Notes: generated by a model from the letters alone, not told the origin. Positions 1-64,000 are shown, numbered from the stretch's first letter. The stretch: 64,000 nt of DNA from Patescibacteria group bacterium (GCA_041674765.1 JBAYVE010000003.1:66040-130039), one strand, 5' to 3'. Numbers and translations: made by a program.

Positions 1-738
1 ACCGTCGATAACTACAACTGTATGCTCGAAATGAGCGGCGATTGAATTGTCAGCGCTTTGAACCGTCCAACGATTCGGATGAACAGAAGTTTCGCCTGCA
101 CCCAGAGTCAGCATCGGCTCTATTGCCAAAGCCATACCTTCCTCTATCACAGGACCGGTATTTTGAGTACCAAAATTTGGAATTTGAGGCTGAACGTGCA
201 CGCCGGTTCCAACTCCATGACCGACATAATCACGAACTATTCCAAGACCCTTTGATAGCGCATATTTTTCGATGCTGTAACCGATATCTCCGATATGATT
301 TCCGGCTTTGACTTGTGAGATTCCTTGATTTAGGGCCTCTTTGGTGCTCTCAATCAGAATTTTCACATCCTCCGACACTGGGCCGACAGTAACAGTAATT
401 GCCATATCCGTGAATACTCCCTTATATTCAGCGCCCAAATCGAGTGAAACAACATCCGCTTCTCGAAGTATACGTTCGCTAGAGGGCAGCCCGTGAACAA
501 TTTCATTATTTACAGAGACACAGAGTGAAAAAGGAAACTCGCCGGCTCCCGGGACATAGTAATTTTTGAAGGCAGGACGGCAGCCATGTGTTAGGAGGTA
601 TTCTTCTGCAAGCGCGTCTAAAGAAAGTGTGTCAACGCCCGCTCTACAGAAATCTGCAGCCTTATGGATCGCTTCAGAAAGAATGCGGCCACAAACTTTG
701 ATATCATCAATTTGTTTTTTGTTAAGTATATTTTCCAT
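1..738 (-). CDS. map: Methionine aminopeptidase type I; the C-terminal part runs off the window edge.
   Basis: The minus frame from the ATG at 736-738 translates MENILNKKQIDDIKVCGRILSEAIHKAADF...GHGVGTGVHVQP...AIEPM, a MetAP fold. Its start overlaps the adk stop (TAATG), and it is the canonical secY-adk-map neighbour. Confidence 0.85.
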   Translation of the reverse strand, partial: MENILNKKQIDDIKVCGRILSEAIHKAADFCRAGVDTLSLDALAEEYLLTHGCRPAFKNYYVPGAGEFPFSLCVSVNNEIVHGLPSSERILREADVVSLDLGAEYKGVFTDMAITVTVGPVSEDVKILIESTKEALNQGISQVKAGNHIGDIGYSIEKYALSKGLGIVRDYVGHGVGTGVHVQPQIPNFGTQNTGPVIEEGMALAIEPMLTLGAGETSVHPNRWTVQSADNSIAAHFEHTVVVIDG

Positions 739-1376
739 TAAATTCTCATATCAATCTCTACTGTTACCTTCTCAACTGGCTCGTTGCCGTTGATTTCAAT
801 AATATCAATGTTATTTTCCCGATAGAATGAAAGGACCTCTTCGATAACAGGTATATTATAACTCATCCTTTCACGCATAATTTCGACGGTATCGTCGGTA
901 CGGCTGATCAATTTACCGCCACATTTTTCACATAATTCTAATTCGGTGCTTGCATAAATTGCGCTACATTTTCCGCAAATCTTTCTGGAAAGCGCGCGTT
1001 TGATTGCTTTTTCAGGATCAACTTTGATATAGATGATCTTCAAATTGTTGAGATCGTTGGCTAGATATTCGATCAGGAACTTAGCTTGTCCTTTACTCAG
1101 CGGGAAATTATCAAAAATAATATCTTCTTGATGAGAGTCCAAATAGTCACTGGCTAATTTTACGGCAACTTCATCGGGCTGTGGGATGCCTTTTTCATAA
1201 CGGTCTTTTACAGACGCAACAAAACTATCATCAGGGTTCCCCTCATTTATTATTTGACGCACGAGGCCACCCACTCCGATAATCTTTTCAATATTTAGTT
1301 TTTGGGCCAGAATTTCAGCCTGAGTGCCTTTGCCAGAGGCTGGCAAGCCTAAAAATGAGTAAATGTGTCTATCCAT
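738..1376 (-). CDS. adk: Adenylate kinase with a zinc-binding LID (CGKC...CEKCGG).
   Basis: P-loop GLPASGKGTQ, a four-Cys lid, 212 aa, and it lies directly after secY. Confidence 0.92.
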   Translation of the reverse strand: MDRHIYSFLGLPASGKGTQAEILAQKLNIEKIIGVGGLVRQIINEGNPDDSFVASVKDRYEKGIPQPDEVAVKLASDYLDSHQEDIIFDNFPLSKGQAKFLIEYLANDLNNLKIIYIKVDPEKAIKRALSRKICGKCSAIYASTELELCEKCGGKLISRTDDTVEIMRERMSYNIPVIEEVLSFYRENNIDIIEINGNEPVEKVTVEIDMRI

Positions 1377-1387
1377 AGTATTATTTC

Positions 1388-2662
1388 TTAATATCTTTCA
1401 TATGTGTGCATCGACATCTGCGATTGAACCTGACGCATCGTTTCGATTACAACCGAAACAATAATCAAAATGCCTGTGCCACCCAATGTCAGCGTCGTAA
1501 TGTTTGTTATGGATTGGACAACGAAGGGCAACACAGCAATCAATCCTAAAAATAGAGCCCCTACAAGAGTGATTCTTGTTACAACCAATTTCACAAAGTC
1601 TTTCGTTTCCGTGCCTGGACGAATGCCAGGTATAAAACCACTTTGTTTCTGGAGATTTTCAGCAATTTGACTTGGCTTGAATACAATGCTGGTATAAAAG
1701 AAGGTAAACAGTATTACCAATATGAAATATGTAACAGCGTAAAAAGTATGATTATTGTTAAAAAGATCTGAAGTGTATTTGGCGGCATTTGCAAGCCAAA
1801 CTGTCTTTGCACTTTCAAGGTATTTCCCGATGACACCAGGTACAACCAAGATGCTCATAGCAAAGATGATCGGTATTACACCGGCGATATTTACCCTGAT
1901 CGGCAGATTACTGCTATACCCAGCATTTGCGCCAGAACGCATTTTTCTGGCATAAGTAACAGGAATATTCCGTTGTCCTTCTTGAATAAAAACAATCGCT
2001 GCCGTAACGCCGATAAAAAGTAAGAGGAAACTAATAGCGCCGATAATCTTGCCCGTATCACCTGATTGGACAAGCAGAACAGTGTTTCTGATTTGATCCG
2101 GAAAACCTGAAACAATACCTAATGCAATGATTAATGAAATGCCGTTACCAATCCCCTTTTCTGAGATAATCTCACCTATCCACATCAATAGCATCGTTCC
2201 AGCTGTAACGGAGATTAACATCAGAGAAAGGTCATAAATGCTCCACGTAGGAATGATGCCCTGGTTCCGAAGTAGTATAAGCATGCTGTAGGCCTGAAGA
2301 ACTGCCAGCGGAACAGTCGCCAGACGAGTGTATTGGGTTATTTTATGCTTTCCTGATTCCCCTTCTTTCTGCATCTCCTCAAGAGAAGGGACAATCATCG
2401 CGAGAAGTTGGAAGATGATTGAAGCCGTGATATAGGGACCGACACCCATCAGGATAATTGAAAAATTACTCATTGTTCCGCCAGAAAACATATTCAGAAA
2501 ACCAAAAACTTGGTTTTGGCTGAAGAATTCTTGCAATCTGGCCAAATCAACTCCTGGCAATGGAATATGGGCCAATACTCTGGTTAGCAGCAAAAGAGAG
2601 ACAGCAACAATAATCTTGTTCCGCAAATCCTTGTATTCCCAAATTTTCAGTAGTCTGTCCAT
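1388..2662 (-). CDS. secY: Preprotein translocase subunit SecY.
   Basis: 424-aa polytopic membrane protein with SecY-like helices, in the canonical position before adk. Confidence 0.9.
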   Translation of the reverse strand: MDRLLKIWEYKDLRNKIIVAVSLLLLTRVLAHIPLPGVDLARLQEFFSQNQVFGFLNMFSGGTMSNFSIILMGVGPYITASIIFQLLAMIVPSLEEMQKEGESGKHKITQYTRLATVPLAVLQAYSMLILLRNQGIIPTWSIYDLSLMLISVTAGTMLLMWIGEIISEKGIGNGISLIIALGIVSGFPDQIRNTVLLVQSGDTGKIIGAISFLLLFIGVTAAIVFIQEGQRNIPVTYARKMRSGANAGYSSNLPIRVNIAGVIPIIFAMSILVVPGVIGKYLESAKTVWLANAAKYTSDLFNNNHTFYAVTYFILVILFTFFYTSIVFKPSQIAENLQKQSGFIPGIRPGTETKDFVKLVVTRITLVGALFLGLIAVLPFVVQSITNITTLTLGGTGILIIVSVVIETMRQVQSQMSMHTYERY

Positions 2663-2795
2663 TTATTTGACTATAACTTATTTTCCGCTCGAAATCAACG
2701 AAAAATTGCACTCATTTTTGAGATAAACAATAAGTTCGCAGGTTGATGTTTGTATCTTTTTACAAAAACTATTTTTACCTGACGATTAGGCTAAA

Positions 2796-3185
2796 TTACT
2801 CTTGAATGCCATCAATCGTTTCTCCGGATTTGACTCCCCCAATCAGCCCTCTTTCTCTGAGCTCCAACACTATGGCATTGAAGTAAGCAGGTCTGGTATG
2901 CCAAACATTCACGTCGCTCTCATTCACGCGGGAAATTAACTGATTATTTGAATCCTCGGAAAGGTGTAAATCACTACGCAATGTCTGGGATTGACGAATC
3001 AAACCAGGAGTTGTCTTTATCATACTTGCGAGCGATTTCAAAAGCTCCGCAATTTTCGAACTGTCCAAGTAAACTTTTGGTTCAACATCGACCGGCTTTT
3101 GAGTAGCAAATGCGAGACTAGAAAAGTCCCTATTATCATCGCTTGGAGTCTCAACTCTCGGCCGCAAAACAAATTTCTCATTCAT
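2796..3185 (-). CDS. Hypothetical protein, possibly with a C-terminal winged-helix.
   Basis: 129-aa ORF with no clear family; the C-terminus FNAIVLELRERGLIGG looks like a wHTH. Confidence 0.5.
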   Translation of the reverse strand: MNEKFVLRPRVETPSDDNRDFSSLAFATQKPVDVEPKVYLDSSKIAELLKSLASMIKTTPGLIRQSQTLRSDLHLSEDSNNQLISRVNESDVNVWHTRPAYFNAIVLELRERGLIGGVKSGETIDGIQE

Positions 3186-3315
3186 GTTTTCCCTTGTCTA
3201 TTTTTCTAGTAACTCTATTCTATCTCAAAGCGGCGAATAATAAAAAATTGTTACATGTTATGGTGATAAATGTGCGGTAAAGGAATATTTTATTAGGGTA
3301 ATAAGCAGGAGAACT

Positions 3316-3750
3316 ATGCAAAAATTTAAAGTAATGGTGAGGGCTATTATTATTTTGGGGCATCCCGACCAGTTGCTCCTTTATCGCAAGAAAGGGTCAG
3401 ACATCTATTTTCTCCCCGGGGTCGATATCGAACCAGGCAAACAGGCGACGGAATGCCTTGCAAATTATCTCAGAGAAAAATTAATGATTTCGCCTGGAAA
3501 ATTTTATTTTGTTGGAACGATGGAGCATATAGCTGGCACCGAACATATTTACACGCTCTTTTTCAAAGCAGATGAATTTGGAAGTTATCTCGAATTGCCT
3601 CAAACAGGTCTAGAGGTTTTCGAATGGAAAATGTTGCCGCTTGAACAAAATGTGAAATTAGAACCCAAATATTTGAAAGAAGATCTTTCTAGGTGGCTGA
3701 AAGGGAAAGAGATTTTCCTCTCAACAAAGGATAAGGCTTTCTCGGCATAA
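3316..3750 (+). CDS. Nudix-fold hydrolase-like protein with a degenerate Nudix box.
   Basis: PGVDIEPGKQATECLANYLREKL approximates GX5EX7REUXEE but lacks the EE pair. An AGGAGAA ribosome-binding site precedes the ATG. Confidence 0.6.
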   Translation: MQKFKVMVRAIIILGHPDQLLLYRKKGSDIYFLPGVDIEPGKQATECLANYLREKLMISPGKFYFVGTMEHIAGTEHIYTLFFKADEFGSYLELPQTGLEVFEWKMLPLEQNVKLEPKYLKEDLSRWLKGKEIFLSTKDKAFSA

Positions 3751-3813
3751 TTAAAGAGTCAACTATAAACTAAATGGCAAGAAAACAAAAAAGAGTTGTT
3801 TCTGCCAGCCTTT

Positions 3814-3844
3814 GTAAACGCCCCACCCCCCATGGGGTGTTTAC
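3814..3844. terminator. Stem-loop GTAAACGCCCCA..GGGGTGTTTAC in a convergent intergenic region.
   Basis: Inverted repeat read from the sequence. Confidence 0.5.
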
Positions 3845-3846
3845 AA

Positions 3847-3873
3847 AAATTACTCTCGAATTGAGAGTAATTT
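3847..3873. terminator. Perfect palindrome AAATTACTCTC-GAATT-GAGAGTAATTT flanked by A and T runs (bidirectional terminator).
   Basis: Perfect 9-bp stem with T-runs on both strands, 97 nt after the Nudix-like gene. Confidence 0.7.
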
Positions 3874-3917
3874 TTGTGCTACCTCTTAGCTCAAATAATT
3901 GAGATAAAAGGAGCGGT

Positions 3918-3941
3918 GGAAACGGGTGTGAACCCGTTTCC
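3918..3941. terminator. Hairpin GGAAACGGGT-GTGA-ACCCGTTTCC downstream of the minus-strand gene 3968..4330.
   Basis: Perfect 10-bp stem. Confidence 0.55.
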
Positions 3942-3967
3942 TGAAACCTCCTGTTTCCCGCTTCATC

Positions 3968-4330
3968 TTAGGATCGGCCAAATCCGCAGGGATTCGCGCT
4001 GAATTCCCTATAGATTTTGATGGCAGTCTGTATCGACGGACTAATCTGGGTAATCGTAACCAACTGATCAGTACCAGTCACTTCGATCTTTGATTTTCCA
4101 GAGTGCCGGAATCCAAGCGGACATGGCGTAAATGGATACTGCGCGCTGACAAAGCGCACAACGTTGTTGGGAATCATCCCTAACACAGGATCGAGCCACG
4201 AACCAACAGGGATGAAATCCATCCCCGCGTCTTTGTCATGATTAGTGGTCACATTGCCAATCATGCCATCCATGGCAAGCTGAGAGAGGACTGTCATCCA
4301 TCCGGGGTAAAGATAAATACGGATCGTCAT
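3968..4330 (-). CDS. Hypothetical protein; start set at the internal Met that follows a GGAAAGGGGAA ribosome-binding site.
   Basis: The ORF is in the six-frame track. The better start is MTIRIY at 4330. No recognisable motif. Confidence 0.45.
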   Translation of the reverse strand: MTIRIYLYPGWMTVLSQLAMDGMIGNVTTNHDKDAGMDFIPVGSWLDPVLGMIPNNVVRFVSAQYPFTPCPLGFRHSGKSKIEVTGTDQLVTITQISPSIQTAIKIYREFSANPCGFGRS

Positions 4331-4483
4331 GGTATTCCCCTTTCCGTTCAAGGCTCATGCAAATAATCAAGTATTTGTCAGGCCTTTGATACGGTGAGAT
4401 AGATATATCATAACATCAGTTATAACCTTTGTCAATAATTTTTATGCTTAAGGTGTCATCTTAAGCTCTTTGAGCTTTCCTGA

Positions 4484-4517
4484 GGTTGATATAAAAAATC
4501 ACTCTCGATTCGAGGGT
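4484..4517 (-). terminator. Intrinsic terminator after rplO (ATCACTCTCG..CGAGGGTGAT followed by a T-run).
   Basis: Stem-loop plus TTTTTT on both strands immediately downstream of the rplO stop. Confidence 0.7.
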
Positions 4518-4582
4518 GATTTTTTATAAAGAGATTCTTTGCTTACGCTCAGAATTACAGTTCTATGTAGATAAACAATATT

Positions 4583-5116
4583 TTATTCAGCTTTTTTCTT
4601 TGGAGCAGATTTCTTGGCTACGGTCTTCTTCTCGACTAGTTTCTCGGCTACTACTGCCTCTTCGGTTTTTACTTCAGCGGGTTTATTTTCAGCTTTTGGC
4701 TTTTCGCTTTTGACTTCAGTGAATAGCGCCCTGACGGGGCCTGAGACTCTAACCCCAACACCCAATTCAACTTTTACAGTCAAGGTGCCGTTGCTTAAGA
4801 TCTTCGGAGTCTGACGTCGTGTAACCAATCCTTTTTCTACTAAAGTTGTCTTGGAAACCGTATCTCCGTCCTTGAAAGCTTGAGATATTTGGTCCAGAGA
4901 AACTACTTCATTCTTCGCCTTATGAGATTTGAAGCCAGGAAGTTTTGGTAATCTCATCGAAAGAGGAGTCTGACCACCTTCAAAACGGTTTGGCAAGTTG
5001 TAGCCACTGCGGGATTTTTGACCCTTAGTACCACGTCCGGCCGTTTTGCCACCGCCAGCAGAGATACCCCTGCCGATGCGTTTTCTATTTTTTGTTTGTA
5101 CTGATTCTAATTTCAT
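4583..5116 (-). CDS. rplO: 50S ribosomal protein L15 with a K/A/E-rich C-terminal tail.
   Basis: RIGRGISAGGGKTAGRGTKGQKSR motif, in the canonical position. 177 aa against roughly 145 typical. Confidence 0.92.
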   Translation of the reverse strand: MKLESVQTKNRKRIGRGISAGGGKTAGRGTKGQKSRSGYNLPNRFEGGQTPLSMRLPKLPGFKSHKAKNEVVSLDQISQAFKDGDTVSKTTLVEKGLVTRRQTPKILSNGTLTVKVELGVGVRVSGPVRALFTEVKSEKPKAENKPAEVKTEEAVVAEKLVEKKTVAKKSAPKKKAE

Positions 5117-5160
5117 TTGAAACCTAATGTCTAATTGTTCTAATTAATCGAATCTTTTGA
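5117..5160 (-). promoter_or_regulatory. Copy 1 of a conserved leader motif (TTCGATtAATTAGAACAATTAGACATTAGGTTTCAA-ATG) directly upstream of rplO.
   Basis: Shared with three other copies at 9661, 10852 and 20270. It has a -35-like TTCGAT, a 17-nt spacer and a -10-like (T/C)ATTAG. Confidence 0.5.
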
Positions 5161-5197
5161 ATTATCTATTGGATTTATTGATTCGATATTTGGCTGT

Positions 5198-5875
5198 CTA
5201 TTTTTTCTTTGCTGCCTTCTTCACGGCTGCTTTACTCTTTACCGCCTTGATTTCTTCTTTTGTCTCTACTGCCGGAGCTTCCTCAACCGGAGCTTCTGTA
5301 ACTTTCACCGCAGTTTTTTTGTCAGCATATTTTTGAACGGTCTTTGTATATTCAGGATTGAATGAGGATAAGGCTTTTAAAGTAGCAAGTACATTGTTTA
5401 CTTTGTTGGCACTACCTAGCATCTTTGAAAGTAGGTCGGAAATCCCTGCAAGGTCAGCAACAGCACGAACACTTCCACCGGCAACGATTGAAGTACCGGA
5501 TGCTGCAGGTCTAAGCATTACGACAGCCGAACCATATTTGGCAGTAATTTCATAAGGAATGGTACCATCAATAATTGGTATAACCACAAGACTTCTCTTT
5601 GCCCGAGTTACAGCTTTTTTTACTGCTTCAGAAACATCATTCGCTTTTGCTACGCCCATTCCCACTTTACCTTTGCGGTTTCCAATTACAACAAGCGCGC
5701 GGAAACGGATACGTCTTCCACCTTTTACAGTTCTGGCAACCCGACGAACTTCGATGACGCGTTCTTCAAACTCCGACAGCTCTCTTCGATCCCCATCAAA
5801 ACGCTTTGGACGCATAAAGTTTTTACTTGGTCGCTCTGTTGATTCTGTTGTTGTTGCTTGTTTTTGGATAGCCAT
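5198..5875 (-). CDS. rpsE: 30S ribosomal protein S5 with N- and C-terminal extensions.
   Basis: GGRRIRFRALVVIGNRKGKVGMGVAKANDV core in a 225-aa protein. Confidence 0.92.
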   Translation of the reverse strand: MAIQKQATTTESTERPSKNFMRPKRFDGDRRELSEFEERVIEVRRVARTVKGGRRIRFRALVVIGNRKGKVGMGVAKANDVSEAVKKAVTRAKRSLVVIPIIDGTIPYEITAKYGSAVVMLRPAASGTSIVAGGSVRAVADLAGISDLLSKMLGSANKVNNVLATLKALSSFNPEYTKTVQKYADKKTAVKVTEAPVEEAPAVETKEEIKAVKSKAAVKKAAKKK

Positions 5876-5893
5876 AAATAAATCCTTAGTATA

Positions 5894-6199
5894 TTAAATC
5901 GTGACGCCGGCGTCCCGGATACCATCGGCGAAGGCCTTCACCTGACCATGATAACGGTAACCATTTCTATCGAATACAAGACTGCCAATCTTTTTTTCTG
6001 TAATTTTGGCGCCGAGAATTCTCCCAGCTTCAAATGCTTTCTCAGTTGGTTTGCCGGTCTTTACAATTTGGCTCGAAACCGAAAACAGAGTTTTGCCTGC
6101 AACATCATCAATCACCTGACCGGAGATGAATCTGTTTGAACGATAAACCGATACTCTCGGTTTATCTTTTGTACCATTGATTTTAACTGATTTTGACAT
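5894..6199 (-). CDS. rplR: 50S ribosomal protein L18.
   Basis: 101 aa with a PRVSVYRSNRFISGQVIDD motif, in operon order. Confidence 0.9.
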   Translation of the reverse strand: MSKSVKINGTKDKPRVSVYRSNRFISGQVIDDVAGKTLFSVSSQIVKTGKPTEKAFEAGRILGAKITEKKIGSLVFDRNGYRYHGQVKAFADGIRDAGVTI

Positions 6200-6222
6200 T
6201 TTATCCTTGTAGCGAAATAATA

Positions 6223-6762
6223 TTATTTAGAAGCAGCAGTTTTACCGGCTTTTCTTCTGATATGTTCATCTTTGTATTTAATACCTTTGCCTTTATAGAC
6301 TTCCGGCGGTCGAACTTCTCGGACTACAGCCGCAAATTGTCCAACACTACTTTTGTCCATACCTGAAATCTGAATAGTATTCTTCACAACCTTGACCTCG
6401 AGTCCCTGAGGAATCGCTAACCTAATCTCATGTGAGTAGCCCATATTTAAGACAAGTTCGTTGCCTGAAATTGCTGCCCGATAGCCAGTACCTGTGAAAG
6501 TTAACTCTTTAAGGAAACCTTCTTTTACTCCGTGAATAATATTTGATATAAGACGGGCATAAAGACCATGGAGCGATCTGGCAACTTTTGTGTCGTTGGC
6601 TCTGCTAACCTGTATATTTCCATCCTCAACAGAAGCACCGATTTCTCGAGGAAGAGTCAATTCTGAAGTTTTGCCGTTAAAAGAAGCGCTGATATTTTGA
6701 TCGGCGATTTTAATCTCGACACCTTCTTCAATTTTTATTGGTCTTTTACCTATTTTTGACAT
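6223..6762 (-). CDS. rplF: 50S ribosomal protein L6.
   Basis: 179 aa with an MSKIGKRPIKI start and a two-domain L6 pattern. Confidence 0.9.
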   Translation of the reverse strand: MSKIGKRPIKIEEGVEIKIADQNISASFNGKTSELTLPREIGASVEDGNIQVSRANDTKVARSLHGLYARLISNIIHGVKEGFLKELTFTGTGYRAAISGNELVLNMGYSHEIRLAIPQGLEVKVVKNTIQISGMDKSSVGQFAAVVREVRPPEVYKGKGIKYKDEHIRRKAGKTAASK

Positions 6763-6809
6763 AATTACCTTTTATTCGTTTATTTGTATGATTCGTAATC
6801 TGTTTTGGA

Positions 6810-7193
6810 TTACCATATTTCGCAGATTAATTCCCCGCCAAAACCGCCTTTTCGAGCTTCTTTGCCAGTAATAACCCCTTTGGAGGTGGAAATTACGACA
6901 GTCCCAAGTCCTCGAAGAGGCATAGGGATTTCGGCATTCTTTGCGTATACTCTTCGTCCCGGTTTGCTGATTTGTTTCAAATGGCTTGGGGTTTTTGTCC
7001 TAGAAATAATGACAGTAAGGGTAGATTTACCGTTGTCCTTGTCTGCCACCATCTCATAGCTTTGAATAAAACCTTCAGCTTTTAGAATATTCAAAATAGC
7101 TTCCTTCATCTTTGAATATGGAAGAGTTATCTCGTATTTACCGATTGCACTCGAGTTTTTGATTCTGGTTAATAAGTCTGCTATTTGATCCAT
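6810..7193 (-). CDS. rpsH: 30S ribosomal protein S8.
   Basis: 127 aa with MDQIADLLTRIKN and an S8 C-terminus, in order. Confidence 0.9.
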   Translation of the reverse strand: MDQIADLLTRIKNSSAIGKYEITLPYSKMKEAILNILKAEGFIQSYEMVADKDNGKSTLTVIISRTKTPSHLKQISKPGRRVYAKNAEIPMPLRGLGTVVISTSKGVITGKEARKGGFGGELICEIW

Positions 7194-7228
7194 TTTTTTC
7201 CTCTATTTTGTAATATTCCGAAAAACTT

Positions 7229-7414
7229 TTACCAACTTGATTTAACAACTCCTGGAATTTCTCCCTTGGAAGCAAGCTCCCGGAAGCAAATTCTGCAGAG
7301 TGCAAACTTTCTAATATAAGCATGTTTGCGGCCGCAGCTTTTGCATCGGTTGATTGTTCTTGTTGAATATTTTGGCGTTTTCAGCGCCTTTAATATCATT
7401 GATTTTTTTGCCAT
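7229..7414 (-). CDS. rpsZ: 30S ribosomal protein S14 type Z (zinc-binding).
   Basis: 61 aa with CKSCGRK...CRIC, between rplE and rpsH. Confidence 0.9.
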
Positions 7415-7423
7415 TTTTGCTCC

Positions 7424-7966
7424 TTATTCCTTTGCAAACGGAAAACCTAGCTTATGAAGTAACACCCTGGCCTCGTCTTTGCTCTTTGCCGTAGTCTTTA
7501 TATTTATCTGTAAGCCGAAATTAACGGATATCTCTTCGTATTTAACTTCCGGAAAGATAGAATAATCTCTGATACCGACAGAGTAATTGCCCTGATCGTC
7601 AAAAGCTTTTGTCGACAGACCTCTGAAGTCACGGACCCGAGGCAAGGCAACATTTACAAGCTTCTCGATAAAGTCGTACATTCTGACATTTCGAAGAGTA
7701 ACTGTAACTCCAACTGGCTGGCCAATTCTGAGTTTAAAGGCAGAGACTGCTTTTCTGGCGTGATTGATTTTCGGTTTCTGACCGGCAATTCTGGAAATTT
7801 CCCCAGAAATTTTTTCAACGGCATTTTTGTCTTCCTTAAAATCACCAATTCCTGAAGAAATAACTATTTTGGTAATTCTCGGTACATCCAAATCATTCTT
7901 TTTCGAAAGTTCTTTTTTGAGCTCCGGCAAAATAACTTTGTTGAATTTTTCAGCTAATTTTTCCAT
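7424..7966 (-). CDS. rplE: 50S ribosomal protein L5.
   Basis: 180 aa in the canonical position after rplX. Confidence 0.9.
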   Translation of the reverse strand: MEKLAEKFNKVILPELKKELSKKNDLDVPRITKIVISSGIGDFKEDKNAVEKISGEISRIAGQKPKINHARKAVSAFKLRIGQPVGVTVTLRNVRMYDFIEKLVNVALPRVRDFRGLSTKAFDDQGNYSVGIRDYSIFPEVKYEEISVNFGLQINIKTTAKSKDEARVLLHKLGFPFAKE

Positions 7967-8286
7967 TATTTATTTCCACCTTCTAAACTTTGACCGCATT
8001 TTTTGCAAATTCGAAGTTTGCCTTTTTCGGTCAGTTTATATCCAATCTTTGTTAACTTGCCACAATTGGCGCAAACAATCATCATCTTCGAAACATCAAC
8101 TTTCTGATTGATTTCGATTATTCCGCCCTGTGGGTTTTTCTTTGACGGCTTAACATGTTTTTTTGCCAATGCGATACCTTTGACAACGACCTTTCCTTCG
8201 GTCGGAAAGACACGTTCAATAACTCCGGACTTTCCCTTGTCCTTGCCTGCTATGATTGCTACGTTGTCATTTTTCTTTAATTTCAT
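7966..8286 (-). CDS. rplX: 50S ribosomal protein L24 with a C-terminal Cys4 (CANCGK...CKKCG) module.
   Basis: KOW motif IIAGKDKGKSG and the canonical position. Four Cys replace the usual non-Cys C-terminus. Confidence 0.9.
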   Translation of the reverse strand: MKLKKNDNVAIIAGKDKGKSGVIERVFPTEGKVVVKGIALAKKHVKPSKKNPQGGIIEINQKVDVSKMMIVCANCGKLTKIGYKLTEKGKLRICKKCGQSLEGGNK

Positions 8287-8329
8287 GATATTGTTTGCTT
8301 TATAAACTTTATAAACTTTTAACTTTGAT

Positions 8330-8695
8330 CTAAAGAACCTCTGGCGCTAATGAAATAATTTTCATATAGCCTGCGCGCAACTCACGAGGGATTGGTCCGA
8401 AAATTCTGGTACCGCGTGGCTCTTTGTTGGTATCTATAATGACTGCTGCATTCTCAGAGAAGCTAATATATGAGCCATCTTCTCTGGAAATGGGCTTGAC
8501 CTGACGGACGACCACAGCTTTAACAACCTCTTTTTTCTTAACGGTGCCTCTTGGTAGCGCATCTTTGACTGAGGCTGAAATGATATCACCGACCTCGGCG
8601 CCGTCTCTTTTGGCACGCCCAAGAACAGTGATGCATTCTATCTCTTTTGCACCGGTGTTGTCTGCAACTTTTAATCTTGTACCTGGCTGAATCAT
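8330..8695 (-). CDS. rplN: 50S ribosomal protein L14.
   Basis: [18 protein letters not shown] start, 121 aa. Confidence 0.93.
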
Positions 8696-8940
8696 TATTT
8701 AACCTTCTTTAACACTGAAAAGTTTTTATCCTTCGAGATTGGTTTTGTTTCAACTATTTCAACAATCTCGCCGGTCTTATATTCATTCTTTTCGTCATGA
8801 GCCTTGAATTTCTGGCTTGTAACGTATTTCTTCTTATAAATAGGATGAGTTTTGACAGAATCTATTCTAACGACAACTGTCTTGTCCATCTTATCGGAAA
8901 CAACTTCGCCTGTTCTGATTTTTTGATTGCTTTTTGTCAT
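8695..8940 (-). CDS. rpsQ: 30S ribosomal protein S17.
   Basis: 81 aa, OB-fold pattern, in order. Confidence 0.88.
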
Positions 8941-9146
8941 TATATCTCCAAACTCTTTTCACTAATTATCGTTTTTACTCTGGCTATATCTTTGCGCACT
9001 TTGGTAATTTCGGAGTAATTATCAAGTTTACCTGCCTTAACACGAAGATTGTCACCAGAAAGCTTCTTCTCCAAAACAATCAGCTCAGTTAAAAGCTTTT
9101 CTATACTCATCTCACGATAATTTTTTAATTTTTCAATCGATTTCAT
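8940..9146 (-). CDS. rpmC: 50S ribosomal protein L29.
   Basis: 68 aa, helical, between rplP and rpsQ. Confidence 0.85.
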   Translation of the reverse strand: MKSIEKLKNYREMSIEKLLTELIVLEKKLSGDNLRVKAGKLDNYSEITKVRKDIARVKTIISEKSLEI

Positions 9147-9243
9147 ATTGTTCTTCGATACTAATAACTAATGTAACCAATGGAGCGAATTAAAGAAATT
9201 TGACTATTCGTTTTATTTGCTTTATTCGTTATTCGTTCTGTCG

Positions 9244-9654
9244 CTATTCTTCTTTACTGATGAATTTAGTCTTTAATGGAATTTTGTGCTCTGCTAATCT
9301 CATGGCTTCCTTTGCAATATCGTGAGGAACACCATCCATCTCAAAGAGAATTCTACCTGGACGAATAACAGCAACAAAATGATCGACTGCACCTTTTCCC
9401 GACCCCATTGGAACTTCTGGTGAAGTGGACGTCACCGGCTTATCAGGGAAAACTCTGATCCAGATCTGACCGCCACGCTTGATATAACGAGTCATTGCAC
9501 GTCTAGCGGCTTCGATCGAACGAGCAGAAATCCAACCCGGCTCCATCGCCTTGATACCAAACTTGCCAAAAGCAAAATCATTTCCACGGCTAGCAAGCCC
9601 ACGCATATCACCGCGCTGCTGCTTTCTGTATTTCATTTTCTTTGGCATTAACAT
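9244..9654 (-). CDS. rplP: 50S ribosomal protein L16.
   Basis: [15 protein letters not shown] start, 136 aa. Confidence 0.93.
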
Positions 9655-9660
9655 ATATTC

Positions 9661-9710
9661 AATTCCAATTTCTAACTGTTCTAATTGTTCTAATTGACCT
9701 AAACAAATCT
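9661..9710 (-). promoter_or_regulatory. Copy 2 of the conserved leader motif (GGTCAATTAGAACAATTAGAACAGTTAGAAATTGG), about 20 nt upstream of the rplP ATG.
   Basis: Sequence match to the copies at 5117, 10852 and 20270. Confidence 0.45.
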
Positions 9711-9799
9711 CAAATCTTTAATCTCTAATCGGATAATTTAGTATTTGGTTCTTGTTTAGGTTAACTAGTAATTAGGTTAATTAGATTAATTTATTTTTG

Positions 9800-10447
9800 T
9801 TATTTAATGAATTCTTCGATATTAAAGACTCTTTCGCCCTTGTAAACCCAGACCTTGACGCCAATAATTCCATAAGTGGTAAGAGCAGTCAAGTATTTAT
9901 AATCAATATCAGACTTAAATGTTGAGAGAGGCACAGTACCGTAGATAAGCTTCTCTGTCCGTGCGATGTCGGCACCATTTAATCTACCTGCGACCTGAAC
10001 CTTTATTCCTTTTACACCAGCTGCTTTTGCTTTTTCGATAGACTGCTTCATTGCTCTCTTGAACGGAATACGTTTTTCAATTTGAGAAGCAATATTTTGC
10101 GCTACAATTGCGGCATCAGAATCAGGCTTCTTGATCTCAATGATGTTAATCTGAATCTTCTCTTTGATGAATGTAGCAAGAAATTTCTTCAATTCCTCGG
10201 TACCCGCACCGCCACGGCCAATGACAACACCGGGGCGACCTGAGTAGATATCGATCGAAACCTTATTTGCATCTCGGCTGATAATAATTTTTGAGATTGA
10301 GGCATCTTTGAGCCGTTTTTCAAGAGCACGTCGAATCTGCACATCCTGAATAAGCGATTCGCTATAATTTGTCCGTCCAAACCATTTGGACTGCCACAAC
10401 TCATTTATTTTCAACCGGATAGATTTTGGGTTAACTTTTTGTCCCAT
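9800..10447 (-). CDS. rpsC: 30S ribosomal protein S3.
   Basis: MGQKVNPKSIRL start, KH and S3-C domains, 215 aa. Confidence 0.93.
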   Translation of the reverse strand: MGQKVNPKSIRLKINELWQSKWFGRTNYSESLIQDVQIRRALEKRLKDASISKIIISRDANKVSIDIYSGRPGVVIGRGGAGTEELKKFLATFIKEKIQINIIEIKKPDSDAAIVAQNIASQIEKRIPFKRAMKQSIEKAKAAGVKGIKVQVAGRLNGADIARTEKLIYGTVPLSTFKSDIDYKYLTALTTYGIIGVKVWVYKGERVFNIEEFIK

Positions 10448-10851
10448 TATTCTGCTTTCTTATCCTTGTTATTGCTTTTAATATCTTCTGACTTTTTAGC
10501 TTCTGTTTTCTTCAAAGGTTCTTCGACTGATTCCAGTGTTAAAACTATATGTGAAAGTCTCTTTGTGATTCTACGAGCCTGACCCTTTGACCAAGGAATA
10601 ATCCTTTTCAAACGTGGACCTTCGTTGCAATAAATACTCTTAATTACTACCTGATTTGGCTCAAAGTAATTCTCCTTTGCGGCAGCGATGCCGGACTTAA
10701 CCAAATTGTGAAGCAATGGTGCAGACTTTTTATTTACAAACTGAAGATTGATTTTTGCTTGATCTGCTGTCATCCCACGGAGACCATGTAAAACAGGCCG
10801 GACCTTCCGGGGTGAAATTCTCAAATATGTTGTTTTAACTGTAAATTCCAT
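10447..10851 (-). CDS. rplV: 50S ribosomal protein L22.
   Basis: 134 aa, in order, with a K/E-rich tail. Confidence 0.9.
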   Translation of the reverse strand: MEFTVKTTYLRISPRKVRPVLHGLRGMTADQAKINLQFVNKKSAPLLHNLVKSGIAAAKENYFEPNQVVIKSIYCNEGPRLKRIIPWSKGQARRITKRLSHIVLTLESVEEPLKKTEAKKSEDIKSNNKDKKAE

Positions 10852-10895
10852 AATAACCTAATATCTAATTGGTCTAATTGATCGAATCAAAGGAA
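10852..10895 (-). promoter_or_regulatory. Copy 3 of the conserved leader motif (TTCGATCAATTAGACCAATTAGATATTAGGTTATT-ATG) upstream of rplV.
   Basis: Sequence match. The intergenic gap between rpsS and rplV is about 90 nt. Confidence 0.5.
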
Positions 10896-10938
10896 TTTCT
10901 CTATTAGATTTATTCGCTTGATTCGACATTCGGTTGTC

Positions 10939-11226
10939 TTATTTACCCTTTGCTTGTTCCTTGGCCATCTTACCACCATGACTTCTAAACTTTCGCGTCG
11001 GTGAAAATTCACCTAGTTTATGTCCAACCATCTCTTCAACAACAAACACCGGTAGATGATCCTTACCATTGTGGACGCCGAAGTTAACTCCAACCATTTC
11101 AGGCACTATCGTGCAACTTCTTGCCCATGTCTTGATTGGTTTTTTGTCTCCTGATTGTGCTGCTTTTTGGACCTTCATCAACAGTTTCTCATCAACGAAA
11201 GGGCCTTTTTTAAGTGATCTAGACAT
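10939..11226 (-). CDS. rpsS: 30S ribosomal protein S19.
   Basis: [15 protein letters not shown] start, 95 aa. Confidence 0.93.
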
Positions 11227-11233
11227 AATCCTA

Positions 11234-12064
11234 CTATTTCTTTCTTCTGCTAATTATGAGGCCCGAACTTGACTTCTTCTTGTTTCTGGTTCTTCGGCCA
11301 AGAGCTGGAGCGCCCCAAGGTGTCTTTGGATATTTCATACCGATTGGTGAATGTCCTTCACCACCACCATGTGGGTGGTCGACCGGATTCTTTGATTTAC
11401 CCAAAACTGTCGGTTTTACACCAAGGTGACGGACTCGGCCGGCCTTGCCATAAACGACTTTGGAGTGATCAACATTTGAAACAACTCCTAAAGATGCAAA
11501 ATTCTGCGACCGGATTTTTCTAACTTCACCAGAAGTTAGGCGAATCAATGCAAAGTCTCCATCGAGACCGAGCATTGTTGCAAAAGTTCCGGCGCTACGG
11601 CAGATTTGTCCACCTTTACCAGTTGTCAATTCAATATTATAAATTTGAGTTGCGGGAGGAATATTTTTAAGTTGCATTCTGTTGCCAAGACGAATTGGGG
11701 CATTTTCATCACAGATAATTGTCTGAGCTTTTTTTAAATTTTCAGGAGCGATCATATAGATTTTGCTGCCGTCTTCATATGAGATCAGAGCAATATTTGC
11801 AGTTCTGTTCGGATCGTACTCAATAGCCTTGACGATACCTTTTTTGCCAAGAAAACCAGTCATTGAGAAATCAACAATACGGTATCTTCTCTTGGCTCCG
11901 CCACCTTTGTGAGCAGTTAGAATTCTACCGTCTGATCCTCTTCCTACACCTCTTTTAATACCAAAGGTTAGAGACTTCTCCGGACTCTTCTTTTCAATAT
12001 CGAAAACCTGGAAGGACATTTTCCTTCTAGCATTGGTTGTCGGTTTTGTTTTGATTATTGTCAT
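11234..12064 (-). CDS. rplB: 50S ribosomal protein L2.
   Basis: 276 aa with a GRNxxGxITxRHRGGGHK-like core ([11 protein letters not shown]) and PHGGGEG. Confidence 0.93.
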
Positions 12065-12138
12065 ATGTAATAATGCTAAAGGCTAAATTAAACGAAATAA
12101 CGAAATTATATTTTTAGTTATTTAGTTTATTTTCGTTT

Positions 12139-12537
12139 TTAGCGTGCCTTATTTCTTACCTTAACTGTTGTATCTTTGTCTTCTTTTTGAGCCTCAGCCT
12201 TCTGGCTCTTCTTTTCTGCCTTGGCTTTTTCACTCTTTGCAGGCTTTGTTTCTTCTTTCTCAATCTCGAAGAGGTCAATCTTCTCACCCTTTCTGAGCGT
12301 CACAATGGCCTTCTTGAAATCTGACCGCTTTCCGGAACCCTTCTTTGTCCGCTTGATCTTACCTTTGAAGATGGCAGCATCAACATGTTCGACATGAACA
12401 CCGAAAAGTTCTTCTAAACAGGCGGCAACTTCTTCCTTGGTTGATTTTTTGTCAACAATAAAGGTGAATTTGCCAGCGGCAGCCTCTTTGAAACTCTTTT
12501 CTGTAATTACAGCTTTTTTTAAAATACTTGTGTTCAT
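12139..12537 (-). CDS. rplW: 50S ribosomal protein L23 with a K/E/A-rich C-terminal extension. The start is taken at the Met that gives the canonical MNTSILKKAVITEKS N-terminus; the track ORF begins 36 nt upstream and overlaps rplD.
   Basis: L23 N-terminal motif, in the canonical position. Confidence 0.85.
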   Translation of the reverse strand: MNTSILKKAVITEKSFKEAAAGKFTFIVDKKSTKEEVAACLEELFGVHVEHVDAAIFKGKIKRTKKGSGKRSDFKKAIVTLRKGEKIDLFEIEKEETKPAKSEKAKAEKKSQKAEAQKEDKDTTVKVRNKAR

Positions 12538-12541
12538 ATGA

Positions 12542-13165
12542 CTATTTGTTATAAATCTCTTTAAGCTGATCAAGTGAACTCTCAGAAATAACGATCTTAT
12601 CAGTTGAGATAATGTTTAATATATCCAGCTTCATCGGTGTCATCAGATTAATCCCGGCGATATTTCCGAAAGCTCTTCTGGCATTCTCGTCTTTTTCGCT
12701 AAACAATAAGGCCACTTTACCTTCTGCCTTCACGTTTGACAAAATGTTGACAGCATTCTTCGTTTTTGGGTCATCGATAGCCAGAGTATCGAGGACAACC
12801 GCTTTCTTATCACTGAAAGCTTCGCCAAGACAAGCAAGGATTGCTTTTCTCTTCAGACTCTTGTTGATGCGAATCCGAAAATTCTGATCGCTAGTAGGGC
12901 CGAAAGTTACGCCGCCGCCAACCCAAAGAGGCGATCTGGTGGAACCCTGACGTGCACGGCCAGTACCTTTTTGTTTGAACGGTTTCTTGCCGCCGCCGGA
13001 AACTTCGCTACGGTCCTTGGTGTTGGCAACAGGACCACGAAGAGCATTCCGCAGGTAATTTATGTATAAAGTTAAAGCTTTATCGGATATTTTGGCATCA
13101 AAAGCTTGATCTAGTGTTAGATCTTTGACTTTTTCGCCTTTTTGATTTAAAACTTCAACTTTCAT
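12542..13165 (-). CDS. rplD: 50S ribosomal protein L4.
   Basis: 207 aa in the L3-L4-L23 order. Confidence 0.9.
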   Translation of the reverse strand: MKVEVLNQKGEKVKDLTLDQAFDAKISDKALTLYINYLRNALRGPVANTKDRSEVSGGGKKPFKQKGTGRARQGSTRSPLWVGGGVTFGPTSDQNFRIRINKSLKRKAILACLGEAFSDKKAVVLDTLAIDDPKTKNAVNILSNVKAEGKVALLFSEKDENARRAFGNIAGINLMTPMKLDILNIISTDKIVISESSLDQLKEIYNK

Positions 13166-13170
13166 ATAAA

Positions 13171-13767
13171 CTACTCGCTTGCTTCTGCTGATTTTTTAGC
13201 TGATTTAGAGAAAATCCGAACAATTGATTTGTTGGGGCCGGGAATTGCACCTGAGACAAGAATGATATCTTTGTCTATGTCTATAACCTTCAGATTTTTG
13301 ACTGTTACCTTCAAATCACCCATATGGCCTGGCATACGTCTGCCTTTGACAACTCTCTCTGGAAAGCCGCCGCCGATAGACCCTGGCTCTCTCACATTGT
13401 TGCTACCGTGAGATTCAGGACCTCTGTGAAAGCCATGTCTTTTGATAGTACCGGCAAAACCTTTGCCTTTGCTTGTACCCTCGACCTCGACTTTTTCGCC
13501 TGCTTCAAACTGACCTAAAGTGATTTTTTCGCCTACCTTGTAGTCACCAGGGGTCTCAATGCGAAATTCAACAATTTTTGCAATTTTTGAATTCTCTTTG
13601 CTGTCTTTTGATGCCTTTACCTGCACGGCGTTGTAGCCATTCTTCTCAATGGTTCTGATTTCAGACACAAAACATGGCAGAGCTTGTACTTTTACTACAG
13701 CAATGCTTTTTCCGTCAGCGTCGAAGACGCGTGTCATGCCTAATTTTCTGCCTAAAATAAATTTCAT
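13171..13767 (-). CDS. rplC: 50S ribosomal protein L3. The start is taken at the ATG that gives MKFILGRKLGMTRVF; the track ORF begins at a TTG 15 nt upstream.
   Basis: L3 N-terminal GxKxGMT motif, in the canonical position. Confidence 0.9.
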   Translation of the reverse strand: MKFILGRKLGMTRVFDADGKSIAVVKVQALPCFVSEIRTIEKNGYNAVQVKASKDSKENSKIAKIVEFRIETPGDYKVGEKITLGQFEAGEKVEVEGTSKGKGFAGTIKRHGFHRGPESHGSNNVREPGSIGGGFPERVVKGRRMPGHMGDLKVTVKNLKVIDIDKDIILVSGAIPGPNKSIVRIFSKSAKKSAEASE

Positions 13768-13782
13768 ACAAACCGATAACAA

Positions 13783-14406
13783 ATTATATTAGTGTACAGA
13801 TAGCGATCTAACCTCGTCCAAGAACTTAAGTTATTAAATTCTTGGAAAGATGGGAACACGGTAGCGGTATATGCTCCGTGTTCCCCGAAACCAAGGTATC
13901 TGACCGCAATTGGCGGATTAGTGCGATAAGATACCTCAGGGGTGGCAAAAGAAAAGTGTTAAGACACACGCAATCCCAAGTGAGAGAAGGATTACCTGTG
14001 CAGAGCCGATACTCTCCAGTGGCACACCCCACAGACAATCTCAAGTGAGAAAGAAAGATCGTCTGTGTTGACCTAAAAATTTTTGTTTTCAATACAAGCT
14101 GAACATATTGTTGAGCTCTGATAGAAGGTGTTTCCTTTGTATCAAGGCTCAAACGAATAAATAGCCGTAGATCACATTCGACAGACTGTAGTCTTCTGAA
14201 AGAAAACGAGCCGGGTCGAAGGATATCCATGACCTGTTAATGAGATAACAAATTTATCTATCAACAAGTAATAATCTAACCTATTTTGGAACGAAAGTCA
14301 ACGGTCACCACCAGCTGAAAGCTGAAAGCCAAAAGCCTAAGGGAATAAACTGAATTTTCTTTAAGCTTTTGGACTTTATGCTTTTAACTAGTCAATCGAA
14401 GATTGA
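13783..14406. other. Spacer of about 620 bp between rpsJ and rplC with locally raised GC and many stem-loops; no credible ORF.
   Basis: rpsJ and rplC are normally adjacent. Hairpins such as GGAACACGG..CCGTGTTCC, GGTATCT..AGATACC and TAGTCAATC-GAA-GATTGACTA are visible. The ORFs in the six-frame track here have implausible L/R/S-rich composition. Confidence 0.5.
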
Positions 14407-14730
14407 CTACATCTTTATCTCAATGTCGACGCCGTGAGGCAAATCGAGGCTCATTAAGCTATCGATTGTCTTTGGGGTCGGGTTTACAATATCGATAAGT
14501 CGCTTGTGTGTTCGCATTTCAAACTGCTCTCTGGCATCCTTGTGGACATGGGTAGATTTTAGAACAGTAATCTTGTCCTTCTCTGTTGGCAGAGGAATGG
14601 GACCTGCGACGGTTGCACCTGAGCGGACTGCAGTCTCGATAATCTGTTGAGCAGATTTGTCAATAATCCGGTGATCGTACGCTTTTAGCCGTATCCGAAT
14701 TTTTTGTTTAGCTTGTGCTTTTTCAGCCAT
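14407..14730 (-). CDS. rpsJ: 30S ribosomal protein S10.
   Basis: 107 aa with a [17 protein letters not shown] motif, immediately after tuf. Confidence 0.93.
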
Positions 14731-14745
14731 AATAATATTTACTGC

Positions 14746-15921
14746 TTACTTTATGATTTTTGTTACGACACCGGCTCCGACAGTTCTACCACCCTCACGG
14801 ATAGCAAACTTGAGACCTTCGTCCATAGCGATAGGTTGGATCAGGGCAACCTTGATGTTGGTGTTATCACCAGGCATGATCATTTCTTGTTCGAAAACAA
14901 TATCACCAGTAACATCGGTTGTTCTAATATAGAACTGAGGTTTGTATCCCTTGAAGAATGGGGTGTGTCTTCCACCCTCTTCTTTGGTCAATGCGTAAAC
15001 TTCAGCTTCAAACTCTGTATGAGGAGTAATAGAACCTGGCTTGGCTAAAACCTGACCACGTTCGATATCTTCACGCTCTATACCACGAAGCAACAAACCA
15101 ACGTTGTCACCAGCTTGACCTTGCTCGAGCTGTTTCTTGAACATCTCGACGCCGGTTACGACCGTGCTAGAAGTTTTTCTGATACCGACGATTTCTACAG
15201 TATCACCGATTTTGACAATACCCTGCCCTATTCTACCAGTGGCAACTGTACCACGACCTTTGATTGAGAAAACATCTTCAATCGGCATAAGAAAAGGCTT
15301 ATCAAGATCACGTTTTGGTTCTGGAATAGAAGCATCAACAGCATCCATAAGTTCGTCAATTGACTTCTCCCATTTATCATCACCCTCGAGGGCTTTCAAA
15401 GCTGAACCACGGATGATTGGAGCGTTGTCGCCATCAAATTTGTATTTGGTCAAAAGTTCACGAACTTCCATCTCAACGAGATCAATGAGCTCGGGATCAT
15501 CAACCATATCGCACTTGTTCAAATAAACTACGATTGCTGGTACACCGATCTGATTTGCAAGAAGAATGTGCTCGCGTGTCTGAGGCATAGGGCCATCGGT
15601 CGCAGCAACTACAAGAATTGCGCCGTCCATTTGAGCAGCACCGGTAATCATGTTTTTGACGTAGTCAGCATGCCCTGGACAGTCAACGTGAGCATAGTGT
15701 CTGTTGGCTGTTTCGTACTCTTGGTGAGAAGTAGCGATAGTGATACCGCGCTCTTTTTCTTCTGGAGCGTTGTCGATATCCTCAAATTTTTTCTCTACAG
15801 CTAATCCTTTTTTCGCAAGCACGTGTGTGATTGCAGCTGTTAAAGTGGTCTTACCATGGTCAACGTGACCGATAGTACCAATGTTTACATGTGGCTTAGT
15901 TCGTTTGAATACTTCTGCCAT
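14746..15921 (-). CDS. tuf: Elongation factor Tu.
   Basis: [25 protein letters not shown], 391 aa. Confidence 0.97.
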
Positions 15922-16092
15922 TTGAAACTCCTATTAATAATTTTCAATTTATTTAACTAATTCTAGCAAACTATAACAAAATTCGGGTCTTAATGCAAGA
16001 GGAAATTAATACTAAAAGCGAAAGGTTACGAAATATACGAAATAGAAGTTTTCGTAATTTTGGTTAGCCGAAGGCTTTTCGTCTTTCGTATG

Positions 16093-18174
16093 TTATTTGC
16101 TTCTTTTCTCAATGATTTCTTTTGCAACGTTACCTGGGACTTCGGCATAATGGTCGAATTCCATCGCATATGAGGCCCGTCCCTGTGACATTGATCGCAG
16201 ACTGGTGGAATAACCAAACATGGAGGCAAGCGGAACAAATGCGTTGATACGCTTGATGCCATTTGGTAGGTCTTCCATCTGGTTGATCTGACCGCGCTTG
16301 GCGTTCAAATCACCGATGATATCACCCATGAAGTCCTCAGGGGTAGTCGCTTCGACCTTCATAATTGGCTCCAGAATTACAGGATTTGCCTTCTTGAAAC
16401 CATCTTGAAATGCCATCGAACCGGCAATTTTGAAGGCCATTTCAGAAGAGTCAACCTCGTGGAAGCTACCGTCGTAAACCTCAACAGAGACGTCGACTAC
16501 TGGATACCCGGCGATTACACCACGATCAAGTGCCTCTTTGATACCAGCTTCGATAGGATTGATGTACTCTTTTGGAATTGCTCCACCGACGATCGAATTA
16601 ATGAAAGTAAAGCCGACACCGGATTCGTTTGGCTTGATGCGAAGCAGACAATGCCCATATTGTCCCCGTCCACCGGTCTGCCTGATATATTTTCCTTCTG
16701 AAGTAACTTCATTTCGGATTGTTTCACGGAAAGCTACTTGAGGAGCACCAACGTTCGCTTCGACTTTGAATTCTCTCTTCATTCTGTCGACAATAATCTC
16801 AAGATGCAGTTCACCCATTCCGGCGATGATGGTCTGGCCAGTCTCTTCATTTGATTTGACCCGAAATGTTGGATCTTCCTCAGCCAATCTTTGGAGTGCA
16901 ATGCCCATCTTCTCTTGGTCAGCCTTTGTTTTCGGCTCGATCGCAATATCGATAACTGGTTCAGGGAAGGTAATCTTTTCGAGAATGACTGGCTTGGCTG
17001 GGTCGCAAAGAGTATCGCCAGTGGTTGTGTTGGAAAGTCCGACTGCTGCAGCAATTTCACCTGCGTATACCTCGTCAACCTCTTCCCTGTGGTTAGCGTG
17101 AAGACGGACAACCCGTCCGATGCGCTCTTTTTCATCTGCAGTGGCATTATAAATATATGATCCCTTTTTGAGAACACCGCGGTAGACACGGAAGAAGATC
17201 AACTTACCGACAAACGGATCGGTTGCAACCTTAAAAGCTAGGGCCGCAAATGGCTCATCGTCCGTCGATTTGACATCAATGTCCTCGCCGGTCTTTGGAT
17301 CGATGCCGCGAGCAGGAAGAACATCAAGTGGAGAAGGCAAATAACTCACAATTGAATCAAGCAGTGAAGCAACGATGATGCCACGGCCGTCCCCGCCCAA
17401 GACAGGATAGAATTTGCTGGAGAGACAGGCTTTTCTGATAAGTTCCTTCAATTCAGCATTAGTAACAGCTTCGCCGCCGAGATATTTTTCCATCATTGCG
17501 TCATCATATTCGACAACGCTTTCAACCAATTTTTCACGCCACTCATTGGCTTTTTCAACCATATCAGCCGGAATTTCACCTTCGGTGAGAGCATGATCCT
17601 TATATTCTTTATAGGTATAAGCTTTCATATTCACGAGGTCAACGACACCATTGATAGACTGCTCGAAACCAATTGGAATCATGATCGGTGTAGCATTTTT
17701 TGAAAGTCGTTGATGAATAGATTCAAGAGATCGATAAAAATCACCACCAGTCTGATTGATTTTGTTGATAAAGCACATTCTTGGCACCTTGTAGGTATCG
17801 GCTTGACGCCAAACAGTCTCAGACTGAGGTTCTACACCCATTTTGCCGTCAAAGATAACAACAGCACCATCAAGTACACGAAGAGAACGCTCGACTTCAA
17901 CTGTGAAATCTACGTGTCCGGGAGTATCAATAATGTTTATCCGGTGATCTTTCCAGAAACAGGTGGTGGCAGCCGAAGTGATAGTGATGCCGCGTTCGCG
18001 CTCCTGCTCCATCCAGTCCATAGTGGCCGCACCTTCATGAACTTCGCCGATTTTGTGGACACGGCCAGAAGTGTAGAGAATTCCTTCTGTCACGGTAGTT
18101 TTACCAGCATCAATGTGTGCAATTGTTCCAATATTCCGAACTTTTTCTAGAGGGTAATCTCTTCCCATAGTCAA
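16093..18174 (-). CDS. fusA: Elongation factor G.
   Basis: [22 protein letters not shown], 693 aa, in the str operon. Confidence 0.97.
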
Positions 18175-18330
18175 TTTCCTAAAAAATAATTAAATAATCA
18201 TTTCGAGCTCAATAAAGACGCAGCTGATCTGTTTTGTATCAAATTAAAAATCCCCCCAATTTCAAGGATAATGATAACATTTTTAGCCGCTTACTGTCAA
18301 CGGCTTTTATAGATATTTATTTTTGGTATC

Positions 18331-18359
18331 TTGACAAATACTTACTATGGTTATATATT
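18331..18359 (+). promoter_or_regulatory. Sigma-70-like promoter (TTGACA, 17 nt, TATATT) for the lipoprotein gene.
   Basis: Consensus -35 and a near-consensus -10 with a 17-nt spacer, about 45 nt upstream of the GGGAGGG ribosome-binding site. Confidence 0.6.
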
Positions 18360-18404
18360 TGCCGGTTGCTCTTTTTAATTCAAGATTGAGCACGGGAGGG
18401 TAGT

Positions 18405-19082
18405 ATGTACGGTTCCAAAACGCTTCTGGCGTTGATCGCACTGGCACTCTTGATGTCAGGGTGCAGCCAACATGTGAAGATCGGCCTCAACGGCATCCAC
18501 GTTGATGAACTTGAGACCCAATGGGTCACGTTCGATGCTTCAACCAAGCTTGTGACGGTCCATTTTCATCCGGATAATTCCGGTATCGAGATCAGCGCCG
18601 GGCTAGAAAGTCCGACCTATGGCCACGGATCGGTTTATATCCATGATGATGTGTTTGATGAAGGCATACATCACAGCAACGGCATTGTCCAATCTCATTT
18701 TACCGATGTTTACTGGTCGAATGGGCCGAATAATGTTGTGCCCGGGAACGCGACCGTAACTGTCTATGTCCGTCAGTTCAAGGACAACGATGTTCTCTAT
18801 TCGACTTGGCAGGGGCAAAGCGGCTCACTCGCAACCAGAGGCACGACAGAGACCACACTTAAAGAGTGCTGCTGCTATTTCACCGTTGTGGAGACACCGG
18901 AGGCCAAAGATGAACAGGGTAAAGTCATCCGACCGGCGATACGGAAAGAAGTCATTCTGCAGGACGGTCGCCGGTATGAACGCGGTGAGTTCCACGAGAT
19001 CGATTCAGCTATCCTTGACGCAATGCATACGGATAAACGAATTCCCGAGGTAATGTTGGATGATTGGAAGCAGATCCAGTAG
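18405..19082 (+). CDS. Predicted lipoprotein (lipobox LMSGC), inserted on the opposite strand between fusA and rpsG. It is GC-rich relative to its flanks.
   Basis: Signal peptide plus lipobox, 225 aa, roughly 50% GC locally against about 40% nearby, with its own promoter and terminator. Confidence 0.75.
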   Translation: MYGSKTLLALIALALLMSGCSQHVKIGLNGIHVDELETQWVTFDASTKLVTVHFHPDNSGIEISAGLESPTYGHGSVYIHDDVFDEGIHHSNGIVQSHFTDVYWSNGPNNVVPGNATVTVYVRQFKDNDVLYSTWQGQSGSLATRGTTETTLKECCCYFTVVETPEAKDEQGKVIRPAIRKEVILQDGRRYERGEFHEIDSAILDAMHTDKRIPEVMLDDWKQIQ

Positions 19083-19103
19083 TTTAAGCGTTTGACAAGG
19101 TCC

Positions 19104-19147
19104 GCGGTCAGGTTGGCATAGAGGATGTCACCCTGACCGCTTTTTTA
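19104..19147 (+). terminator. Intrinsic terminator GCGGTCAGG...CCTGACCGC followed by TTTTTT.
   Basis: Read from the sequence, directly after the lipoprotein stop. Confidence 0.75.
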
Positions 19148-19185
19148 TCTCTATCTTTCGTCAGCAATACCTTTTAAAATTCATA

Positions 19186-19217
19186 CTAAAAAACGGCCTT
19201 TTGGACCGTTTTTTAGT
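19186..19217. terminator. Bidirectional hairpin CTAAAAAACGGCC..GGACCGTTTTTTAG; terminates the rpsL-rpsG transcript.
   Basis: Stem with flanking A and T runs, 75 nt downstream of the rpsG stop. Confidence 0.65.
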
Positions 19218-19290
19218 ATATATAGCTTTATATTTAGTAGGTTCTTCGTTACACCCCATCTAACTTCCCCTTAAAGATGGGGGGGAACCG

Positions 19291-19767
19291 TTAAAATCGT
19301 GCGAAATGAGCAAAAGCCTTGTTTGCTTCCGCCATCCGATGAGTATCTTCCTTCTTCTTGATAGCGGAACCTTCACCGTTGTAGGCATTTATCATCTCAA
19401 AAGCCAATTTATCCGCCATCGGTTTGCCTTTACCGGCCTTAGCTGCAGCAATGATCCATCTCATCGCAAGAGTGTTTTTGCGCTCTCGTCCGACTTCCAT
19501 TGGTACCTGGTAGTTGGCGCCGCCGATTCTCTTGCTCTTAACCTCGACTATTGGTCCAACATTCTTCAATACCTGGTCGAATACATCCATCGCAGGAGCA
19601 TTCAAAGTCTCGGCAGATTTTTCCAGAGCTTGGTAGACAATTCTCGTAGCAACAGTTTTCTTGCCGTTTACCATGATATAGTTGATAAATTTGGTTATAG
19701 CAGGATTGCCATATTTACTATCGGCTGGAATTTCAATTTTCTTGATTTTTGCGTTTCCTCTTGGCAT
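19291..19767 (-). CDS. rpsG: 30S ribosomal protein S7.
   Basis: 158 aa, MPRGNAKIKK start, in the str operon. Confidence 0.93.
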   Translation of the reverse strand: MPRGNAKIKKIEIPADSKYGNPAITKFINYIMVNGKKTVATRIVYQALEKSAETLNAPAMDVFDQVLKNVGPIVEVKSKRIGGANYQVPMEVGRERKNTLAMRWIIAAAKAGKGKPMADKLAFEMINAYNGEGSAIKKKEDTHRMAEANKAFAHFARF

Positions 19768-19855
19768 ATTTTTTTTCGTATTAGGTATTTGGTAGTAAGT
19801 ATTAGGTCAACAATGTAATTATGCGACTGCATAATACCTACCACATAATACAGGT

Positions 19856-20269
19856 TTATTCGTTTGCTCTCTTCGCGCCATACTTGCTGCGAGCCTTTTT
19901 CCGTCCTTTGACACCAGCAAGATCAAGCTTGCCACGGACAATGTGGTATCTCATACCAGGAAGGTCTTTAACACGGCCGCCTCTAATCATAACAACTGAG
20001 TGTTCCTGGAGGCCATGGCCTTCGCCACCGATATAAGCGTTTACCTCATATCCATTTGTAAGACGAACTCTCGCAAATTTACGAAGAGCTGAGTTTGGTT
20101 TCTTCGGGGTCATAGTACCAACTTTGATGCAGACTCCCCTCTTTTGGGGGCATCCCAATTTAACCGGTCTGTTTGACAAGTAATTGAATGTAGTTTTCAA
20201 AGCAGTGGTCTTCGACTTTTTGACCACGCTTTTTCTTGGTTTTCGAACTAATTGGTTTATTGTTGGCAT
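19856..20269 (-). CDS. rpsL: 30S ribosomal protein S12.
   Basis: 137 aa with [13 protein letters not shown] and [10 protein letters not shown]. Confidence 0.95.
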
Positions 20270-20315
20270 TATTCAAACCTAATATCTAATTTATCTAATT
20301 GATCGAACCTACTGA
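20270..20315 (-). promoter_or_regulatory. Copy 4 of the conserved leader motif (GGTTCGATCAATTAGATAAATTAGATATTAGGTTTGAATA-ATG) upstream of rpsL.
   Basis: Sequence match to the copies at 5117, 9661 and 10852. Confidence 0.5.
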
Positions 20316-20609
20316 TTCTAAATCGATTAATGTTACTTTGTTAATTTAGCATATTTTAGACTCTCTGTCAAAGGTACTCCACCATGATTCCGAAAACCTT
20401 GCTATTTCCCTGTTTCTTATTGTTCGAGGAGGAACGACGAGAACTATGGTCACTTATTAGTACAGAGACAGACTTCTCATTTCAAGAGCACCATTCGAAG
20501 AATGAATACATTTAATAGGGTTTTCGGAATGACGGTACTCCAGCTATCAGCTATGAAACACTCTCTAATAGCTGATAGCTGTTTCTCAAGGGCTATACTG
20601 ACAGTTCGT

Positions 20610-23600
20610 TTATAATGTTTGACTTACGATTCCCGGGTTTGTAATTCCGTCAGCTTCTGACTCTTCTAGCAGGCCTGTGCCAGCTGGAATTAATTTACCA
20701 ATTATGACGTTTTCTTTCAGACCCCTTAGATAGTCTACTCTGCCAGAGATGGCAGCATCGATTAGGACAGAGGTAGTCTCCTGGAACGAGGCTGCCGATA
20801 AGAAGCTTTCGGTCTTCAGCGCGACTCTGGTAATTCCGAGTATTATGTCCTCAAACGCCACTTTCTTCTTACCTTCTTCAGCGATTTTTTTGTTCTGTTG
20901 CTGCACCTCGATGCGGGAGATTATTTGACCTGGAAGATATCTGGAATCACCGCTATCGAGTATTTTGACCTTGCTGTGCATCATCCGGACAATTACCTCG
21001 ATGTGTTTGTCATTAATATCTTGACCCTGAGATTCATAAATCGTCTGAACGGATTTGATAATGTAGTTTTGAGTCTTGGCGGCTCCGTTCAGCTTCATGG
21101 CGTTGCCTAAATCATAATGACCTTCTGTTAATGCAGTCCCCCGCTCAACTGCCTCACCGTTCTTGATCAATAATTCGGTATTCTTAGTAGTTGTATATTC
21201 TTTTACCGTCTCACCTTCTCCAGTAACTTTTGCCTTTGTGCCGGAAATCTCTATTTTTCCAGGAACCGGGCTCCGGAAAGGCTTCTCTTTTGGATTTTCG
21301 GACTCAGCAATAATCTGATTCTTTTGAACAAGAGACTTGTTTTCGACATTGAACTTAAATCCGGCCGGTAGAACGATCTGCTCTGAGTAAGAGCCGACTC
21401 CAGACACCGAAATTTTGATGATGTCTCCGTCGCGCTTAATAGAAGCCTTGCCCGGTATTTCAGACATAATAGCCGGTTTCTTTGGCATTCTGGCCTCAAA
21501 TATTTCCTCAACACGAGGCAGACCTTGTGTGATGTCCTCACCCGCAGCACCACCAGTATGGAAGGTACGCATGGTCAACTGTGTTCCAGGCTCACCGATA
21601 GCTTGAGCGGCGATGATACCGACTGCGGAACCGATCTCGACAGGTTTACCGGTCGCAAGATCGATACCATAACATTTCTGGCAAACGCCTCGATCTGATT
21701 CACAAGTAAGCAAGGAAAAGATCTCTATAGACTCGACTGCAGCATCATTGATCTTCTTGAGCTCTTCAAGGCCGATATTAGAACCAGCTTTTATACCGGC
21801 GACAGCCTTGCCAAGAGTACGGCCGAGAATATATTTATCCCATTGTTCACCAAAATCCGCGTAAAACTTTCTGGTGATCAATCTAGTTGCGGATGTACCA
21901 CAATCAGTCGAAGTAATCACTACATCCTGCGAGACATCAACTAATCTTCTGGTTAGATATCCTGCTTCTGAAGTTCTAAGCGCTGTATCAGCCCGTCCCT
22001 TTCTGGAACCGTGAGTTGACACGAAGTATTCAAACACTGAAAGACCTTCTTTGAAGTTTGAAGTGATCGGAAGTTCGATTACCGCTCCAGTCGGATCAGC
22101 AACCAGGCCTTTCATTGCCGCAACCTGAGTCATCTGAGAAATATTACCACGAGCTCCGGAGTTCATAATGATATAGATATCATTATCGTGCGGAAACTGA
22201 ATCATCATATCTTTTTCCATCTGTGACTGGGCACTCATCCAGATTTCAATAACCTTATTGTATCTTTCCTCTTCTGTGATCAGACCTCTGAGATACAGTT
22301 TTTCAACCTTCTGGACGTTCTCATTTGACTCTTTCAAAATTCTGCCCTTAGTAGATGGAATTTTAATATCTTCGACAGCAAATGTAAATCCTGACAACTC
22401 AGCATATTTGAAACCAACAGATTTAATATCGTCTACTAGTTTAGCAGTTATCTCAGCTCCCATTGTACGGTAAACGTTCTCGGCGAGCTTTGCGATTGTC
22501 TTTTTTGTCATGGCATCGTTGATAAACTCGATACCTTCCGGCAAGATCTCATTGAAGAGAATCCGGCCAACGGAAGTTTCTAGTAGTTTGCCATCGTTTA
22601 ATCTTACTTTTATCAGCGCATTGATATCTATAGCACCGAGGTCATATGCCGTAACTGCCTGACGCTCACTGGCAAATACCTTGCCTTCGCCTTTGGTGTT
22701 GTCAACAACGGCTGTCATATAATGGCAGCCAAGTACAATATCGAATGATAATGAAACTACCGGATCGCCTGAAGCTGGCTTCAGGAGGTTATGAGAAGCA
22801 AGCATGATTGTGCGGGCTTCTTCCTGCGCTTTATCAGAAAGAGGAAGGTGGACGGCCATTTGGTCACCATCAAAGTCAGCGTTGAAAGCAGAACAGACCA
22901 ACGGATGAATCTGAATCGCCTTACCTTCAATCAATACTGGTTGGAAAGCTTGAATACCAAGACGGTGCAGTGTTGGGGCACGGTTTAGCAATACATATTT
23001 ATCTTTAATCACGTCTTCTAGAATATCCCAAACAAATGTTTCGCCTTTTTCAATTAGCCTTGTGGCATTTTTGACGTTATGAACGTAGCCATCGCCGATA
23101 AGACGTCCGATGATAAATGGCTTGAATAGTTCCAATGCCATTATCTTTGGCAGTCCACATTGATGAAGCTTCAAACGAGGGCCGACAACAATAACCGAAC
23201 GTCCGGAGTAATCAACCCGTTTACCGAGCAAATTCTGGCGGAAACGTCCCTGTTTGCCGCGAAGCATATCTGAGAGTGATCTAAGCTTCCTTTTCCCACC
23301 AGCAGAAGATGCGATTTTGTCTTTTCTGGCGGAATTATCAATCAAAGCATCGACAGCTTCCTGCAGCATTCTTTTTTCATTCCGGCAAATTACTTCCGGA
23401 GCGCCCTGGGAAAGTAATCTTTTCAGGCGATTATTTCTATTAATAACTCTCCGATATAGGTCATTTAGATCTGAGGCAGCAAAACGTCCACCATCTAACT
23501 GTACCATTGGACGCAAATCTGGTGGGATAACCGGTAACCGTGAGAGAACGAGCCAGTCAGGCTTGATTCCGGCCTGTTTCATATTCTGCAAAATGCGGAG

Positions 23601-24389
23601 CCTTTTTAAAGTTTTGGTCCGAACCAAGCCGGTTTGTTTTCTTGAAAGTGTCTCAAGACCAACAATTGCATCATCGATATTGACTCTCTTTAGGAGGTCG
23701 AGTATAGCTTCAGCGCCTATGCCAACTTTGACAATCTGACCATACTTCATATTGAGTTCGCGGTATGCTTGCTCTGAAATGGTTACACCGGCAACTAATC
23801 CCGACAATTCACTCTTTGTCTCCTTATAGGCTTGATCAATCTCCTCTTTGGAAACGTCGGATGCCTGCTCGGTAGAGCCATTTTCGCTCAAATAATCCTT
23901 ATATTCTTTCTCTAAACTCTCGAGACTAGTCTTTTTTAACTCCTCGTTGACCTCAAGAATTGCATAGCTGGCAAAGTAGGCTACCTTCTCGATATCAGCA
24001 CCTGACATGCTCAAGATAGCCGAAATTACACTGGAAGTTCCACGTGAATACCAGATGTGAGCTACAGGCACAGCCAGATCGATATGACCCATCCGAACAC
24101 GTCGAACAGCGGAACGGGTGACTTCAACGCCGCACTTATCGCAGATTACACCTTTATAGCGAATTTTTTTGTACTTACCGCAATAACATTCCCAGTCTTT
24201 GGTCGGACCAAAAATTTTCTCGCAGAAAAGACCATCTCTCTCGGGCTTCTGCGTGCGATAATTTATTGTTTCAGGCTTGAGAACTTCGCCATGAGACCAG
24301 GATAAGATATCCTCTGGAGAAGCGACGGAGATTCGAATTGCTTCGAAATCTGATACCGTAACTTGATCTTTTACTTCTAGACTTGCCAT
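20610..24389 (-). CDS. rpoC: DNA-directed RNA polymerase beta-prime subunit.
   Basis: 1259 aa with a zinc finger CYCGKYKK...CDKCGVEV and NADFDGD. Confidence 0.97.
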   Translation of the reverse strand: MASLEVKDQVTVSDFEAIRISVASPEDILSWSHGEVLKPETINYRTQKPERDGLFCEKIFGPTKDWECYCGKYKKIRYKGVICDKCGVEVTRSAVRRVRMGHIDLAVPVAHIWYSRGTSSVISAILSMSGADIEKVAYFASYAILEVNEELKKTSLESLEKEYKDYLSENGSTEQASDVSKEEIDQAYKETKSELSGLVAGVTISEQAYRELNMKYGQIVKVGIGAEAILDLLKRVNIDDAIVGLETLSRKQTGLVRTKTLKRLRILQNMKQAGIKPDWLVLSRLPVIPPDLRPMVQLDGGRFAASDLNDLYRRVINRNNRLKRLLSQGAPEVICRNEKRMLQEAVDALIDNSARKDKIASSAGGKRKLRSLSDMLRGKQGRFRQNLLGKRVDYSGRSVIVVGPRLKLHQCGLPKIMALELFKPFIIGRLIGDGYVHNVKNATRLIEKGETFVWDILEDVIKDKYVLLNRAPTLHRLGIQAFQPVLIEGKAIQIHPLVCSAFNADFDGDQMAVHLPLSDKAQEEARTIMLASHNLLKPASGDPVVSLSFDIVLGCHYMTAVVDNTKGEGKVFASERQAVTAYDLGAIDINALIKVRLNDGKLLETSVGRILFNEILPEGIEFINDAMTKKTIAKLAENVYRTMGAEITAKLVDDIKSVGFKYAELSGFTFAVEDIKIPSTKGRILKESNENVQKVEKLYLRGLITEEERYNKVIEIWMSAQSQMEKDMMIQFPHDNDIYIIMNSGARGNISQMTQVAAMKGLVADPTGAVIELPITSNFKEGLSVFEYFVSTHGSRKGRADTALRTSEAGYLTRRLVDVSQDVVITSTDCGTSATRLITRKFYADFGEQWDKYILGRTLGKAVAGIKAGSNIGLEELKKINDAAVESIEIFSLLTCESDRGVCQKCYGIDLATGKPVEIGSAVGIIAAQAIGEPGTQLTMRTFHTGGAAGEDITQGLPRVEEIFEARMPKKPAIMSEIPGKASIKRDGDIIKISVSGVGSYSEQIVLPAGFKFNVENKSLVQKNQIIAESENPKEKPFRSPVPGKIEISGTKAKVTGEGETVKEYTTTKNTELLIKNGEAVERGTALTEGHYDLGNAMKLNGAAKTQNYIIKSVQTIYESQGQDINDKHIEVIVRMMHSKVKILDSGDSRYLPGQIISRIEVQQQNKKIAEEGKKKVAFEDIILGITRVALKTESFLSAASFQETTSVLIDAAISGRVDYLRGLKENVIIGKLIPAGTGLLEESEADGITNPGIVSQTL

Positions 24390-24429
24390 ATGTTTTCCTA
24401 TTTTAAGTTGCTTTAGTATTTTTTAGTTA

Positions 24430-27400
24430 TTACTCTTGTTCTTTGCCCTCTTCTTCGAAGACGATGTCCTCATCGGCAGCAGTCTGCTCTGCAGCGATTT
24501 CAGTCAATTTCTCATCGAGCTCTTCATCAAATTCGCCATCTTCAGGAATATCGTATTCTGTAGCGATGGAGACCGGCCCCGCAACTTCTGTCGGCTTTTC
24601 GACCGGTTTGTTTTCAAGCTCTGCTGCTTCCTCTCTTGAGGTGATTAAATCAACATCGAGACAAAGACTTTGGAGTTCCTTAACCATTACATTGAAAGCT
24701 TCTGGAATAATTGGCTTTTGAATCTTTTCGCCCTTGATAATAGCCTCGTAGATCCTGCTTCTTCCAATAATATCGTCAGACTTTATAGTCAGCATTTCCT
24801 GGAGAGTATGAGCAGCACCGTAAGCTTCGAGCGCCCAAACTTCCATCTCTCCAAACCTCTGACCACCAAACTGAGCTTTACCGCCGAGAGGCTGCTGAGT
24901 AATCATAGAGTATGGCCCAACGCTACGGGCGTGCATTTTATCATCAACAAGATGATGAAGTTTCAAAATATACATGACGCCAACAGTTGCTTTGCGGGCA
25001 AAAGGTTCGCCAGTTTTACCATCGGAAAGTTGAATTTTACCATCATCAGGCAGATTTTGATCTCTCAATCTCTCCTGTATTTCCTCCCATTTGAGACCCT
25101 CAAACACTGGTGTGGCGATCTTGTAGCCCCCAGTCATAGCAGCAAGTCCCAGATGAGTCTCAAGGATTTGTCCGACGTTCATACGGGAGATCACACCAAG
25201 TGGATTCAAGATTACATCGACAGGGCGGCCATCAGGCATAAAAGGCATGTCTTCTTCCGGAAGGATAGTCGAAATAACACCCTTATTACCATGGCGTCCG
25301 GCCAATTTATCTCCGACTGATATTTTTCTAAGCTGAGCGACTGAAACTTCAACCATCTGGAAAACACCGGTTGGAAGCTCATCACCGTTATCTTTTGTAA
25401 ATACCTTCACATTGACGACTTTACCATATTCACCATGAGGCAGACGAAGCGATGAATCGCGAACATCTTTGGCTTTTTCGCCGAAAATTGCCCGGAGCAG
25501 CTTCTCCTCTGAGGAAAGCTCCGTTTCACCCTTTGGCGATATTTTTCCAACAAGGATATCTCCTGACTGAACTTCTGCGCCGATTCTGATTATTCCCATC
25601 TCATCAAGGTTAGCCAGTGCTTCCTCGGAAACATTTGGGATATCTCTAGTGAGTTGCTCAGGCCCGAGCTTTGTATCACGTACTTCGATTGAATATTGTT
25701 CGATGTGAACTGAGGAAAGAGTATGATTTTTTACCAGTCGGTCAGAGATAATTATAGCGTCCTCAAAGTTTGATCCGCCCCATGACATGAACGCAACTAA
25801 CAAATTTTGTCCGAGAGCGAGCTCTCCTTTATCTGTAGCGGAAGAGTCTGCAATTACATCACCTTCATTTACCTCTTCACCCACGCTCACCATGGGACGC
25901 TGGTTAATCAAGGTTCCCTGATTAGATCGGGAAAATTTTTCCAGATAGTATTCATCTTGGTCATTTTTTTCTGTCTTAACACGGATTAATCGAGAAGAAA
26001 CATGGGTGACTGTACCAGAGTGCTTTGCCACGACGATTTGACCAGAATATTTGGCCGCGGACTCTTCCATACCAGTACCAACAACCGGAGAATCCGGTTT
26101 GATTAGAGGAACAGCCTGGCGTTGCATATTCGAACCCATCATCGCTCTAGCACCATCATCATGTTCGACAAAAGGGATAAGCGAGGTAGCAATCGATACA
26201 ATCTGTTTTGGCGAAACGTCCATATATTCGACTTCGGCTAGGTCGGCCATATCAGGATGTCCGTTTCTGCGAACTATCACTCGACTATCTTTTATAAAGC
26301 TATTTTCGTCAACCATAACTGATGCCGGGGCGATAATTGACTTTTCTTCCTCGCCCGCATCCAAATAAACCGTTTCGTTCGTAACTTTGGCTTTTCCATT
26401 TTCAATCTTTACCTTCCGGTAAGGGGTTTCCATAAAGCCGTAATCATTGATTCTTGCATAAGTTGCCATATAACTCACCAGTCCGATATTCGGACCTTCA
26501 GGAGATTCAATAGGACATATCCGTCCATAATGACTTTCATGTACGTCACGAACCTCGAAGCCGGCACGCTCTCTTGATAGACCGCCAGGACCTGTTGCAG
26601 AGAGTGTCCTTTTGTGTTCAAGCTCGGAGAGAGGATTTGTCTGATTCATAAATTGCGAAAGTTGAGAAGAGGAGTAAAATTCCTGAAGAGCAGCAACAAT
26701 TGGTCGAGAATTGACCAAGGCCTGTGGGGCAATCTCAAGCGGGTCCAACACACTCATACGGTCTTTGACGATTCTTTCAACACGTAGAAGTCCAACCCGG
26801 ACCCGGCCCTGAACTGACTCTCCGACGGCTTTTATTCTTCGATTTTTCAAAGCGTCAGTATCATCAGGCAAGGCGCCTGGCGTGTTGTTCAAGCGAATAA
26901 TTTCCTTAACGATGCTAATTAGGTCATCAAGTCTAAAGACCCGGTTCTCGGGAGTGTTTGGAATATTAACCCCGAGTCGTTGGTTGAGCTTATATCGTCC
27001 AACGCGACCAAGATCATATCTTTTGGAATTGAAAAGCATCATCTCTATAAATGATTTGGCGGACTCAGGAGTGGCCAAATCACCAGGACGGATTCTCTTG
27101 TATGTCTCGACAAGGCCTTCCTCGTAGCTCTTAGCCGGATCTTTATCGATAGTTACATCAATATATTTAAGATCATCATTGGTATCTACATCGGCGAATG
27201 CTGCCTTGATTTTCTCGTCCGTGTCCAATCCAAGGGCACGGAGAAAAGTTGTGATCGGAATTCTTCTCTTGCGATCAACCTTGATTGAAATGACACCTTT
27301 GGCGTTACTTTCGAGCTCAAGCCAGGCACCTCTATTTGGAATTACCTTAGCACCGAAATAACTTCGGCCATTGATTTTTTCAGCTGTAAACAAAACTCCG

Positions 27401-27816
27401 TACGAACGAACAATTTGCGATACAACACAGCGCTCTACACCGTTGATAATGAAAGTGCCACAATTTGTCATAATAGGAAAATCACCGAGGAATACTTCAC
27501 CTTCCTTGATCTCTTTGGTCTGTTTGTTCAAAAGGGAGACTTTGACACGAAGAGGAGCTTTATAGGTAAGATTCTTCTCTCTGGCGGTTTTTTCATCAAT
27601 TCTGGGCTTATCAAGATAATAGTCGCCAAAAGTCAGAGAAAACAATTCGCCGGTAAAGTCTTCTACAGGTGAAATCTCGTCAAGCAAGTCACGAAGACCC
27701 TCTTTGAAAAACCATTCATAGGACTTGGTCTGAATTTCAATCAGATTCGGAAGATCCTCAAAAACGCTCGTCTTTCTTGGCAAAATTCTTTGGTTTACTT
27801 TGCTAGCAGTTGGCAT
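24430..27816 (-). CDS. rpoB: DNA-directed RNA polymerase beta subunit with an acidic C-terminal tail.
   Basis: 1128 aa with conserved beta-subunit blocks, adjacent to rpoC. Confidence 0.97.
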
Positions 27817-28107
27817 CTATTCTCCTTAGAATTATATATTTGTATGATAAATAAAAAATTAAATTATCGGTAAGCAAAAAATGGCCCGTTTCGGTCTGGG
27901 GCTTATTTTTATCTACTGGCTTGGTTTAGAGTGCATTCAATACCCAAGTTTTCCCACTCGAAAATAATTGTATTAATAAAATGTTAGCACACAATAAAAC
28001 ACTTGTCAACACAAGTATTGCACTTAAATTTTTCACATTTCTCGAGTTCAAGATAAGTATATGAGAGCAATAGACTCTTGTCAATTAGCAATATATTCAA
28101 TACTGCT

Positions 28108-29079
28108 TTAGCAAATTTTGGACTTTATTTCATTGATTAACTTGTCGATATTCTGGTGAGTTGAAGCAGAGATAAGGATCGTCTTCTTACGAATTCTCCC
28201 GAAGGCCGATTTTATCTCCTCTTTTTTATCATCGCTAATAAGTTCAATCTTGTTTATTGCGATGATCTCAGGTTTTTTGGAGAGTTCCTTGGAAAATTTC
28301 TTTAGCTCATTCCGAATCATCTTGTAGCCCGCGACTGAGTCCGGTGAAGAGGCATCTATGAGGTGAACAATGATCTTTGTACGTTCAATATGTTTTAGAA
28401 AAGTACACCCAAGCCCCTTGCCGCCTGATGCGCCTTCGATGAGTCCAGGAATGTCTGCAATGATGATTCTACTATCACGATCAACATAGGTGCCCAAATT
28501 TGGCTCAAGTGTGGTAAAGGGATAGTCAGCAATTTTTGGCCTTGCACTAGTCAAAACAGAGAGCAAGGTTGATTTACCGGCATTTGGTAGGCCTACAAGT
28601 CCGACGTCTGCTATGGTTTTCAACACAAGATCGAGCTTCAGGGATTCCCCTTTCTGACCCTCTTTAGCCCACTCTGGCGCCTGCTTAATAGAGGTTGCGA
28701 AGTGCTGGTTTCCCCAACCGCCATTTCCACCCTTCAACAGGACTATCTGCTCGCCTTTTTGCGTCAAATCATACATCAACTCACCTTTGTGATATATCAA
28801 AGTACCTGTCGGAACTTTAAGAATCAGGTCCTCACCCTTCTTGCCTGCCCTGTTTCTACCCATACCATTCTGACCGTTTTGTGCCATAAAACGTTTTTTC
28901 CGAGCAAAGTCAGAGAGTGTATGGACCCTATCATCTACTTCAAAAAGAACATTGCCTCCTCGTCCACCATCACCACCATCCGGACCACCGTTTGGAATAT
29001 ATTTTTCATGCCGAAAAGAAACAGCTCCATCGCCGCCTTTACCAGCCCTCACATAAATTTCAACTTCATCAATAAACAT
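28108..29079 (-). CDS. obg: GTPase Obg; a short form without the C-terminal OCT domain.
   Basis: Gly-rich Obg fold GDGGRGG and G-domain GLPNAGKST, 323 aa. Confidence 0.9.
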   Translation of the reverse strand: MFIDEVEIYVRAGKGGDGAVSFRHEKYIPNGGPDGGDGGRGGNVLFEVDDRVHTLSDFARKKRFMAQNGQNGMGRNRAGKKGEDLILKVPTGTLIYHKGELMYDLTQKGEQIVLLKGGNGGWGNQHFATSIKQAPEWAKEGQKGESLKLDLVLKTIADVGLVGLPNAGKSTLLSVLTSARPKIADYPFTTLEPNLGTYVDRDSRIIIADIPGLIEGASGGKGLGCTFLKHIERTKIIVHLIDASSPDSVAGYKMIRNELKKFSKELSKKPEIIAINKIELISDDKKEEIKSAFGRIRKKTILISASTHQNIDKLINEIKSKIC

Positions 29080-29149
29080 ATTTTAGTCAAAAGTTTATAA
29101 AGTAAACAAGTTCATAAAGTGATACGCCTTCCCTTACCCGTTCCCCTCT

Positions 29150-29235
29150 CCCCCATTCCCCATTCTACATTCCCCATCCGATTCCCCCGTTCCACATTCT
29201 ACTTTCTCCATTCTACATCCCCATTATAATAGCAC
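29150..29235. repeat. Degenerate tandem pyrimidine-rich repeat (CCATTCTACATTCCCC-like units).
   Basis: Visible as ccattccccattctacattccccatccgattcccccgttccacattctactttctccattctacatcccc. Confidence 0.6.
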
Positions 29236-29300
29236 AAAATATCCTATCTGGCTACATGAACAAATTTGCTCCATTATAAGAGTAAAAGACTTGAAACCGT

Positions 29301-30419
29301 CTAATTAACAAAACCAATAATTTTGTAATAATTTCTGGACATCGTGCGTTCAGTAATCCAACCGTGAGTATAGTTACTCTCCCGAATATTAAATGAGCCG
29401 TCCGAATTGACGGAGGTAACGACTGCAACATGTCCAGCCCAGCTCTCATTTGTGACCACTAAGCCGCCGGCTTTTGGGGTCCTCGAGTTGGTGGGGATCC
29501 ATTTGGCAAGCCAATGACCGCCAACAGGATACCCTTGGGAGGTCACATAAGTATAACACTGCATCTCGTTCGCTTTGGCTTTACGGACATAACGAACACC
29601 GTTGATAGTCCCGACATAGGATTGTGTAGCGCTACGGATACTTGCCGTAGATCGAGCCACGGTTGTCCTATTTGCCGCTGCCAGTTTAGACTTTTTGGCA
29701 TTCTCCTTTTTGGCAATTTCTGTAGCACTGACTTCGTAGCCCCTCGGCGGTATCTTCAACTTCACACCCGGCTTTATGGAGTTTATATTATCAATATCAT
29801 TTAGATACTTCAGTGTAGAGAGTTTAACATCAAACTTCCAGCCAAGCCCTGTGAGTGTATCGCCACTTTCCACGATATAATATACGGTTTCAGAAGAATT
29901 ATCGGGCAAAGGAGTTGTCCGCTCTGTTATCTGAGTATCAACAGGAGCAGCGATTGCCAGAAAACCTTCCTTATCAGCCATCGCAGAATTACCTTTGGCT
30001 ACTGCTGTTTTGTCATCTAAGATACCGGGGATTGTTGTGAAACGATCAACATTTTCAACAATCGATTGCTCTTCGTCAGGATTAATATTAATAAAGCCCA
30101 ATGACAACGCACGAGCTTGAGCTGAATCACCAAAATTTGCAACTAAAACGATTAGCAGCAAAAAAACTAGGGCAAAATGGGGCAAGAACTTAAGATCAAA
30201 CAAACCGCTAAGAGAAGTACTTTTTATGTAAGTTAAAATAGTGTCAAAGCCCGCAAAGAAGAACTTCTTAGCGTCTCGCCTACACACTTTAGCTATCCCG
30301 AGTTTAATATGAGTCAGTAAATATTCTTTTTTATTGGCCTCTATCGTCTTTGCAGACGAGGGAGGCTCAGTTCGGTCATGTAAAACCATAATAATTATGT
30401 ACTGCTTTTCACAGTACAC
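29301..30419 (-). CDS. LysM plus CHAP-domain peptidoglycan hydrolase. The start is uncertain; the transmembrane segment begins near FLPHFALVFLLLIVL.
   Basis: LysM motif YIVESGDTLTGLGWKF...IKPGVKLKIP and C-terminal CHAP-like Cys and His residues (QCYTYV...GHVAVV). Confidence 0.75.
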   Translation of the reverse strand: MYCEKQYIIIMVLHDRTEPPSSAKTIEANKKEYLLTHIKLGIAKVCRRDAKKFFFAGFDTILTYIKSTSLSGLFDLKFLPHFALVFLLLIVLVANFGDSAQARALSLGFININPDEEQSIVENVDRFTTIPGILDDKTAVAKGNSAMADKEGFLAIAAPVDTQITERTTPLPDNSSETVYYIVESGDTLTGLGWKFDVKLSTLKYLNDIDNINSIKPGVKLKIPPRGYEVSATEIAKKENAKKSKLAAANRTTVARSTASIRSATQSYVGTINGVRYVRKAKANEMQCYTYVTSQGYPVGGHWLAKWIPTNSRTPKAGGLVVTNESWAGHVAVVTSVNSDGSFNIRESNYTHGWITERTMSRNYYKIIGFVN

Positions 30420-30456
30420 TCAAATAGTTTATCACCAAAATATAAATAGTCAAGCC

Positions 30457-31668
30457 TTATTTGACTTTCACAATGATCTGGGCAGAGGAAATATTGGAGA
30501 TAGAGATATCGCTTGGAACAATAAAGTTCTCTGGCTTAAGATCAAATTCGATTTCACGATTTGCGTTCGGTACCTTTCCCTCGAAATCAAAGGTCAGATT
30601 CACCTCTGACGGACTCAAATTGTTAATTTTATCGTCGGGACCGGTGCAGGTAAGCCTCAAGCTGTCCGGACTATATGAGATTATTATATTTTCACCTGCA
30701 TTTATTGGGCGGAAGTTGGTAATGATAATATCTTTGTATGCATTGTATTTGCTCAGTGAAAGAACAATATGTACACGATTACTACCGGAGATTGATATTC
30801 CTTGAGGAATAATCAGTGATATATCTTTTTCGAGGGTATCAGAAAGACCGACAATATCTATTGGCACTGTCTCAATGTTATTGATACTATTTATTTGGGA
30901 AGTCGCACCCATAATATCTACCACGTTTGGCGTGACGGTTAGACCAGAAATATAATATCCAACTTTCGGTGAACCGCTAAATTTTGCCTTAATCCCCACG
31001 GTCCGTATGTTTGCTCCTTTAATAATTGGAACTGTTGCCGTAACATGATCAGGGAAGAAGGAAAGACCATCTATTTCATCGCCATTTTCATTGCGCCCTT
31101 TCACCGTAATATCACGCTTAAATTCCGCACTTTCATTGTCCAGTCTGATTATCCCTGAAACCTCCTGTATCCTTTCAATCCTGCTTTTGGCACCACTTAC
31201 AGTTACTTTAGCTGGGTTGAATATAACATCGCCTGCGATCATTCCCTCAGCTGCACTACCCTCAATCTTGGCTGTTACATCGATTTCCTTCGTGATTTGC
31301 TTCTCCAAGCTAACCAAAACCGTACCTGGTGTTTTGTCGATAATTTTAATTCCCGGAACTTTTGTAGTCACTAATATTGGCAACTCATGGGTCCCTTCAG
31401 AGAAACCAGCGAGATCAATTGTGGCCAAGAAACTATCGGATGATAACTTCGACCAAACCGAAGGTTCCGCCATTACTTTTACAGACACTGTTCTAGCGTC
31501 ATAAACAGCTACATAACCTATAGGTGTATTGACGGCTTGAAGTGAAAGATCGCCAGGAAATTTTGCGATAGTACTCTGGCTTGAAGCCACATAAATCCAA
31601 AGCAGGGCAGCCATCCCAAAGCAGCTGAGTTTGATCCAAAAATTTTTAGTGAATTTAGAAATTTTCAT
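30457..31668 (-). CDS. cdaR: YbbR-domain protein (CdaR-like regulator of diadenylate cyclase).
   Basis: N-terminal transmembrane helix, repeated beta-rich YbbR-like modules, overlaps and follows cdaA. Confidence 0.7.
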   Translation of the reverse strand: MKISKFTKNFWIKLSCFGMAALLWIYVASSQSTIAKFPGDLSLQAVNTPIGYVAVYDARTVSVKVMAEPSVWSKLSSDSFLATIDLAGFSEGTHELPILVTTKVPGIKIIDKTPGTVLVSLEKQITKEIDVTAKIEGSAAEGMIAGDVIFNPAKVTVSGAKSRIERIQEVSGIIRLDNESAEFKRDITVKGRNENGDEIDGLSFFPDHVTATVPIIKGANIRTVGIKAKFSGSPKVGYYISGLTVTPNVVDIMGATSQINSINNIETVPIDIVGLSDTLEKDISLIIPQGISISGSNRVHIVLSLSKYNAYKDIIITNFRPINAGENIIISYSPDSLRLTCTGPDDKINNLSPSEVNLTFDFEGKVPNANREIEFDLKPENFIVPSDISISNISSAQIIVKVK

Positions 31669-32531
31669 TTGCCCTGTCTAAGCAATGCTATTAGTCTATT
31701 TTTCAGTCGTTCTTCTGTTATTCTCCTGTCAAGCTTGCCATTCACTGCCATTGAGATATAGCCGGTTTCTTCAGAAACAATAATAGCAACGGCGTCAGAA
31801 TTCTCTGTGATACCAAGTCCGGCCTTATGACGTGTTCCCAAATCAGAACTAAGGTATGCCTCAGAGACAGGCAAAATTGATCTGGCCGAAAGTATTTGAT
31901 CCCCAGAGATGATTACTGCACCATCATGAAGGGGTGACTTAGGAAAAAATATTGTCAAAAGCATATCTCTGGATACTTGTGCATTTATCTCTGTACTCTT
32001 CTCGATGTATTCGCGAAGACCAGTTTGACGCTGAAACACTATTAAAGCGCCAATTTTATTCTGAGACAAGGTTATAACTGTACTGACGATACTCTCGACC
32101 AGAGCTAGAGGCTTGGTATGAGAGTTTAATTCTCGTATAAACTTAGCCCGCCCAAGCTTTTCCAGCGCAGAACGCAGCTCAGGCTGAAATACGATCGGAA
32201 TAGCTACAACAAGCATCGTCATCAGATACTTCAAAATCCAGTTCAGAAGGATAAGATTAAATAAATTTCCTAGAGCGAAAAGACAGATAATTATAACGAG
32301 ACCATATAATATACGTGCTGCCCTTGTCTCACGAAGGAAGACATAACCCCAGTAGAGCAACAGACCGACGATGAGAATATCTAAGATAAATGTAAGATAA
32401 CCAGTTCCAGAAACAATCCTGAAACTGTCTATCAGATGACTTGCTTTGATTGCATCTCCAAAAATTTTGCCGCCAGCTTCCAAATTCCCTCTCTCAAGGT
32501 TAAACAATAATACTATTATATCATACAACAA
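31665..32531 (-). CDS. cdaA: Diadenylate cyclase CdaA.
   Basis: Three N-terminal transmembrane helices and a DAC domain with GALIVF, HDGAVII, GTRHKAG and SEETG. Confidence 0.88.
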   Translation of the reverse strand: MLYDIIVLLFNLERGNLEAGGKIFGDAIKASHLIDSFRIVSGTGYLTFILDILIVGLLLYWGYVFLRETRAARILYGLVIIICLFALGNLFNLILLNWILKYLMTMLVVAIPIVFQPELRSALEKLGRAKFIRELNSHTKPLALVESIVSTVITLSQNKIGALIVFQRQTGLREYIEKSTEINAQVSRDMLLTIFFPKSPLHDGAVIISGDQILSARSILPVSEAYLSSDLGTRHKAGLGITENSDAVAIIVSEETGYISMAVNGKLDRRITEERLKNRLIALLRQGK

Positions 32532-32540
32532 CCAAAAAAA

Positions 32541-34319
32541 TTATTCGACTACCCGTTTTCTATGCTCGGTCTTGAAAGTGATAAAAGTATCGCCGACAGC
32601 GATATTGGCGCCCGCAGGCAGGCTGAAGCCGCATTCGCTCCCTGATTCGCATTCCTTTACCTCACTCTTCTCTCGTCTGAGACTCAGTATTTTGGTTCTA
32701 TATTTTTCGTTTTTATCCTGAAAAAATTTGATCTCATCATTAGCGCTGATCTTACCACTTTCTACCGATCCTCCCGCAACAAAACCTTTTTTGTCATCTC
32801 GGAAAATCGCCAATACCTTGCCTGAACCAAGTTGCTCCTCGATTACCTCCGCGGGCAGTAAATTGGAAAGCTCTTCTTTAATATAATCAATCATCTCATA
32901 TATAACCGGAAATGTCTTGATGATGACGCCTTCTTTCTCGGCGATTCTTTTTGCGGCCCCAAAAACGGTAGCGCGGAAGCCTAGGACTTGGGATTTGGTT
33001 GACTTTGCCAAAGTGACATCTGATTCTGAAATAGGGCCGACTCCCTCAGAAATAATTTTTATACCATAATTTTCGCTTGTTATCTCGCCAATCGATTTCT
33101 TTACAGCTTCGAGGGAACCTTTTACGTCGCATTTAATCACAAGTTTTAGTTCGGTGAATTCGACGTATTCCTGGCCTTCTTCAGATTGTTTGATCCTGTG
33201 TGCAGTCGCAATATGAATTTGGGGTTTCGCAGAAAACGCCTTTGTGGCATTTTCCTTCGCTTCTTTCTCGTTTGCAAAAGCAGCAAGACGATCACCAAAA
33301 TCAGGTAGGGACTTCAAACCGGAAATTTTAATTGGAGTACTCGGACCGGCGGATTCGATCGTATTTCCACTGAAATCTTCGAGAGTCCTGATTTTACCAT
33401 AGACCGAACCGATCGCGACTGGTTCGCCTTTTCTCAAAGTACCATTTTCGATTAAAACCAGGGCCAAAGAACCTTTGCCTTTCTGCATCTTTGCCTCGAT
33501 GACAATACCAACAGCTGGGCTATCCGGATTAGCTTTGAGATCCATTATCTCCGCCTGAAGTAATATCATCTCGAGAAGGTCATCGACACCTTTGCCAGTT
33601 TTAGCCGATATTTCAACCATAATGGTTTTGCCGCCCCAGTCTTCCGCCACAAGTCCATATTCTGTCAGTTGCTGTTTAACCTTCATTATATCCGCGTCAG
33701 GAAGGTCAACTTTATTGATTGCAACGATGATCGGTACATTATTAATTCTGGCCTGCTCAATCACTTCAACCGTCTGGGGCATTACACCGTCATTTGCGGC
33801 GACGATCAAAACGATAATATCAGTTATGGCAGTGCCATGCTCACGCATAGCTGAGAAAGCAGCGTGTCCGGGGGTATCAATAAAAGTGATGGTTTTATTT
33901 TTTATTTCTTTGTTCCGAGTATTATCAAGAGTGACCTGGTATGCAGTAATATGCTGAGTAATTCCGCCTGATTCGCCAGCGGCGACATGAGCTCTTCGGA
34001 TATTATCCAAAAGTGTTGTTTTGCCATGGTCGACATGCCCCATAATTGTTACCACTGGCGGCCTTGGAACTAGGTTTTTCGTGCTCACCTCAGTCTTCGT
34101 GTGTATTTTTGGAGCCGCCTCTTCTTTGTGTTCAACGGCAATATCCAAGTAATCGCCGATAATAGAAGCTGTCTCAAAATCAATGGTCTCGTTGATAGTG
34201 GCCAAAATACCATTTTTCATCAGCTCAGAAATAACTGAGGTAACAGGCAAATCTGCCAAGTCTGAAAATTCCTTGACTGTTACGACATCGCCGATTTTTA
34301 TTGTTTTTTTGTCTGCCAC
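32541..34319 (-). CDS. infB: Translation initiation factor IF-2 (short form).
   Basis: [24 protein letters not shown], 592 aa. Confidence 0.93.
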   Translation of the reverse strand: MADKKTIKIGDVVTVKEFSDLADLPVTSVISELMKNGILATINETIDFETASIIGDYLDIAVEHKEEAAPKIHTKTEVSTKNLVPRPPVVTIMGHVDHGKTTLLDNIRRAHVAAGESGGITQHITAYQVTLDNTRNKEIKNKTITFIDTPGHAAFSAMREHGTAITDIIVLIVAANDGVMPQTVEVIEQARINNVPIIVAINKVDLPDADIMKVKQQLTEYGLVAEDWGGKTIMVEISAKTGKGVDDLLEMILLQAEIMDLKANPDSPAVGIVIEAKMQKGKGSLALVLIENGTLRKGEPVAIGSVYGKIRTLEDFSGNTIESAGPSTPIKISGLKSLPDFGDRLAAFANEKEAKENATKAFSAKPQIHIATAHRIKQSEEGQEYVEFTELKLVIKCDVKGSLEAVKKSIGEITSENYGIKIISEGVGPISESDVTLAKSTKSQVLGFRATVFGAAKRIAEKEGVIIKTFPVIYEMIDYIKEELSNLLPAEVIEEQLGSGKVLAIFRDDKKGFVAGGSVESGKISANDEIKFFQDKNEKYRTKILSLRREKSEVKECESGSECGFSLPAGANIAVGDTFITFKTEHRKRVVE

Positions 34320-34375
34320 TTAGCTCCTTATAAAGTATGAAGATGTATGATACCAAACTTAAATCGAATTAGCAA

Positions 34376-37300
34376 TTATTCTTTACCCCAATAATTGGCC
34401 TTGGTGGACGAATCACTTTCGTCCACTAAATTCTCCGTTTCTTTCTTGCCGGCATTCTCATTCGCAATTTCAATATTATCGCCATAAAATTTTACATTGA
34501 TTTGTGGTTTTTTGATGGCATTTATCTCTTTTGGAACTACTGGGGTAGATATAGCCGAGGCCGAATCTGTTGGTTTAGCCTCCTTAGTAATTTTCTTCCT
34601 ATTATCTACCTTCGGTTGCCCTATTTCTGCCTTTCCTTTCGTAGGATCATCGGGAGCGTCAAAGGATATCTGCTCCTGTTCAGCCTCAGCATTGGTATCG
34701 GGCAAAATAAACGCGACAGAGGAGACCTTATCATTTTCCTTAAGCCTCATCAAAGTTACGCCTTGAGTATCTCGTCCCAATCTCTTGATATTCTTTAATT
34801 CCATTCGAATAAACTGCCCTTTTCTTGAAGCCAAAACAACGTCACCCTTTTCGCCATATACAATATGCATTCCAATCACATTGCCAGTTTTGCTAGTACA
34901 GTTTGCTGCTCTTATCCCCATCCCACCTCTCTTCTGAATATGGAACTGCCGCAGACCACTTCGCTTGCCAAACCCGTTTTCAAGAACTACTAGCATATCA
35001 GGGGAAACAGCTGTCTTCTTCGTAGACTCGGTTGGCCACAGATTGCCAGGTACAACATCCATCGACATAACACGGTCGTTGGCCCTAAGTTTCATGCCGG
35101 TGACGCCCGAAGCACTTCTGCCCATAGGCCTGACGTCGGATTCTGCGTAACAGATGGCTTGACCCTTTTCTGAAACCTCAACGATATAGTCATCTCCACC
35201 CGTCGTTTGAACCCACTTCAGCTCATCTTTTCCCTTCAACCCCATTGCAAGAATACCTGTTTTCCGGATATTGTCATATTTTTCGATTTCTGTCTTTTTT
35301 ATCTGACCATGAGTAGTACCCATGACGAAATATTTGCTTTTATCGCTCGTCGCTGAAGTGAGCAAGGCAGTAACTTTCTCATCTGAACCGATCTGAATAA
35401 TATTGACGACTGGAGTACCCTTTGATTGTCTGGACGTTGCAGGGAGTTCATAGACCTTACTTTTGAAAACACGGCCCTTGTTAGTAAAGAAATAGATATC
35501 ATCATGTGTTCGGACACAAGCAAGATGATCCACAATGTCTTCCTCTTTTGTAGTCATTCCAACGACGCCGACCCCGCCACGAACTTGTCTGCGGTAAGTA
35601 TTGACTTCCTGTCTCTTAATGTAATTACCCCGACTCAAGGATACAATAACCTGCTCGTCTGGGATCAGATCCTCCGCTCGGAATTGACCGAGAGCTTGAG
35701 GGATGATAGTAGTCCGTCTCTTATCACCAAACCTTTCGGTAACATCAGCTAGATCGTCCTTAATCAAACCAAGAATCTTTTCAGGATGATCCAATAGATC
35801 CTTTAAGTAAGCGATCCTTGCCATAATCTCATTAAACTCATCTTCAATCTTTTTTCTCTCCAACGCGGCCAGTGCTGATAATCTCATATCGAGGATCGCA
35901 TCGGCCTGAACCACCGAAAAAGAAAACTTGGCAATCAAATTCTTCTTAGCCTCATCACGGTTAGCAGAGGCCCTGATTGTGGTTATAACCTCATCTATAT
36001 GATCAAGGGCAATCTTCAACCCTTCGAGGATATGGGCGCGGTCTTCCGCCTTTTTTAGTTCAAAAACCGTACGCCTCTTTATAACCTCTTTGCGATGGTC
36101 GATATAGAACTGCAAAATATCTTTGAGTGTCATAACCTGAGGTTCAAGTTCAGGAGTCAATGCAAGCATATTTACATGGAAAGCTGTCTGAAGGGGGGTC
36201 AGCTCGAAGAGGCGGTTTAATACTTTCTTTGGATATGCACTGGATTTGAGCTCAATTACCACCCGTACACCGTTTCGATCCGATTCATCCCTCAAATCAG
36301 AGATACCATCTATCCTTTTCTCTTTGACCAAATCAGCGATCTTCTCAATCATTGTTGATTTATTTACCTGGTACGGGATCTCGGTAACAATAATTTTAAA
36401 TCCTCTTTTTGTCTCCTCAATTTCCGCTTTGGCCCGCATCAAAATCCGGCCCTTGCCAGTAGCGTAAGCTGTTTTGATATCTTCAACATTATAAATATTT
36501 GCGCCCGTCGGAAAATCAGGACCTTTAATATGCTTCATTAGCTCATCAAGGTCTGCTTCCGGATTATCGATCAAAGCGCAAATGCCCTTACAAAGTTCAC
36601 CCAGATTGTGTGGGGGAATATTGGTAGCCATACCGACAGCAATGCCCATAGTTCCGTTTAAAAGCAGATTAGGAACACGCGCAGGCATAACAATCGGCTC
36701 TTGAGTTGTGCCGTCATAATTATCCTGCCAGTCTACAGTGTCCTTATCAAGATCAGCCACCATCTCTTCAGCGATAGCAGACATCCGGCACTCTGTATAA
36801 CGCATGGCAGCTGCAGAGTCACCGTCCATTGAGCCAAAATTGCCCTGTCCGTCAACCATAGGATAGCGCATTGAGAAATCTTGAGCCAAACGAACTAACG
36901 TATCGTAGGCAGCGACATCGCCGTGAGGGTGGTAATTACCGATTACTTCACCGACTACTTTGGCAGATTTACGGTATTTAACATTGTGGCGAAGACCAGT
37001 TGCATACATTGCATAGAGAACCCGGCGATGAACAGGTTTTAGACCGTCCCTGACGTCCGGGAGAGCTCTAGAGATGATAACGCTCATTGCATACGAAAGA
37101 TATGAAGTCTCCATCTCAGAGACAAGCTCCTGCGGCCTAATATGGCCAACCGCTGGATCGTAAACATTTTCGACAATAGACTTATCATCCAAACCTTCAG
37201 ATTTCACAAAACCGGACCGGTCTATAACTGAATCGGAATTTTCTAGTTCCTCTTCGACGCCTGACTCTTCAGAATTTTCCACTTCGTCAGTAGAAATCTG

Positions 37301-37393
37301 ATCATTTTCTTCCTCTTGATCAGTATCAAGGGTTTCAACCTCAGGCTCAAACTCTGTATTTTCTTCTAAATTATTATTTTGTTCGTCAACCAT
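34376..37393 (-). CDS. gyrA: DNA gyrase subunit A with an acidic N-terminal extension and a C-terminal extension.
   Basis: [23 protein letters not shown], active-site Tyr region and beta-pinwheel repeats, 1005 aa. Confidence 0.95.
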
Positions 37394-37422
37394 TTCTATC
37401 CTCTATATTAGAAAACTAACTT

Positions 37423-39468
37423 TTAGATATCAAGATTCTGCGCCGTTTTGGCCCTAGTCTGAATAAACTTCTTACGTGGCGGGACTTGATCACCCATAAG
37501 CATCGTGAAAACAGCATCGGACTTCTCTGCATCATCAATTGTAACTTGGAGCAAAATCCGGTTTTCTGGATTCATCGTAGTCTCCCAAAGCTGAGTTGGA
37601 TTCATTTCTCCAAGACCTTTAAATCGCTGAATCATCACACCAGTTGCTTCGACTTTGTCGCCTCTGAATTTTTTGACGATCTTATCTCTTTCTTCATCGC
37701 TATAAACCCAGTGTTTCTCTTTGCCTTTCGAAACCGAATAAAGTGGAGGCTGTGCGATATAGATATGGCCATGCGATATTAAATCCGGGAAATTACGATA
37801 GAAAAAGGTGAGAAGCAACGTCCTAATATGAGCACCATCTACATCTGCATCAGTCATAATAATTATCCGGTCATAACGAAGTTTTGAATAATTAATATCT
37901 TCACCGACGCCTACCCCCATTGCCACGATAAGGGCTTTTATCTCGTCTGAAGAAAGCATCCTATCTAGACGAGCTCTTTCTACATTTAAGATCTTGCCAC
38001 GAAGGGGCAAAATAGCTTGAAAGTTTCGATCCCGGCCTTGCTTGGCAGAACCGCCAGCTGAATCACCCTCAACGATATAGATTTCAGTTTTTTTCGAATC
38101 TTTAGAGGAACAATCAGCGAGCTTTCCAGGCAAAGTCATGCCCTCAAGAGCGCCTTTTCTGATAATAGTATCCCGTGCTGCTCGAGCTGCCAATCTAGCT
38201 TTTGCTGAAAGTGTACATTTGTCGATAATTTTTTTGGCTTCACTGGGATGCTCTTCCAGGTAAATTGTGAGCGCTTCGGCAGTAACAGAATCAACAACCG
38301 TTCTAACTTCGGTATTACCAAGCTTTGCTTTTGTCTGCCCCTCAAACTGAGGATCTGGCAACTTCACAGATAAAACTGCGGTAAGACCTTCTCTAACATC
38401 CTCGCCCGTCAAAACATCCTTGGTTAGATTGTTCTTTCTGGCATAATCATTTAGAGCTCGGGTTAGAGCAGTTTTGAATCCAGTGAGATGAGTTCCACCC
38501 TCAGGTGTATTAATGTTATTTGCAAACGAGTAAAGATGCTCTTTGAAATCATTAGTGTAGGCAAGAGAAAGTTCTACGATGACACCACTCTGCTGTTTTT
38601 CGATATAAACAGGGGGCTCAGTATATGATTCTCTATTCTTGTTGAGATGACGAACATAAGAGGAGATACCACCCTCAAAATAAAATGAATAATGCTGAGG
38701 ACCGTTTTTTTCAATAATCTCTTCGTCTTCGTCTCCACCGGCCCTGCCGGTTCGGACGGTCTCGTCTCCAGTTTCCTCCTCGTCCTTCTCGGCCTTTGGT
38801 GCCTGTAGATGTTTGTCCTCACGCTCATCAACAATACTAATCATCACACCTTTTGTGAGGTACGCCTGCTGACGGCAACGGTTCAGGACGGTCTGATAAG
38901 AAAACTCGGTAGTCGAGGTAAAGATTTCCGGATCAGGTATAAAAGTAATCTTTGTTCCGGTGCCTTCAGCCACGCCAACCGCTTTTACATTCGCGACGGC
39001 ATCGCCTTGCCTAAACTCTTGAGAGTACAGTTTACCATTCCTTTTGACCTCAGCCTTGACCCACAAGCTCAAAGCGTTTACCACAGAAACACCAACACCA
39101 TGCAGACCGCCAGATATTTTATAACCGCCGTCGCCAAACTTTCCCCCGGCATGAAGGACGGTCAATACTGTTTCTAGCGCAGACTTCCCAGTTGCCTTGA
39201 CGATATCGACGGGGATACCACGTCCGTTATCATCGACGGAAACCGAGCCATCTTTATGAATAGTGACAATAATTTTGTCGCAGAAACCGGCCATTGCCTC
39301 ATCGATAGAGTTATCTAAAACTTCCCAGATCAGGTGGTGCAGACCATCACTGCCTGTGCCGCCGATGTACATTCCGGGACGTTTGCGGACAGGGGCCAGC
39401 CCTTCAAGAACTGTAATTTTTGAAGCATCATATGATTCGGTTACTTTTTTCTTTTGATCTTCAGACAT
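37423..39468 (-). CDS. gyrB: DNA gyrase subunit B.
   Basis: GHKL ATPase LHHLIWEVLDNSIDE and a TOPRIM EGDSAGG motif, 681 aa. Confidence 0.95.
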   Translation of the reverse strand: MSEDQKKKVTESYDASKITVLEGLAPVRKRPGMYIGGTGSDGLHHLIWEVLDNSIDEAMAGFCDKIIVTIHKDGSVSVDDNGRGIPVDIVKATGKSALETVLTVLHAGGKFGDGGYKISGGLHGVGVSVVNALSLWVKAEVKRNGKLYSQEFRQGDAVANVKAVGVAEGTGTKITFIPDPEIFTSTTEFSYQTVLNRCRQQAYLTKGVMISIVDEREDKHLQAPKAEKDEEETGDETVRTGRAGGDEDEEIIEKNGPQHYSFYFEGGISSYVRHLNKNRESYTEPPVYIEKQQSGVIVELSLAYTNDFKEHLYSFANNINTPEGGTHLTGFKTALTRALNDYARKNNLTKDVLTGEDVREGLTAVLSVKLPDPQFEGQTKAKLGNTEVRTVVDSVTAEALTIYLEEHPSEAKKIIDKCTLSAKARLAARAARDTIIRKGALEGMTLPGKLADCSSKDSKKTEIYIVEGDSAGGSAKQGRDRNFQAILPLRGKILNVERARLDRMLSSDEIKALIVAMGVGVGEDINYSKLRYDRIIIMTDADVDGAHIRTLLLTFFYRNFPDLISHGHIYIAQPPLYSVSKGKEKHWVYSDEERDKIVKKFRGDKVEATGVMIQRFKGLGEMNPTQLWETTMNPENRILLQVTIDDAEKSDAVFTMLMGDQVPPRKKFIQTRAKTAQNLDI

Positions 39469-39600
39469 TGAAGCGCTCCCTTTAATATTTCCAAACTAAG
39501 AAACCACAAAAGTGATTCTTTACTTATTTTAAACCCTTTCTGACCAAATCGCAAGCCATTAAACCCTAGCGGCTGTTATACAAAAAAAATGCATTCTGAC

Positions 39601-39627
39601 GCATCCTGCAGGTTTTTAGAGGGATGC
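39601..39627 (-). terminator. Hairpin GCATCC..GGATGC followed by a T-run on the minus strand; terminates the DUF4012-like gene.
   Basis: Read from the sequence. Confidence 0.5.
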
Positions 39628-39635
39628 CAAGATAG

Positions 39636-41717
39636 CTAAATCTTTTTGAAGTGAAGAGTAATCTCTTTATCCGATTGAAGATCGAAATTTAACTTCATTT
39701 TGCCATTGTATGAGTCTTTTACATTCTCGGGGAAAAAAGTTAGAGGATAATAGATGGTCAATTCAACCTTATCATTAGGGGCGCCAGGCTGCTTTTGAAA
39801 AAGGATCGAATAGTCAAAGTTATCGTTTGTTTGGACTTTGTAGTTCGGACGATACTCTATCTTTGCTCTGCTTGTGTCACCAGGAATTGTCGACATCCAA
39901 AAATTTATCACAGTTTTTCCAGCCTCCTTTGATATCCATGAAGGTTGTCCATCATGATAGCCTCGATCACAATAACGTTCGAAATTGCCCGAGAGAGGCA
40001 CGAAGTTAAGCAATTTACTCTCTTCCGGTACTAAAAAACGCACATAATTTCTATCCAATCCGTTTGGAAATTCATTCTTACCAGTGTGTTGCCTGATTAA
40101 TTCCAACGAGTTTTGAATAGTGCCGTCATCATTGATTCTAACATCAATTTTGGCCGTTTCGATCATACTCTGATTAGTCTTGGCGCCAGCGAGGTTAGAG
40201 TTATTCAAATAGAAATAGTCTGCAGTAGTCGGCTTCACTTCTCCTGTGAGATTTAATAATTGCAATCTGTTTTGAAAATCATCATTCTCAAAATTAAACA
40301 GTATATTTTTGGACTCCATTGATTTTACGAGAGAGGAAACAATAAGAGAACAGCTACCCGCCTTTCCGCATTCGGCGATCCTGTCGATCACGATCGGCAT
40401 CATATCGCCAAGCATTTTTTTAGGCTCATTTTCTTTCATTCCACCTTCGCGGCCAAAATAGGTAACTTGAACTTCATTTTCTACCGCGAGACGGAAATTA
40501 TCTGCATTGACTTCAAGATTATAAGCGGGCATGGCGATTGGACCAATCACTTTAAGCAAGGAGATAAATGCGGTGGTATCGATTGTAATGGCTCCGTCGA
40601 CATGCTGGACAGCTTCCTTTTCATAGAAATCACGGATTGTGTCCAATGCTTCCTTTCCGTCGACAGAAAAGCCGGATTGCTTTAAGGTCAAATATCCCCC
40701 GTTGAATGCCTCAAGTTCCGTTGGCGCTGGAATCTGCTCTCTCTTTAGAAATGCATCGTCTAGCTTATAGATATTTGTACCAAAGTCGATATTCCTTAGC
40801 TTCCCTCCCTCAAATTTGGCGATACCGAAAGATCCAAAAGACCCTCCGCTGCCTCCGCGAAGCTCATCATTATTCTGAAAAATTATCAAAATATTCTTTT
40901 GGCCGGCATCCGGAACTGACAACCAAGGTAGATCTTTAGTAAGTAAAGGTCCGGCCTTCGCAAAAATCACCTCCATTCGATCAATATAATCTCTAAGTTG
41001 GACAGACTTCTCATCATCATAAAACTGAAGACGGCCCTGCTGAAATTTCAGCTCGTCTGAAACTTGATTAATTAAACTTATCGAACTTTTGCCAAGGAGA
41101 GTTAAATCCGCAAGATAATCAGAACCAGGCTTTTTTAGAATTCCGTCTTTATCGACTTCTATTCTCTCGGGCAATTTTGTAATATCTGCAATAACATTTA
41201 ATAAAGTCAGACTTCTGGTTATTCTCGATTTACTATGCAAAATATTGAAATAAGGCAAGTTTTGTCCAAATGACTCGGAAAATAACTGTGCCTCAGACGT
41301 TATTTTTCCCATATCTTGTAGATTTGAGGTTAGAACGCCAAAGTTTCCTGTTTCCAAAGAATTTTTGATGTTTGAAAGAATTTGGCTGAAAGAGTCGTTG
41401 TATAATCTTTCGCCTTTTTTTAATTTATGAGCATGTGTATAAAAGAAGAAGGCTAAAAAGGACAAAAACATTATATATAATATCTTCTTTAAAAGTTTCG
41501 GGAACTTTTTGGTGGAAGTTGTCCTGTGGGTTTGAACCGCGAAAGCAGTCTCATCCGACGGCAGAGTCCAACTCTCATTGATATTCTGGAAATCAACGCC
41601 CGGTTTGACAAGCTCGGCAGTCATTTGGGATTCGTTGATATCAAATAGACCATCCCCTATTTCCGAATGGTGTTCTTTTTCTCCTTGATTTCCTTTTAGA
41701 CCATCGATATGCTTCAA
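39636..41717 (-). CDS. Large membrane-anchored extracytoplasmic protein, possibly DUF4012-like.
   Basis: 693 aa with an N-terminal transmembrane helix, next to glycosyltransferase genes. The family assignment is from memory only. Confidence 0.45.
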   Translation of the reverse strand: MKHIDGLKGNQGEKEHHSEIGDGLFDINESQMTAELVKPGVDFQNINESWTLPSDETAFAVQTHRTTSTKKFPKLLKKILYIMFLSFLAFFFYTHAHKLKKGERLYNDSFSQILSNIKNSLETGNFGVLTSNLQDMGKITSEAQLFSESFGQNLPYFNILHSKSRITRSLTLLNVIADITKLPERIEVDKDGILKKPGSDYLADLTLLGKSSISLINQVSDELKFQQGRLQFYDDEKSVQLRDYIDRMEVIFAKAGPLLTKDLPWLSVPDAGQKNILIIFQNNDELRGGSGGSFGSFGIAKFEGGKLRNIDFGTNIYKLDDAFLKREQIPAPTELEAFNGGYLTLKQSGFSVDGKEALDTIRDFYEKEAVQHVDGAITIDTTAFISLLKVIGPIAMPAYNLEVNADNFRLAVENEVQVTYFGREGGMKENEPKKMLGDMMPIVIDRIAECGKAGSCSLIVSSLVKSMESKNILFNFENDDFQNRLQLLNLTGEVKPTTADYFYLNNSNLAGAKTNQSMIETAKIDVRINDDGTIQNSLELIRQHTGKNEFPNGLDRNYVRFLVPEESKLLNFVPLSGNFERYCDRGYHDGQPSWISKEAGKTVINFWMSTIPGDTSRAKIEYRPNYKVQTNDNFDYSILFQKQPGAPNDKVELTIYYPLTFFPENVKDSYNGKMKLNFDLQSDKEITLHFKKI

Positions 41718-41734
41718 CGCCCCTCCCTGGCAAC

Positions 41735-42844
41735 TTACTTTTCCATAATCGAAACAACCTGTTCATAGAATTCTTTTTTGAACCTCTCACAAGAGAATCT
41801 CTCTGCATGACTGCGGATCACCTTTGAATCGAAGCCTTCTGACTTGAATGATTGAACCGCCCTGATGAGCGATTGTGCATTTTGTTCAGGAAATAAAATA
41901 CCTGTCTCGCCATCAATAACCGATTCTGAGACACCTCCCTTGGCGAAGGCAATGACCGGCCGGCCGGCCGACATGGCTTCGACTGGCACAATGCCGAAGT
42001 CCTCCTCGGCGGCAAATATAAAAGCCCGAGCTTCTGCATAATACTTTTTCATCTCATCATCCGACAGAAAACCTAAAAATTCGATATTACTTTTAGCTAT
42101 TTTCTGGAGATTACCCTTATCCGGACCGTGACCGATAATTTTCAAAGGCAATTTTAGCTCATTGAAAGCTTCTATAACCAAATCACATCTCTTGTAATCG
42201 ATCAGCCGGCTAACAAACAGAAAATAATCCTTAACGTTATCTTGATCCGTCGGCAGAAATTTATTTACATCAACACCCGGATATATGACATTGGCATCAC
42301 GCCGATAGTACTTTTTGATCCGGTTGGCAATATATTTGGAATTGGCTATATAATGATCTACCCGGGTAGCTGCGACACTATCCCAGATTCTCATTTCATG
42401 AATGACTTTTTGCCTAAGCCAGTTGAATCTACCTTTCGAGGCTCTGGGATCGACTTGCGGTTCCCAGAGATATCTCGGTGGCGTATGGCAGTATGAAATA
42501 TGAGTTGTTCCCGGTTTTGTAATAACACCCTTGGCTGCCACTGTAGTAGAGGATATGACAAGATCATACTTTGATAAATCGAACTGCTCAAAAGCAAAAG
42601 GAGTGAAAGGAACAAGAAGCTCCCTTTTGGTTTTCGTATATGGAATCTTTTGCAAAAATGAAGGCCGAACATCCAATTTAGCAAATGGTTTTGCCTTCTT
42701 GGGATCAAAAACAGCTGTAAAAATAGGAGCCTTTGGAAACAGCTCATGTAAATTTAGAAGGACCCGCTCGGCGCCAGCAACATTTGTGATCCATTCATGT
42801 ACGAGCGCGATATTCAGATTTTCCAAGGATTGCTTCATATACAA
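41735..42844 (-). CDS. Glycosyltransferase, GT4-type (retaining, GT-B fold).
   Basis: EDFGIVPVEAMSAGRPVIA motif, 369 aa. Confidence 0.85.
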   Translation of the reverse strand: MYMKQSLENLNIALVHEWITNVAGAERVLLNLHELFPKAPIFTAVFDPKKAKPFAKLDVRPSFLQKIPYTKTKRELLVPFTPFAFEQFDLSKYDLVISSTTVAAKGVITKPGTTHISYCHTPPRYLWEPQVDPRASKGRFNWLRQKVIHEMRIWDSVAATRVDHYIANSKYIANRIKKYYRRDANVIYPGVDVNKFLPTDQDNVKDYFLFVSRLIDYKRCDLVIEAFNELKLPLKIIGHGPDKGNLQKIAKSNIEFLGFLSDDEMKKYYAEARAFIFAAEEDFGIVPVEAMSAGRPVIAFAKGGVSESVIDGETGILFPEQNAQSLIRAVQSFKSEGFDSKVIRSHAERFSCERFKKEFYEQVVSIMEK

Positions 42845-44216
42845 CCAACCAAAAAGTTTTAATAATTATTTTTAAGTCGAACCACAATGACCAATTTTCG
42901 ATATAATAAAGATCATATTTTACCCGCTCAGAAACCGAGGTATCTCCTTTGAGGCCGTTCACTTGTGCCCAGCCGGTCAACCCCGTTTTTACCTTGTGCC
43001 GGCGGAAGTAATCAGGAATCTCTTTCTCGAACTTTTCCACTAATTTAGGCAACTCCGGCCGGGGCCCAACGAAACTCATTTCTCCCAGCAAAATATTCCA
43101 GAGTTGGGGAAGCTCGTCGAGATTTGTTTTGCGTAAAATTTTGCCTATCGGGGTAACTCTGGTTTTCTCATCCTCTGCCGTTGTCCAATAGATGCCCCCT
43201 TTAAAATCACATTTATCGATATACATCGATCTGAATTTATAGAAATCAAAGACAATCTCGTCTCTGCTCACGCGCTGATGGCGATAGAAAACCGGGCCGC
43301 GTGAAGTCAATTTGATAAAAAGTGCAATCAATAGGCCGATCGGCGATAAGATAGCCAAGAAAATTGCAGAAAAAAACACATCAAAAAATCGTTTGGCAAT
43401 TCTGCCCCATCCATCGAGAGGAATCGGCCTTAGCTCCATTACCGGGATAGAACCAGCGAGGCCTGGCTTGAAGCTGGATGTCATAATAGCTAAATCGTCC
43501 GGTATGTATTTAAAAGAGATTCTTTTATCATCGCAAAGTCTAACTAAATTGGACAGCTTATCTTTTGTTAGATTAGAATCGGCAAAAATTACCTCGTCGA
43601 TCTCTTTTTTATTCAATATTTCGGCAATATTATCAAAACATCCTATAATCTTTGTATTGCAATCTTTATTTTCTGTTGTGAGCACAGTTCCGACAACTGA
43701 AAATCCGAAACGAAGTTCTCTCTTCACCCTCATGGCAATCTCATCAATGTTCGGAGCACTTCCGATTAGCAAAATATTACGCCGGCCAAGGTCAAAATAT
43801 GCAAGCAATGTCCTTTGAAGACATTTTAGGACCATTCTGGCAATAAAAACAGCAAGAATACTGGTCAGCCAAATTAGAACCAGAATAATCCGTGAAAAGA
43901 AAAGCGTCTTGGCGAAAAAGATTATGACTATAAGACAGAGAATTGCGGTCGAGGCTGAAAGAAATATGCGGTAGAATTCAAAAGCCGGACCAGTATAGTT
44001 CCTAATTGAATATAAGCCGTTTAAAGCATTTAGTCCGATCCAGATAGGCAAAAGATAGAAGCCGTAACGTAAATACTCAGAGATACCGATGGCGGAAAAT
44101 GCTGTCGAGGTTTCAATCTGGGTTCGTAAATAATATGCAAATACGAACGCAATAATGACCGCTATCATGTCGATAGGGATCAGAAGAAATGCAAAAAAAA
44201 GTTCCGAACGTTTCAT
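42795..44216 (-). CDS. Polyprenyl-phosphate sugar phosphotransferase (bacterial sugar transferase, WbaP/CpsE-like).
   Basis: Four or five N-terminal transmembrane helices and a C-terminal DELPQLWNIL.GEMSFVGPRP motif. Confidence 0.85.
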   Translation of the reverse strand: MKRSELFFAFLLIPIDMIAVIIAFVFAYYLRTQIETSTAFSAIGISEYLRYGFYLLPIWIGLNALNGLYSIRNYTGPAFEFYRIFLSASTAILCLIVIIFFAKTLFFSRIILVLIWLTSILAVFIARMVLKCLQRTLLAYFDLGRRNILLIGSAPNIDEIAMRVKRELRFGFSVVGTVLTTENKDCNTKIIGCFDNIAEILNKKEIDEVIFADSNLTKDKLSNLVRLCDDKRISFKYIPDDLAIMTSSFKPGLAGSIPVMELRPIPLDGWGRIAKRFFDVFFSAIFLAILSPIGLLIALFIKLTSRGPVFYRHQRVSRDEIVFDFYKFRSMYIDKCDFKGGIYWTTAEDEKTRVTPIGKILRKTNLDELPQLWNILLGEMSFVGPRPELPKLVEKFEKEIPDYFRRHKVKTGLTGWAQVNGLKGDTSVSERVKYDLYYIENWSLWFDLKIIIKTFWLVVYEAILGKSEYRART

Positions 44217-44282
44217 ATACTTAATAATAGCCTTAAACTGTCAAATTTTCAATTCTGTTCTCCCAAACAAAAAAGTCCCGCC

Positions 44283-44311
44283 GAAGCGGGATTTTTTTGT
44301 TGGATCAAAAA
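44283..44311. terminator. Bidirectional terminator AAAAAAGTCCCGC-CGAA-GCGGGATTTTTTT.
   Basis: Read from the sequence. Confidence 0.75.
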
Positions 44312-44328
44312 CAAAAATTTGGTTCCAA

Positions 44329-44484
44329 TTATTTGGCTGCACCAATTTTAAACATCTTTGTGCCGCACGCTGGACAAGTACCAGACTGAGCTGGTTTGCC
44401 GTTCTTCATGGTAACTTGCTGTGGCTCAACCATTTCCTGCTTTGCCTTGCATTTTACACAATAACCTACTACTGCATCTGCCAT
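44329..44484 (-). CDS. Small (51 aa) zinc-ribbon protein MADAVVGYCVKCKAKQEMVEPQQVTMKNGKPAQSGTCPACGTKMFKIGAAK.
   Basis: Perfect AAGGAGGTGA ribosome-binding site 7 nt before the ATG, CxxC...CxxC, followed by a terminator. It is not in the six-frame track because it is under 60 aa. Confidence 0.7.
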   Translation of the reverse strand: MADAVVGYCVKCKAKQEMVEPQQVTMKNGKPAQSGTCPACGTKMFKIGAAK

Positions 44485-44760
44485 TTTTATTCACCTCCTT
44501 CCTTATTTTCGACCCGCTGACATTTTATAAACTCAATGAGCTTAAAAAATCATTTCCGGGTTATTTATATAACATATCAATTTTATTCGTGTTTACTCGT
44601 GGCTGTCAAGGAACCCGCACATGAATTGATATTATCTTGGCAATATTATAAGCAAAAGTAATTTTTCTCCAGATCCAGAGTAAACAATTCAGCCCCAATC
44701 AAATTGACAAGTTCACCTTTCCTTTTTTTACTTCTGGCAGTTATCCCCAGCGAACGTACA

Positions 44761-44789
44761 AAAATAGACCGTTTGAATGGTCTATTTTA
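44761..44789 (-). terminator. Hairpin AAATAGACC..GGTCTATTT after the thioredoxin-like gene.
   Basis: Read from the sequence. Confidence 0.6.
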
Positions 44790-44821
44790 AGCAAATTTCT
44801 CTGTAGATTAACTATAGGATA

Positions 44822-45331
44822 CTAATTCTCTGGAGTCGTGGCATTAGTATTATCATTAGTATTTGTATTAATTTCAGCATCCGACTCAGCATCCGACCGG
44901 TCAGTAAAGCCAACAATCTCGGCAAGTTCGCTCATTTTTCGCTCTCCACTATATTTCTGACCCTTATAGACCCAGGTCGGATATCCGTCAATTCCCTGCG
45001 CAGTACACTCATCGGGGTTAGCATTTTGGCCTTTCGGGTCACATTCAACATAATCCAAATATTTAGCAGCGTCACCGAACATTTTCTTTTGGGAGTTACA
45101 ATGCGAACACCAGTATGCACCATACATTACCATTCCTTCTGAATTCAGGAATTTCGCAAGTTTCTCCACATACGCATCATCATACTGCTGGTCATTGTTT
45201 GTAATTTCAATTTCGCTATCATCGTTATTCTCAGTCTTGGCGGAGTTTTTGCCGGCAGCGTAAATTAAACCCCCGGCTATCACGATAACTACGATCACAA
45301 TTGATAAAAATGTCTTGGTGTTACTGTTCAT
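44822..45331 (-). CDS. Membrane-anchored thioredoxin-like protein (VKOR-associated Trx-like family, WCSHC active site).
   Basis: N-terminal transmembrane helix, YGAYWCSHC...GYPTW. Confidence 0.75.
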   Translation of the reverse strand: MNSNTKTFLSIVIVVIVIAGGLIYAAGKNSAKTENNDDSEIEITNNDQQYDDAYVEKLAKFLNSEGMVMYGAYWCSHCNSQKKMFGDAAKYLDYVECDPKGQNANPDECTAQGIDGYPTWVYKGQKYSGERKMSELAEIVGFTDRSDAESDAEINTNTNDNTNATTPEN

Positions 45332-45385
45332 ATAACCTTCACTTAATACTAACTCTAACCATAGTATTGTAAGAGTATGTATTTG

Positions 45386-45904
45386 TCAAAACCTTCCGGA
45401 CAAAAGAATCTCTGCGGGTGCTTCACCGTCATTTTGTCCCTCTGTGATATGTATTTCTGTATGTTTACCAATCTGATTATCCAGTCTAAAGGTTTTTGTA
45501 TAAAAAGTACCGCTTGGCCGAAGATTCTCCTTCAATAGTGTATATGCATCATCAATCTCTAGCCAGCACTCATATTGATGCTCATCTTTCACATTCTCAA
45601 TCTTTGCGATCACAACTAACATCGCCTGATTGTCTTCTTCAATATATTTAGCAAGACCAAAATATGTATTATTTTTTATCCCATACAAATATGTTCCCCT
45701 AACATCATCACCGGTTATGTCCTCGCTCGCTACAGAAAGAACCTGCTTATTCAAATCCGAATTTCTAGAACGAAAAAGAAAATTTAGGGTTAACGAAAAT
45801 AACATCAAGAATACGAATGGAAGAATAACTTTAAATGTTTTCATTTTTTGTTTCTTTGAAATTGCCGCCACCAGTTTGACCAGTACCTCTTGTTGAAAGG
45901 CCAA
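45386..45904 (-). CDS. Hypothetical membrane-anchored protein; start uncertain (TTG at 45904 or ATG at 45844).
   Basis: The ORF is in the track and has an N-terminal hydrophobic segment. Confidence 0.45.
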   Translation of the reverse strand: MAFQQEVLVKLVAAISKKQKMKTFKVILPFVFLMLFSLTLNFLFRSRNSDLNKQVLSVASEDITGDDVRGTYLYGIKNNTYFGLAKYIEEDNQAMLVVIAKIENVKDEHQYECWLEIDDAYTLLKENLRPSGTFYTKTFRLDNQIGKHTEIHITEGQNDGEAPAEILLSGRF

Positions 45905-46016
45905 AGATTCACCCTAAACTTTAGACGTCTTCTTTCCGCCAAGTGTTCCCTCATACGTCTATCTCCAGCTGGCTTTGAGCGATATATAGAAAGTTTCTTC
46001 TCGGCAGTTTTTTTCA

Positions 46017-46502
46017 TTATTCAGCTCTATTTTCAAAATATTTCCTAACAACTTGTGGCAACATCGTTTTGAGTTTCTCGCCAGTTCTGGTTTCTTCTTT
46101 GACCAAGTCCATTGCCAGCTCTCGGGTCGCAGGTTCATCGGCGATCTCTGCTGCTGTGGCTATGGCTTCGTAAGTAGCCATTTCTAAGTGTTCGGTTGCA
46201 TGTTCTGCAATCGCATTTTTTACTATTTTGTCTTTAAAGAGATCTGAGCCCATCCCGGTCATCATTCCCATTGCTTCGGCCAATCCGCTCTTCACACTAG
46301 AGACCTCATCTCCTAATCTCTCAACTTCCATTTTGACCCTGTCTGCCTGATCCTTAGTCTCTTCGATATGTTGTTCAATCATTTCCTGCATTTCTGGCAT
46401 GCTATCGAAATCTTTGGCATGGGCTTCTAGCGTCTGCACTATCTGTTGTTCCATTGCGTAGGCATTTTTCAGCCACTCTATTAAAATCTCCTTGGGTTCC
46501 AT
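46017..46502 (-). CDS. Ferritin-like DUF892 (YciE/YciF-family) protein.
   Basis: 161 aa, helical and acidic; LKNAYAMEQQ resembles the YciF N-terminal motif. Confidence 0.6.
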   Translation of the reverse strand: MEPKEILIEWLKNAYAMEQQIVQTLEAHAKDFDSMPEMQEMIEQHIEETKDQADRVKMEVERLGDEVSSVKSGLAEAMGMMTGMGSDLFKDKIVKNAIAEHATEHLEMATYEAIATAAEIADEPATRELAMDLVKEETRTGEKLKTMLPQVVRKYFENRAE

Positions 46503-46579
46503 AAATTCCTTCCTTTACTTAATTATGCAAATCATAAGTCTATGGGATGCTGTTTCCAATGGATTTTTGACCAAAAACC

Positions 46580-46603
46580 AAGGGCCGGCATATGCCGGCC
46601 CTT
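46580..46603. terminator. Palindromic GC hairpin AAGGGCCGGCATATGCCGGCCCTT.
   Basis: Read from the sequence. Confidence 0.6.
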
Positions 46604-46612
46604 ACTCAATAG

Positions 46613-47116
46613 CTATCTAATACTTAACGAAACATCTCCGGAGACTACATCTCCGACAACAGTATTGAGTGACACTGTATTGTTCCCTGTATCGACTGTG
46701 ATATCGACGGTTTGAGTTGAAGATAGATTGCTTACTATCTCACGATATAAGTCATCGCTTACATTGATGACCACGCGGTTAACGGAGAAAGGACCGGTAT
46801 TTGAGTTTCTAATCATAAACATATTGTACGGCTGATCAACATTTACGATCATCACTCTGCGGGCGATACCGATATTTCCTAATCCATTAATATCAAACGA
46901 TATCGGCATGGTGTAGAGTCTTTGCTGATAAAGAAACATCTGATCTAAATAATAAGTGGATTGTCTCTGTAGAAACATCGATGAATAGGCGTTTCTGTAA
47001 ATATTATCACCGTTATAGAAATCCATATTGTAGCTAGCGTTAGCAGTTGGAGCTGATAATGCCAAACTTCCGGCGAGAAGCAATCCAAATAATGATGCTG
47101 CAATTATCTTTTTCAT
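46613..47116 (-). CDS. Secreted hypothetical protein; start taken at the second Met, behind an AAGGAGGTGA ribosome-binding site.
   Basis: Signal peptide MKKIIAASLFGLLLAGSLALSAPTANA. Confidence 0.55.
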   Translation of the reverse strand: MKKIIAASLFGLLLAGSLALSAPTANASYNMDFYNGDNIYRNAYSSMFLQRQSTYYLDQMFLYQQRLYTMPISFDINGLGNIGIARRVMIVNVDQPYNMFMIRNSNTGPFSVNRVVINVSDDLYREIVSNLSSTQTVDITVDTGNNTVSLNTVVGDVVSGDVSLSIR

Positions 47117-47277
47117 TTTTCTCACCTCCTTCATAAAGATATTATAAGGAGGTGAAATGAAAATTTATTTTGACAAAAGATAAAAATAAAAAGTTTATTC
47201 TTTAAAGGCATTCCCCATTTTTGAGGTTGCACAAATTAAAAGATCTATCAGAATTGCTCGATCCTTTGCAACTTTGT

Positions 47278-49551
47278 CTACTTATCCATAGAGCTATTTT
47301 CCGGCCATCCTGCAATCATAATCGATTCAGCCAGCGGCGTGATAGCTTTGAGTTCCTGCCAAACTGCCTCCGTCACAAATGGAATAAAAGGGTGAAGCAA
47401 AATCAAAGATTCAGACAAAATCTTGATCAATATTTTCTTGGTATTTTCTGATATTTCAGTTGACTTGTCTATTTCTACTACAATAGTGTCATCCTCGGGC
47501 CTGACCCGGGGATCCAATTCCTTGTCATCCTGAGGCACCGAAGGATCTCCTTGCGTCTGAGTTTTCGCACTTTCGATATAAACATCGCAAAATTGATGCC
47601 AGAAATATTCATACAATTCCTCACCCGCTCCAGAGAATTGATATTTATCCAATTTTGAAGTGACTGATTTAATAATTTCTGAATGCTTTTTAAGTATCTC
47701 CCGATCAGCCTTGGTCAGTGCTTTCTCGTCGACATTCAAATCACCAATTTTCTCCTGACCGATTTCGCCCGATTGCAAATCACCGTCTGTCACTCGAAGC
47801 ATTACAAATCGAGAAGCATTCCAAATTTTATTCGAAAAATTACGATAACCCTTTATTTTGGATTCGCCAACAGCAAGGTCCTGTCCGGGCGATGAGCCGA
47901 CAACCAAAGCCATACGGAGCGCATCTGTGCCGTATTTTGGGATAATGTCCAATGGATCAAGCACATTACCCAAAGATTTGCTCATCTTGCGATTGTGCTC
48001 GTCCCGGACAAGGCCATGAAAGTAAACAGTTTCAAATGGAACTTTATCTGTGAATTCGAGACCAAAAGCGGCCATCCGGGCAACCCAGAAAGGCAAAATG
48101 TCATAACCTGTTTCCATAACAGCTGTCGGATAGAAATAATCATAATCTTTGCTTTTGTCTGGCCAGCCCAGGGTAGAAAACGGCCACAACGCCGAAGAAA
48201 ACCAAGTATCGAGCACGTCAAAATCCTGTGTCCAGCCCTCGCCATCGGGTGCTTCCATTCCACAATAAATCTCTTCCCCCCTGTACCATACGGGAATTTG
48301 ATGTCCCCACCAGATTTGACGGGAAATGCACCAATCACGGATATTTTCCATCCAGTTGATATACATTTTTTTAAAACGGTCAGGTATGATATCCATCTCG
48401 CCTTTTTCAACAACATCCTTTGCTCTCCCGGCCATCTCCTTCATCTTCACAAACCACTGTTTTGAAGGAATAGGCTCAATCGTTCCACCGCAACGGTAGC
48501 AAGTAGGCAAGCTGTTATCATACTCATCAACGTGATCGATTAGTCCCATTTTCTCCATATCTTCGACAATCGCTTCTCTAGCTTGCGCCGTGGTCATACC
48601 GGCATACTTACCTGTATTTGGCATCATACGGCCATTTTCATCAATTATCTGCTTCATCGGCAGATCATTGCGCTGTGCAATTTCATAATCGGTAAAACTG
48701 TGAGCTGGAGTAACTTTGACCGCGCCACTGCCGAATGACGGATCTACAGCATTATCAGCAACAACGATGATCTCAAATTCGCCAAGAACCCCTGGAATCA
48801 TATATTTTTTGCCTACCATATCGAAATAACGGTCATCCTTGGGACTTACAGCCACGGCAGTATCACCCAGTTTTGTTTCAGGCCGGGTAGTTGCCAAAAT
48901 AAACGGACCGTATTTAATCCAATAAAGTTTAGATTTTTGCTCTTTGTATTCTACTTCATCATCAGCAATCGCCGTGTGGCAACGTGGGCACCAATTTACC
49001 ACTCGAAGACCCTGATAAATTTGCCCTTTGTTATATAGATCGACAAATGCAGTTCGAACGGCTTTATTTAGACCCTCGTCAAGAGTAAATCTTTCACGCG
49101 ACCAATCGCACGAAGCGCCCATCCGCCGTAATTGCCGCGTAATAGTGCCGCCATATTCCTCTTTCCATTTCCAGACTTCGGCAATAAATTTCTCCCGGCC
49201 AAGTTCGCGTTTATCAATCCCCTTTTTCTTCAGCATTTTATCAACAACCGTTTGAGTTGCGATGCCGGCATGATCTGTACCCGGCAACCAAAGAGTTGGC
49301 TCGCCCTTAAGCCGATGATAACGGGTCATAATATCTTGCAAAGTTACAAACAAAGAGTGGCCAACGTGAAGTTTACCAGTCACGTTTGGCGGCGGCATTG
49401 AAATCACAAATGGCTTGCCGTCGATTTTACGGTCATATTTCGGATTACCACCCATATTGATCTCCGGCCGGAAATAACCGGAGTTTTCCCAGCTGTCGTA
49501 GATCTTTTCCTCAAACTCTTCGTGGTTGTAGGCTTTGGCAATTTGTTTCAT
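47278..49551 (-). CDS. valS: Valyl-tRNA synthetase (short form without the C-terminal coiled coil).
   Basis: PPPNVTGKLHVGHSL (HIGH), KMSKSLGN and an editing domain, 757 aa. Confidence 0.88.
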   Translation of the reverse strand: MKQIAKAYNHEEFEEKIYDSWENSGYFRPEINMGGNPKYDRKIDGKPFVISMPPPNVTGKLHVGHSLFVTLQDIMTRYHRLKGEPTLWLPGTDHAGIATQTVVDKMLKKKGIDKRELGREKFIAEVWKWKEEYGGTITRQLRRMGASCDWSRERFTLDEGLNKAVRTAFVDLYNKGQIYQGLRVVNWCPRCHTAIADDEVEYKEQKSKLYWIKYGPFILATTRPETKLGDTAVAVSPKDDRYFDMVGKKYMIPGVLGEFEIIVVADNAVDPSFGSGAVKVTPAHSFTDYEIAQRNDLPMKQIIDENGRMMPNTGKYAGMTTAQAREAIVEDMEKMGLIDHVDEYDNSLPTCYRCGGTIEPIPSKQWFVKMKEMAGRAKDVVEKGEMDIIPDRFKKMYINWMENIRDWCISRQIWWGHQIPVWYRGEEIYCGMEAPDGEGWTQDFDVLDTWFSSALWPFSTLGWPDKSKDYDYFYPTAVMETGYDILPFWVARMAAFGLEFTDKVPFETVYFHGLVRDEHNRKMSKSLGNVLDPLDIIPKYGTDALRMALVVGSSPGQDLAVGESKIKGYRNFSNKIWNASRFVMLRVTDGDLQSGEIGQEKIGDLNVDEKALTKADREILKKHSEIIKSVTSKLDKYQFSGAGEELYEYFWHQFCDVYIESAKTQTQGDPSVPQDDKELDPRVRPEDDTIVVEIDKSTEISENTKKILIKILSESLILLHPFIPFVTEAVWQELKAITPLAESIMIAGWPENSSMDK

Positions 49552-49619
49552 AGATTTTTTATAACATAATGCATCTATTTTTTCTATATTAGGAGAGAGT
49601 TTTTGAAATTATTGATTGG

Positions 49620-49648
49620 TTGACTTGTGTCTGTTTTCAGGGTAGTAT
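49620..49648 (+). promoter_or_regulatory. Sigma-70-like promoter TTGACT, 17 nt, TAGTAT.
   Basis: Read from the sequence, about 65 nt upstream of the AAGGAG ribosome-binding site of the GreA-like gene. Confidence 0.55.
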
Positions 49649-49713
49649 ATCTCTCAAATCGATCGACTCCCCGAAAGCCGATCGGTGAACACCCAATAAG
49701 GAGCACACCCCCG

Positions 49714-50253
49714 ATGTATTTTGCTACCAGAAGGACGCTAACACGTTCTGGCCAGATCTTGAAAGAGATCACTCAACGGCGAGACGAAGCACGCCATGAA
49801 CTTTCCGGGGCGACCGGAGCCATCGAGGATCGCGAGATCCATCCCACCTCACTGGCCGTACTTGAGCAGAAAAACTCGGCAAATTATGATAGTTTAGTTG
49901 CCGAGGTCTTGGGCTCGATTGACATTCAGGTCATCGAAGACCAATTCGACATCGCAAAAGAACATATCGTACAAATCGGCTCCGAGGTTGTATTGGAGAT
50001 CAAAGGCGCAGGTCGACCAAACCCGCGTACAGCAACCTATCAAATCCTCGGGCCTGTAGAAGCTGCCCCGGATGCCGGTACGGTGATCTGTAGTACAAAC
50101 GTACTGGCGCGTGCTATCATCGACCATTGCGTAGGTGACGTAGTCGCCTACAACGGCGGAAATACGGCCAAGATCATCAGCACCAAGCGATGGTCTGGGC
50201 TTGAAAAACCCGTGCGTCGGCGGAAGCCCCGCCATGAAGCCAAAGCATCATAA
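49714..50253 (+). CDS. GreA/GreB-family transcription factor homologue with an atypical N-terminal domain; GC-rich.
   Basis: C-terminal IGSEVVLEIKGAGRPNPRTATYQILGPVEAAPDAGTVICSTNVLARAIIDHCVGDVVAYNGGN matches the GreA FKBP-like domain. The start is at the ATG after AAGGAG. Confidence 0.7.
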   Translation: MYFATRRTLTRSGQILKEITQRRDEARHELSGATGAIEDREIHPTSLAVLEQKNSANYDSLVAEVLGSIDIQVIEDQFDIAKEHIVQIGSEVVLEIKGAGRPNPRTATYQILGPVEAAPDAGTVICSTNVLARAIIDHCVGDVVAYNGGNTAKIISTKRWSGLEKPVRRRKPRHEAKAS

Positions 50254-50291
50254 TTGTGATGCACCCCCCTTTTTTTTACTCCCCGCTGTAT

Positions 50292-50329
50292 CCGCCACCA
50301 GCTCTCCCGAGCTGATGGCGGTCTTTTTT
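50292..50329 (+). terminator. Terminator CCGCCACCAGCTC..GAGCTGATGGCGG followed by TTTTTT.
   Basis: Read from the sequence. Confidence 0.75.
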
Positions 50330-50331
50330 AT

Positions 50332-50373
50332 AAAAAAAAGACCCGCGACTACTCATGTGAGTAGAAGCGGGCC
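50332..50373 (-). terminator. Terminator for the minus-strand HD gene (CCCGCGACTACTCA..TGAGTAGAAGCGGG after an A-run).
   Basis: Read from the sequence. Confidence 0.65.
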
Positions 50374-51074
50374 TAGCACTTTCCGGCCGCTGTGAGTTCG
50401 GCGAGCCGGAGATGAGCCCGATAAAGGATCTCATCGAAAATTTCATTGTACTTGGCAAGCAAGCACTTGGGGATAAACATTCGGCACTCGATAGCCATCC
50501 GGTAGAAATCCCCACCTTCGATAGTTTCTCGGAGCATCCGCAATTCTGCTTTTTCTGAGCCTCCGTGAGGACGGCGCAGATTGTGCAGCCGATCCAGTAG
50601 TTTGGCAAATGGTATCTGCCACATTTGCCTGAAGAAAAGCAGGAAATGCCTTTTCGACGCAGCCTCGATAATCTGATCGAAGTAGTGTCTTAAGTACAAA
50701 TCCCTTTCTTCGTCTGAGTTGAATTTTCCATGCTCCTCTTTGGTCAATGCCTTCACGCCGAAGGTGACAAGCGGGCCAAAGATGGGGCCGAATGACCTAG
50801 ACAGTTCACGTGCCTTTATCTTGCCATCCTCAAAAACATCATGAAGAACGCAGATCAACACTAGAAGAAAATTGTAGAAAAACTCCTTTGACATGTCAGA
50901 TACTGCCAAGAGATGTTCTACTTGAGGATGTCCAGACCGGTCAACTTTTCCTTTGAGCTGTGAGGTTGTGATATGAACAGCTAAGTGCTCCAATCCCAGA
51001 AAAAGCCAATTTGTTCCATGGAGATGCCGCTCCATGTATCTATCGGCGTTTACACCTAGGGGTACATGAATCAT
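50373..51074 (-). CDS. Small alarmone hydrolase (RelA/SpoT-type HD-domain (p)ppGpp pyrophosphohydrolase, Mesh1-like).
   Basis: HD-domain His...HD pattern (HLLAVSDM ... LHDVFED) and an LDRLHNLRR motif, 233 aa; GC-rich. Confidence 0.7.
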   Translation of the reverse strand: MIHVPLGVNADRYMERHLHGTNWLFLGLEHLAVHITTSQLKGKVDRSGHPQVEHLLAVSDMSKEFFYNFLLVLICVLHDVFEDGKIKARELSRSFGPIFGPLVTFGVKALTKEEHGKFNSDEERDLYLRHYFDQIIEAASKRHFLLFFRQMWQIPFAKLLDRLHNLRRPHGGSEKAELRMLRETIEGGDFYRMAIECRMFIPKCLLAKYNEIFDEILYRAHLRLAELTAAGKC

Positions 51075-51316
51075 CGATCATCTCCTTTCGATTTTGTATG
51101 TGCTCGACCAACAAAAAAGGGCCCCGAGGGGTCCTAGTAGTTGGTCGCGTGTTTTTGTGCGCAGAGATCTAGTTTCTTTGAAATAAAGTGCCAAAATTTT
51201 TGCCAAATCTTGCTCATTAAAATGATAATAGAGCAAGCACTTGCCAGTGTCAATACGCTATATAAAATAGATCTGGACCGGTGCTAACATTTTCCTACTG
51301 TGGATAACTTTATACA

Positions 51317-51348
51317 AAAATTAGCCAGCCCCGAAGCTGACTAATTTT
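51317..51348. terminator. Hairpin AAAATTAGCCAGC-CCCGAA-GCTGACTAATTTT in a 720-bp ORF-free region.
   Basis: Read from the sequence, with T-runs on both strands. Confidence 0.5.
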
Positions 51349-51795
51349 CTGCTCATAGATATCTATTGTCTGCCTTAAGTCAGACACCGCCTGATTAGCG
51401 GTTTGCAGTCTTCCCGAATTTAGCGCGAGTACGAAAGTGCGCTAACTATTGTTTACCTTATATATATGATCGGAAAATATGTCTAAAGTTATTAGGAAAT
51501 TACTTTTTTTTGTAATAAGTTACAGAATCATTAGCATTTATACTCCATTCCTAAGCTTCAGCTTGCCATGCAAACGCGTGCAATATCTTAGGTTTGACAA
51601 CGAACAACCTGACGATCTAACCATAGGCTGGCGATGACACAAAATTATGACATTCGCTTTTCATTTTTTTTACCTCTCAATTCAGAAATCGCAGTTGGTA
51701 CGATACAATAAATTTGTTTTTTAACAAGTATTTATTCTTATTGTCTTTTTAGAAATTCAGTAGTATGCTTTTGTCATACAATTAAACAAATCAAA

Positions 51796-52608
51796 ATGCC
51801 AAAGCCAGATAAAGATGTCTTTCGGTTAGCGCATCATTCTCGCAATTTGGGCCTTCTGACCGAAGACAACCAAGACAAGATCAGCAATACCACATTGTTG
51901 ATTGCTGGCTGTGGTGTCGGTTCTCAAGTTGCTCTCTCGGCTGTCCGCATGGGATTTGAGAAATTTATCATTGTTGATGGCGACACAGTCGAGCTTTCAA
52001 ACAACAATCGGCAAGGTTACAGTTGGCGCGATGTCGGACGGACTAAAGTCGATGCACTAGCCAAAAAAATAAAATCCATAAATCCTCACGCTCATATTCG
52101 AAAATATCCTATTTTTATTGATGCCAAAAATGCTGAACGGATTTCCAAAAAGGCCGATATTATCATAGACACTATTGATCCAGATGCTGTGATTGCAGTT
52201 GTGGCGCTTCATCGATCTGCACAGAAGCACAAACAAACTATAATACAACCAACTGATGTTGGATGGGGCGCAATGGTTCAAATTTTCACTCCAGATTCTA
52301 TTTCATATGAAGAAATGATTGGGATGAATCCAAAGACTAGAATCGATAGAATTGATGAGAAAGAAGGCTTTGCTAAGTTTGTTGAATTTTTTATGAAATT
52401 GATGCCTACTTATGTACAGGAGTTAGCTCTTGATGTCGCCGAAGGCAGACGAGATCATTACCCTCAACCAGTCTCAGCTTCATATATACTTTCTGCCATG
52501 GCTATAATTGCAGCAAAACGTATAGCTTTGGGATTACCTATTAGAATCGCGCCGGAAGTGATCGACTTTGATCCCAATCTAATGTTTACGCCAGATGAAG
52601 AAAAATAA
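51796..52608 (+). CDS. ThiF/MoeB/MccB-type E1-like adenylyltransferase.
   Basis: LLIAGCGVGSQVALSAVRMGFEKFIIVDGDTVELSNNNRQ, a Rossmann GxGxxG plus the NRQ motif, 270 aa. Confidence 0.8.
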   Translation: MPKPDKDVFRLAHHSRNLGLLTEDNQDKISNTTLLIAGCGVGSQVALSAVRMGFEKFIIVDGDTVELSNNNRQGYSWRDVGRTKVDALAKKIKSINPHAHIRKYPIFIDAKNAERISKKADIIIDTIDPDAVIAVVALHRSAQKHKQTIIQPTDVGWGAMVQIFTPDSISYEEMIGMNPKTRIDRIDEKEGFAKFVEFFMKLMPTYVQELALDVAEGRRDHYPQPVSASYILSAMAIIAAKRIALGLPIRIAPEVIDFDPNLMFTPDEEK

Positions 52609-53923
52609 TCTGATATTAGTATTGATCGCACTCTCAGTAGCTGACTTTCTTGGTGCAGTTGATTCAACAAGTGTGAATATTGCACTCCCAAAAATTACTG
52701 AAACTCTACATACTTCAGTAATCGTCTCTCAGTGGATTCCGAATGCATTTACCCTGACACTGGTGGCATTCCTAATACTAGCTGGCAAAATCGGCGATAA
52801 AATAGGAGCCAAAAAACTATATCTATCAGGATTATTATTATTTGGGTTGGCTTCTCTAATTCTTGGATTTACAAATATTACTTGGCTTTTGATCGGATTT
52901 AGAGCAATTCAAGGAATAGCTACGGCAATCCTTTATACAATGCCCATGATTATCATCGCACACCATTGGAAAGATAGAGAAAAAGCTTTTGCTGTTACTG
53001 CTGCCACTTTTGCTGGCGGAATGCTGGTGGGACCAGTGCTTGGTGGAATTCTCACAAATTTAAATCTTGGCAATTTTTTCAGTTGGCATTTGATCTTTCT
53101 AATTAATATCCCATTTGTCATATTTGGTCTAATTATTGCCAACAAATACATTCCTGAGACACCAGCAAAGTCATCTATGAAACTCGATTATTGGAGCGCA
53201 CTCATACTCGCATTTTCATTAGTCATACTTGTTCTTGCCTTCTCAATCATCAGCAGGTATTTTATCATATTGGGATTTCTTCTACTGGTCCTACTTTATT
53301 TCTATCAGAAGAAAACAGAAAACCACCTCCTCGATTTTACGCTTTTTCAAAATCAAACTTTTGCCGCAGCTAATGTTTTAAGTTTTATTTCCATGGTATC
53401 GGTAATTGGCATGTCTTTTGTTCTGACTTTTTATCTCCAAGACACCTTACATTGGAACCCAATGCAATCCGGATTCGCATTGCTCCCAGTGCCAATCATT
53501 ACTGGAGTATTCTCTGGAATCGGTGGTCAAATCAAAAACTGGAAATTAGCAGGGTTTTTGTCTAGTATTTTTATTTTCCTTGGCATCGTATATTTGACTC
53601 AAATAAAACCAGAATCTTCATACGTTATATCTATATTGCCAGGCCTCGCATTGGTATCGGCCGGAGCCGGATTTTTGATGACAACAATCTTTGCAGCTAT
53701 ACTTGGATCGGCTCCAACTGAGAATTCGGGTAGCGCTTCTGGTATACTAAATACATTACAACAAATGGGTTCTTTAATTGGAATTGCCCTAATATCAAGC
53801 ATGGTATTACAATACAAATTATCCTTTACAATACTATCTATATGTAGTATAATAGGTATATTATCGGCATTTTTTATAAAAAATAACAGCTCTTCAAAGA
53901 GCGGAAAGTTAGGATATAGGTAG
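52595..53923 (+). CDS. MFS transporter (drug or metabolite efflux type).
   Basis: 442 aa with 12-14 predicted transmembrane helices; overlaps the end of the E1 gene. Confidence 0.8.
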   Translation: MKKNNLILVLIALSVADFLGAVDSTSVNIALPKITETLHTSVIVSQWIPNAFTLTLVAFLILAGKIGDKIGAKKLYLSGLLLFGLASLILGFTNITWLLIGFRAIQGIATAILYTMPMIIIAHHWKDREKAFAVTAATFAGGMLVGPVLGGILTNLNLGNFFSWHLIFLINIPFVIFGLIIANKYIPETPAKSSMKLDYWSALILAFSLVILVLAFSIISRYFIILGFLLLVLLYFYQKKTENHLLDFTLFQNQTFAAANVLSFISMVSVIGMSFVLTFYLQDTLHWNPMQSGFALLPVPIITGVFSGIGGQIKNWKLAGFLSSIFIFLGIVYLTQIKPESSYVISILPGLALVSAGAGFLMTTIFAAILGSAPTENSGSASGILNTLQQMGSLIGIALISSMVLQYKLSFTILSICSIIGILSAFFIKNNSSSKSGKLGYR

Positions 53924-53928
53924 GTAAA

Positions 53929-55470
53929 ATGAAAGAAAAAAAAGCTCCAGACATTAAAGAGATCATGGCTGATTATGATAAAGCTGTTGAATTTTTAGCT
54001 AATACCCCGGCTGAAGTATGGGAAAATATCGGTACTAAGACTGCACTGTCTGTTTTTGAAGATACTACTGAGAACATACCTGCATATAAGAGGTTTCTTC
54101 AAAATGAAAAATTCGATCCTAAGCAAATTAAAACAATGGATAGTTTTTTTGAAATTCCAGTTAGCGATAAATATAATTATGTTCAACCTTTTGGGTTCAA
54201 TGAGATAAACTCGGTGCAAGCAGGCAAGAACTTGTATAGTTTTTCTTTGAGCTCGGGTACCGCTGACGATCCGACGATATGGCCACGATATATACAATAC
54301 GAGGATTTTTTACCTTCAGTCTTCGATGTATTTATGCGCCAATATTGGAATATAGATAAAAAATCGAGCCTTGTACTTAATGCTTTTGCTATGGGCCCCT
54401 GGATTGCCGGATTCTGTGTCCATCAAGCTCTGCGGCCTTTGACACAGAAATATAAATTGACTATGGGCACCACAGGTGCTGACATTGAGAGTATAATTTA
54501 TGCAATTTCAAAAATATCTCAGTACTACGACCAGACAATCATTATGTCATATCCAACCTTTGCTAGAACAATTTTAGACCGTTTGGAACAAACAGGAATT
54601 AATATTAAGAAATTGAACCTGAAAATGTTTATTGCCGGGGAAGGGCATACTGTCGAATGGCGACAATACATTAATAAAATGACTTCTGGTAACAAAAATG
54701 ACTTAATATCCATCATTGATGGATATGGTGTTACAGATACAGGGCTAGCGGGACAAGGATCAGCGTTAACAAACCTGATACGAGATCTCGCATTCAAGGA
54801 TGAAAAACTATCGAAGAGCTTGTTTGGGGAAGCTAATTCTGTCCCTTCTCTCTTCCAATATAATCCCGGTAATTATTTTATCGAAGAATATAATGGAGAA
54901 ATATTATTTACGACAAAAGCTACTACTCCGCTAATAAGATATAATATTCACGATAGAGGTGGAATTATTAAATTTCGAGAAATGGAAAGTATCCTTGCAA
55001 ACCATGGCTATGATTATAAGAGACTGATCAAAAAGGCTGGGCTTCCACTAAGTATTATCAGTCAGCAACCATTTGTTTATTGCTTTGGTCGTCGAGATGA
55101 CACCATTATTATTGGCGGAGCAAATATTTTTCCAGAACAAATTGCTCCTGCATTATTTAATGAAAAGGTTAAGGATATTCATAGTTTTAAATTGACAACA
55201 AAATTTGACAAGAAACAACATCAACTTTCATATGCTATTCTTGAATTAAAATCGGGGATCACTTACAAAAAAAATCAATTAGTAAGGCTAAAAAATAAAT
55301 ATCATAATACTATTCTTAATAGACTGCTGAAGACTAGCAGTGATTATGCTGTTTCTTACAAGGCAGATCCTAAATATGCAGATATAATTATAGAGATTTT
55401 CGAGAATGGGCAGGGACCATTTGCCAGCGATAGCAGTCGAACCAAACCTAGACTTATTCTAAAAAAATAG
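53929..55470 (+). CDS. Adenylate-forming enzyme of the GH3/PaaK/F390-synthetase superfamily.
   Basis: SSGTADDPT, a variant of SSGTTGKPT, and a YGVTDTG-like motif, 513 aa. Confidence 0.6.
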   Translation: MKEKKAPDIKEIMADYDKAVEFLANTPAEVWENIGTKTALSVFEDTTENIPAYKRFLQNEKFDPKQIKTMDSFFEIPVSDKYNYVQPFGFNEINSVQAGKNLYSFSLSSGTADDPTIWPRYIQYEDFLPSVFDVFMRQYWNIDKKSSLVLNAFAMGPWIAGFCVHQALRPLTQKYKLTMGTTGADIESIIYAISKISQYYDQTIIMSYPTFARTILDRLEQTGINIKKLNLKMFIAGEGHTVEWRQYINKMTSGNKNDLISIIDGYGVTDTGLAGQGSALTNLIRDLAFKDEKLSKSLFGEANSVPSLFQYNPGNYFIEEYNGEILFTTKATTPLIRYNIHDRGGIIKFREMESILANHGYDYKRLIKKAGLPLSIISQQPFVYCFGRRDDTIIIGGANIFPEQIAPALFNEKVKDIHSFKLTTKFDKKQHQLSYAILELKSGITYKKNQLVRLKNKYHNTILNRLLKTSSDYAVSYKADPKYADIIIEIFENGQGPFASDSSRTKPRLILKK

Positions 55471-55491
55471 CAAGAAATAGGAGGGACAACG

Positions 55492-57144
55492 ATGCATGAT
55501 TATGATTTAATTTTAGGACCACTAATATCTTTGTCGTGCGTTGCCATAGGCCTTGTAATGCTTTTTAACGGTGGTCACCATTCAGAAACAAAAGTGGCTT
55601 CTATTCTCTCCATCTCGATTGGCATTTGGATAATCAGTGCATTTTTTTCAGATTTACCCTCGCTAGCGAACTATTCACTGTTCTTAAATCGATTGGTATT
55701 CTGCGCTCTTGTTATAATCATGAGCTCGTTATTATATTTGCCGTATATTTTTCCTAGACAAACTAAACCAGCAAAGTACATAAAATGGCCTCTAATAATA
55801 TTTAGTATGATTTTTAGTATTTATGCGATTGTCACTACAGGAATTGTGGAACATATAGAATTTATGAGTTGGGGTACTAATTTAGTTTATGGAAAATTTT
55901 TCCCTATTTTTTATTATTATGCAATGACAGCAATTACATTCTCTTTGGGAATGTTTATCTACCACTACATTAAATTAGACAAAAAAGAACGATTAAAAAT
56001 TATCTATTTTCTAGAAGGTCTTTTCATCTTTATGATAATTACGGTTCTAATCCATACAGTTATAAGGTCTCTAGCGGGCAGCGATGAATATTACCGCTTT
56101 GGTAATTATTCAGCTATTGTATTTGTGTATTTCACCGCCTACGCAATCGCAAAGCACCATTTGTTTAACATCAGAATATTCCTTACAGAAATTGCCTTCT
56201 CTTTAATTATGTCTGCCATAGTTGTGCAAGCAGGTTTATCGCGAGGAATCTTTGATCTGAGTGTGAACATAGTAATACTATTTATAACTTCTTACGGCGG
56301 TTATTTGTTACTAAAATCTATTCGGACGGAAATTAAACAGAAGGAAGATCTTGCTATCCTTGCACAGGAACTCAAAGAAGCCAATGAACACTTGAAAGAA
56401 GTTGATAAATTGAAAGACGACTTCTTGTCCATGGCTTCGCATGAATTGAATACCCCTATCGCCGCTATCGAGGGATATTTATCGATGATTTTGGAAGAGG
56501 GCATGGGAGGAAAGATACCAGAAAAAGCGCGTGGATATCTAGATAGCGTTTTTGTATCATCAAAAAGGCTCGCTAGCATGGTCAAGGATCTTCTGAATGT
56601 GTCCAGAATCGAATCCGGTCGTATTCATATCATCTGGGAACAAAAGCCTGTCGAGGACATTGTAAATCAAGCCATCACTGAGGTCATGTCAAAAGCGAGG
56701 GAAGCAAAACACTCTCTTACTTTTGAAGAGCCGAAACACAAAATGCCTGCTACGTGGTTCGACATAACCAGAATTACCGAGGTTGTGATAAATATTCTTG
56801 GCAATGCTATCAAATACACTGACCCTGGTGGAAAAATTGTTGCCCGAGTCACAAATGATGAGCACAAGATTGTTGTTTCTGTAGAAGATAATGGCAAGGG
56901 TATCCCGAAGGAACGCCAACAAGCGGTTTTCGAGAAATTCACTCAAGTTGATGTGATGAAAGATGAAGTCAAAGGTACAGGGCTTGGAATGTATATTTCG
57001 AAGAGATTCATAGAGCTAATGGGAGGTAAAATCTGGTTTACTTCCGAGGGAGCCGGCAAAGGCACAACTTTCTATTTTTCTCTGCCTATTATAAAAGAAA
57101 AACCCTCCGACCCGCATGAAGGCGAAGGTTTAGTCCTAAAATAA
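55492..57144 (+). CDS. Sensor histidine kinase with seven N-terminal transmembrane helices, HisKA and HATPase_c; no adjacent response regulator.
   Basis: H-box SMASHELNTPIAAIEGY, N-box NAIKYT, G-boxes DNGKGIP and GTGLGM. Confidence 0.88.
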   Translation: MHDYDLILGPLISLSCVAIGLVMLFNGGHHSETKVASILSISIGIWIISAFFSDLPSLANYSLFLNRLVFCALVIIMSSLLYLPYIFPRQTKPAKYIKWPLIIFSMIFSIYAIVTTGIVEHIEFMSWGTNLVYGKFFPIFYYYAMTAITFSLGMFIYHYIKLDKKERLKIIYFLEGLFIFMIITVLIHTVIRSLAGSDEYYRFGNYSAIVFVYFTAYAIAKHHLFNIRIFLTEIAFSLIMSAIVVQAGLSRGIFDLSVNIVILFITSYGGYLLLKSIRTEIKQKEDLAILAQELKEANEHLKEVDKLKDDFLSMASHELNTPIAAIEGYLSMILEEGMGGKIPEKARGYLDSVFVSSKRLASMVKDLLNVSRIESGRIHIIWEQKPVEDIVNQAITEVMSKAREAKHSLTFEEPKHKMPATWFDITRITEVVINILGNAIKYTDPGGKIVARVTNDEHKIVVSVEDNGKGIPKERQQAVFEKFTQVDVMKDEVKGTGLGMYISKRFIELMGGKIWFTSEGAGKGTTFYFSLPIIKEKPSDPHEGEGLVLK

Positions 57145-57166
57145 ATACAATATCTCAAATAAAAAA

Positions 57167-57198
57167 TGAGAGTAGGCGTCCGTTGGGAAGCTTACTCT
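57167..57198 (-). terminator. Hairpin GAGAGTAGGCG..GCTTACTCTC followed by a T-run on the minus strand; cysS terminator.
   Basis: Read from the sequence. Confidence 0.55.
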
Positions 57199-57237
57199 CT
57201 TAGGATCTTGAATGCTATGTTTTTTTTGCTCTGGATA

Positions 57238-58623
57238 TCAAATCTTCGATAATGTGAAGCCGGACCTCATGTCCTTGACCTGATATCCCTTCTCCTTGAT
57301 CGTGTGCCGCAGTACATCAGCACGCGCCCAGTCCTTGGCTTGTCTGGCGGTCTCACGCTGATTTGCCAGCTCAATTACTTCCGCCGGTACCTCGTCCTCA
57401 TCTGCGAGCAAATCGAGCCCCAGCACTTCGTCATAGCGAGAAAACAAGGCAATCTTCGTCGCATTGCTCATCGATGAATCCACAGTCTCCTGCAAAAGCG
57501 CCGTGACCATCGGTGTGTTCAAGTCGTCGCTGATGTACCCGAGGAACGACTTCTCATACCGGTCAAAGGCAGCTTGGTTCAACGGCCCGTTATCAGATGA
57601 CTTGATCATAGCGATCTTTTCGCGGAGTCGCAGACGAGTGTTCCGAGCGGTCGTCATCGCGTTGTCCGAGAAGACGACTGGGTTGCGGTAAACAGAGCCA
57701 AGCAACATAAATCGGTAATCCATCGGCTCATATCCTGCTTCAACAAGGGACTTTATCGTCAGCAGATTACCTTCCGATTTACCCATCTTGGCGTTCTCGC
57801 CCAGAACGAGAAATGCATTGTGCATCCAGTAATTGACCCACTTGTGGCCAAAGGCTGCTTCGCTTTGAGCAATCTCGTTGGTGTGATGAACGGGGATGTG
57901 ATCAATACCACCAGTGTGAATATCGAAGTGCTCGCCCAGATACTTTGATGACATCGCTGAGCATTCGATATGCCAGCCCGGGAATCCACGACCCCATGGT
58001 GAATCCCACTCCATCGCGTGATTGGTGTACTTGTGTCGGGTAAACCACAGAACAAAATCGAAAGGTGACCGCTTGTTCGGATCGACCTCAACCCGGCTTT
58101 GGATCGCCTCAGGACTCAGGTTGAGGCGCGCCATCTTCCCATAATCAGGAAATGCCGAGGTGTCAAAATAGACGTTGCCTCCAGCCGTGTAAGTAAACCC
58201 ACGGCTCTCGAGCTGTACGATCATTTGGATCATTTCGGAGATGTGCTCAGTCGCCTTGCAGACGACATCGGGAGTGATAATATGAAGAGTTTCAGCATCG
58301 TGGAAGAAGGCGTCGGTGTAATATTGGGCAATTTCCCATACCGATTTACCTTCGCGACGCGCTCCTTTCTCCATCTTCTCTTCTCCTTTTTCCGAATCAT
58401 CCGCCAAATGACCCACATCGGTCAGATTCATGACGTGGCGCACTTCATAGCCGAGGGTTTGGAGAGTTCTCTTCAAGACATCCACAAATACATATGCCCG
58501 CAGATTTCCGATATGGGCATAGTCATAGACCGTGGGTCCACAGGAATACAGTCCGACAAAACTCTCGGTGATAGGGACAAAGGGCTCTTTCCCGTGTGTC
58601 AGAGTATTGGTAATATACAGCAT
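57238..58623 (-). CDS. cysS: Cysteinyl-tRNA synthetase. The start is taken at MLYITNT behind a GAAGGAGAAG ribosome-binding site; the track ORF extends 26 codons upstream. GC-rich.
   Basis: CGPTVYDYAHIGN (HIGH), KMGKSEGN (KMSKS), Zn-binding Cys and His. Confidence 0.9.
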   Translation of the reverse strand: MLYITNTLTHGKEPFVPITESFVGLYSCGPTVYDYAHIGNLRAYVFVDVLKRTLQTLGYEVRHVMNLTDVGHLADDSEKGEEKMEKGARREGKSVWEIAQYYTDAFFHDAETLHIITPDVVCKATEHISEMIQMIVQLESRGFTYTAGGNVYFDTSAFPDYGKMARLNLSPEAIQSRVEVDPNKRSPFDFVLWFTRHKYTNHAMEWDSPWGRGFPGWHIECSAMSSKYLGEHFDIHTGGIDHIPVHHTNEIAQSEAAFGHKWVNYWMHNAFLVLGENAKMGKSEGNLLTIKSLVEAGYEPMDYRFMLLGSVYRNPVVFSDNAMTTARNTRLRLREKIAMIKSSDNGPLNQAAFDRYEKSFLGYISDDLNTPMVTALLQETVDSSMSNATKIALFSRYDEVLGLDLLADEDEVPAEVIELANQRETARQAKDWARADVLRHTIKEKGYQVKDMRSGFTLSKI

Positions 58624-58730
58624 GCTCTTCTCCTTCAATTCAATCGACCAAGTTATCCACAATCTACAATTCTTTAATTTATTTGTCAACTTGTCAAGCA
58701 AGTCTTGTCTTCCATAAAAAATTTTGCTAC

Positions 58731-58805
58731 TATGAATTCAATGAAAGAATATTCTCAAAAAGTTTGTTGTTGCACTTTCTCGGCTCTCTCGGGTTTGTTT
58801 TGTTG
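58731..58805 (+). CDS. Candidate leader peptide MNSMKEYSQKVCCCTFSALSGLFC (24 aa) with three consecutive Cys codons, upstream of cysK.
   Basis: ORF read from the sequence: TGT TGT TGC at 58764-58772, stop TGA at 58803-58805. The ribosome-binding site is weak. Confidence 0.5.
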
Positions 58806-58839
58806 ATATTGAAAGTAATATTTTAAACAAGCAAAATAC

Positions 58840-58863
58840 GACTCGGGAAAACCGAGTTTTTTT
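58840..58863 (+). terminator. Intrinsic terminator or attenuator ACTCGG-GAAAA-CCGAGT-TTTTTTT, 25 nt before the cysK ribosome-binding site.
   Basis: Read from the sequence. Two upstream CTCGG copies (58778-58782 and 58787-58791) could pair with the 3' arm as an antiterminator. Confidence 0.55.
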
Positions 58864-58890
58864 ATTTTAGAGAAATAATTAGGAGATCAA

Positions 58891-59790
58891 ATGAAAAATA
58901 ATGTTTATGACAATGTTCTCGGGTTGATCGGAAATACACCGTTGGTAAAAGTAACTAAGTTTAACACGAACAAGAACGTCAGGATATATGCAAAACTCGA
59001 AGGGCAAAATCCTGGAGGATCGATCAAGGACCGCATCGGTCTTAAGATGATTGAGGATGCTGAGAAAAATGGCGAATTAACAAAAGATAAAATTATCATC
59101 GAGCCTACCTCCGGGAACACAGGCATCGGTTTGGCTATGGTAGCAGCAGTTAAAGGTTATAAAATTCAGATAACAATGAGTGCAGCAATGAGTGATGAAA
59201 GAAAGAAAGCTCTTCGAGCATTCGGAGCGGAACTTATCGAAACCGATCCGACTAAAGGAACCGATGGTGCAATCGTCAAAGCGCATGAATTGTTGGATAA
59301 AAATCCGAATACTTATTGGATGCCAAACCAATTCGAGAATGATAGCAATCCGCTAGCGCATTACGTCGGAACAGCAGAAGAAATAATCTCTCAAATGCCA
59401 AAAATAACTCATTTCATCGCTGGAATGGGCACTTCCGGCACATTGATGGGCGTATCAAAACGACTCAAAGAATATAATAGCAAAATAGAGATAATAGGCG
59501 TAGAACCGATTCTCGGACACAAGGTTGCAGGCCTGAAAAATATGCAAGAAGCAATTCAGCCAAAAATTTATAATGAGGCAGAGCTAAGTAGAAAAATTAA
59601 TGTAAATGATGAAAATGCTTATGAGACTTCTCGACAGCTCGCGCTGAAAGAAGGCATATTTGTGGGAATGAGCAGCGGGGCAGCCATGTTCGCCGCTCTG
59701 GAATTGGCGAACTCCCTTGAGAAAGGCAATATCGTCGTAATCCTACCCGATCGAGGCGATAGATACACAAGCACTAACTTATTTGGCTAG
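58891..59790 (+). CDS. cysK: Cysteine synthase (O-acetylserine sulfhydrylase).
   Basis: KLEGQNPGGSIKDRIG, a PLP-lysine motif, 299 aa. Confidence 0.92.
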   Translation: MKNNVYDNVLGLIGNTPLVKVTKFNTNKNVRIYAKLEGQNPGGSIKDRIGLKMIEDAEKNGELTKDKIIIEPTSGNTGIGLAMVAAVKGYKIQITMSAAMSDERKKALRAFGAELIETDPTKGTDGAIVKAHELLDKNPNTYWMPNQFENDSNPLAHYVGTAEEIISQMPKITHFIAGMGTSGTLMGVSKRLKEYNSKIEIIGVEPILGHKVAGLKNMQEAIQPKIYNEAELSRKINVNDENAYETSRQLALKEGIFVGMSSGAAMFAALELANSLEKGNIVVILPDRGDRYTSTNLFG

Positions 59791-59892
59791 CATTTACTTG
59801 CTTTATAAACTTATGTAATATTCTATTCAAGAACGAAAGTCAGAGACCTGACTAATTTTGCACAAGATGTGCCGTTCCTAAGGAAAAGCGCC

Positions 59893-61197
59893 ATGTCAGC
59901 CCAGACGCTCCTCCTCAAAGAGGTACTAAGGCGTGATGTACAGCCGGCATTAGGTTGTACCGAGCCTGTAGCAGTAGCACTCGCTTGCAGTGTTGCCGCG
60001 CAGGCTGCCCGTACTAGCGAAGTCATCGCAAAAGGTTCTCCGATTGAACATGTTTCAATCGTCGTTGACCCCGGAGTGATGAAAAACGGCAACGCCGTCG
60101 CCGTCCCGAACAGCTTTGGCAAGAAGGGCAACCTTATTGCTGCGGCGCTTGGCACAGTTTGCACTCACCCCGAACTGGGGCTCGAACTGCTGCAAGGAAC
60201 CGACGCTCAGGCCTTGGCTTCCGCCGAACATTTGCTTCGCAGTAACATGATTTCGCTCGTCTATGATGAAAATCAGACTTCCCTCTACATTCGAGCGACG
60301 GTAACAATCGGAGCCAATACAGCTATCGCCGTCATAAAAGACACCCACACGAACATCGCTTCAATTACCCTGAACGGGGTGCGGCTTGACAGCCAAGTGA
60401 CGGGTCAAACGGCGAGGGAAGAATCAACTCTTGACGGTCGACTTTCGTCATTGAGCATTACCGATCTCGTCCAGATAGCCAACAAAGCCGACAAAGACGA
60501 TATCTGCTACCTCCTTTCCGGTGCTGATATGAATTCAGCTCTTTCCACCGCCGGAATGTCTCTACAAAAGGTAGGACACCATCTCGAGACAATGCTGCTA
60601 AGTCGAACCATCGATGACGGACCGATCAATCGTGCAAAAATCGCCGTTGCGGCAGCTACAGATGCACGGATGGCCGGCATAGCACTTCCAGCCATGAGCA
60701 GTGGCGGCAGCGGAAATCAGGGAATAGTTGCGATTCTCGTCCCTTACCTGATGGGTAAATACTCGAACGTGCCAGACACTCAGATTGGGAAGAGCCTCGC
60801 ACTCTCCCACCTCGTCAACAGTTACGTCAAGTGCTTCACCGGAAAACTCTCCTCTATGTGTGGTTGCGCTGTTGCGGCGGGGGTCGGCGCATCTAGCGCA
60901 ATTGTCCTCCAAGAAAACGGTGACGCGCTAGTGGTCGGCAATGCCATCAACAACGTTCTTGCCAACATCGCCGGTGTCCTATGTGATGGGGCAAAGGGCG
61001 GTTGTGCACTCAAGGTGGCAAGTTCCGCCGAAACGGCGATCATGTCAGCCAATTTGGCACTCGGCGGCTATTCGCTTGGCGGTCCCGAGGGCATCATCGG
61101 CAAAACTGCCGATGAAACGATCGCCAACCTGGGCAAACTCGCTACAAGCTCTGATCCGGTTGTCAATCAGGAAGTCCTCTCCATCCTCGGACGGTAA
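59893..61197 (+). CDS. UPF0597/CyuA-like L-cysteine desulfidase family protein; GC-rich. The start is taken at MSAQT behind an AGGAAAAG ribosome-binding site.
   Basis: Conserved GCTEPVAVALA motif near the N-terminus, about 435 aa, Gly/Ala-rich. Confidence 0.65.
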   Translation: MSAQTLLLKEVLRRDVQPALGCTEPVAVALACSVAAQAARTSEVIAKGSPIEHVSIVVDPGVMKNGNAVAVPNSFGKKGNLIAAALGTVCTHPELGLELLQGTDAQALASAEHLLRSNMISLVYDENQTSLYIRATVTIGANTAIAVIKDTHTNIASITLNGVRLDSQVTGQTAREESTLDGRLSSLSITDLVQIANKADKDDICYLLSGADMNSALSTAGMSLQKVGHHLETMLLSRTIDDGPINRAKIAVAAATDARMAGIALPAMSSGGSGNQGIVAILVPYLMGKYSNVPDTQIGKSLALSHLVNSYVKCFTGKLSSMCGCAVAAGVGASSAIVLQENGDALVVGNAINNVLANIAGVLCDGAKGGCALKVASSAETAIMSANLALGGYSLGGPEGIIGKTADETIANLGKLATSSDPVVNQEVLSILGR

Positions 61198-61224
61198 TGC
61201 ATACCGCCTCTAACACAACACAAA

Positions 61225-61266
61225 AGACCCACGCTGGTTTCGAACTAGTGTGGGTCTCATTATTTT
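61225..61266 (+). terminator. Terminator AGACCCAC..GTGGGTCT followed by a T-rich run.
   Basis: Read from the sequence. Confidence 0.7.
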
Positions 61267-61287
61267 ATGGTTCAGTTAAATAATAAA

Positions 61288-61316
61288 CGGCGGGTCACAA
61301 TCCATGTGATCCGCCG
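61288..61316 (-). terminator. Terminator CGGCGGGTCACA-ATCCA-TGTGATCCGCCG for the minus-strand gene.
   Basis: Read from the sequence; a T-run follows on the minus strand. Confidence 0.65.
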
Positions 61317-61343
61317 AGTTTAGGTTCATTCAAAAGAAGCTCT

Positions 61344-61994
61344 TCAACTTATCATACTGCTAAGCTTCTTAATCGCAAGTTGTCCGATCCCACTTTCGAG
61401 GGAGAAATCGGCACAGATTTGGAGCCATTGCTCTTCCGTTAGCTGCATTTTCGCCAGAGAGGTAATCCCAACATCGTACAGATTATTCGTTGAAGTAATG
61501 TCCTTGATGAGAGCTATCCAATCATCAGCTTGCCCAACCTCGACCAGTCTCTCCGACACCTTACTTTTCCCCCGAATATCGCTATCCGGGATTGCTTGGT
61601 AAGCTGTCCGCCATTGCTGAAAAGTGATTGCGGTCGAACACATCTCACTCACAGCCTTGACCTCAAGCTGATTACCACGAGGGCATATGGCGTAGATATG
61701 GTGCCAATGATCGAAGCTAGCGGCTGTTTCGGTCATTTTCTGCAACACCGTTGATTTAAGCGTCTGGTGACTTTGCAAGGTTGCGCAGACTTCCAGCCAC
61801 TGCTCAAACGATGTTGCGCGTGTACAGAGGACCTTTATGACCGCAAGCTTGAGATTGCTACTGCCTCCTTTGGCGACTTCGAGCAACCGCTCGAAAGTAA
61901 ACTGTCCTATGAAATCAGGCGGCAATCTGTGCTGCCAGATTTCAAGTGCCTTAACAAAGCCGACCCGGCTAGCCATTTGATCAAAGGTATACAT
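61344..61994 (-). CDS. Hypothetical protein with internal (S/T)FxQW helical repeats. The start is taken at MYTFDQ behind an AGGAGAA ribosome-binding site.
   Basis: Repeats SFEQWLEVC, SFDHWHHIY, TFQQWRTAY and TEEQWLQIC spaced about 35-45 aa apart. Confidence 0.5.
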   Translation of the reverse strand: MYTFDQMASRVGFVKALEIWQHRLPPDFIGQFTFERLLEVAKGGSSNLKLAVIKVLCTRATSFEQWLEVCATLQSHQTLKSTVLQKMTETAASFDHWHHIYAICPRGNQLEVKAVSEMCSTAITFQQWRTAYQAIPDSDIRGKSKVSERLVEVGQADDWIALIKDITSTNNLYDVGITSLAKMQLTEEQWLQICADFSLESGIGQLAIKKLSSMIS

Positions 61995-62171
61995 CACGAT
62001 TCTCCTAATTGGAACTGGCTTAGTAAAAATTATATCAATATTGAACAAAAAGCAAGGGCTAGGAAAAGCTGAATATCAATTTTGAGTTATTTTCTTGACA
62101 AAAATAACTCCTTCACTTACAATATCACACAACGGTAGCCAAGCTATCGGTGTACAAAGGGGGTGATTCAC

Positions 62172-62204
62172 ATGGTGCTCAAGGGCCACTGTGGCGACGA
62201 CTAA
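62172..62204 (+). CDS. Tiny ORF MVLKGHCGDD (10 aa) behind a strong AAAGGGGGTGA ribosome-binding site.
   Basis: Read from the sequence, 6 nt between the ribosome-binding site and the ATG. Confidence 0.3.
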   Translation: MVLKGHCGDD

Positions 62205-62207
62205 GCC

Positions 62208-62282
62208 ATGCCACTAACCGACGCTATGTCGGATGACACGCGTGCGGGGAAGGGTTTTACCCTGAACCGCACGTATTTTTGA
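62208..62282 (+). CDS. Small ORF MPLTDAMSDDTRAGKGFTLNRTYF (24 aa) whose stop overlaps the radical-SAM gene start (TGATG).
   Basis: Read from the sequence. It is translationally coupled: the TGA at 62280-62282 overlaps the ATG at 62282-62284. Confidence 0.35.
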   Translation: MPLTDAMSDDTRAGKGFTLNRTYF

Positions 62283-63433
62283 TGAGGGGGACAAGAATTT
62301 TGAGAAAACGGTTTCATCTGGAGGTAACAGGCAAATGCAACCTTCGCTGCCGGTATTGTTACAACTCTGCCTTCAGTACTCCTGAACAGCTCGATAATGA
62401 GCTAACTCTCGAAGAACAGCTCATGCTGATCTCTCAGGCATCTACTATGGGTTGTAACAAGTTTATCTGGTCTGGTGGTGAACCTTTCATCTACGACCAT
62501 ATCTTCGACCTGATCGAAGCGTGTCCGAAAACGAGCCACGTCTCTGTGATCACCAATGCATCACATCTCGGCGATAGCATCATCGAGCGGCTCGACAGCA
62601 TTGAACAGTTCAAGGAGTTGAAGATTTCATGGGATGGCTTTAGCGCCCACGACTCAGTTCGACTAGGTAGTTCACACCAGCAAGTTTATGATGCTATCAG
62701 GTCGGCGCGATCACACGCTCCTCGACTCAACATCATCATAAACACGATGATGAGCAAATATAGTGCCGGTGAAATAGGCCGGCTCTATGGTACGCTCAAG
62801 GACCTTGGCGTCCACCATTGGCGCATTGATATGCCGTTCAACTCCGGCCGCTGCACAGAGAATGCCGACATTATGGACATATCCTTTGAGCAAATTGTCC
62901 TGACATATCGTGATCTGCTGACGCAGTACTTCGCGGACGGCAAGCCGATGATTCTGGAGGTGTTCAATGTCTATAAGTCGATGATGGGCACTGATGCCTA
63001 TTACGACTTTGACTCCAACGTACATCCGTGTGCGTACTACGACAATACCATTGTTATGCGGCCGAATGGCGACCTGACCTATTGTCCATCACTCGGTTTC
63101 CCGCTTGCCAACTGGCGAGACGGAAAAGATCTCGCTGAGACAGAGAGACTTGCTAATCTGCATCCTTATCACGACCTTTTGCTGAGCGATATCGGCGCAT
63201 GTCTGAATTGCCGCTATATGAAGCTGTGCGGGGGTGGATGCAGAGCGGATGCAATCACATGGGGCAGTAGACTTACAGGATGCGATCCCTTCAACTGTTC
63301 GATGATGCCATATATCGAGCGACACATCATACCGATTCTGCCGCCGGTAGAGCAAGCAATGTACAGGTACTACATCGATCCGTCGAAAAATAACCCACGC
63401 TCCTACGTCAAGGCCAGTGATATCGACGTCTGA
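62282..63433 (+). CDS. Radical SAM enzyme with a C-terminal SPASM domain.
   Basis: CNLRCRYC (Cx3Cx2C) and a SPASM CLNCRYMKLCGGGC (Cx2Cx5Cx3C), 384 aa; GC-rich. Confidence 0.85.
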   Translation: MRGTRILRKRFHLEVTGKCNLRCRYCYNSAFSTPEQLDNELTLEEQLMLISQASTMGCNKFIWSGGEPFIYDHIFDLIEACPKTSHVSVITNASHLGDSIIERLDSIEQFKELKISWDGFSAHDSVRLGSSHQQVYDAIRSARSHAPRLNIIINTMMSKYSAGEIGRLYGTLKDLGVHHWRIDMPFNSGRCTENADIMDISFEQIVLTYRDLLTQYFADGKPMILEVFNVYKSMMGTDAYYDFDSNVHPCAYYDNTIVMRPNGDLTYCPSLGFPLANWRDGKDLAETERLANLHPYHDLLLSDIGACLNCRYMKLCGGGCRADAITWGSRLTGCDPFNCSMMPYIERHIIPILPPVEQAMYRYYIDPSKNNPRSYVKASDIDV

Positions 63434-63466
63434 CCTTAGATTACACCATTGACCTCGCGCCTAAAT

Positions 63467-63501
63467 CATCCAGGCCGGCATACCAGCCGGCCTGGATTTT
63501 T
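63467..63501 (+). terminator. Strong terminator ATCCAGGCCGGC-ATACCA-GCCGGCCTGGAT followed by TTTTT.
   Basis: 12-bp GC-rich perfect stem plus a T-run. Confidence 0.85.
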
Positions 63502-63577
63502 ATTTACGTTGCAAAGATGATTGATTTGATAGATACTAAAAGGACGATAACTTAACTAACTTTTCTATTTGAAAATC

Positions 63578-64000
63578 ATGGAAAAAGATTACTCATATGG
63601 GATCATACCCATCAGAAAAACAGATGACGCGTATCAGTTCCTGATAATTCTCCATATGGCGGGGCATTGGGGTTTCCCGAAGGGACACAAAGAAGATGGC
63701 GAAAACGATAATGAAGCTGCCAGGCGTGAGCTACTTGAAGAGGTCGGTATCGGAGACATTCGAATTGACCAGTCGATTAAATTATATGATAAATATATTT
63801 ACTCGTTCAACGAAATCACCTATGACAAGACAGTAACTTATTTCCCCGGCTTTGTTCCGGAGAATATCGAGATCAAGATAGACCAAAAAGAAGTTGTAGA
63901 CTACAAATGGGCATCCTTTGAAGAGGCTTTGGATATTCTAACCTTTGATAATCAAAAAAATAATCTCAAAGAGATTAATAAGTGGTTGAATGATGATAGT
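63578..64000 (+). CDS. Nudix hydrolase; the 3' end is truncated by the window.
   Basis: Canonical Nudix box GHWGFPKGHKEDGENDNEAARRELLEEVGI. It starts at the ATG at 63578 and is in frame to the window end. Confidence 0.8.
   Translation, partial: MEKDYSYGIIPIRKTDDAYQFLIILHMAGHWGFPKGHKEDGENDNEAARRELLEEVGIGDIRIDQSIKLYDKYIYSFNEITYDKTVTYFPGFVPENIEIKIDQKEVVDYKWASFEEALDILTFDNQKNNLKEINKWLNDDS

Follow-up and report, generated by a model that had tools for sequence, protein, structure and literature searches.

The window, by which we mean the whole 64-kb stretch of DNA analyzed, contains close to its end a 10-codon gene encoding the peptide MVLKGHCGDD and, downstream on the same strand, a gene for a radical-SAM/SPASM enzyme of 377 amino acids. 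The promoter, ribosome-binding, and terminator-like signals of this operon and the genes preceding it are listed in Table 1. The sequence-only reading had described the locus as GC-rich and bounded by strong terminators, and both statements were borne out. Terminator-like hairpins occur at 61225-61316 and 63468-63497 (the latter with a folding energy of -26.4 kcal/mol, z = -7.9), and GC3 ranges from 0.52 to 0.60 in the cysS, SDH_alpha, 216-aa, and radical-SAM genes, compared with 0.29-0.44 in the flanking genes. The raised GC3 common to these genes marks an acquired island; cysS (0.60) is near the radical-SAM gene (0.585) and unlike the flanks, followed by the SDH_alpha gene (0.57) and the gene for the 216-aa protein (0.52), whereas the cysK-like gene is intermediate (0.41). 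The cysS gene, the only one in the window, may be a copy of the target type or an immune copy. Its neighbors are narrowly distributed: the cysK-like gene accompanies the system only in the window, L001, and L002-L005, homologs of the SDH_alpha gene were found only in L001 (70% identity) and L002 (31% identity), and the sole homolog of the 216-aa protein lies at the same position in L001 (40% identity). Farther away, the window carries a DHA2 MFS efflux gene 3.3 kb past cysS and a ThiF-like gene (51796-52608), which belongs to a separate low-GC operon 9.5 kb upstream and is missing from most related loci.

Table 1. Features of the peptide/enzyme locus and its neighborhood, in window coordinates.
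Feature	Coordinates	Strand	Basis or remark
cysS (cysteinyl-tRNA synthetase), cognate to peptide Cys7	57238..58623	-	Pfam tRNA-synt_1e, public gene call
cysK-like PALP enzyme (cysteine synthase family), island neighbor, role uncertain	58891..59790	+	Pfam PALP
SDH_alpha-family protein (L-cysteine desulfidase/CyuA-like), island gene, role uncertain	59893..61197	+	PF03313, E = 2e-44
216-aa protein, divergent from the peptide promoter region	61344..61994	-	no Pfam or NCBIfam family
Sigma-70-type promoter, TTGACA + 17 nt + TACAAT	62095..62123	+	11/12 consensus positions
Predicted stem-loop at the 5' transcript end	62129..62153	+	in minimum-free-energy fold
Shine-Dalgarno AAAGGGGGTGA of the mini-ORF	62156..62166	+	ATG 5 nt further; read from sequence
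10-codon gene MVLKGHCGDD*, candidate precursor peptide	62172..62204	+	conserved adjoining homologous radical-SAM genes
24-codon ORF MPLTDAMSDDTRAGKGFTLNRTYF, most likely no gene, outside the system	62208..62282	+	not conserved
Terminator-like hairpin and U-run between the peptide and enzyme genes	62240..62280	+	-22.9 kcal/mol, z = -4.76
Shine-Dalgarno GAGGGGGA of the radical-SAM gene	62284..62291	+	8 nt ahead of TTG 62300
Radical-SAM/SPASM enzyme, 377 aa	62300..63433	+	Pfam Radical_SAM, 66 bits vs cut-off 29.5
Intrinsic terminator closing the operon	63468..63497	+	12-bp stem, 9 GC pairs, then TTTTTATTT

The enzyme belongs to the radical SAM superfamily on the basis of its PF04055 match and its CxxxCxxC motif (CNLRCRYC at 62336-62359, residues 13-20, with Cys codons at 62336, 62348, and 62357), the ligand motif of the 4Fe-4S cluster that cleaves SAM. 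A seven-Cys SPASM region (63029-63298) follows the pattern typical of enzymes with two auxiliary clusters, CX9-15GX4C ... CX2CX5CX3C ... C, represented here by C244-x12-G257-x4-C262, C301-xx-C304-x5-C310-x3-C314, and C333 (numbered from TTG 62300). Both patterns are complete, as originally read from the sequence, and their Cys residues were invariant across 13 homologs, although the Pfam SPASM model PF13186 itself gave no match to the window enzyme. A curated radical-SAM subfamily was ruled out, because every NCBIfam score fell below its cut-off: none of 80 weak matches to the enzyme reached it, and neither did those of eight subgroup representatives. The sequence-only reading had proposed checking for anSME or another curated subfamily, and the enzyme falls in none of them (TIGR03942: 50.2 bits vs 349.45). 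Together with the conservation of the 10-codon ORF, this outcome of the refutation tests set by that reading favors a RiPP locus. In the AF2 model of the enzyme (pLDDT 91.7), the fold matches those of anSME, SuiB, and CteB; the top full-length structural match in Foldseek was anSMEcpe (TM 0.70/0.73), and the next-best structural and sequence matches were SkfB, SuiB, and CteB. An N-terminal peptide-recognition (RRE) domain is absent; the CxxxCxxC motif begins already at residue 13, so that the enzyme has no N-terminal domain. No sulfatase gene adjoins the enzyme in the window, L001, L002, or L006, consistent with the earlier remark that a sulfatase substrate gene was not evident.

The radical-SAM reading frame spans 62279..63433 (+), and starts at TTG 62279 and ATG 62282 were considered but dropped in favor of TTG 62300. 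This start, which yields the 377-aa protein, is the one used in both the NCBI protein and the ENA gene call, and the N-termini of the homologs are all consistent with it. The conserved GAGGGGGA is located 3' of ATG 62282, and its counterpart in L001, the closest relative, is AAGGGGGA, which serves an ATG 5 nt beyond. The translational coupling previously proposed at TGATG is spurious, since the start codon of the enzyme is TTG 62300, which has a Shine-Dalgarno sequence of its own. Two mini-ORFs had been reported upstream of the enzyme gene, and both exist, but only the 10-codon ORF is conserved and it is the sole genuine one. The ATG of the 24-codon ORF sits within a 5-nt indel relative to L001, additional indels disrupt its frame, and L002 and L006 contain no counterpart; the alignment with L001 and the absence from the other two loci rule it out as a precursor. 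A reading in which this ORF, ending in TYF, is a coupled precursor modified by mycofactocin-like chemistry at its C-terminal Tyr could draw on the existence of the ORF and on the overlap of its TGA with the in-frame ATG of the long reading frame. It is hardly credible, and comparing the locus with L001, L002, and L006 refutes it, given that the ORF is not conserved in L001, that it overlaps a conserved RNA hairpin (62240-62274), and that the enzyme starts 18 nt beyond with its own Shine-Dalgarno sequence. The likeness to mycofactocin also fails at the level of the enzyme and its partners, with MftC (TIGR03962) scoring 51.9 bits vs 265 and no partner resembling the MftB chaperone or the MftA peptide, which ends in Val-Tyr.

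The 10-codon ORF had likewise been noted behind a Shine-Dalgarno sequence, and we found it behind AAAGGGGGTGA, which is identical in L001. Both promoter hexamers are also kept in L001, and the 5' stem is retained there through changes in both arms (GGTAGC/GCTATC vs GGTAG/CTACC). Counterparts of the window peptide adjoining homologous radical-SAM genes include MVLKGHCSDD, MCIKGHCTDD, MVIKGHCTDD, MAIKGHCTDD, ..VLKGHCSD, and similar sequences. The K, G, H, C, and D codons of the window ORF and of its L002 counterpart are all synonymous variants, indicating coding selection on this ORF. Cys7, three residues past the invariant Lys, is the position that corresponds to CysRS. The hairpin between the peptide and enzyme genes has equivalents in L001 (-22.3 kcal/mol) and, with unrelated sequence, in L002 (-17.9 kcal/mol), both followed by a U-run; it is a putative leaky terminator that may give an excess of peptide over enzyme.

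The peptide and enzyme genes form a conserved pair with a variable gene order. We recovered 93 family enzymes (~90), mostly from Patescibacteria and DPANN archaea, and related enzymes were accompanied by a tiny ORF with the core [VAI][LI]K-x-[H/K/R]-X. Mini-ORFs of the form [VAIC][LI]K(GH-X..|NKQPS|CRDGS) were located 0-200 nt from nearly all of these 93 enzymes, and the 10-codon type recurred adjoining ~60 distinct homologous enzymes. The family peptides are mostly 8-13 amino acids long, and 46 of 64 distinct mini-ORFs have a Shine-Dalgarno-like motif ahead of them, in most cases AAGGAGG. The peptide motif matched only ~6 times away from radical-SAM genes in 1.19 Mb of related loci and exactly once in the 64-kb window. 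MAGs in which the system occurs include JBBUDU01, CAKOSX01, and JAQUPE01. The mini-ORF lies upstream of the enzyme gene in the window, L001, L002, L019, and L110, 3-110 nt downstream of it in ~45 loci, and in convergent orientation in L011 and L091. That it can be upstream, downstream, or on the opposite strand indicates that it is not a cis-acting leader peptide.

This variation in gene order largely refutes a model in which the mini-ORF is an attenuator that senses charged tRNA-Cys, the hairpin and U-run controlling read-through into the radical-SAM or synthetase gene. Leader-peptide attenuation is known in amino-acid operons and in pheST, the cognate codon is present in the ORF, and in the window the ORF is followed by a -22.9 kcal/mol hairpin and a U-run shortly ahead of the enzyme gene. 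Nevertheless, we consider attenuation very improbable: there is a single cognate codon and no run, the noncognate residues V-L-K-G-H..D are kept in the protein across bacteria and archaea while their codons change synonymously, the ORF follows both the synthetase and the enzyme genes in ~45 loci, in L011/L091 it is encoded on the other strand and the genes past it vary, and the fold shows no evident alternative anti-terminator pairing. A riboswitch or T-box in the 170-nt leader was ruled out by a search of Rfam 15 at a permissive E-value, which gave no match with E < 0.3 and none on the + strand of 62130-62300.

The peptide is very probably the substrate of the enzyme. The proposal of a precursor paired with a radical-SAM/SPASM maturase, which the sequence-only reading had put forward, is strongly supported for the 10-codon ORF but not for the 24-codon TYF ORF. 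Additional partners are sporadic in the family and comprise methyltransferases, ThiF-like genes, ABC transporters, and a second, PapB/QhpD-like radical-SAM enzyme; no exporter, protease, acetyltransferase, or ThiF gene was found to be conserved family-wide. The second radical-SAM enzyme of some relatives (L002 7217-8314, ~150 bits, below the cut-offs), which could form a Cys-Asp thioether, is absent from the window. IMG/VR contained no close relatives, just two distant matches (22-25% identity), and a phage or mobile-virus origin was rejected on this ground. A description of the family was not found in open-access papers or in bioRxiv full text, to which the search was limited. The peptide/enzyme pair is best read as an undescribed, widespread family of ultra-short modified peptides.

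Residue X of the peptide tracks the neighboring aminoacyl-tRNA synthetase gene, as identified with NCBIfam. KGHC peptides occur with CysRS (window, L002, L008, L011/L091, L012, L013, L032, L050/L094, L088, L092, L093, and L096), KGHW peptides with TrpRS (L019 and L025/L097), KGHL peptides with LeuRS (L006, L045, L110, and L114), and a KGHM peptide with MetRS (L109), while MVLKCRDGS (KCRD) occurs with AspRS (L014/L095) and MVLKNKQPS (KNKQP) with ProRS (~30 loci). CysRS genes were located within 5 kb of KGHC-type peptides in >10 lineages besides the window. The residue at K+3 matched the synthetase in 10 of 13 enzyme clades, a result equaled in 6 of 10^6 label shuffles; when the clades were collapsed to seven states, five matched, which was reached in 1551 of 10^6 shuffles. 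Peptide and synthetase also switch jointly between the sister lineages L032 (AFKGH-C-ADC, CysRS) and L109 (AFKGH-M-ADC, MetRS) on the enzyme tree, and L006 (Leu, LeuRS) is nested inside the Cys types. A strict K+3 code fails for the ProRS loci, in which Gln occupies K+3 and the matching Pro K+4, and for the KGHLGDC peptides (L042 and L111), which are flanked by AspRS/AsnRS-type genes and match only via Asp at K+5. These exceptions mean that the positional rule is only approximate. Further candidate specificities are represented by MVLKNKEGS in L058, which may point to Glu or Gly, and MVLKSRGWN in L028, which may point to Trp, Gly, or Asn. In the long-flanked loci L089/L090, L021, L016, L112, L053, L028, and L113, no synthetase gene occurred within 5-6 kb. 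The original reading of the window had overlooked the co-variation of the peptide with the neighboring synthetase gene (here cysS, 3.6 kb upstream), which is the main feature of the locus.

Several loci contain more than one synthetase gene or parts of one. In L002 the system is flanked by two full cysS genes, and L042 and L111 have two class-IIb synthetase genes apiece. L025 retains a truncated 90-aa trpS remnant that is 33% identical to the full trpS after the enzyme gene, and in L006 the insert is flanked on both sides by copies of the leuS 5' end, which form a 397-nt repeat with 98% identity. These duplicates and remnants, together with the shared GC3, are signs of a cassette that carries its own synthetase.

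The match between residue X and the adjacent synthetase suggests that the peptides act on that synthetase, and the link between the two is probably functional. An alternative is that, as with mycofactocin or PQQ, the peptide is the source of a cofactor, a metal binder, or a redox molecule, with Lys-Gly-His-Cys as a metal or sulfur ligand used in cysteine/sulfur metabolism or by the synthetase. K-G-H-C-x-D is full of metal ligands, PQQ and mycofactocin are products of SPASM enzymes, and in the window, L001, and L002 the pair lies among cysK-, cysE-, and cysteine-desulfidase-like genes. We nevertheless regard a cofactor as improbable: genes for cysteine metabolism are present with three lineages only, the scores of the MftC and PqqE models are far under the cut-offs, and a common cofactor would not account for the substitution of Trp, Leu, Met, Asp, or Pro for Cys as the neighboring synthetase changes.

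We favor, with moderate confidence, the interpretation that the locus is a minimal RiPP operon whose product targets the cognate synthetase, the linked gene supplying an immune copy. The promoter at 62095-62123 would drive a transcript on which the leaderless 10-residue peptide MVLKGHCGDD is encoded first. The strong hairpin and U-run that come next would probably let pass just part of the transcription, and the 377-aa enzyme encoded downstream, which has no peptide-recognition domain, would be made from the same transcript. The short peptide may enter the barrel of the enzyme directly, in the way that anSME takes up its own substrate peptide; there a 5'-deoxyadenosyl radical would abstract a hydrogen atom and the two SPASM clusters would complete a cross-link or an oxidation inside the [VI]-L-K-G-H-X-x-D core. 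The mature peptide would be exported and, by analogy with tiarins and microcin C, would bind or inhibit the cognate type of synthetase, here CysRS, while the linked synthetase, which in the window shares the composition of the island, would be an insensitive copy that protects the producer. For this last, speculative combination of inhibitor and immunity, we judge the case to be evenly balanced. Patescibacteria genomes are very small, and the linked synthetase may be the sole copy, in which case an immunity copy would mean a naturally insensitive housekeeping enzyme.

The peptide might instead be directed at its own producer, either as an intracellular modified regulator that modulates the cognate synthetase (in growth arrest or dormancy) or as part of a selfish addiction cassette that displaces the native synthetase so that its loss becomes lethal; the peptide would then be no secreted antibiotic. 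The family has no conserved exporter, and a second synthetase copy is unexpected in its hosts, most of which are Patescibacteria and DPANN archaea with tiny genomes. Scars of insertion or displacement also fit such an origin, namely the leuS repeat of L006, which lies by a PIN/RHH toxin-antitoxin pair, and the truncated native trpS of L025. We consider self-directed action unlikely, since ABC exporters directly follow the peptide gene in L028 and L052, the window has its DHA2 MFS efflux gene beyond cysS, and microcin C and trifolitoxin, the known natural peptides that target synthetases, are exported Trojan horses.

Extending the inhibitor interpretation to the whole family, we tentatively propose a possibility that falls somewhat short of being probable, namely that these loci make up a second "programmable" platform for ribosomal inhibitors of synthetases, one that evolved independently, with the window as a CysRS-directed member. 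Under this proposal, leaderless peptides of 8-13 residues would be matured by one RRE-less radical-SAM/SPASM enzyme, and a single residue beyond the invariant Lys would pick among at least six synthetases (Cys, Trp, Leu, Met, Asp, and Pro). The cassettes, mainly in Patescibacteria and DPANN archaea, would bring their own insensitive synthetase, and the native one would be displaceable. If true, this would constitute a new RiPP class with precursor genes among the shortest known, and an enzyme that recognizes its substrate without a leader or an RRE would be of use in enzymology and peptide engineering. A simple sequence rule would then predict the synthetase targeted, and nature would have provided, after the tiarins, a second scaffold evolutionarily re-aimed at many synthetases. 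It would also shed rare light on the means by which symbiotic bacteria and archaea of ultra-small size compete with neighbors or hosts or bring them under control, and would mean that genes of 9-13 codons missed by gene callers can be discovered and assigned through co-variation with their neighbors.

Among known systems, anSME, whose solved structure is the nearest, resembles the window enzyme in its radical-SAM core and SPASM region, its length of ~370 aa, and its lack of an RRE, and it takes up a short peptide segment directly, as is proposed here. It differs in sequence (~16% identity), and the partner here is a free-standing mini-peptide; no sulfatase was present among the recurrent neighbors of the enzyme's close relatives either. 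The maturases of streptide-type RaS-RiPPs (StrB/SuiB, WgkB, and relatives) and of sactipeptides and ranthipeptides (SkfB, CteB, PapB, and QhpD) are also SPASM/twitch enzymes that cross-link short motifs, the Lys-Trp cross-link of streptide being an example of such chemistry, but they all act with leader peptides and RRE domains and have no linkage to synthetases. The window enzyme does not belong to the ranthipeptide, SCIFF (TIGR03974), or QhpD groups, for which an RRE domain and a Cys-rich precursor with a leader are characteristic, with a PapB score (NF047865) of 52.8 bits vs the cut-off of 340.

Biarylitides are described as having the smallest reported precursor peptides (PMC12951456). Like the peptides described here, they are functional RiPP precursors of few codons; they differ in being cross-linked by a cytochrome P450, in their unrelated hosts, and in having no link to a synthetase. 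Microcin C also has a very short precursor gene, mccA being 7 codons long, and the last residue of its peptide sets the synthetase that is hit (AspRS). There, however, a ThiF-like adenylyltransferase, MccB, acts on a C-terminal Asn, and immunity is provided by an acetyltransferase or a peptidase and not by a synthetase copy, whereas the window peptide ends in Asp-Asp and a ThiF-like gene is not a conserved partner.

A parallel in logic exists with the tiarins, which are ribosomally made and whose clusters show an enrichment of aminoacyl-tRNA synthetase genes, with synthetase duplicates among them. The tiarin residue that precedes a conserved Gln corresponds to the synthetase encoded in the cluster, and trifolitoxin experimentally inhibits ArgRS (bioRxiv 10.64898/2025.12.02.691738). 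As in the present family, a motif-adjacent residue matches the cluster synthetase and one scaffold has been re-aimed at many synthetases, mostly class I and some class II; this is shared logic and not membership. Tiarins are characterized by the FMN-dependent dehydrogenase pair TfxB/TfxC, which has RRE domains, and by a conserved Gln that becomes a chromophore, whereas the present locus has one RRE-less radical-SAM/SPASM enzyme. None of the genes at 57.2-63.5 kb encodes a TfxB/TfxC-type dehydrogenase (four belong to other Pfam families and the 216-aa protein to none), and MVLKGHCGDD, which contains no Gln, does not have the tiarin core. Tiarin precursors are 23-65 aa long with a leader, compared with mostly 8-13 aa here, and their hosts are Actinomycetota and Pseudomonadota, not mainly Patescibacteria and DPANN archaea. 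Furthermore, the conserved L-K-G-H stands before the specificity residue here, not after it. An aminoacyl-adenylate mimic normally has a free amino group on X, so the warhead logic would either differ from that of tiarins and microcin C or require processing. The synthetase-matching logic is best read as parallel to that of the tiarins, reached with different enzymology.

The 10-codon ORF and the radical-SAM/SPASM gene of the window form a conserved mini-peptide and enzyme gene pair, with translation signals, coding selection, and a variable gene order. In loci fetched from public assemblies around homologs of the enzyme, the same tiny ORF lay 5' of the closer homologs (MVLKGHCSDD in L001, the closest relative; MCIKGHCTDD in L002; MVIKGHCTDD in L008) and of the enzyme gene in Clostridia metagenome-assembled genomes (MAGs; MAIKGHCTDD in L088–L090). 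For each of the conserved residues K, G, H, C, and D, the window and L002 used different synonymous codons (AAG/AAA, GGC/GGA, CAC/CAT, TGT/TGC, and GAC/GAT), a pattern characteristic of selection acting on the peptide rather than the RNA. When 140 loci (1.19 Mb) were scanned in six frames for [LIVFM]KGH with no more than 10 further residues before a stop codon, 51 matches were obtained, about 45 of them directly adjoining a radical-SAM gene and exactly one within the 64-kb window. In distant clades, MVLKNKQPS occurred 3–55 nt past the enzyme stop codon in about 30 loci, and the variant MVLKCRDGS in L014, L020, and L095. The family core was [VAIC][LI]-K-x-[H/K/R]-X; most peptides had 8–13 residues, and some, mainly archaeal, reached 24–50 via Lys-rich extensions. 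A Shine-Dalgarno-like motif, usually AAGGAGG, preceded 46 of the 64 distinct mini-ORFs, those lacking it being mostly archaeal or from very AT-rich genomes. The hosts included many Patescibacteria lineages, Woesearchaeota and other archaeal MAGs, some Clostridia gut MAGs, and Bdellovibrionota; the system was absent from viral contigs. The mini-ORF was located 5' of the enzyme gene in the window, L001, L002, L019, and L110, immediately 3' in L013, L016, L017, L021, L024, L050, L059, and L061, and on the opposite strand in L011 and L091. This variable position rules out a cis-acting leader peptide, and a leader-peptide attenuator, which the gene order contradicts, is therefore very improbable.

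Alignment of the window leader with that of L001, whose enzyme is 63% identical, showed conservation of the promoter (TTGACA-17-TACAAT, matching 11 of 12 consensus positions) and of the Shine-Dalgarno sequence AAAGGGGGTGA of the 10-codon ORF; the ORF itself was conserved apart from two synonymous substitutions and a replacement of Gly by Ser. The peptide mRNA is predicted to begin with a stem-loop, which may stabilise it; L001 keeps the stem with both arms changed. No Rfam family matched the leader. The sequence-only reading had proposed two mini-ORFs translationally coupled to the enzyme gene. Both ORFs exist, and the 10-codon ORF is upheld as a gene by its conservation. The 24-codon ORF is not a gene, because its ATG lies inside a 5-nt indel relative to L001, further indels disrupt its frame in the leader alignment, and its stretch is occupied by a hairpin followed by a U-run (-22.9 kcal/mol, z = -4.8), with an equivalent hairpin in L001 and one of wholly different sequence in L002. 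The mycofactocin-like scenario, in which this ORF with its C-terminal TYF is the precursor, is thereby refuted and retains almost no probability. The supposed TGATG coupling requires the enzyme to start at ATG 62282, and the evidence favours TTG 62300: the public protein and the ENA gene call start there (377 aa), in all 12 aligned homologs no more than a few residues separate the N-terminus from the motif (K/R)RFHLE, the Shine-Dalgarno sequence GAGGGGGA is placed 3' of ATG 62282, and its L001 counterpart, AAGGGGGA, serves an ATG 5 nt downstream. These features point to TTG 62300 as the true start.

The enzyme, encoded by a Patescibacteria (CPR) MAG, is identical to the NCBI protein "MAG: radical SAM protein [Patescibacteria group bacterium]", and Radical_SAM and Fer4_12 were the only Pfam domains recognised. 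The 80 NCBIfam matches were all weak and none approached its curated cut-off (TIGR04053, the best, 82.7 bits against 395; PapB, 52.8 against 340; MftC, 51.9 against 265; anSME, 50.2 against 349), so that, judged by these profiles, the enzyme is outside every curated subfamily, including anSME, firm membership of which would have refuted the sequence-only reading on its own terms. A confident AlphaFold model built with 13 homologs as input (pLDDT 91.7) had anSMEcpe as its best full-length structural match (TM 0.70/0.73), followed by SkfB, SuiB, and CteB, and PDB sequence searches returned the same remote set (E about 1e-17). The CxxxCxxC motif starts at residue 13, and the enzyme therefore lacks the N-terminal peptide-recognition (RRE) domain found in most peptide-modifying SPASM enzymes. 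In four Falkowbacteria-type loci (L054, L055, L056, and L115), the ProRS-linked enzyme is only 259 aa long, having kept CxxxCxxC and the SPASM half and lost about 120 barrel residues; the MVLKNKQPS mini-ORF is kept beside it, and these loci may represent a decaying or repurposed system. A second radical-SAM/SPASM gene, absent from the window, directly follows the first in L002, L011, L032, L088–L093, L096, and L109. Its product is nearest to QhpD and PapB, which form Cys-Asp/Glu thioethers, with scores of about 150 bits that fall short of the cut-offs; in the accompanying peptides Asp lies two or three residues from Cys, and the second enzyme may bridge the two.

When all neighbouring ORFs were clustered, aminoacyl-tRNA synthetases were the commonest neighbours (ProRS, 29 loci; CysRS, 25; class-IIb AspRS/AsnRS, 9; TrpRS, 8; LeuRS, 6; AlaRS, 4), with identities confirmed by NCBIfam and a MetRS identified in L109. 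The peptide co-varies with the adjacent synthetase, in that the third residue after the invariant Lys (K+3) tracks its type: KGHC occurs with CysRS in the window and at least 10 other lineages, KGHW with TrpRS (L019, L025/L097), KGHL with LeuRS (L006, L045, L110, L114), KGHM with MetRS (L109), and KCRD with AspRS (L014/L095). On a neighbour-joining enzyme tree, L032 (AFKGH-C-ADCAYE, CysRS) is sister to L109 (AFKGH-M-ADCGYS, MetRS), L006, a Leu type with LeuRS, falls inside the Cys types, and a Woesearchaeota clade apart from it also pairs Leu with LeuRS; on this tree, the switches are independent. Residue and synthetase matched in 10 of 13 enzyme clades, which was equalled by 6 of 10^6 label shuffles, and in five of the seven distinct states after collapsing, equalled by 1551 of 10^6. 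The exceptions are the ProRS clade, with Pro at K+4, and the KGHLGDC peptides (L042, L111), which lie between two AspRS/AsnRS-type genes and match only through Asp at K+5; several loci had no synthetase within 5–6 kb. Two orphan variants, MVLKSRGWN and MVLKNKEGS, may represent further specificities (Trp, Gly, or Asn and Glu or Gly, respectively). A cofactor or metal-binding peptide is improbable, as it leaves this co-variation unexplained.

Several loci show signs of a mobile cassette carrying its own synthetase. Two full-length cysS genes flank the system in L002, and L042 and L111 each have two class-IIb synthetase genes. The TrpRS fragment of L025/L097 shares only 33% identity with the full TrpRS encoded past the radical-SAM gene and 42% with that of L049, and may be the native trpS displaced by the cassette's copy. 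In L006, a direct repeat of the leuS 5' end encloses a PIN/RHH toxin–antitoxin pair, the KGHL peptide gene, and the radical-SAM gene, and resembles a scar left by insertion at leuS through recombination. The GC-rich locus noted earlier was borne out and extends further, since GC3 was higher in cysS (0.60), the SDH_alpha/CyuA-like gene (0.57), the 216-aa gene (0.52), and the radical-SAM gene (0.585) than in the neighbours (0.29–0.44), with cysK intermediate (0.41); the locus is a 6-kb island that takes in cysS, the only copy within the 64-kb window. An intracellular regulator or addiction module would share the peptide–synthetase link with our main hypothesis and fits both the insertion scars and the absence of a conserved exporter; we regard it as possible, if rather unlikely.

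The 216-aa protein, divergent from the peptide promoter, has a single homolog, identically placed in L001, and might serve in regulation or as an immunity factor. The operon beyond cysS encodes a ThiF-like adenylyltransferase (270 aa; 720-nt gap 5' of its gene), a DHA2-family MFS efflux pump (442 aa), a PaaK-like adenylate-forming ligase (513 aa), and a histidine kinase (550 aa); ThiF and MFS are the enzyme and pump pair of microcin-C-type clusters, and ThiF-like genes also adjoin the radical-SAM gene in L053 and L040/L108. The 233-aa protein may be a small alarmone hydrolase. Past the window's 3' end (L143), four tandem small genes are followed by a ferritin/rubrerythrin-like gene, about 2.5 kb 3' of the radical-SAM gene.

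Coordinates of features in the window and in related loci
Feature	Location	Strand	Description
233-aa protein	window, 50373-51074	-	weak match to RelA/SpoT hydrolase (HD) region
Low-GC operon	window, 51796-57144	+	tightly packed, directly beyond cysS
216-aa protein	window, 61344-61994	-	internal F-x-Q-W-type repeats, no family, island-like GC3
5' stem-loop	window, 62129-62153		
10-codon ORF, MVLKGHCGDD	window, 62172-62204	+	present in sequence
24-codon ORF	window, 62208-62282	+	present in sequence
Radical-SAM reading frame	window, 62279-63433	+	CNLRCRYC near N-terminus, complete seven-cysteine SPASM pattern
Enzyme Shine-Dalgarno	window, 62284-62291		
Second radical-SAM/SPASM gene	L002, 7217-8317		
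leuS 5' direct repeat	L006, 4244-4637 and 7332-7726		397 nt, 98.2% identical
TrpRS fragment	L025/L097, 5432-5704		truncated, 90 aa, just 5' of KGHW peptide gene
Orphan MVLKSRGWN	L028, 5525-5560		ABC-transporter genes follow; no matching synthetase in view
Orphan MVLKNKEGS	L058, 6598-6645		no matching synthetase in view
Shortened enzyme (example)	L054, 5057-5836		
Four tandem small genes	L143, 13981-15062		57-80 aa, faint KGG/LEA_5 stress-protein matches

The sequence-only reading of a RiPP precursor with a radical-SAM maturase was thus borne out in part, as the right idea applied to the wrong ORF, and the actual locus is more interesting than the one proposed. We suggest that the 10-residue peptide is the substrate of the enzyme and would enter it directly, with neither leader nor RRE, in the way that anSME accepts its substrate peptide; a 5'-deoxyadenosyl radical would abstract a hydrogen atom, and the SPASM clusters would carry the reaction through to a cross-link or an oxidation of the L-K-G-H-X-x-D core. 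Past the peptide gene, the hairpin with its U-run would act as a partial terminator, so that more peptide than enzyme is made, as is common for RiPP operons. More speculatively, the product might bind the cognate synthetase type, the linked synthetase being an insensitive copy. A full-text search of open-access papers and bioRxiv that included the motif strings found no description of this peptide and enzyme family, and NCBIfam release 20 contains no model for it. We rate the system as not categorically new, because it would be a RiPP made by a SPASM enzyme and its synthetase-matching logic has one recent precedent. In the tiarins, trifolitoxin-type RiPPs made by TfxB/TfxC, the cluster's synthetase is matched by the residue preceding a conserved Gln, and trifolitoxin has been experimentally shown to be a Trojan-horse ArgRS inhibitor (bioRxiv 10.64898/2025.12.02.691738). 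The genetic logic is similar, a peptide residue matching a synthetase; however, the present system is not a tiarin, because it has no TfxB/TfxC pair, conserved Gln, or RRE and its motif order is reversed, the conserved part preceding the specificity residue here, whereas it follows that residue in tiarins. The two systems share a logic built on unrelated enzymology.
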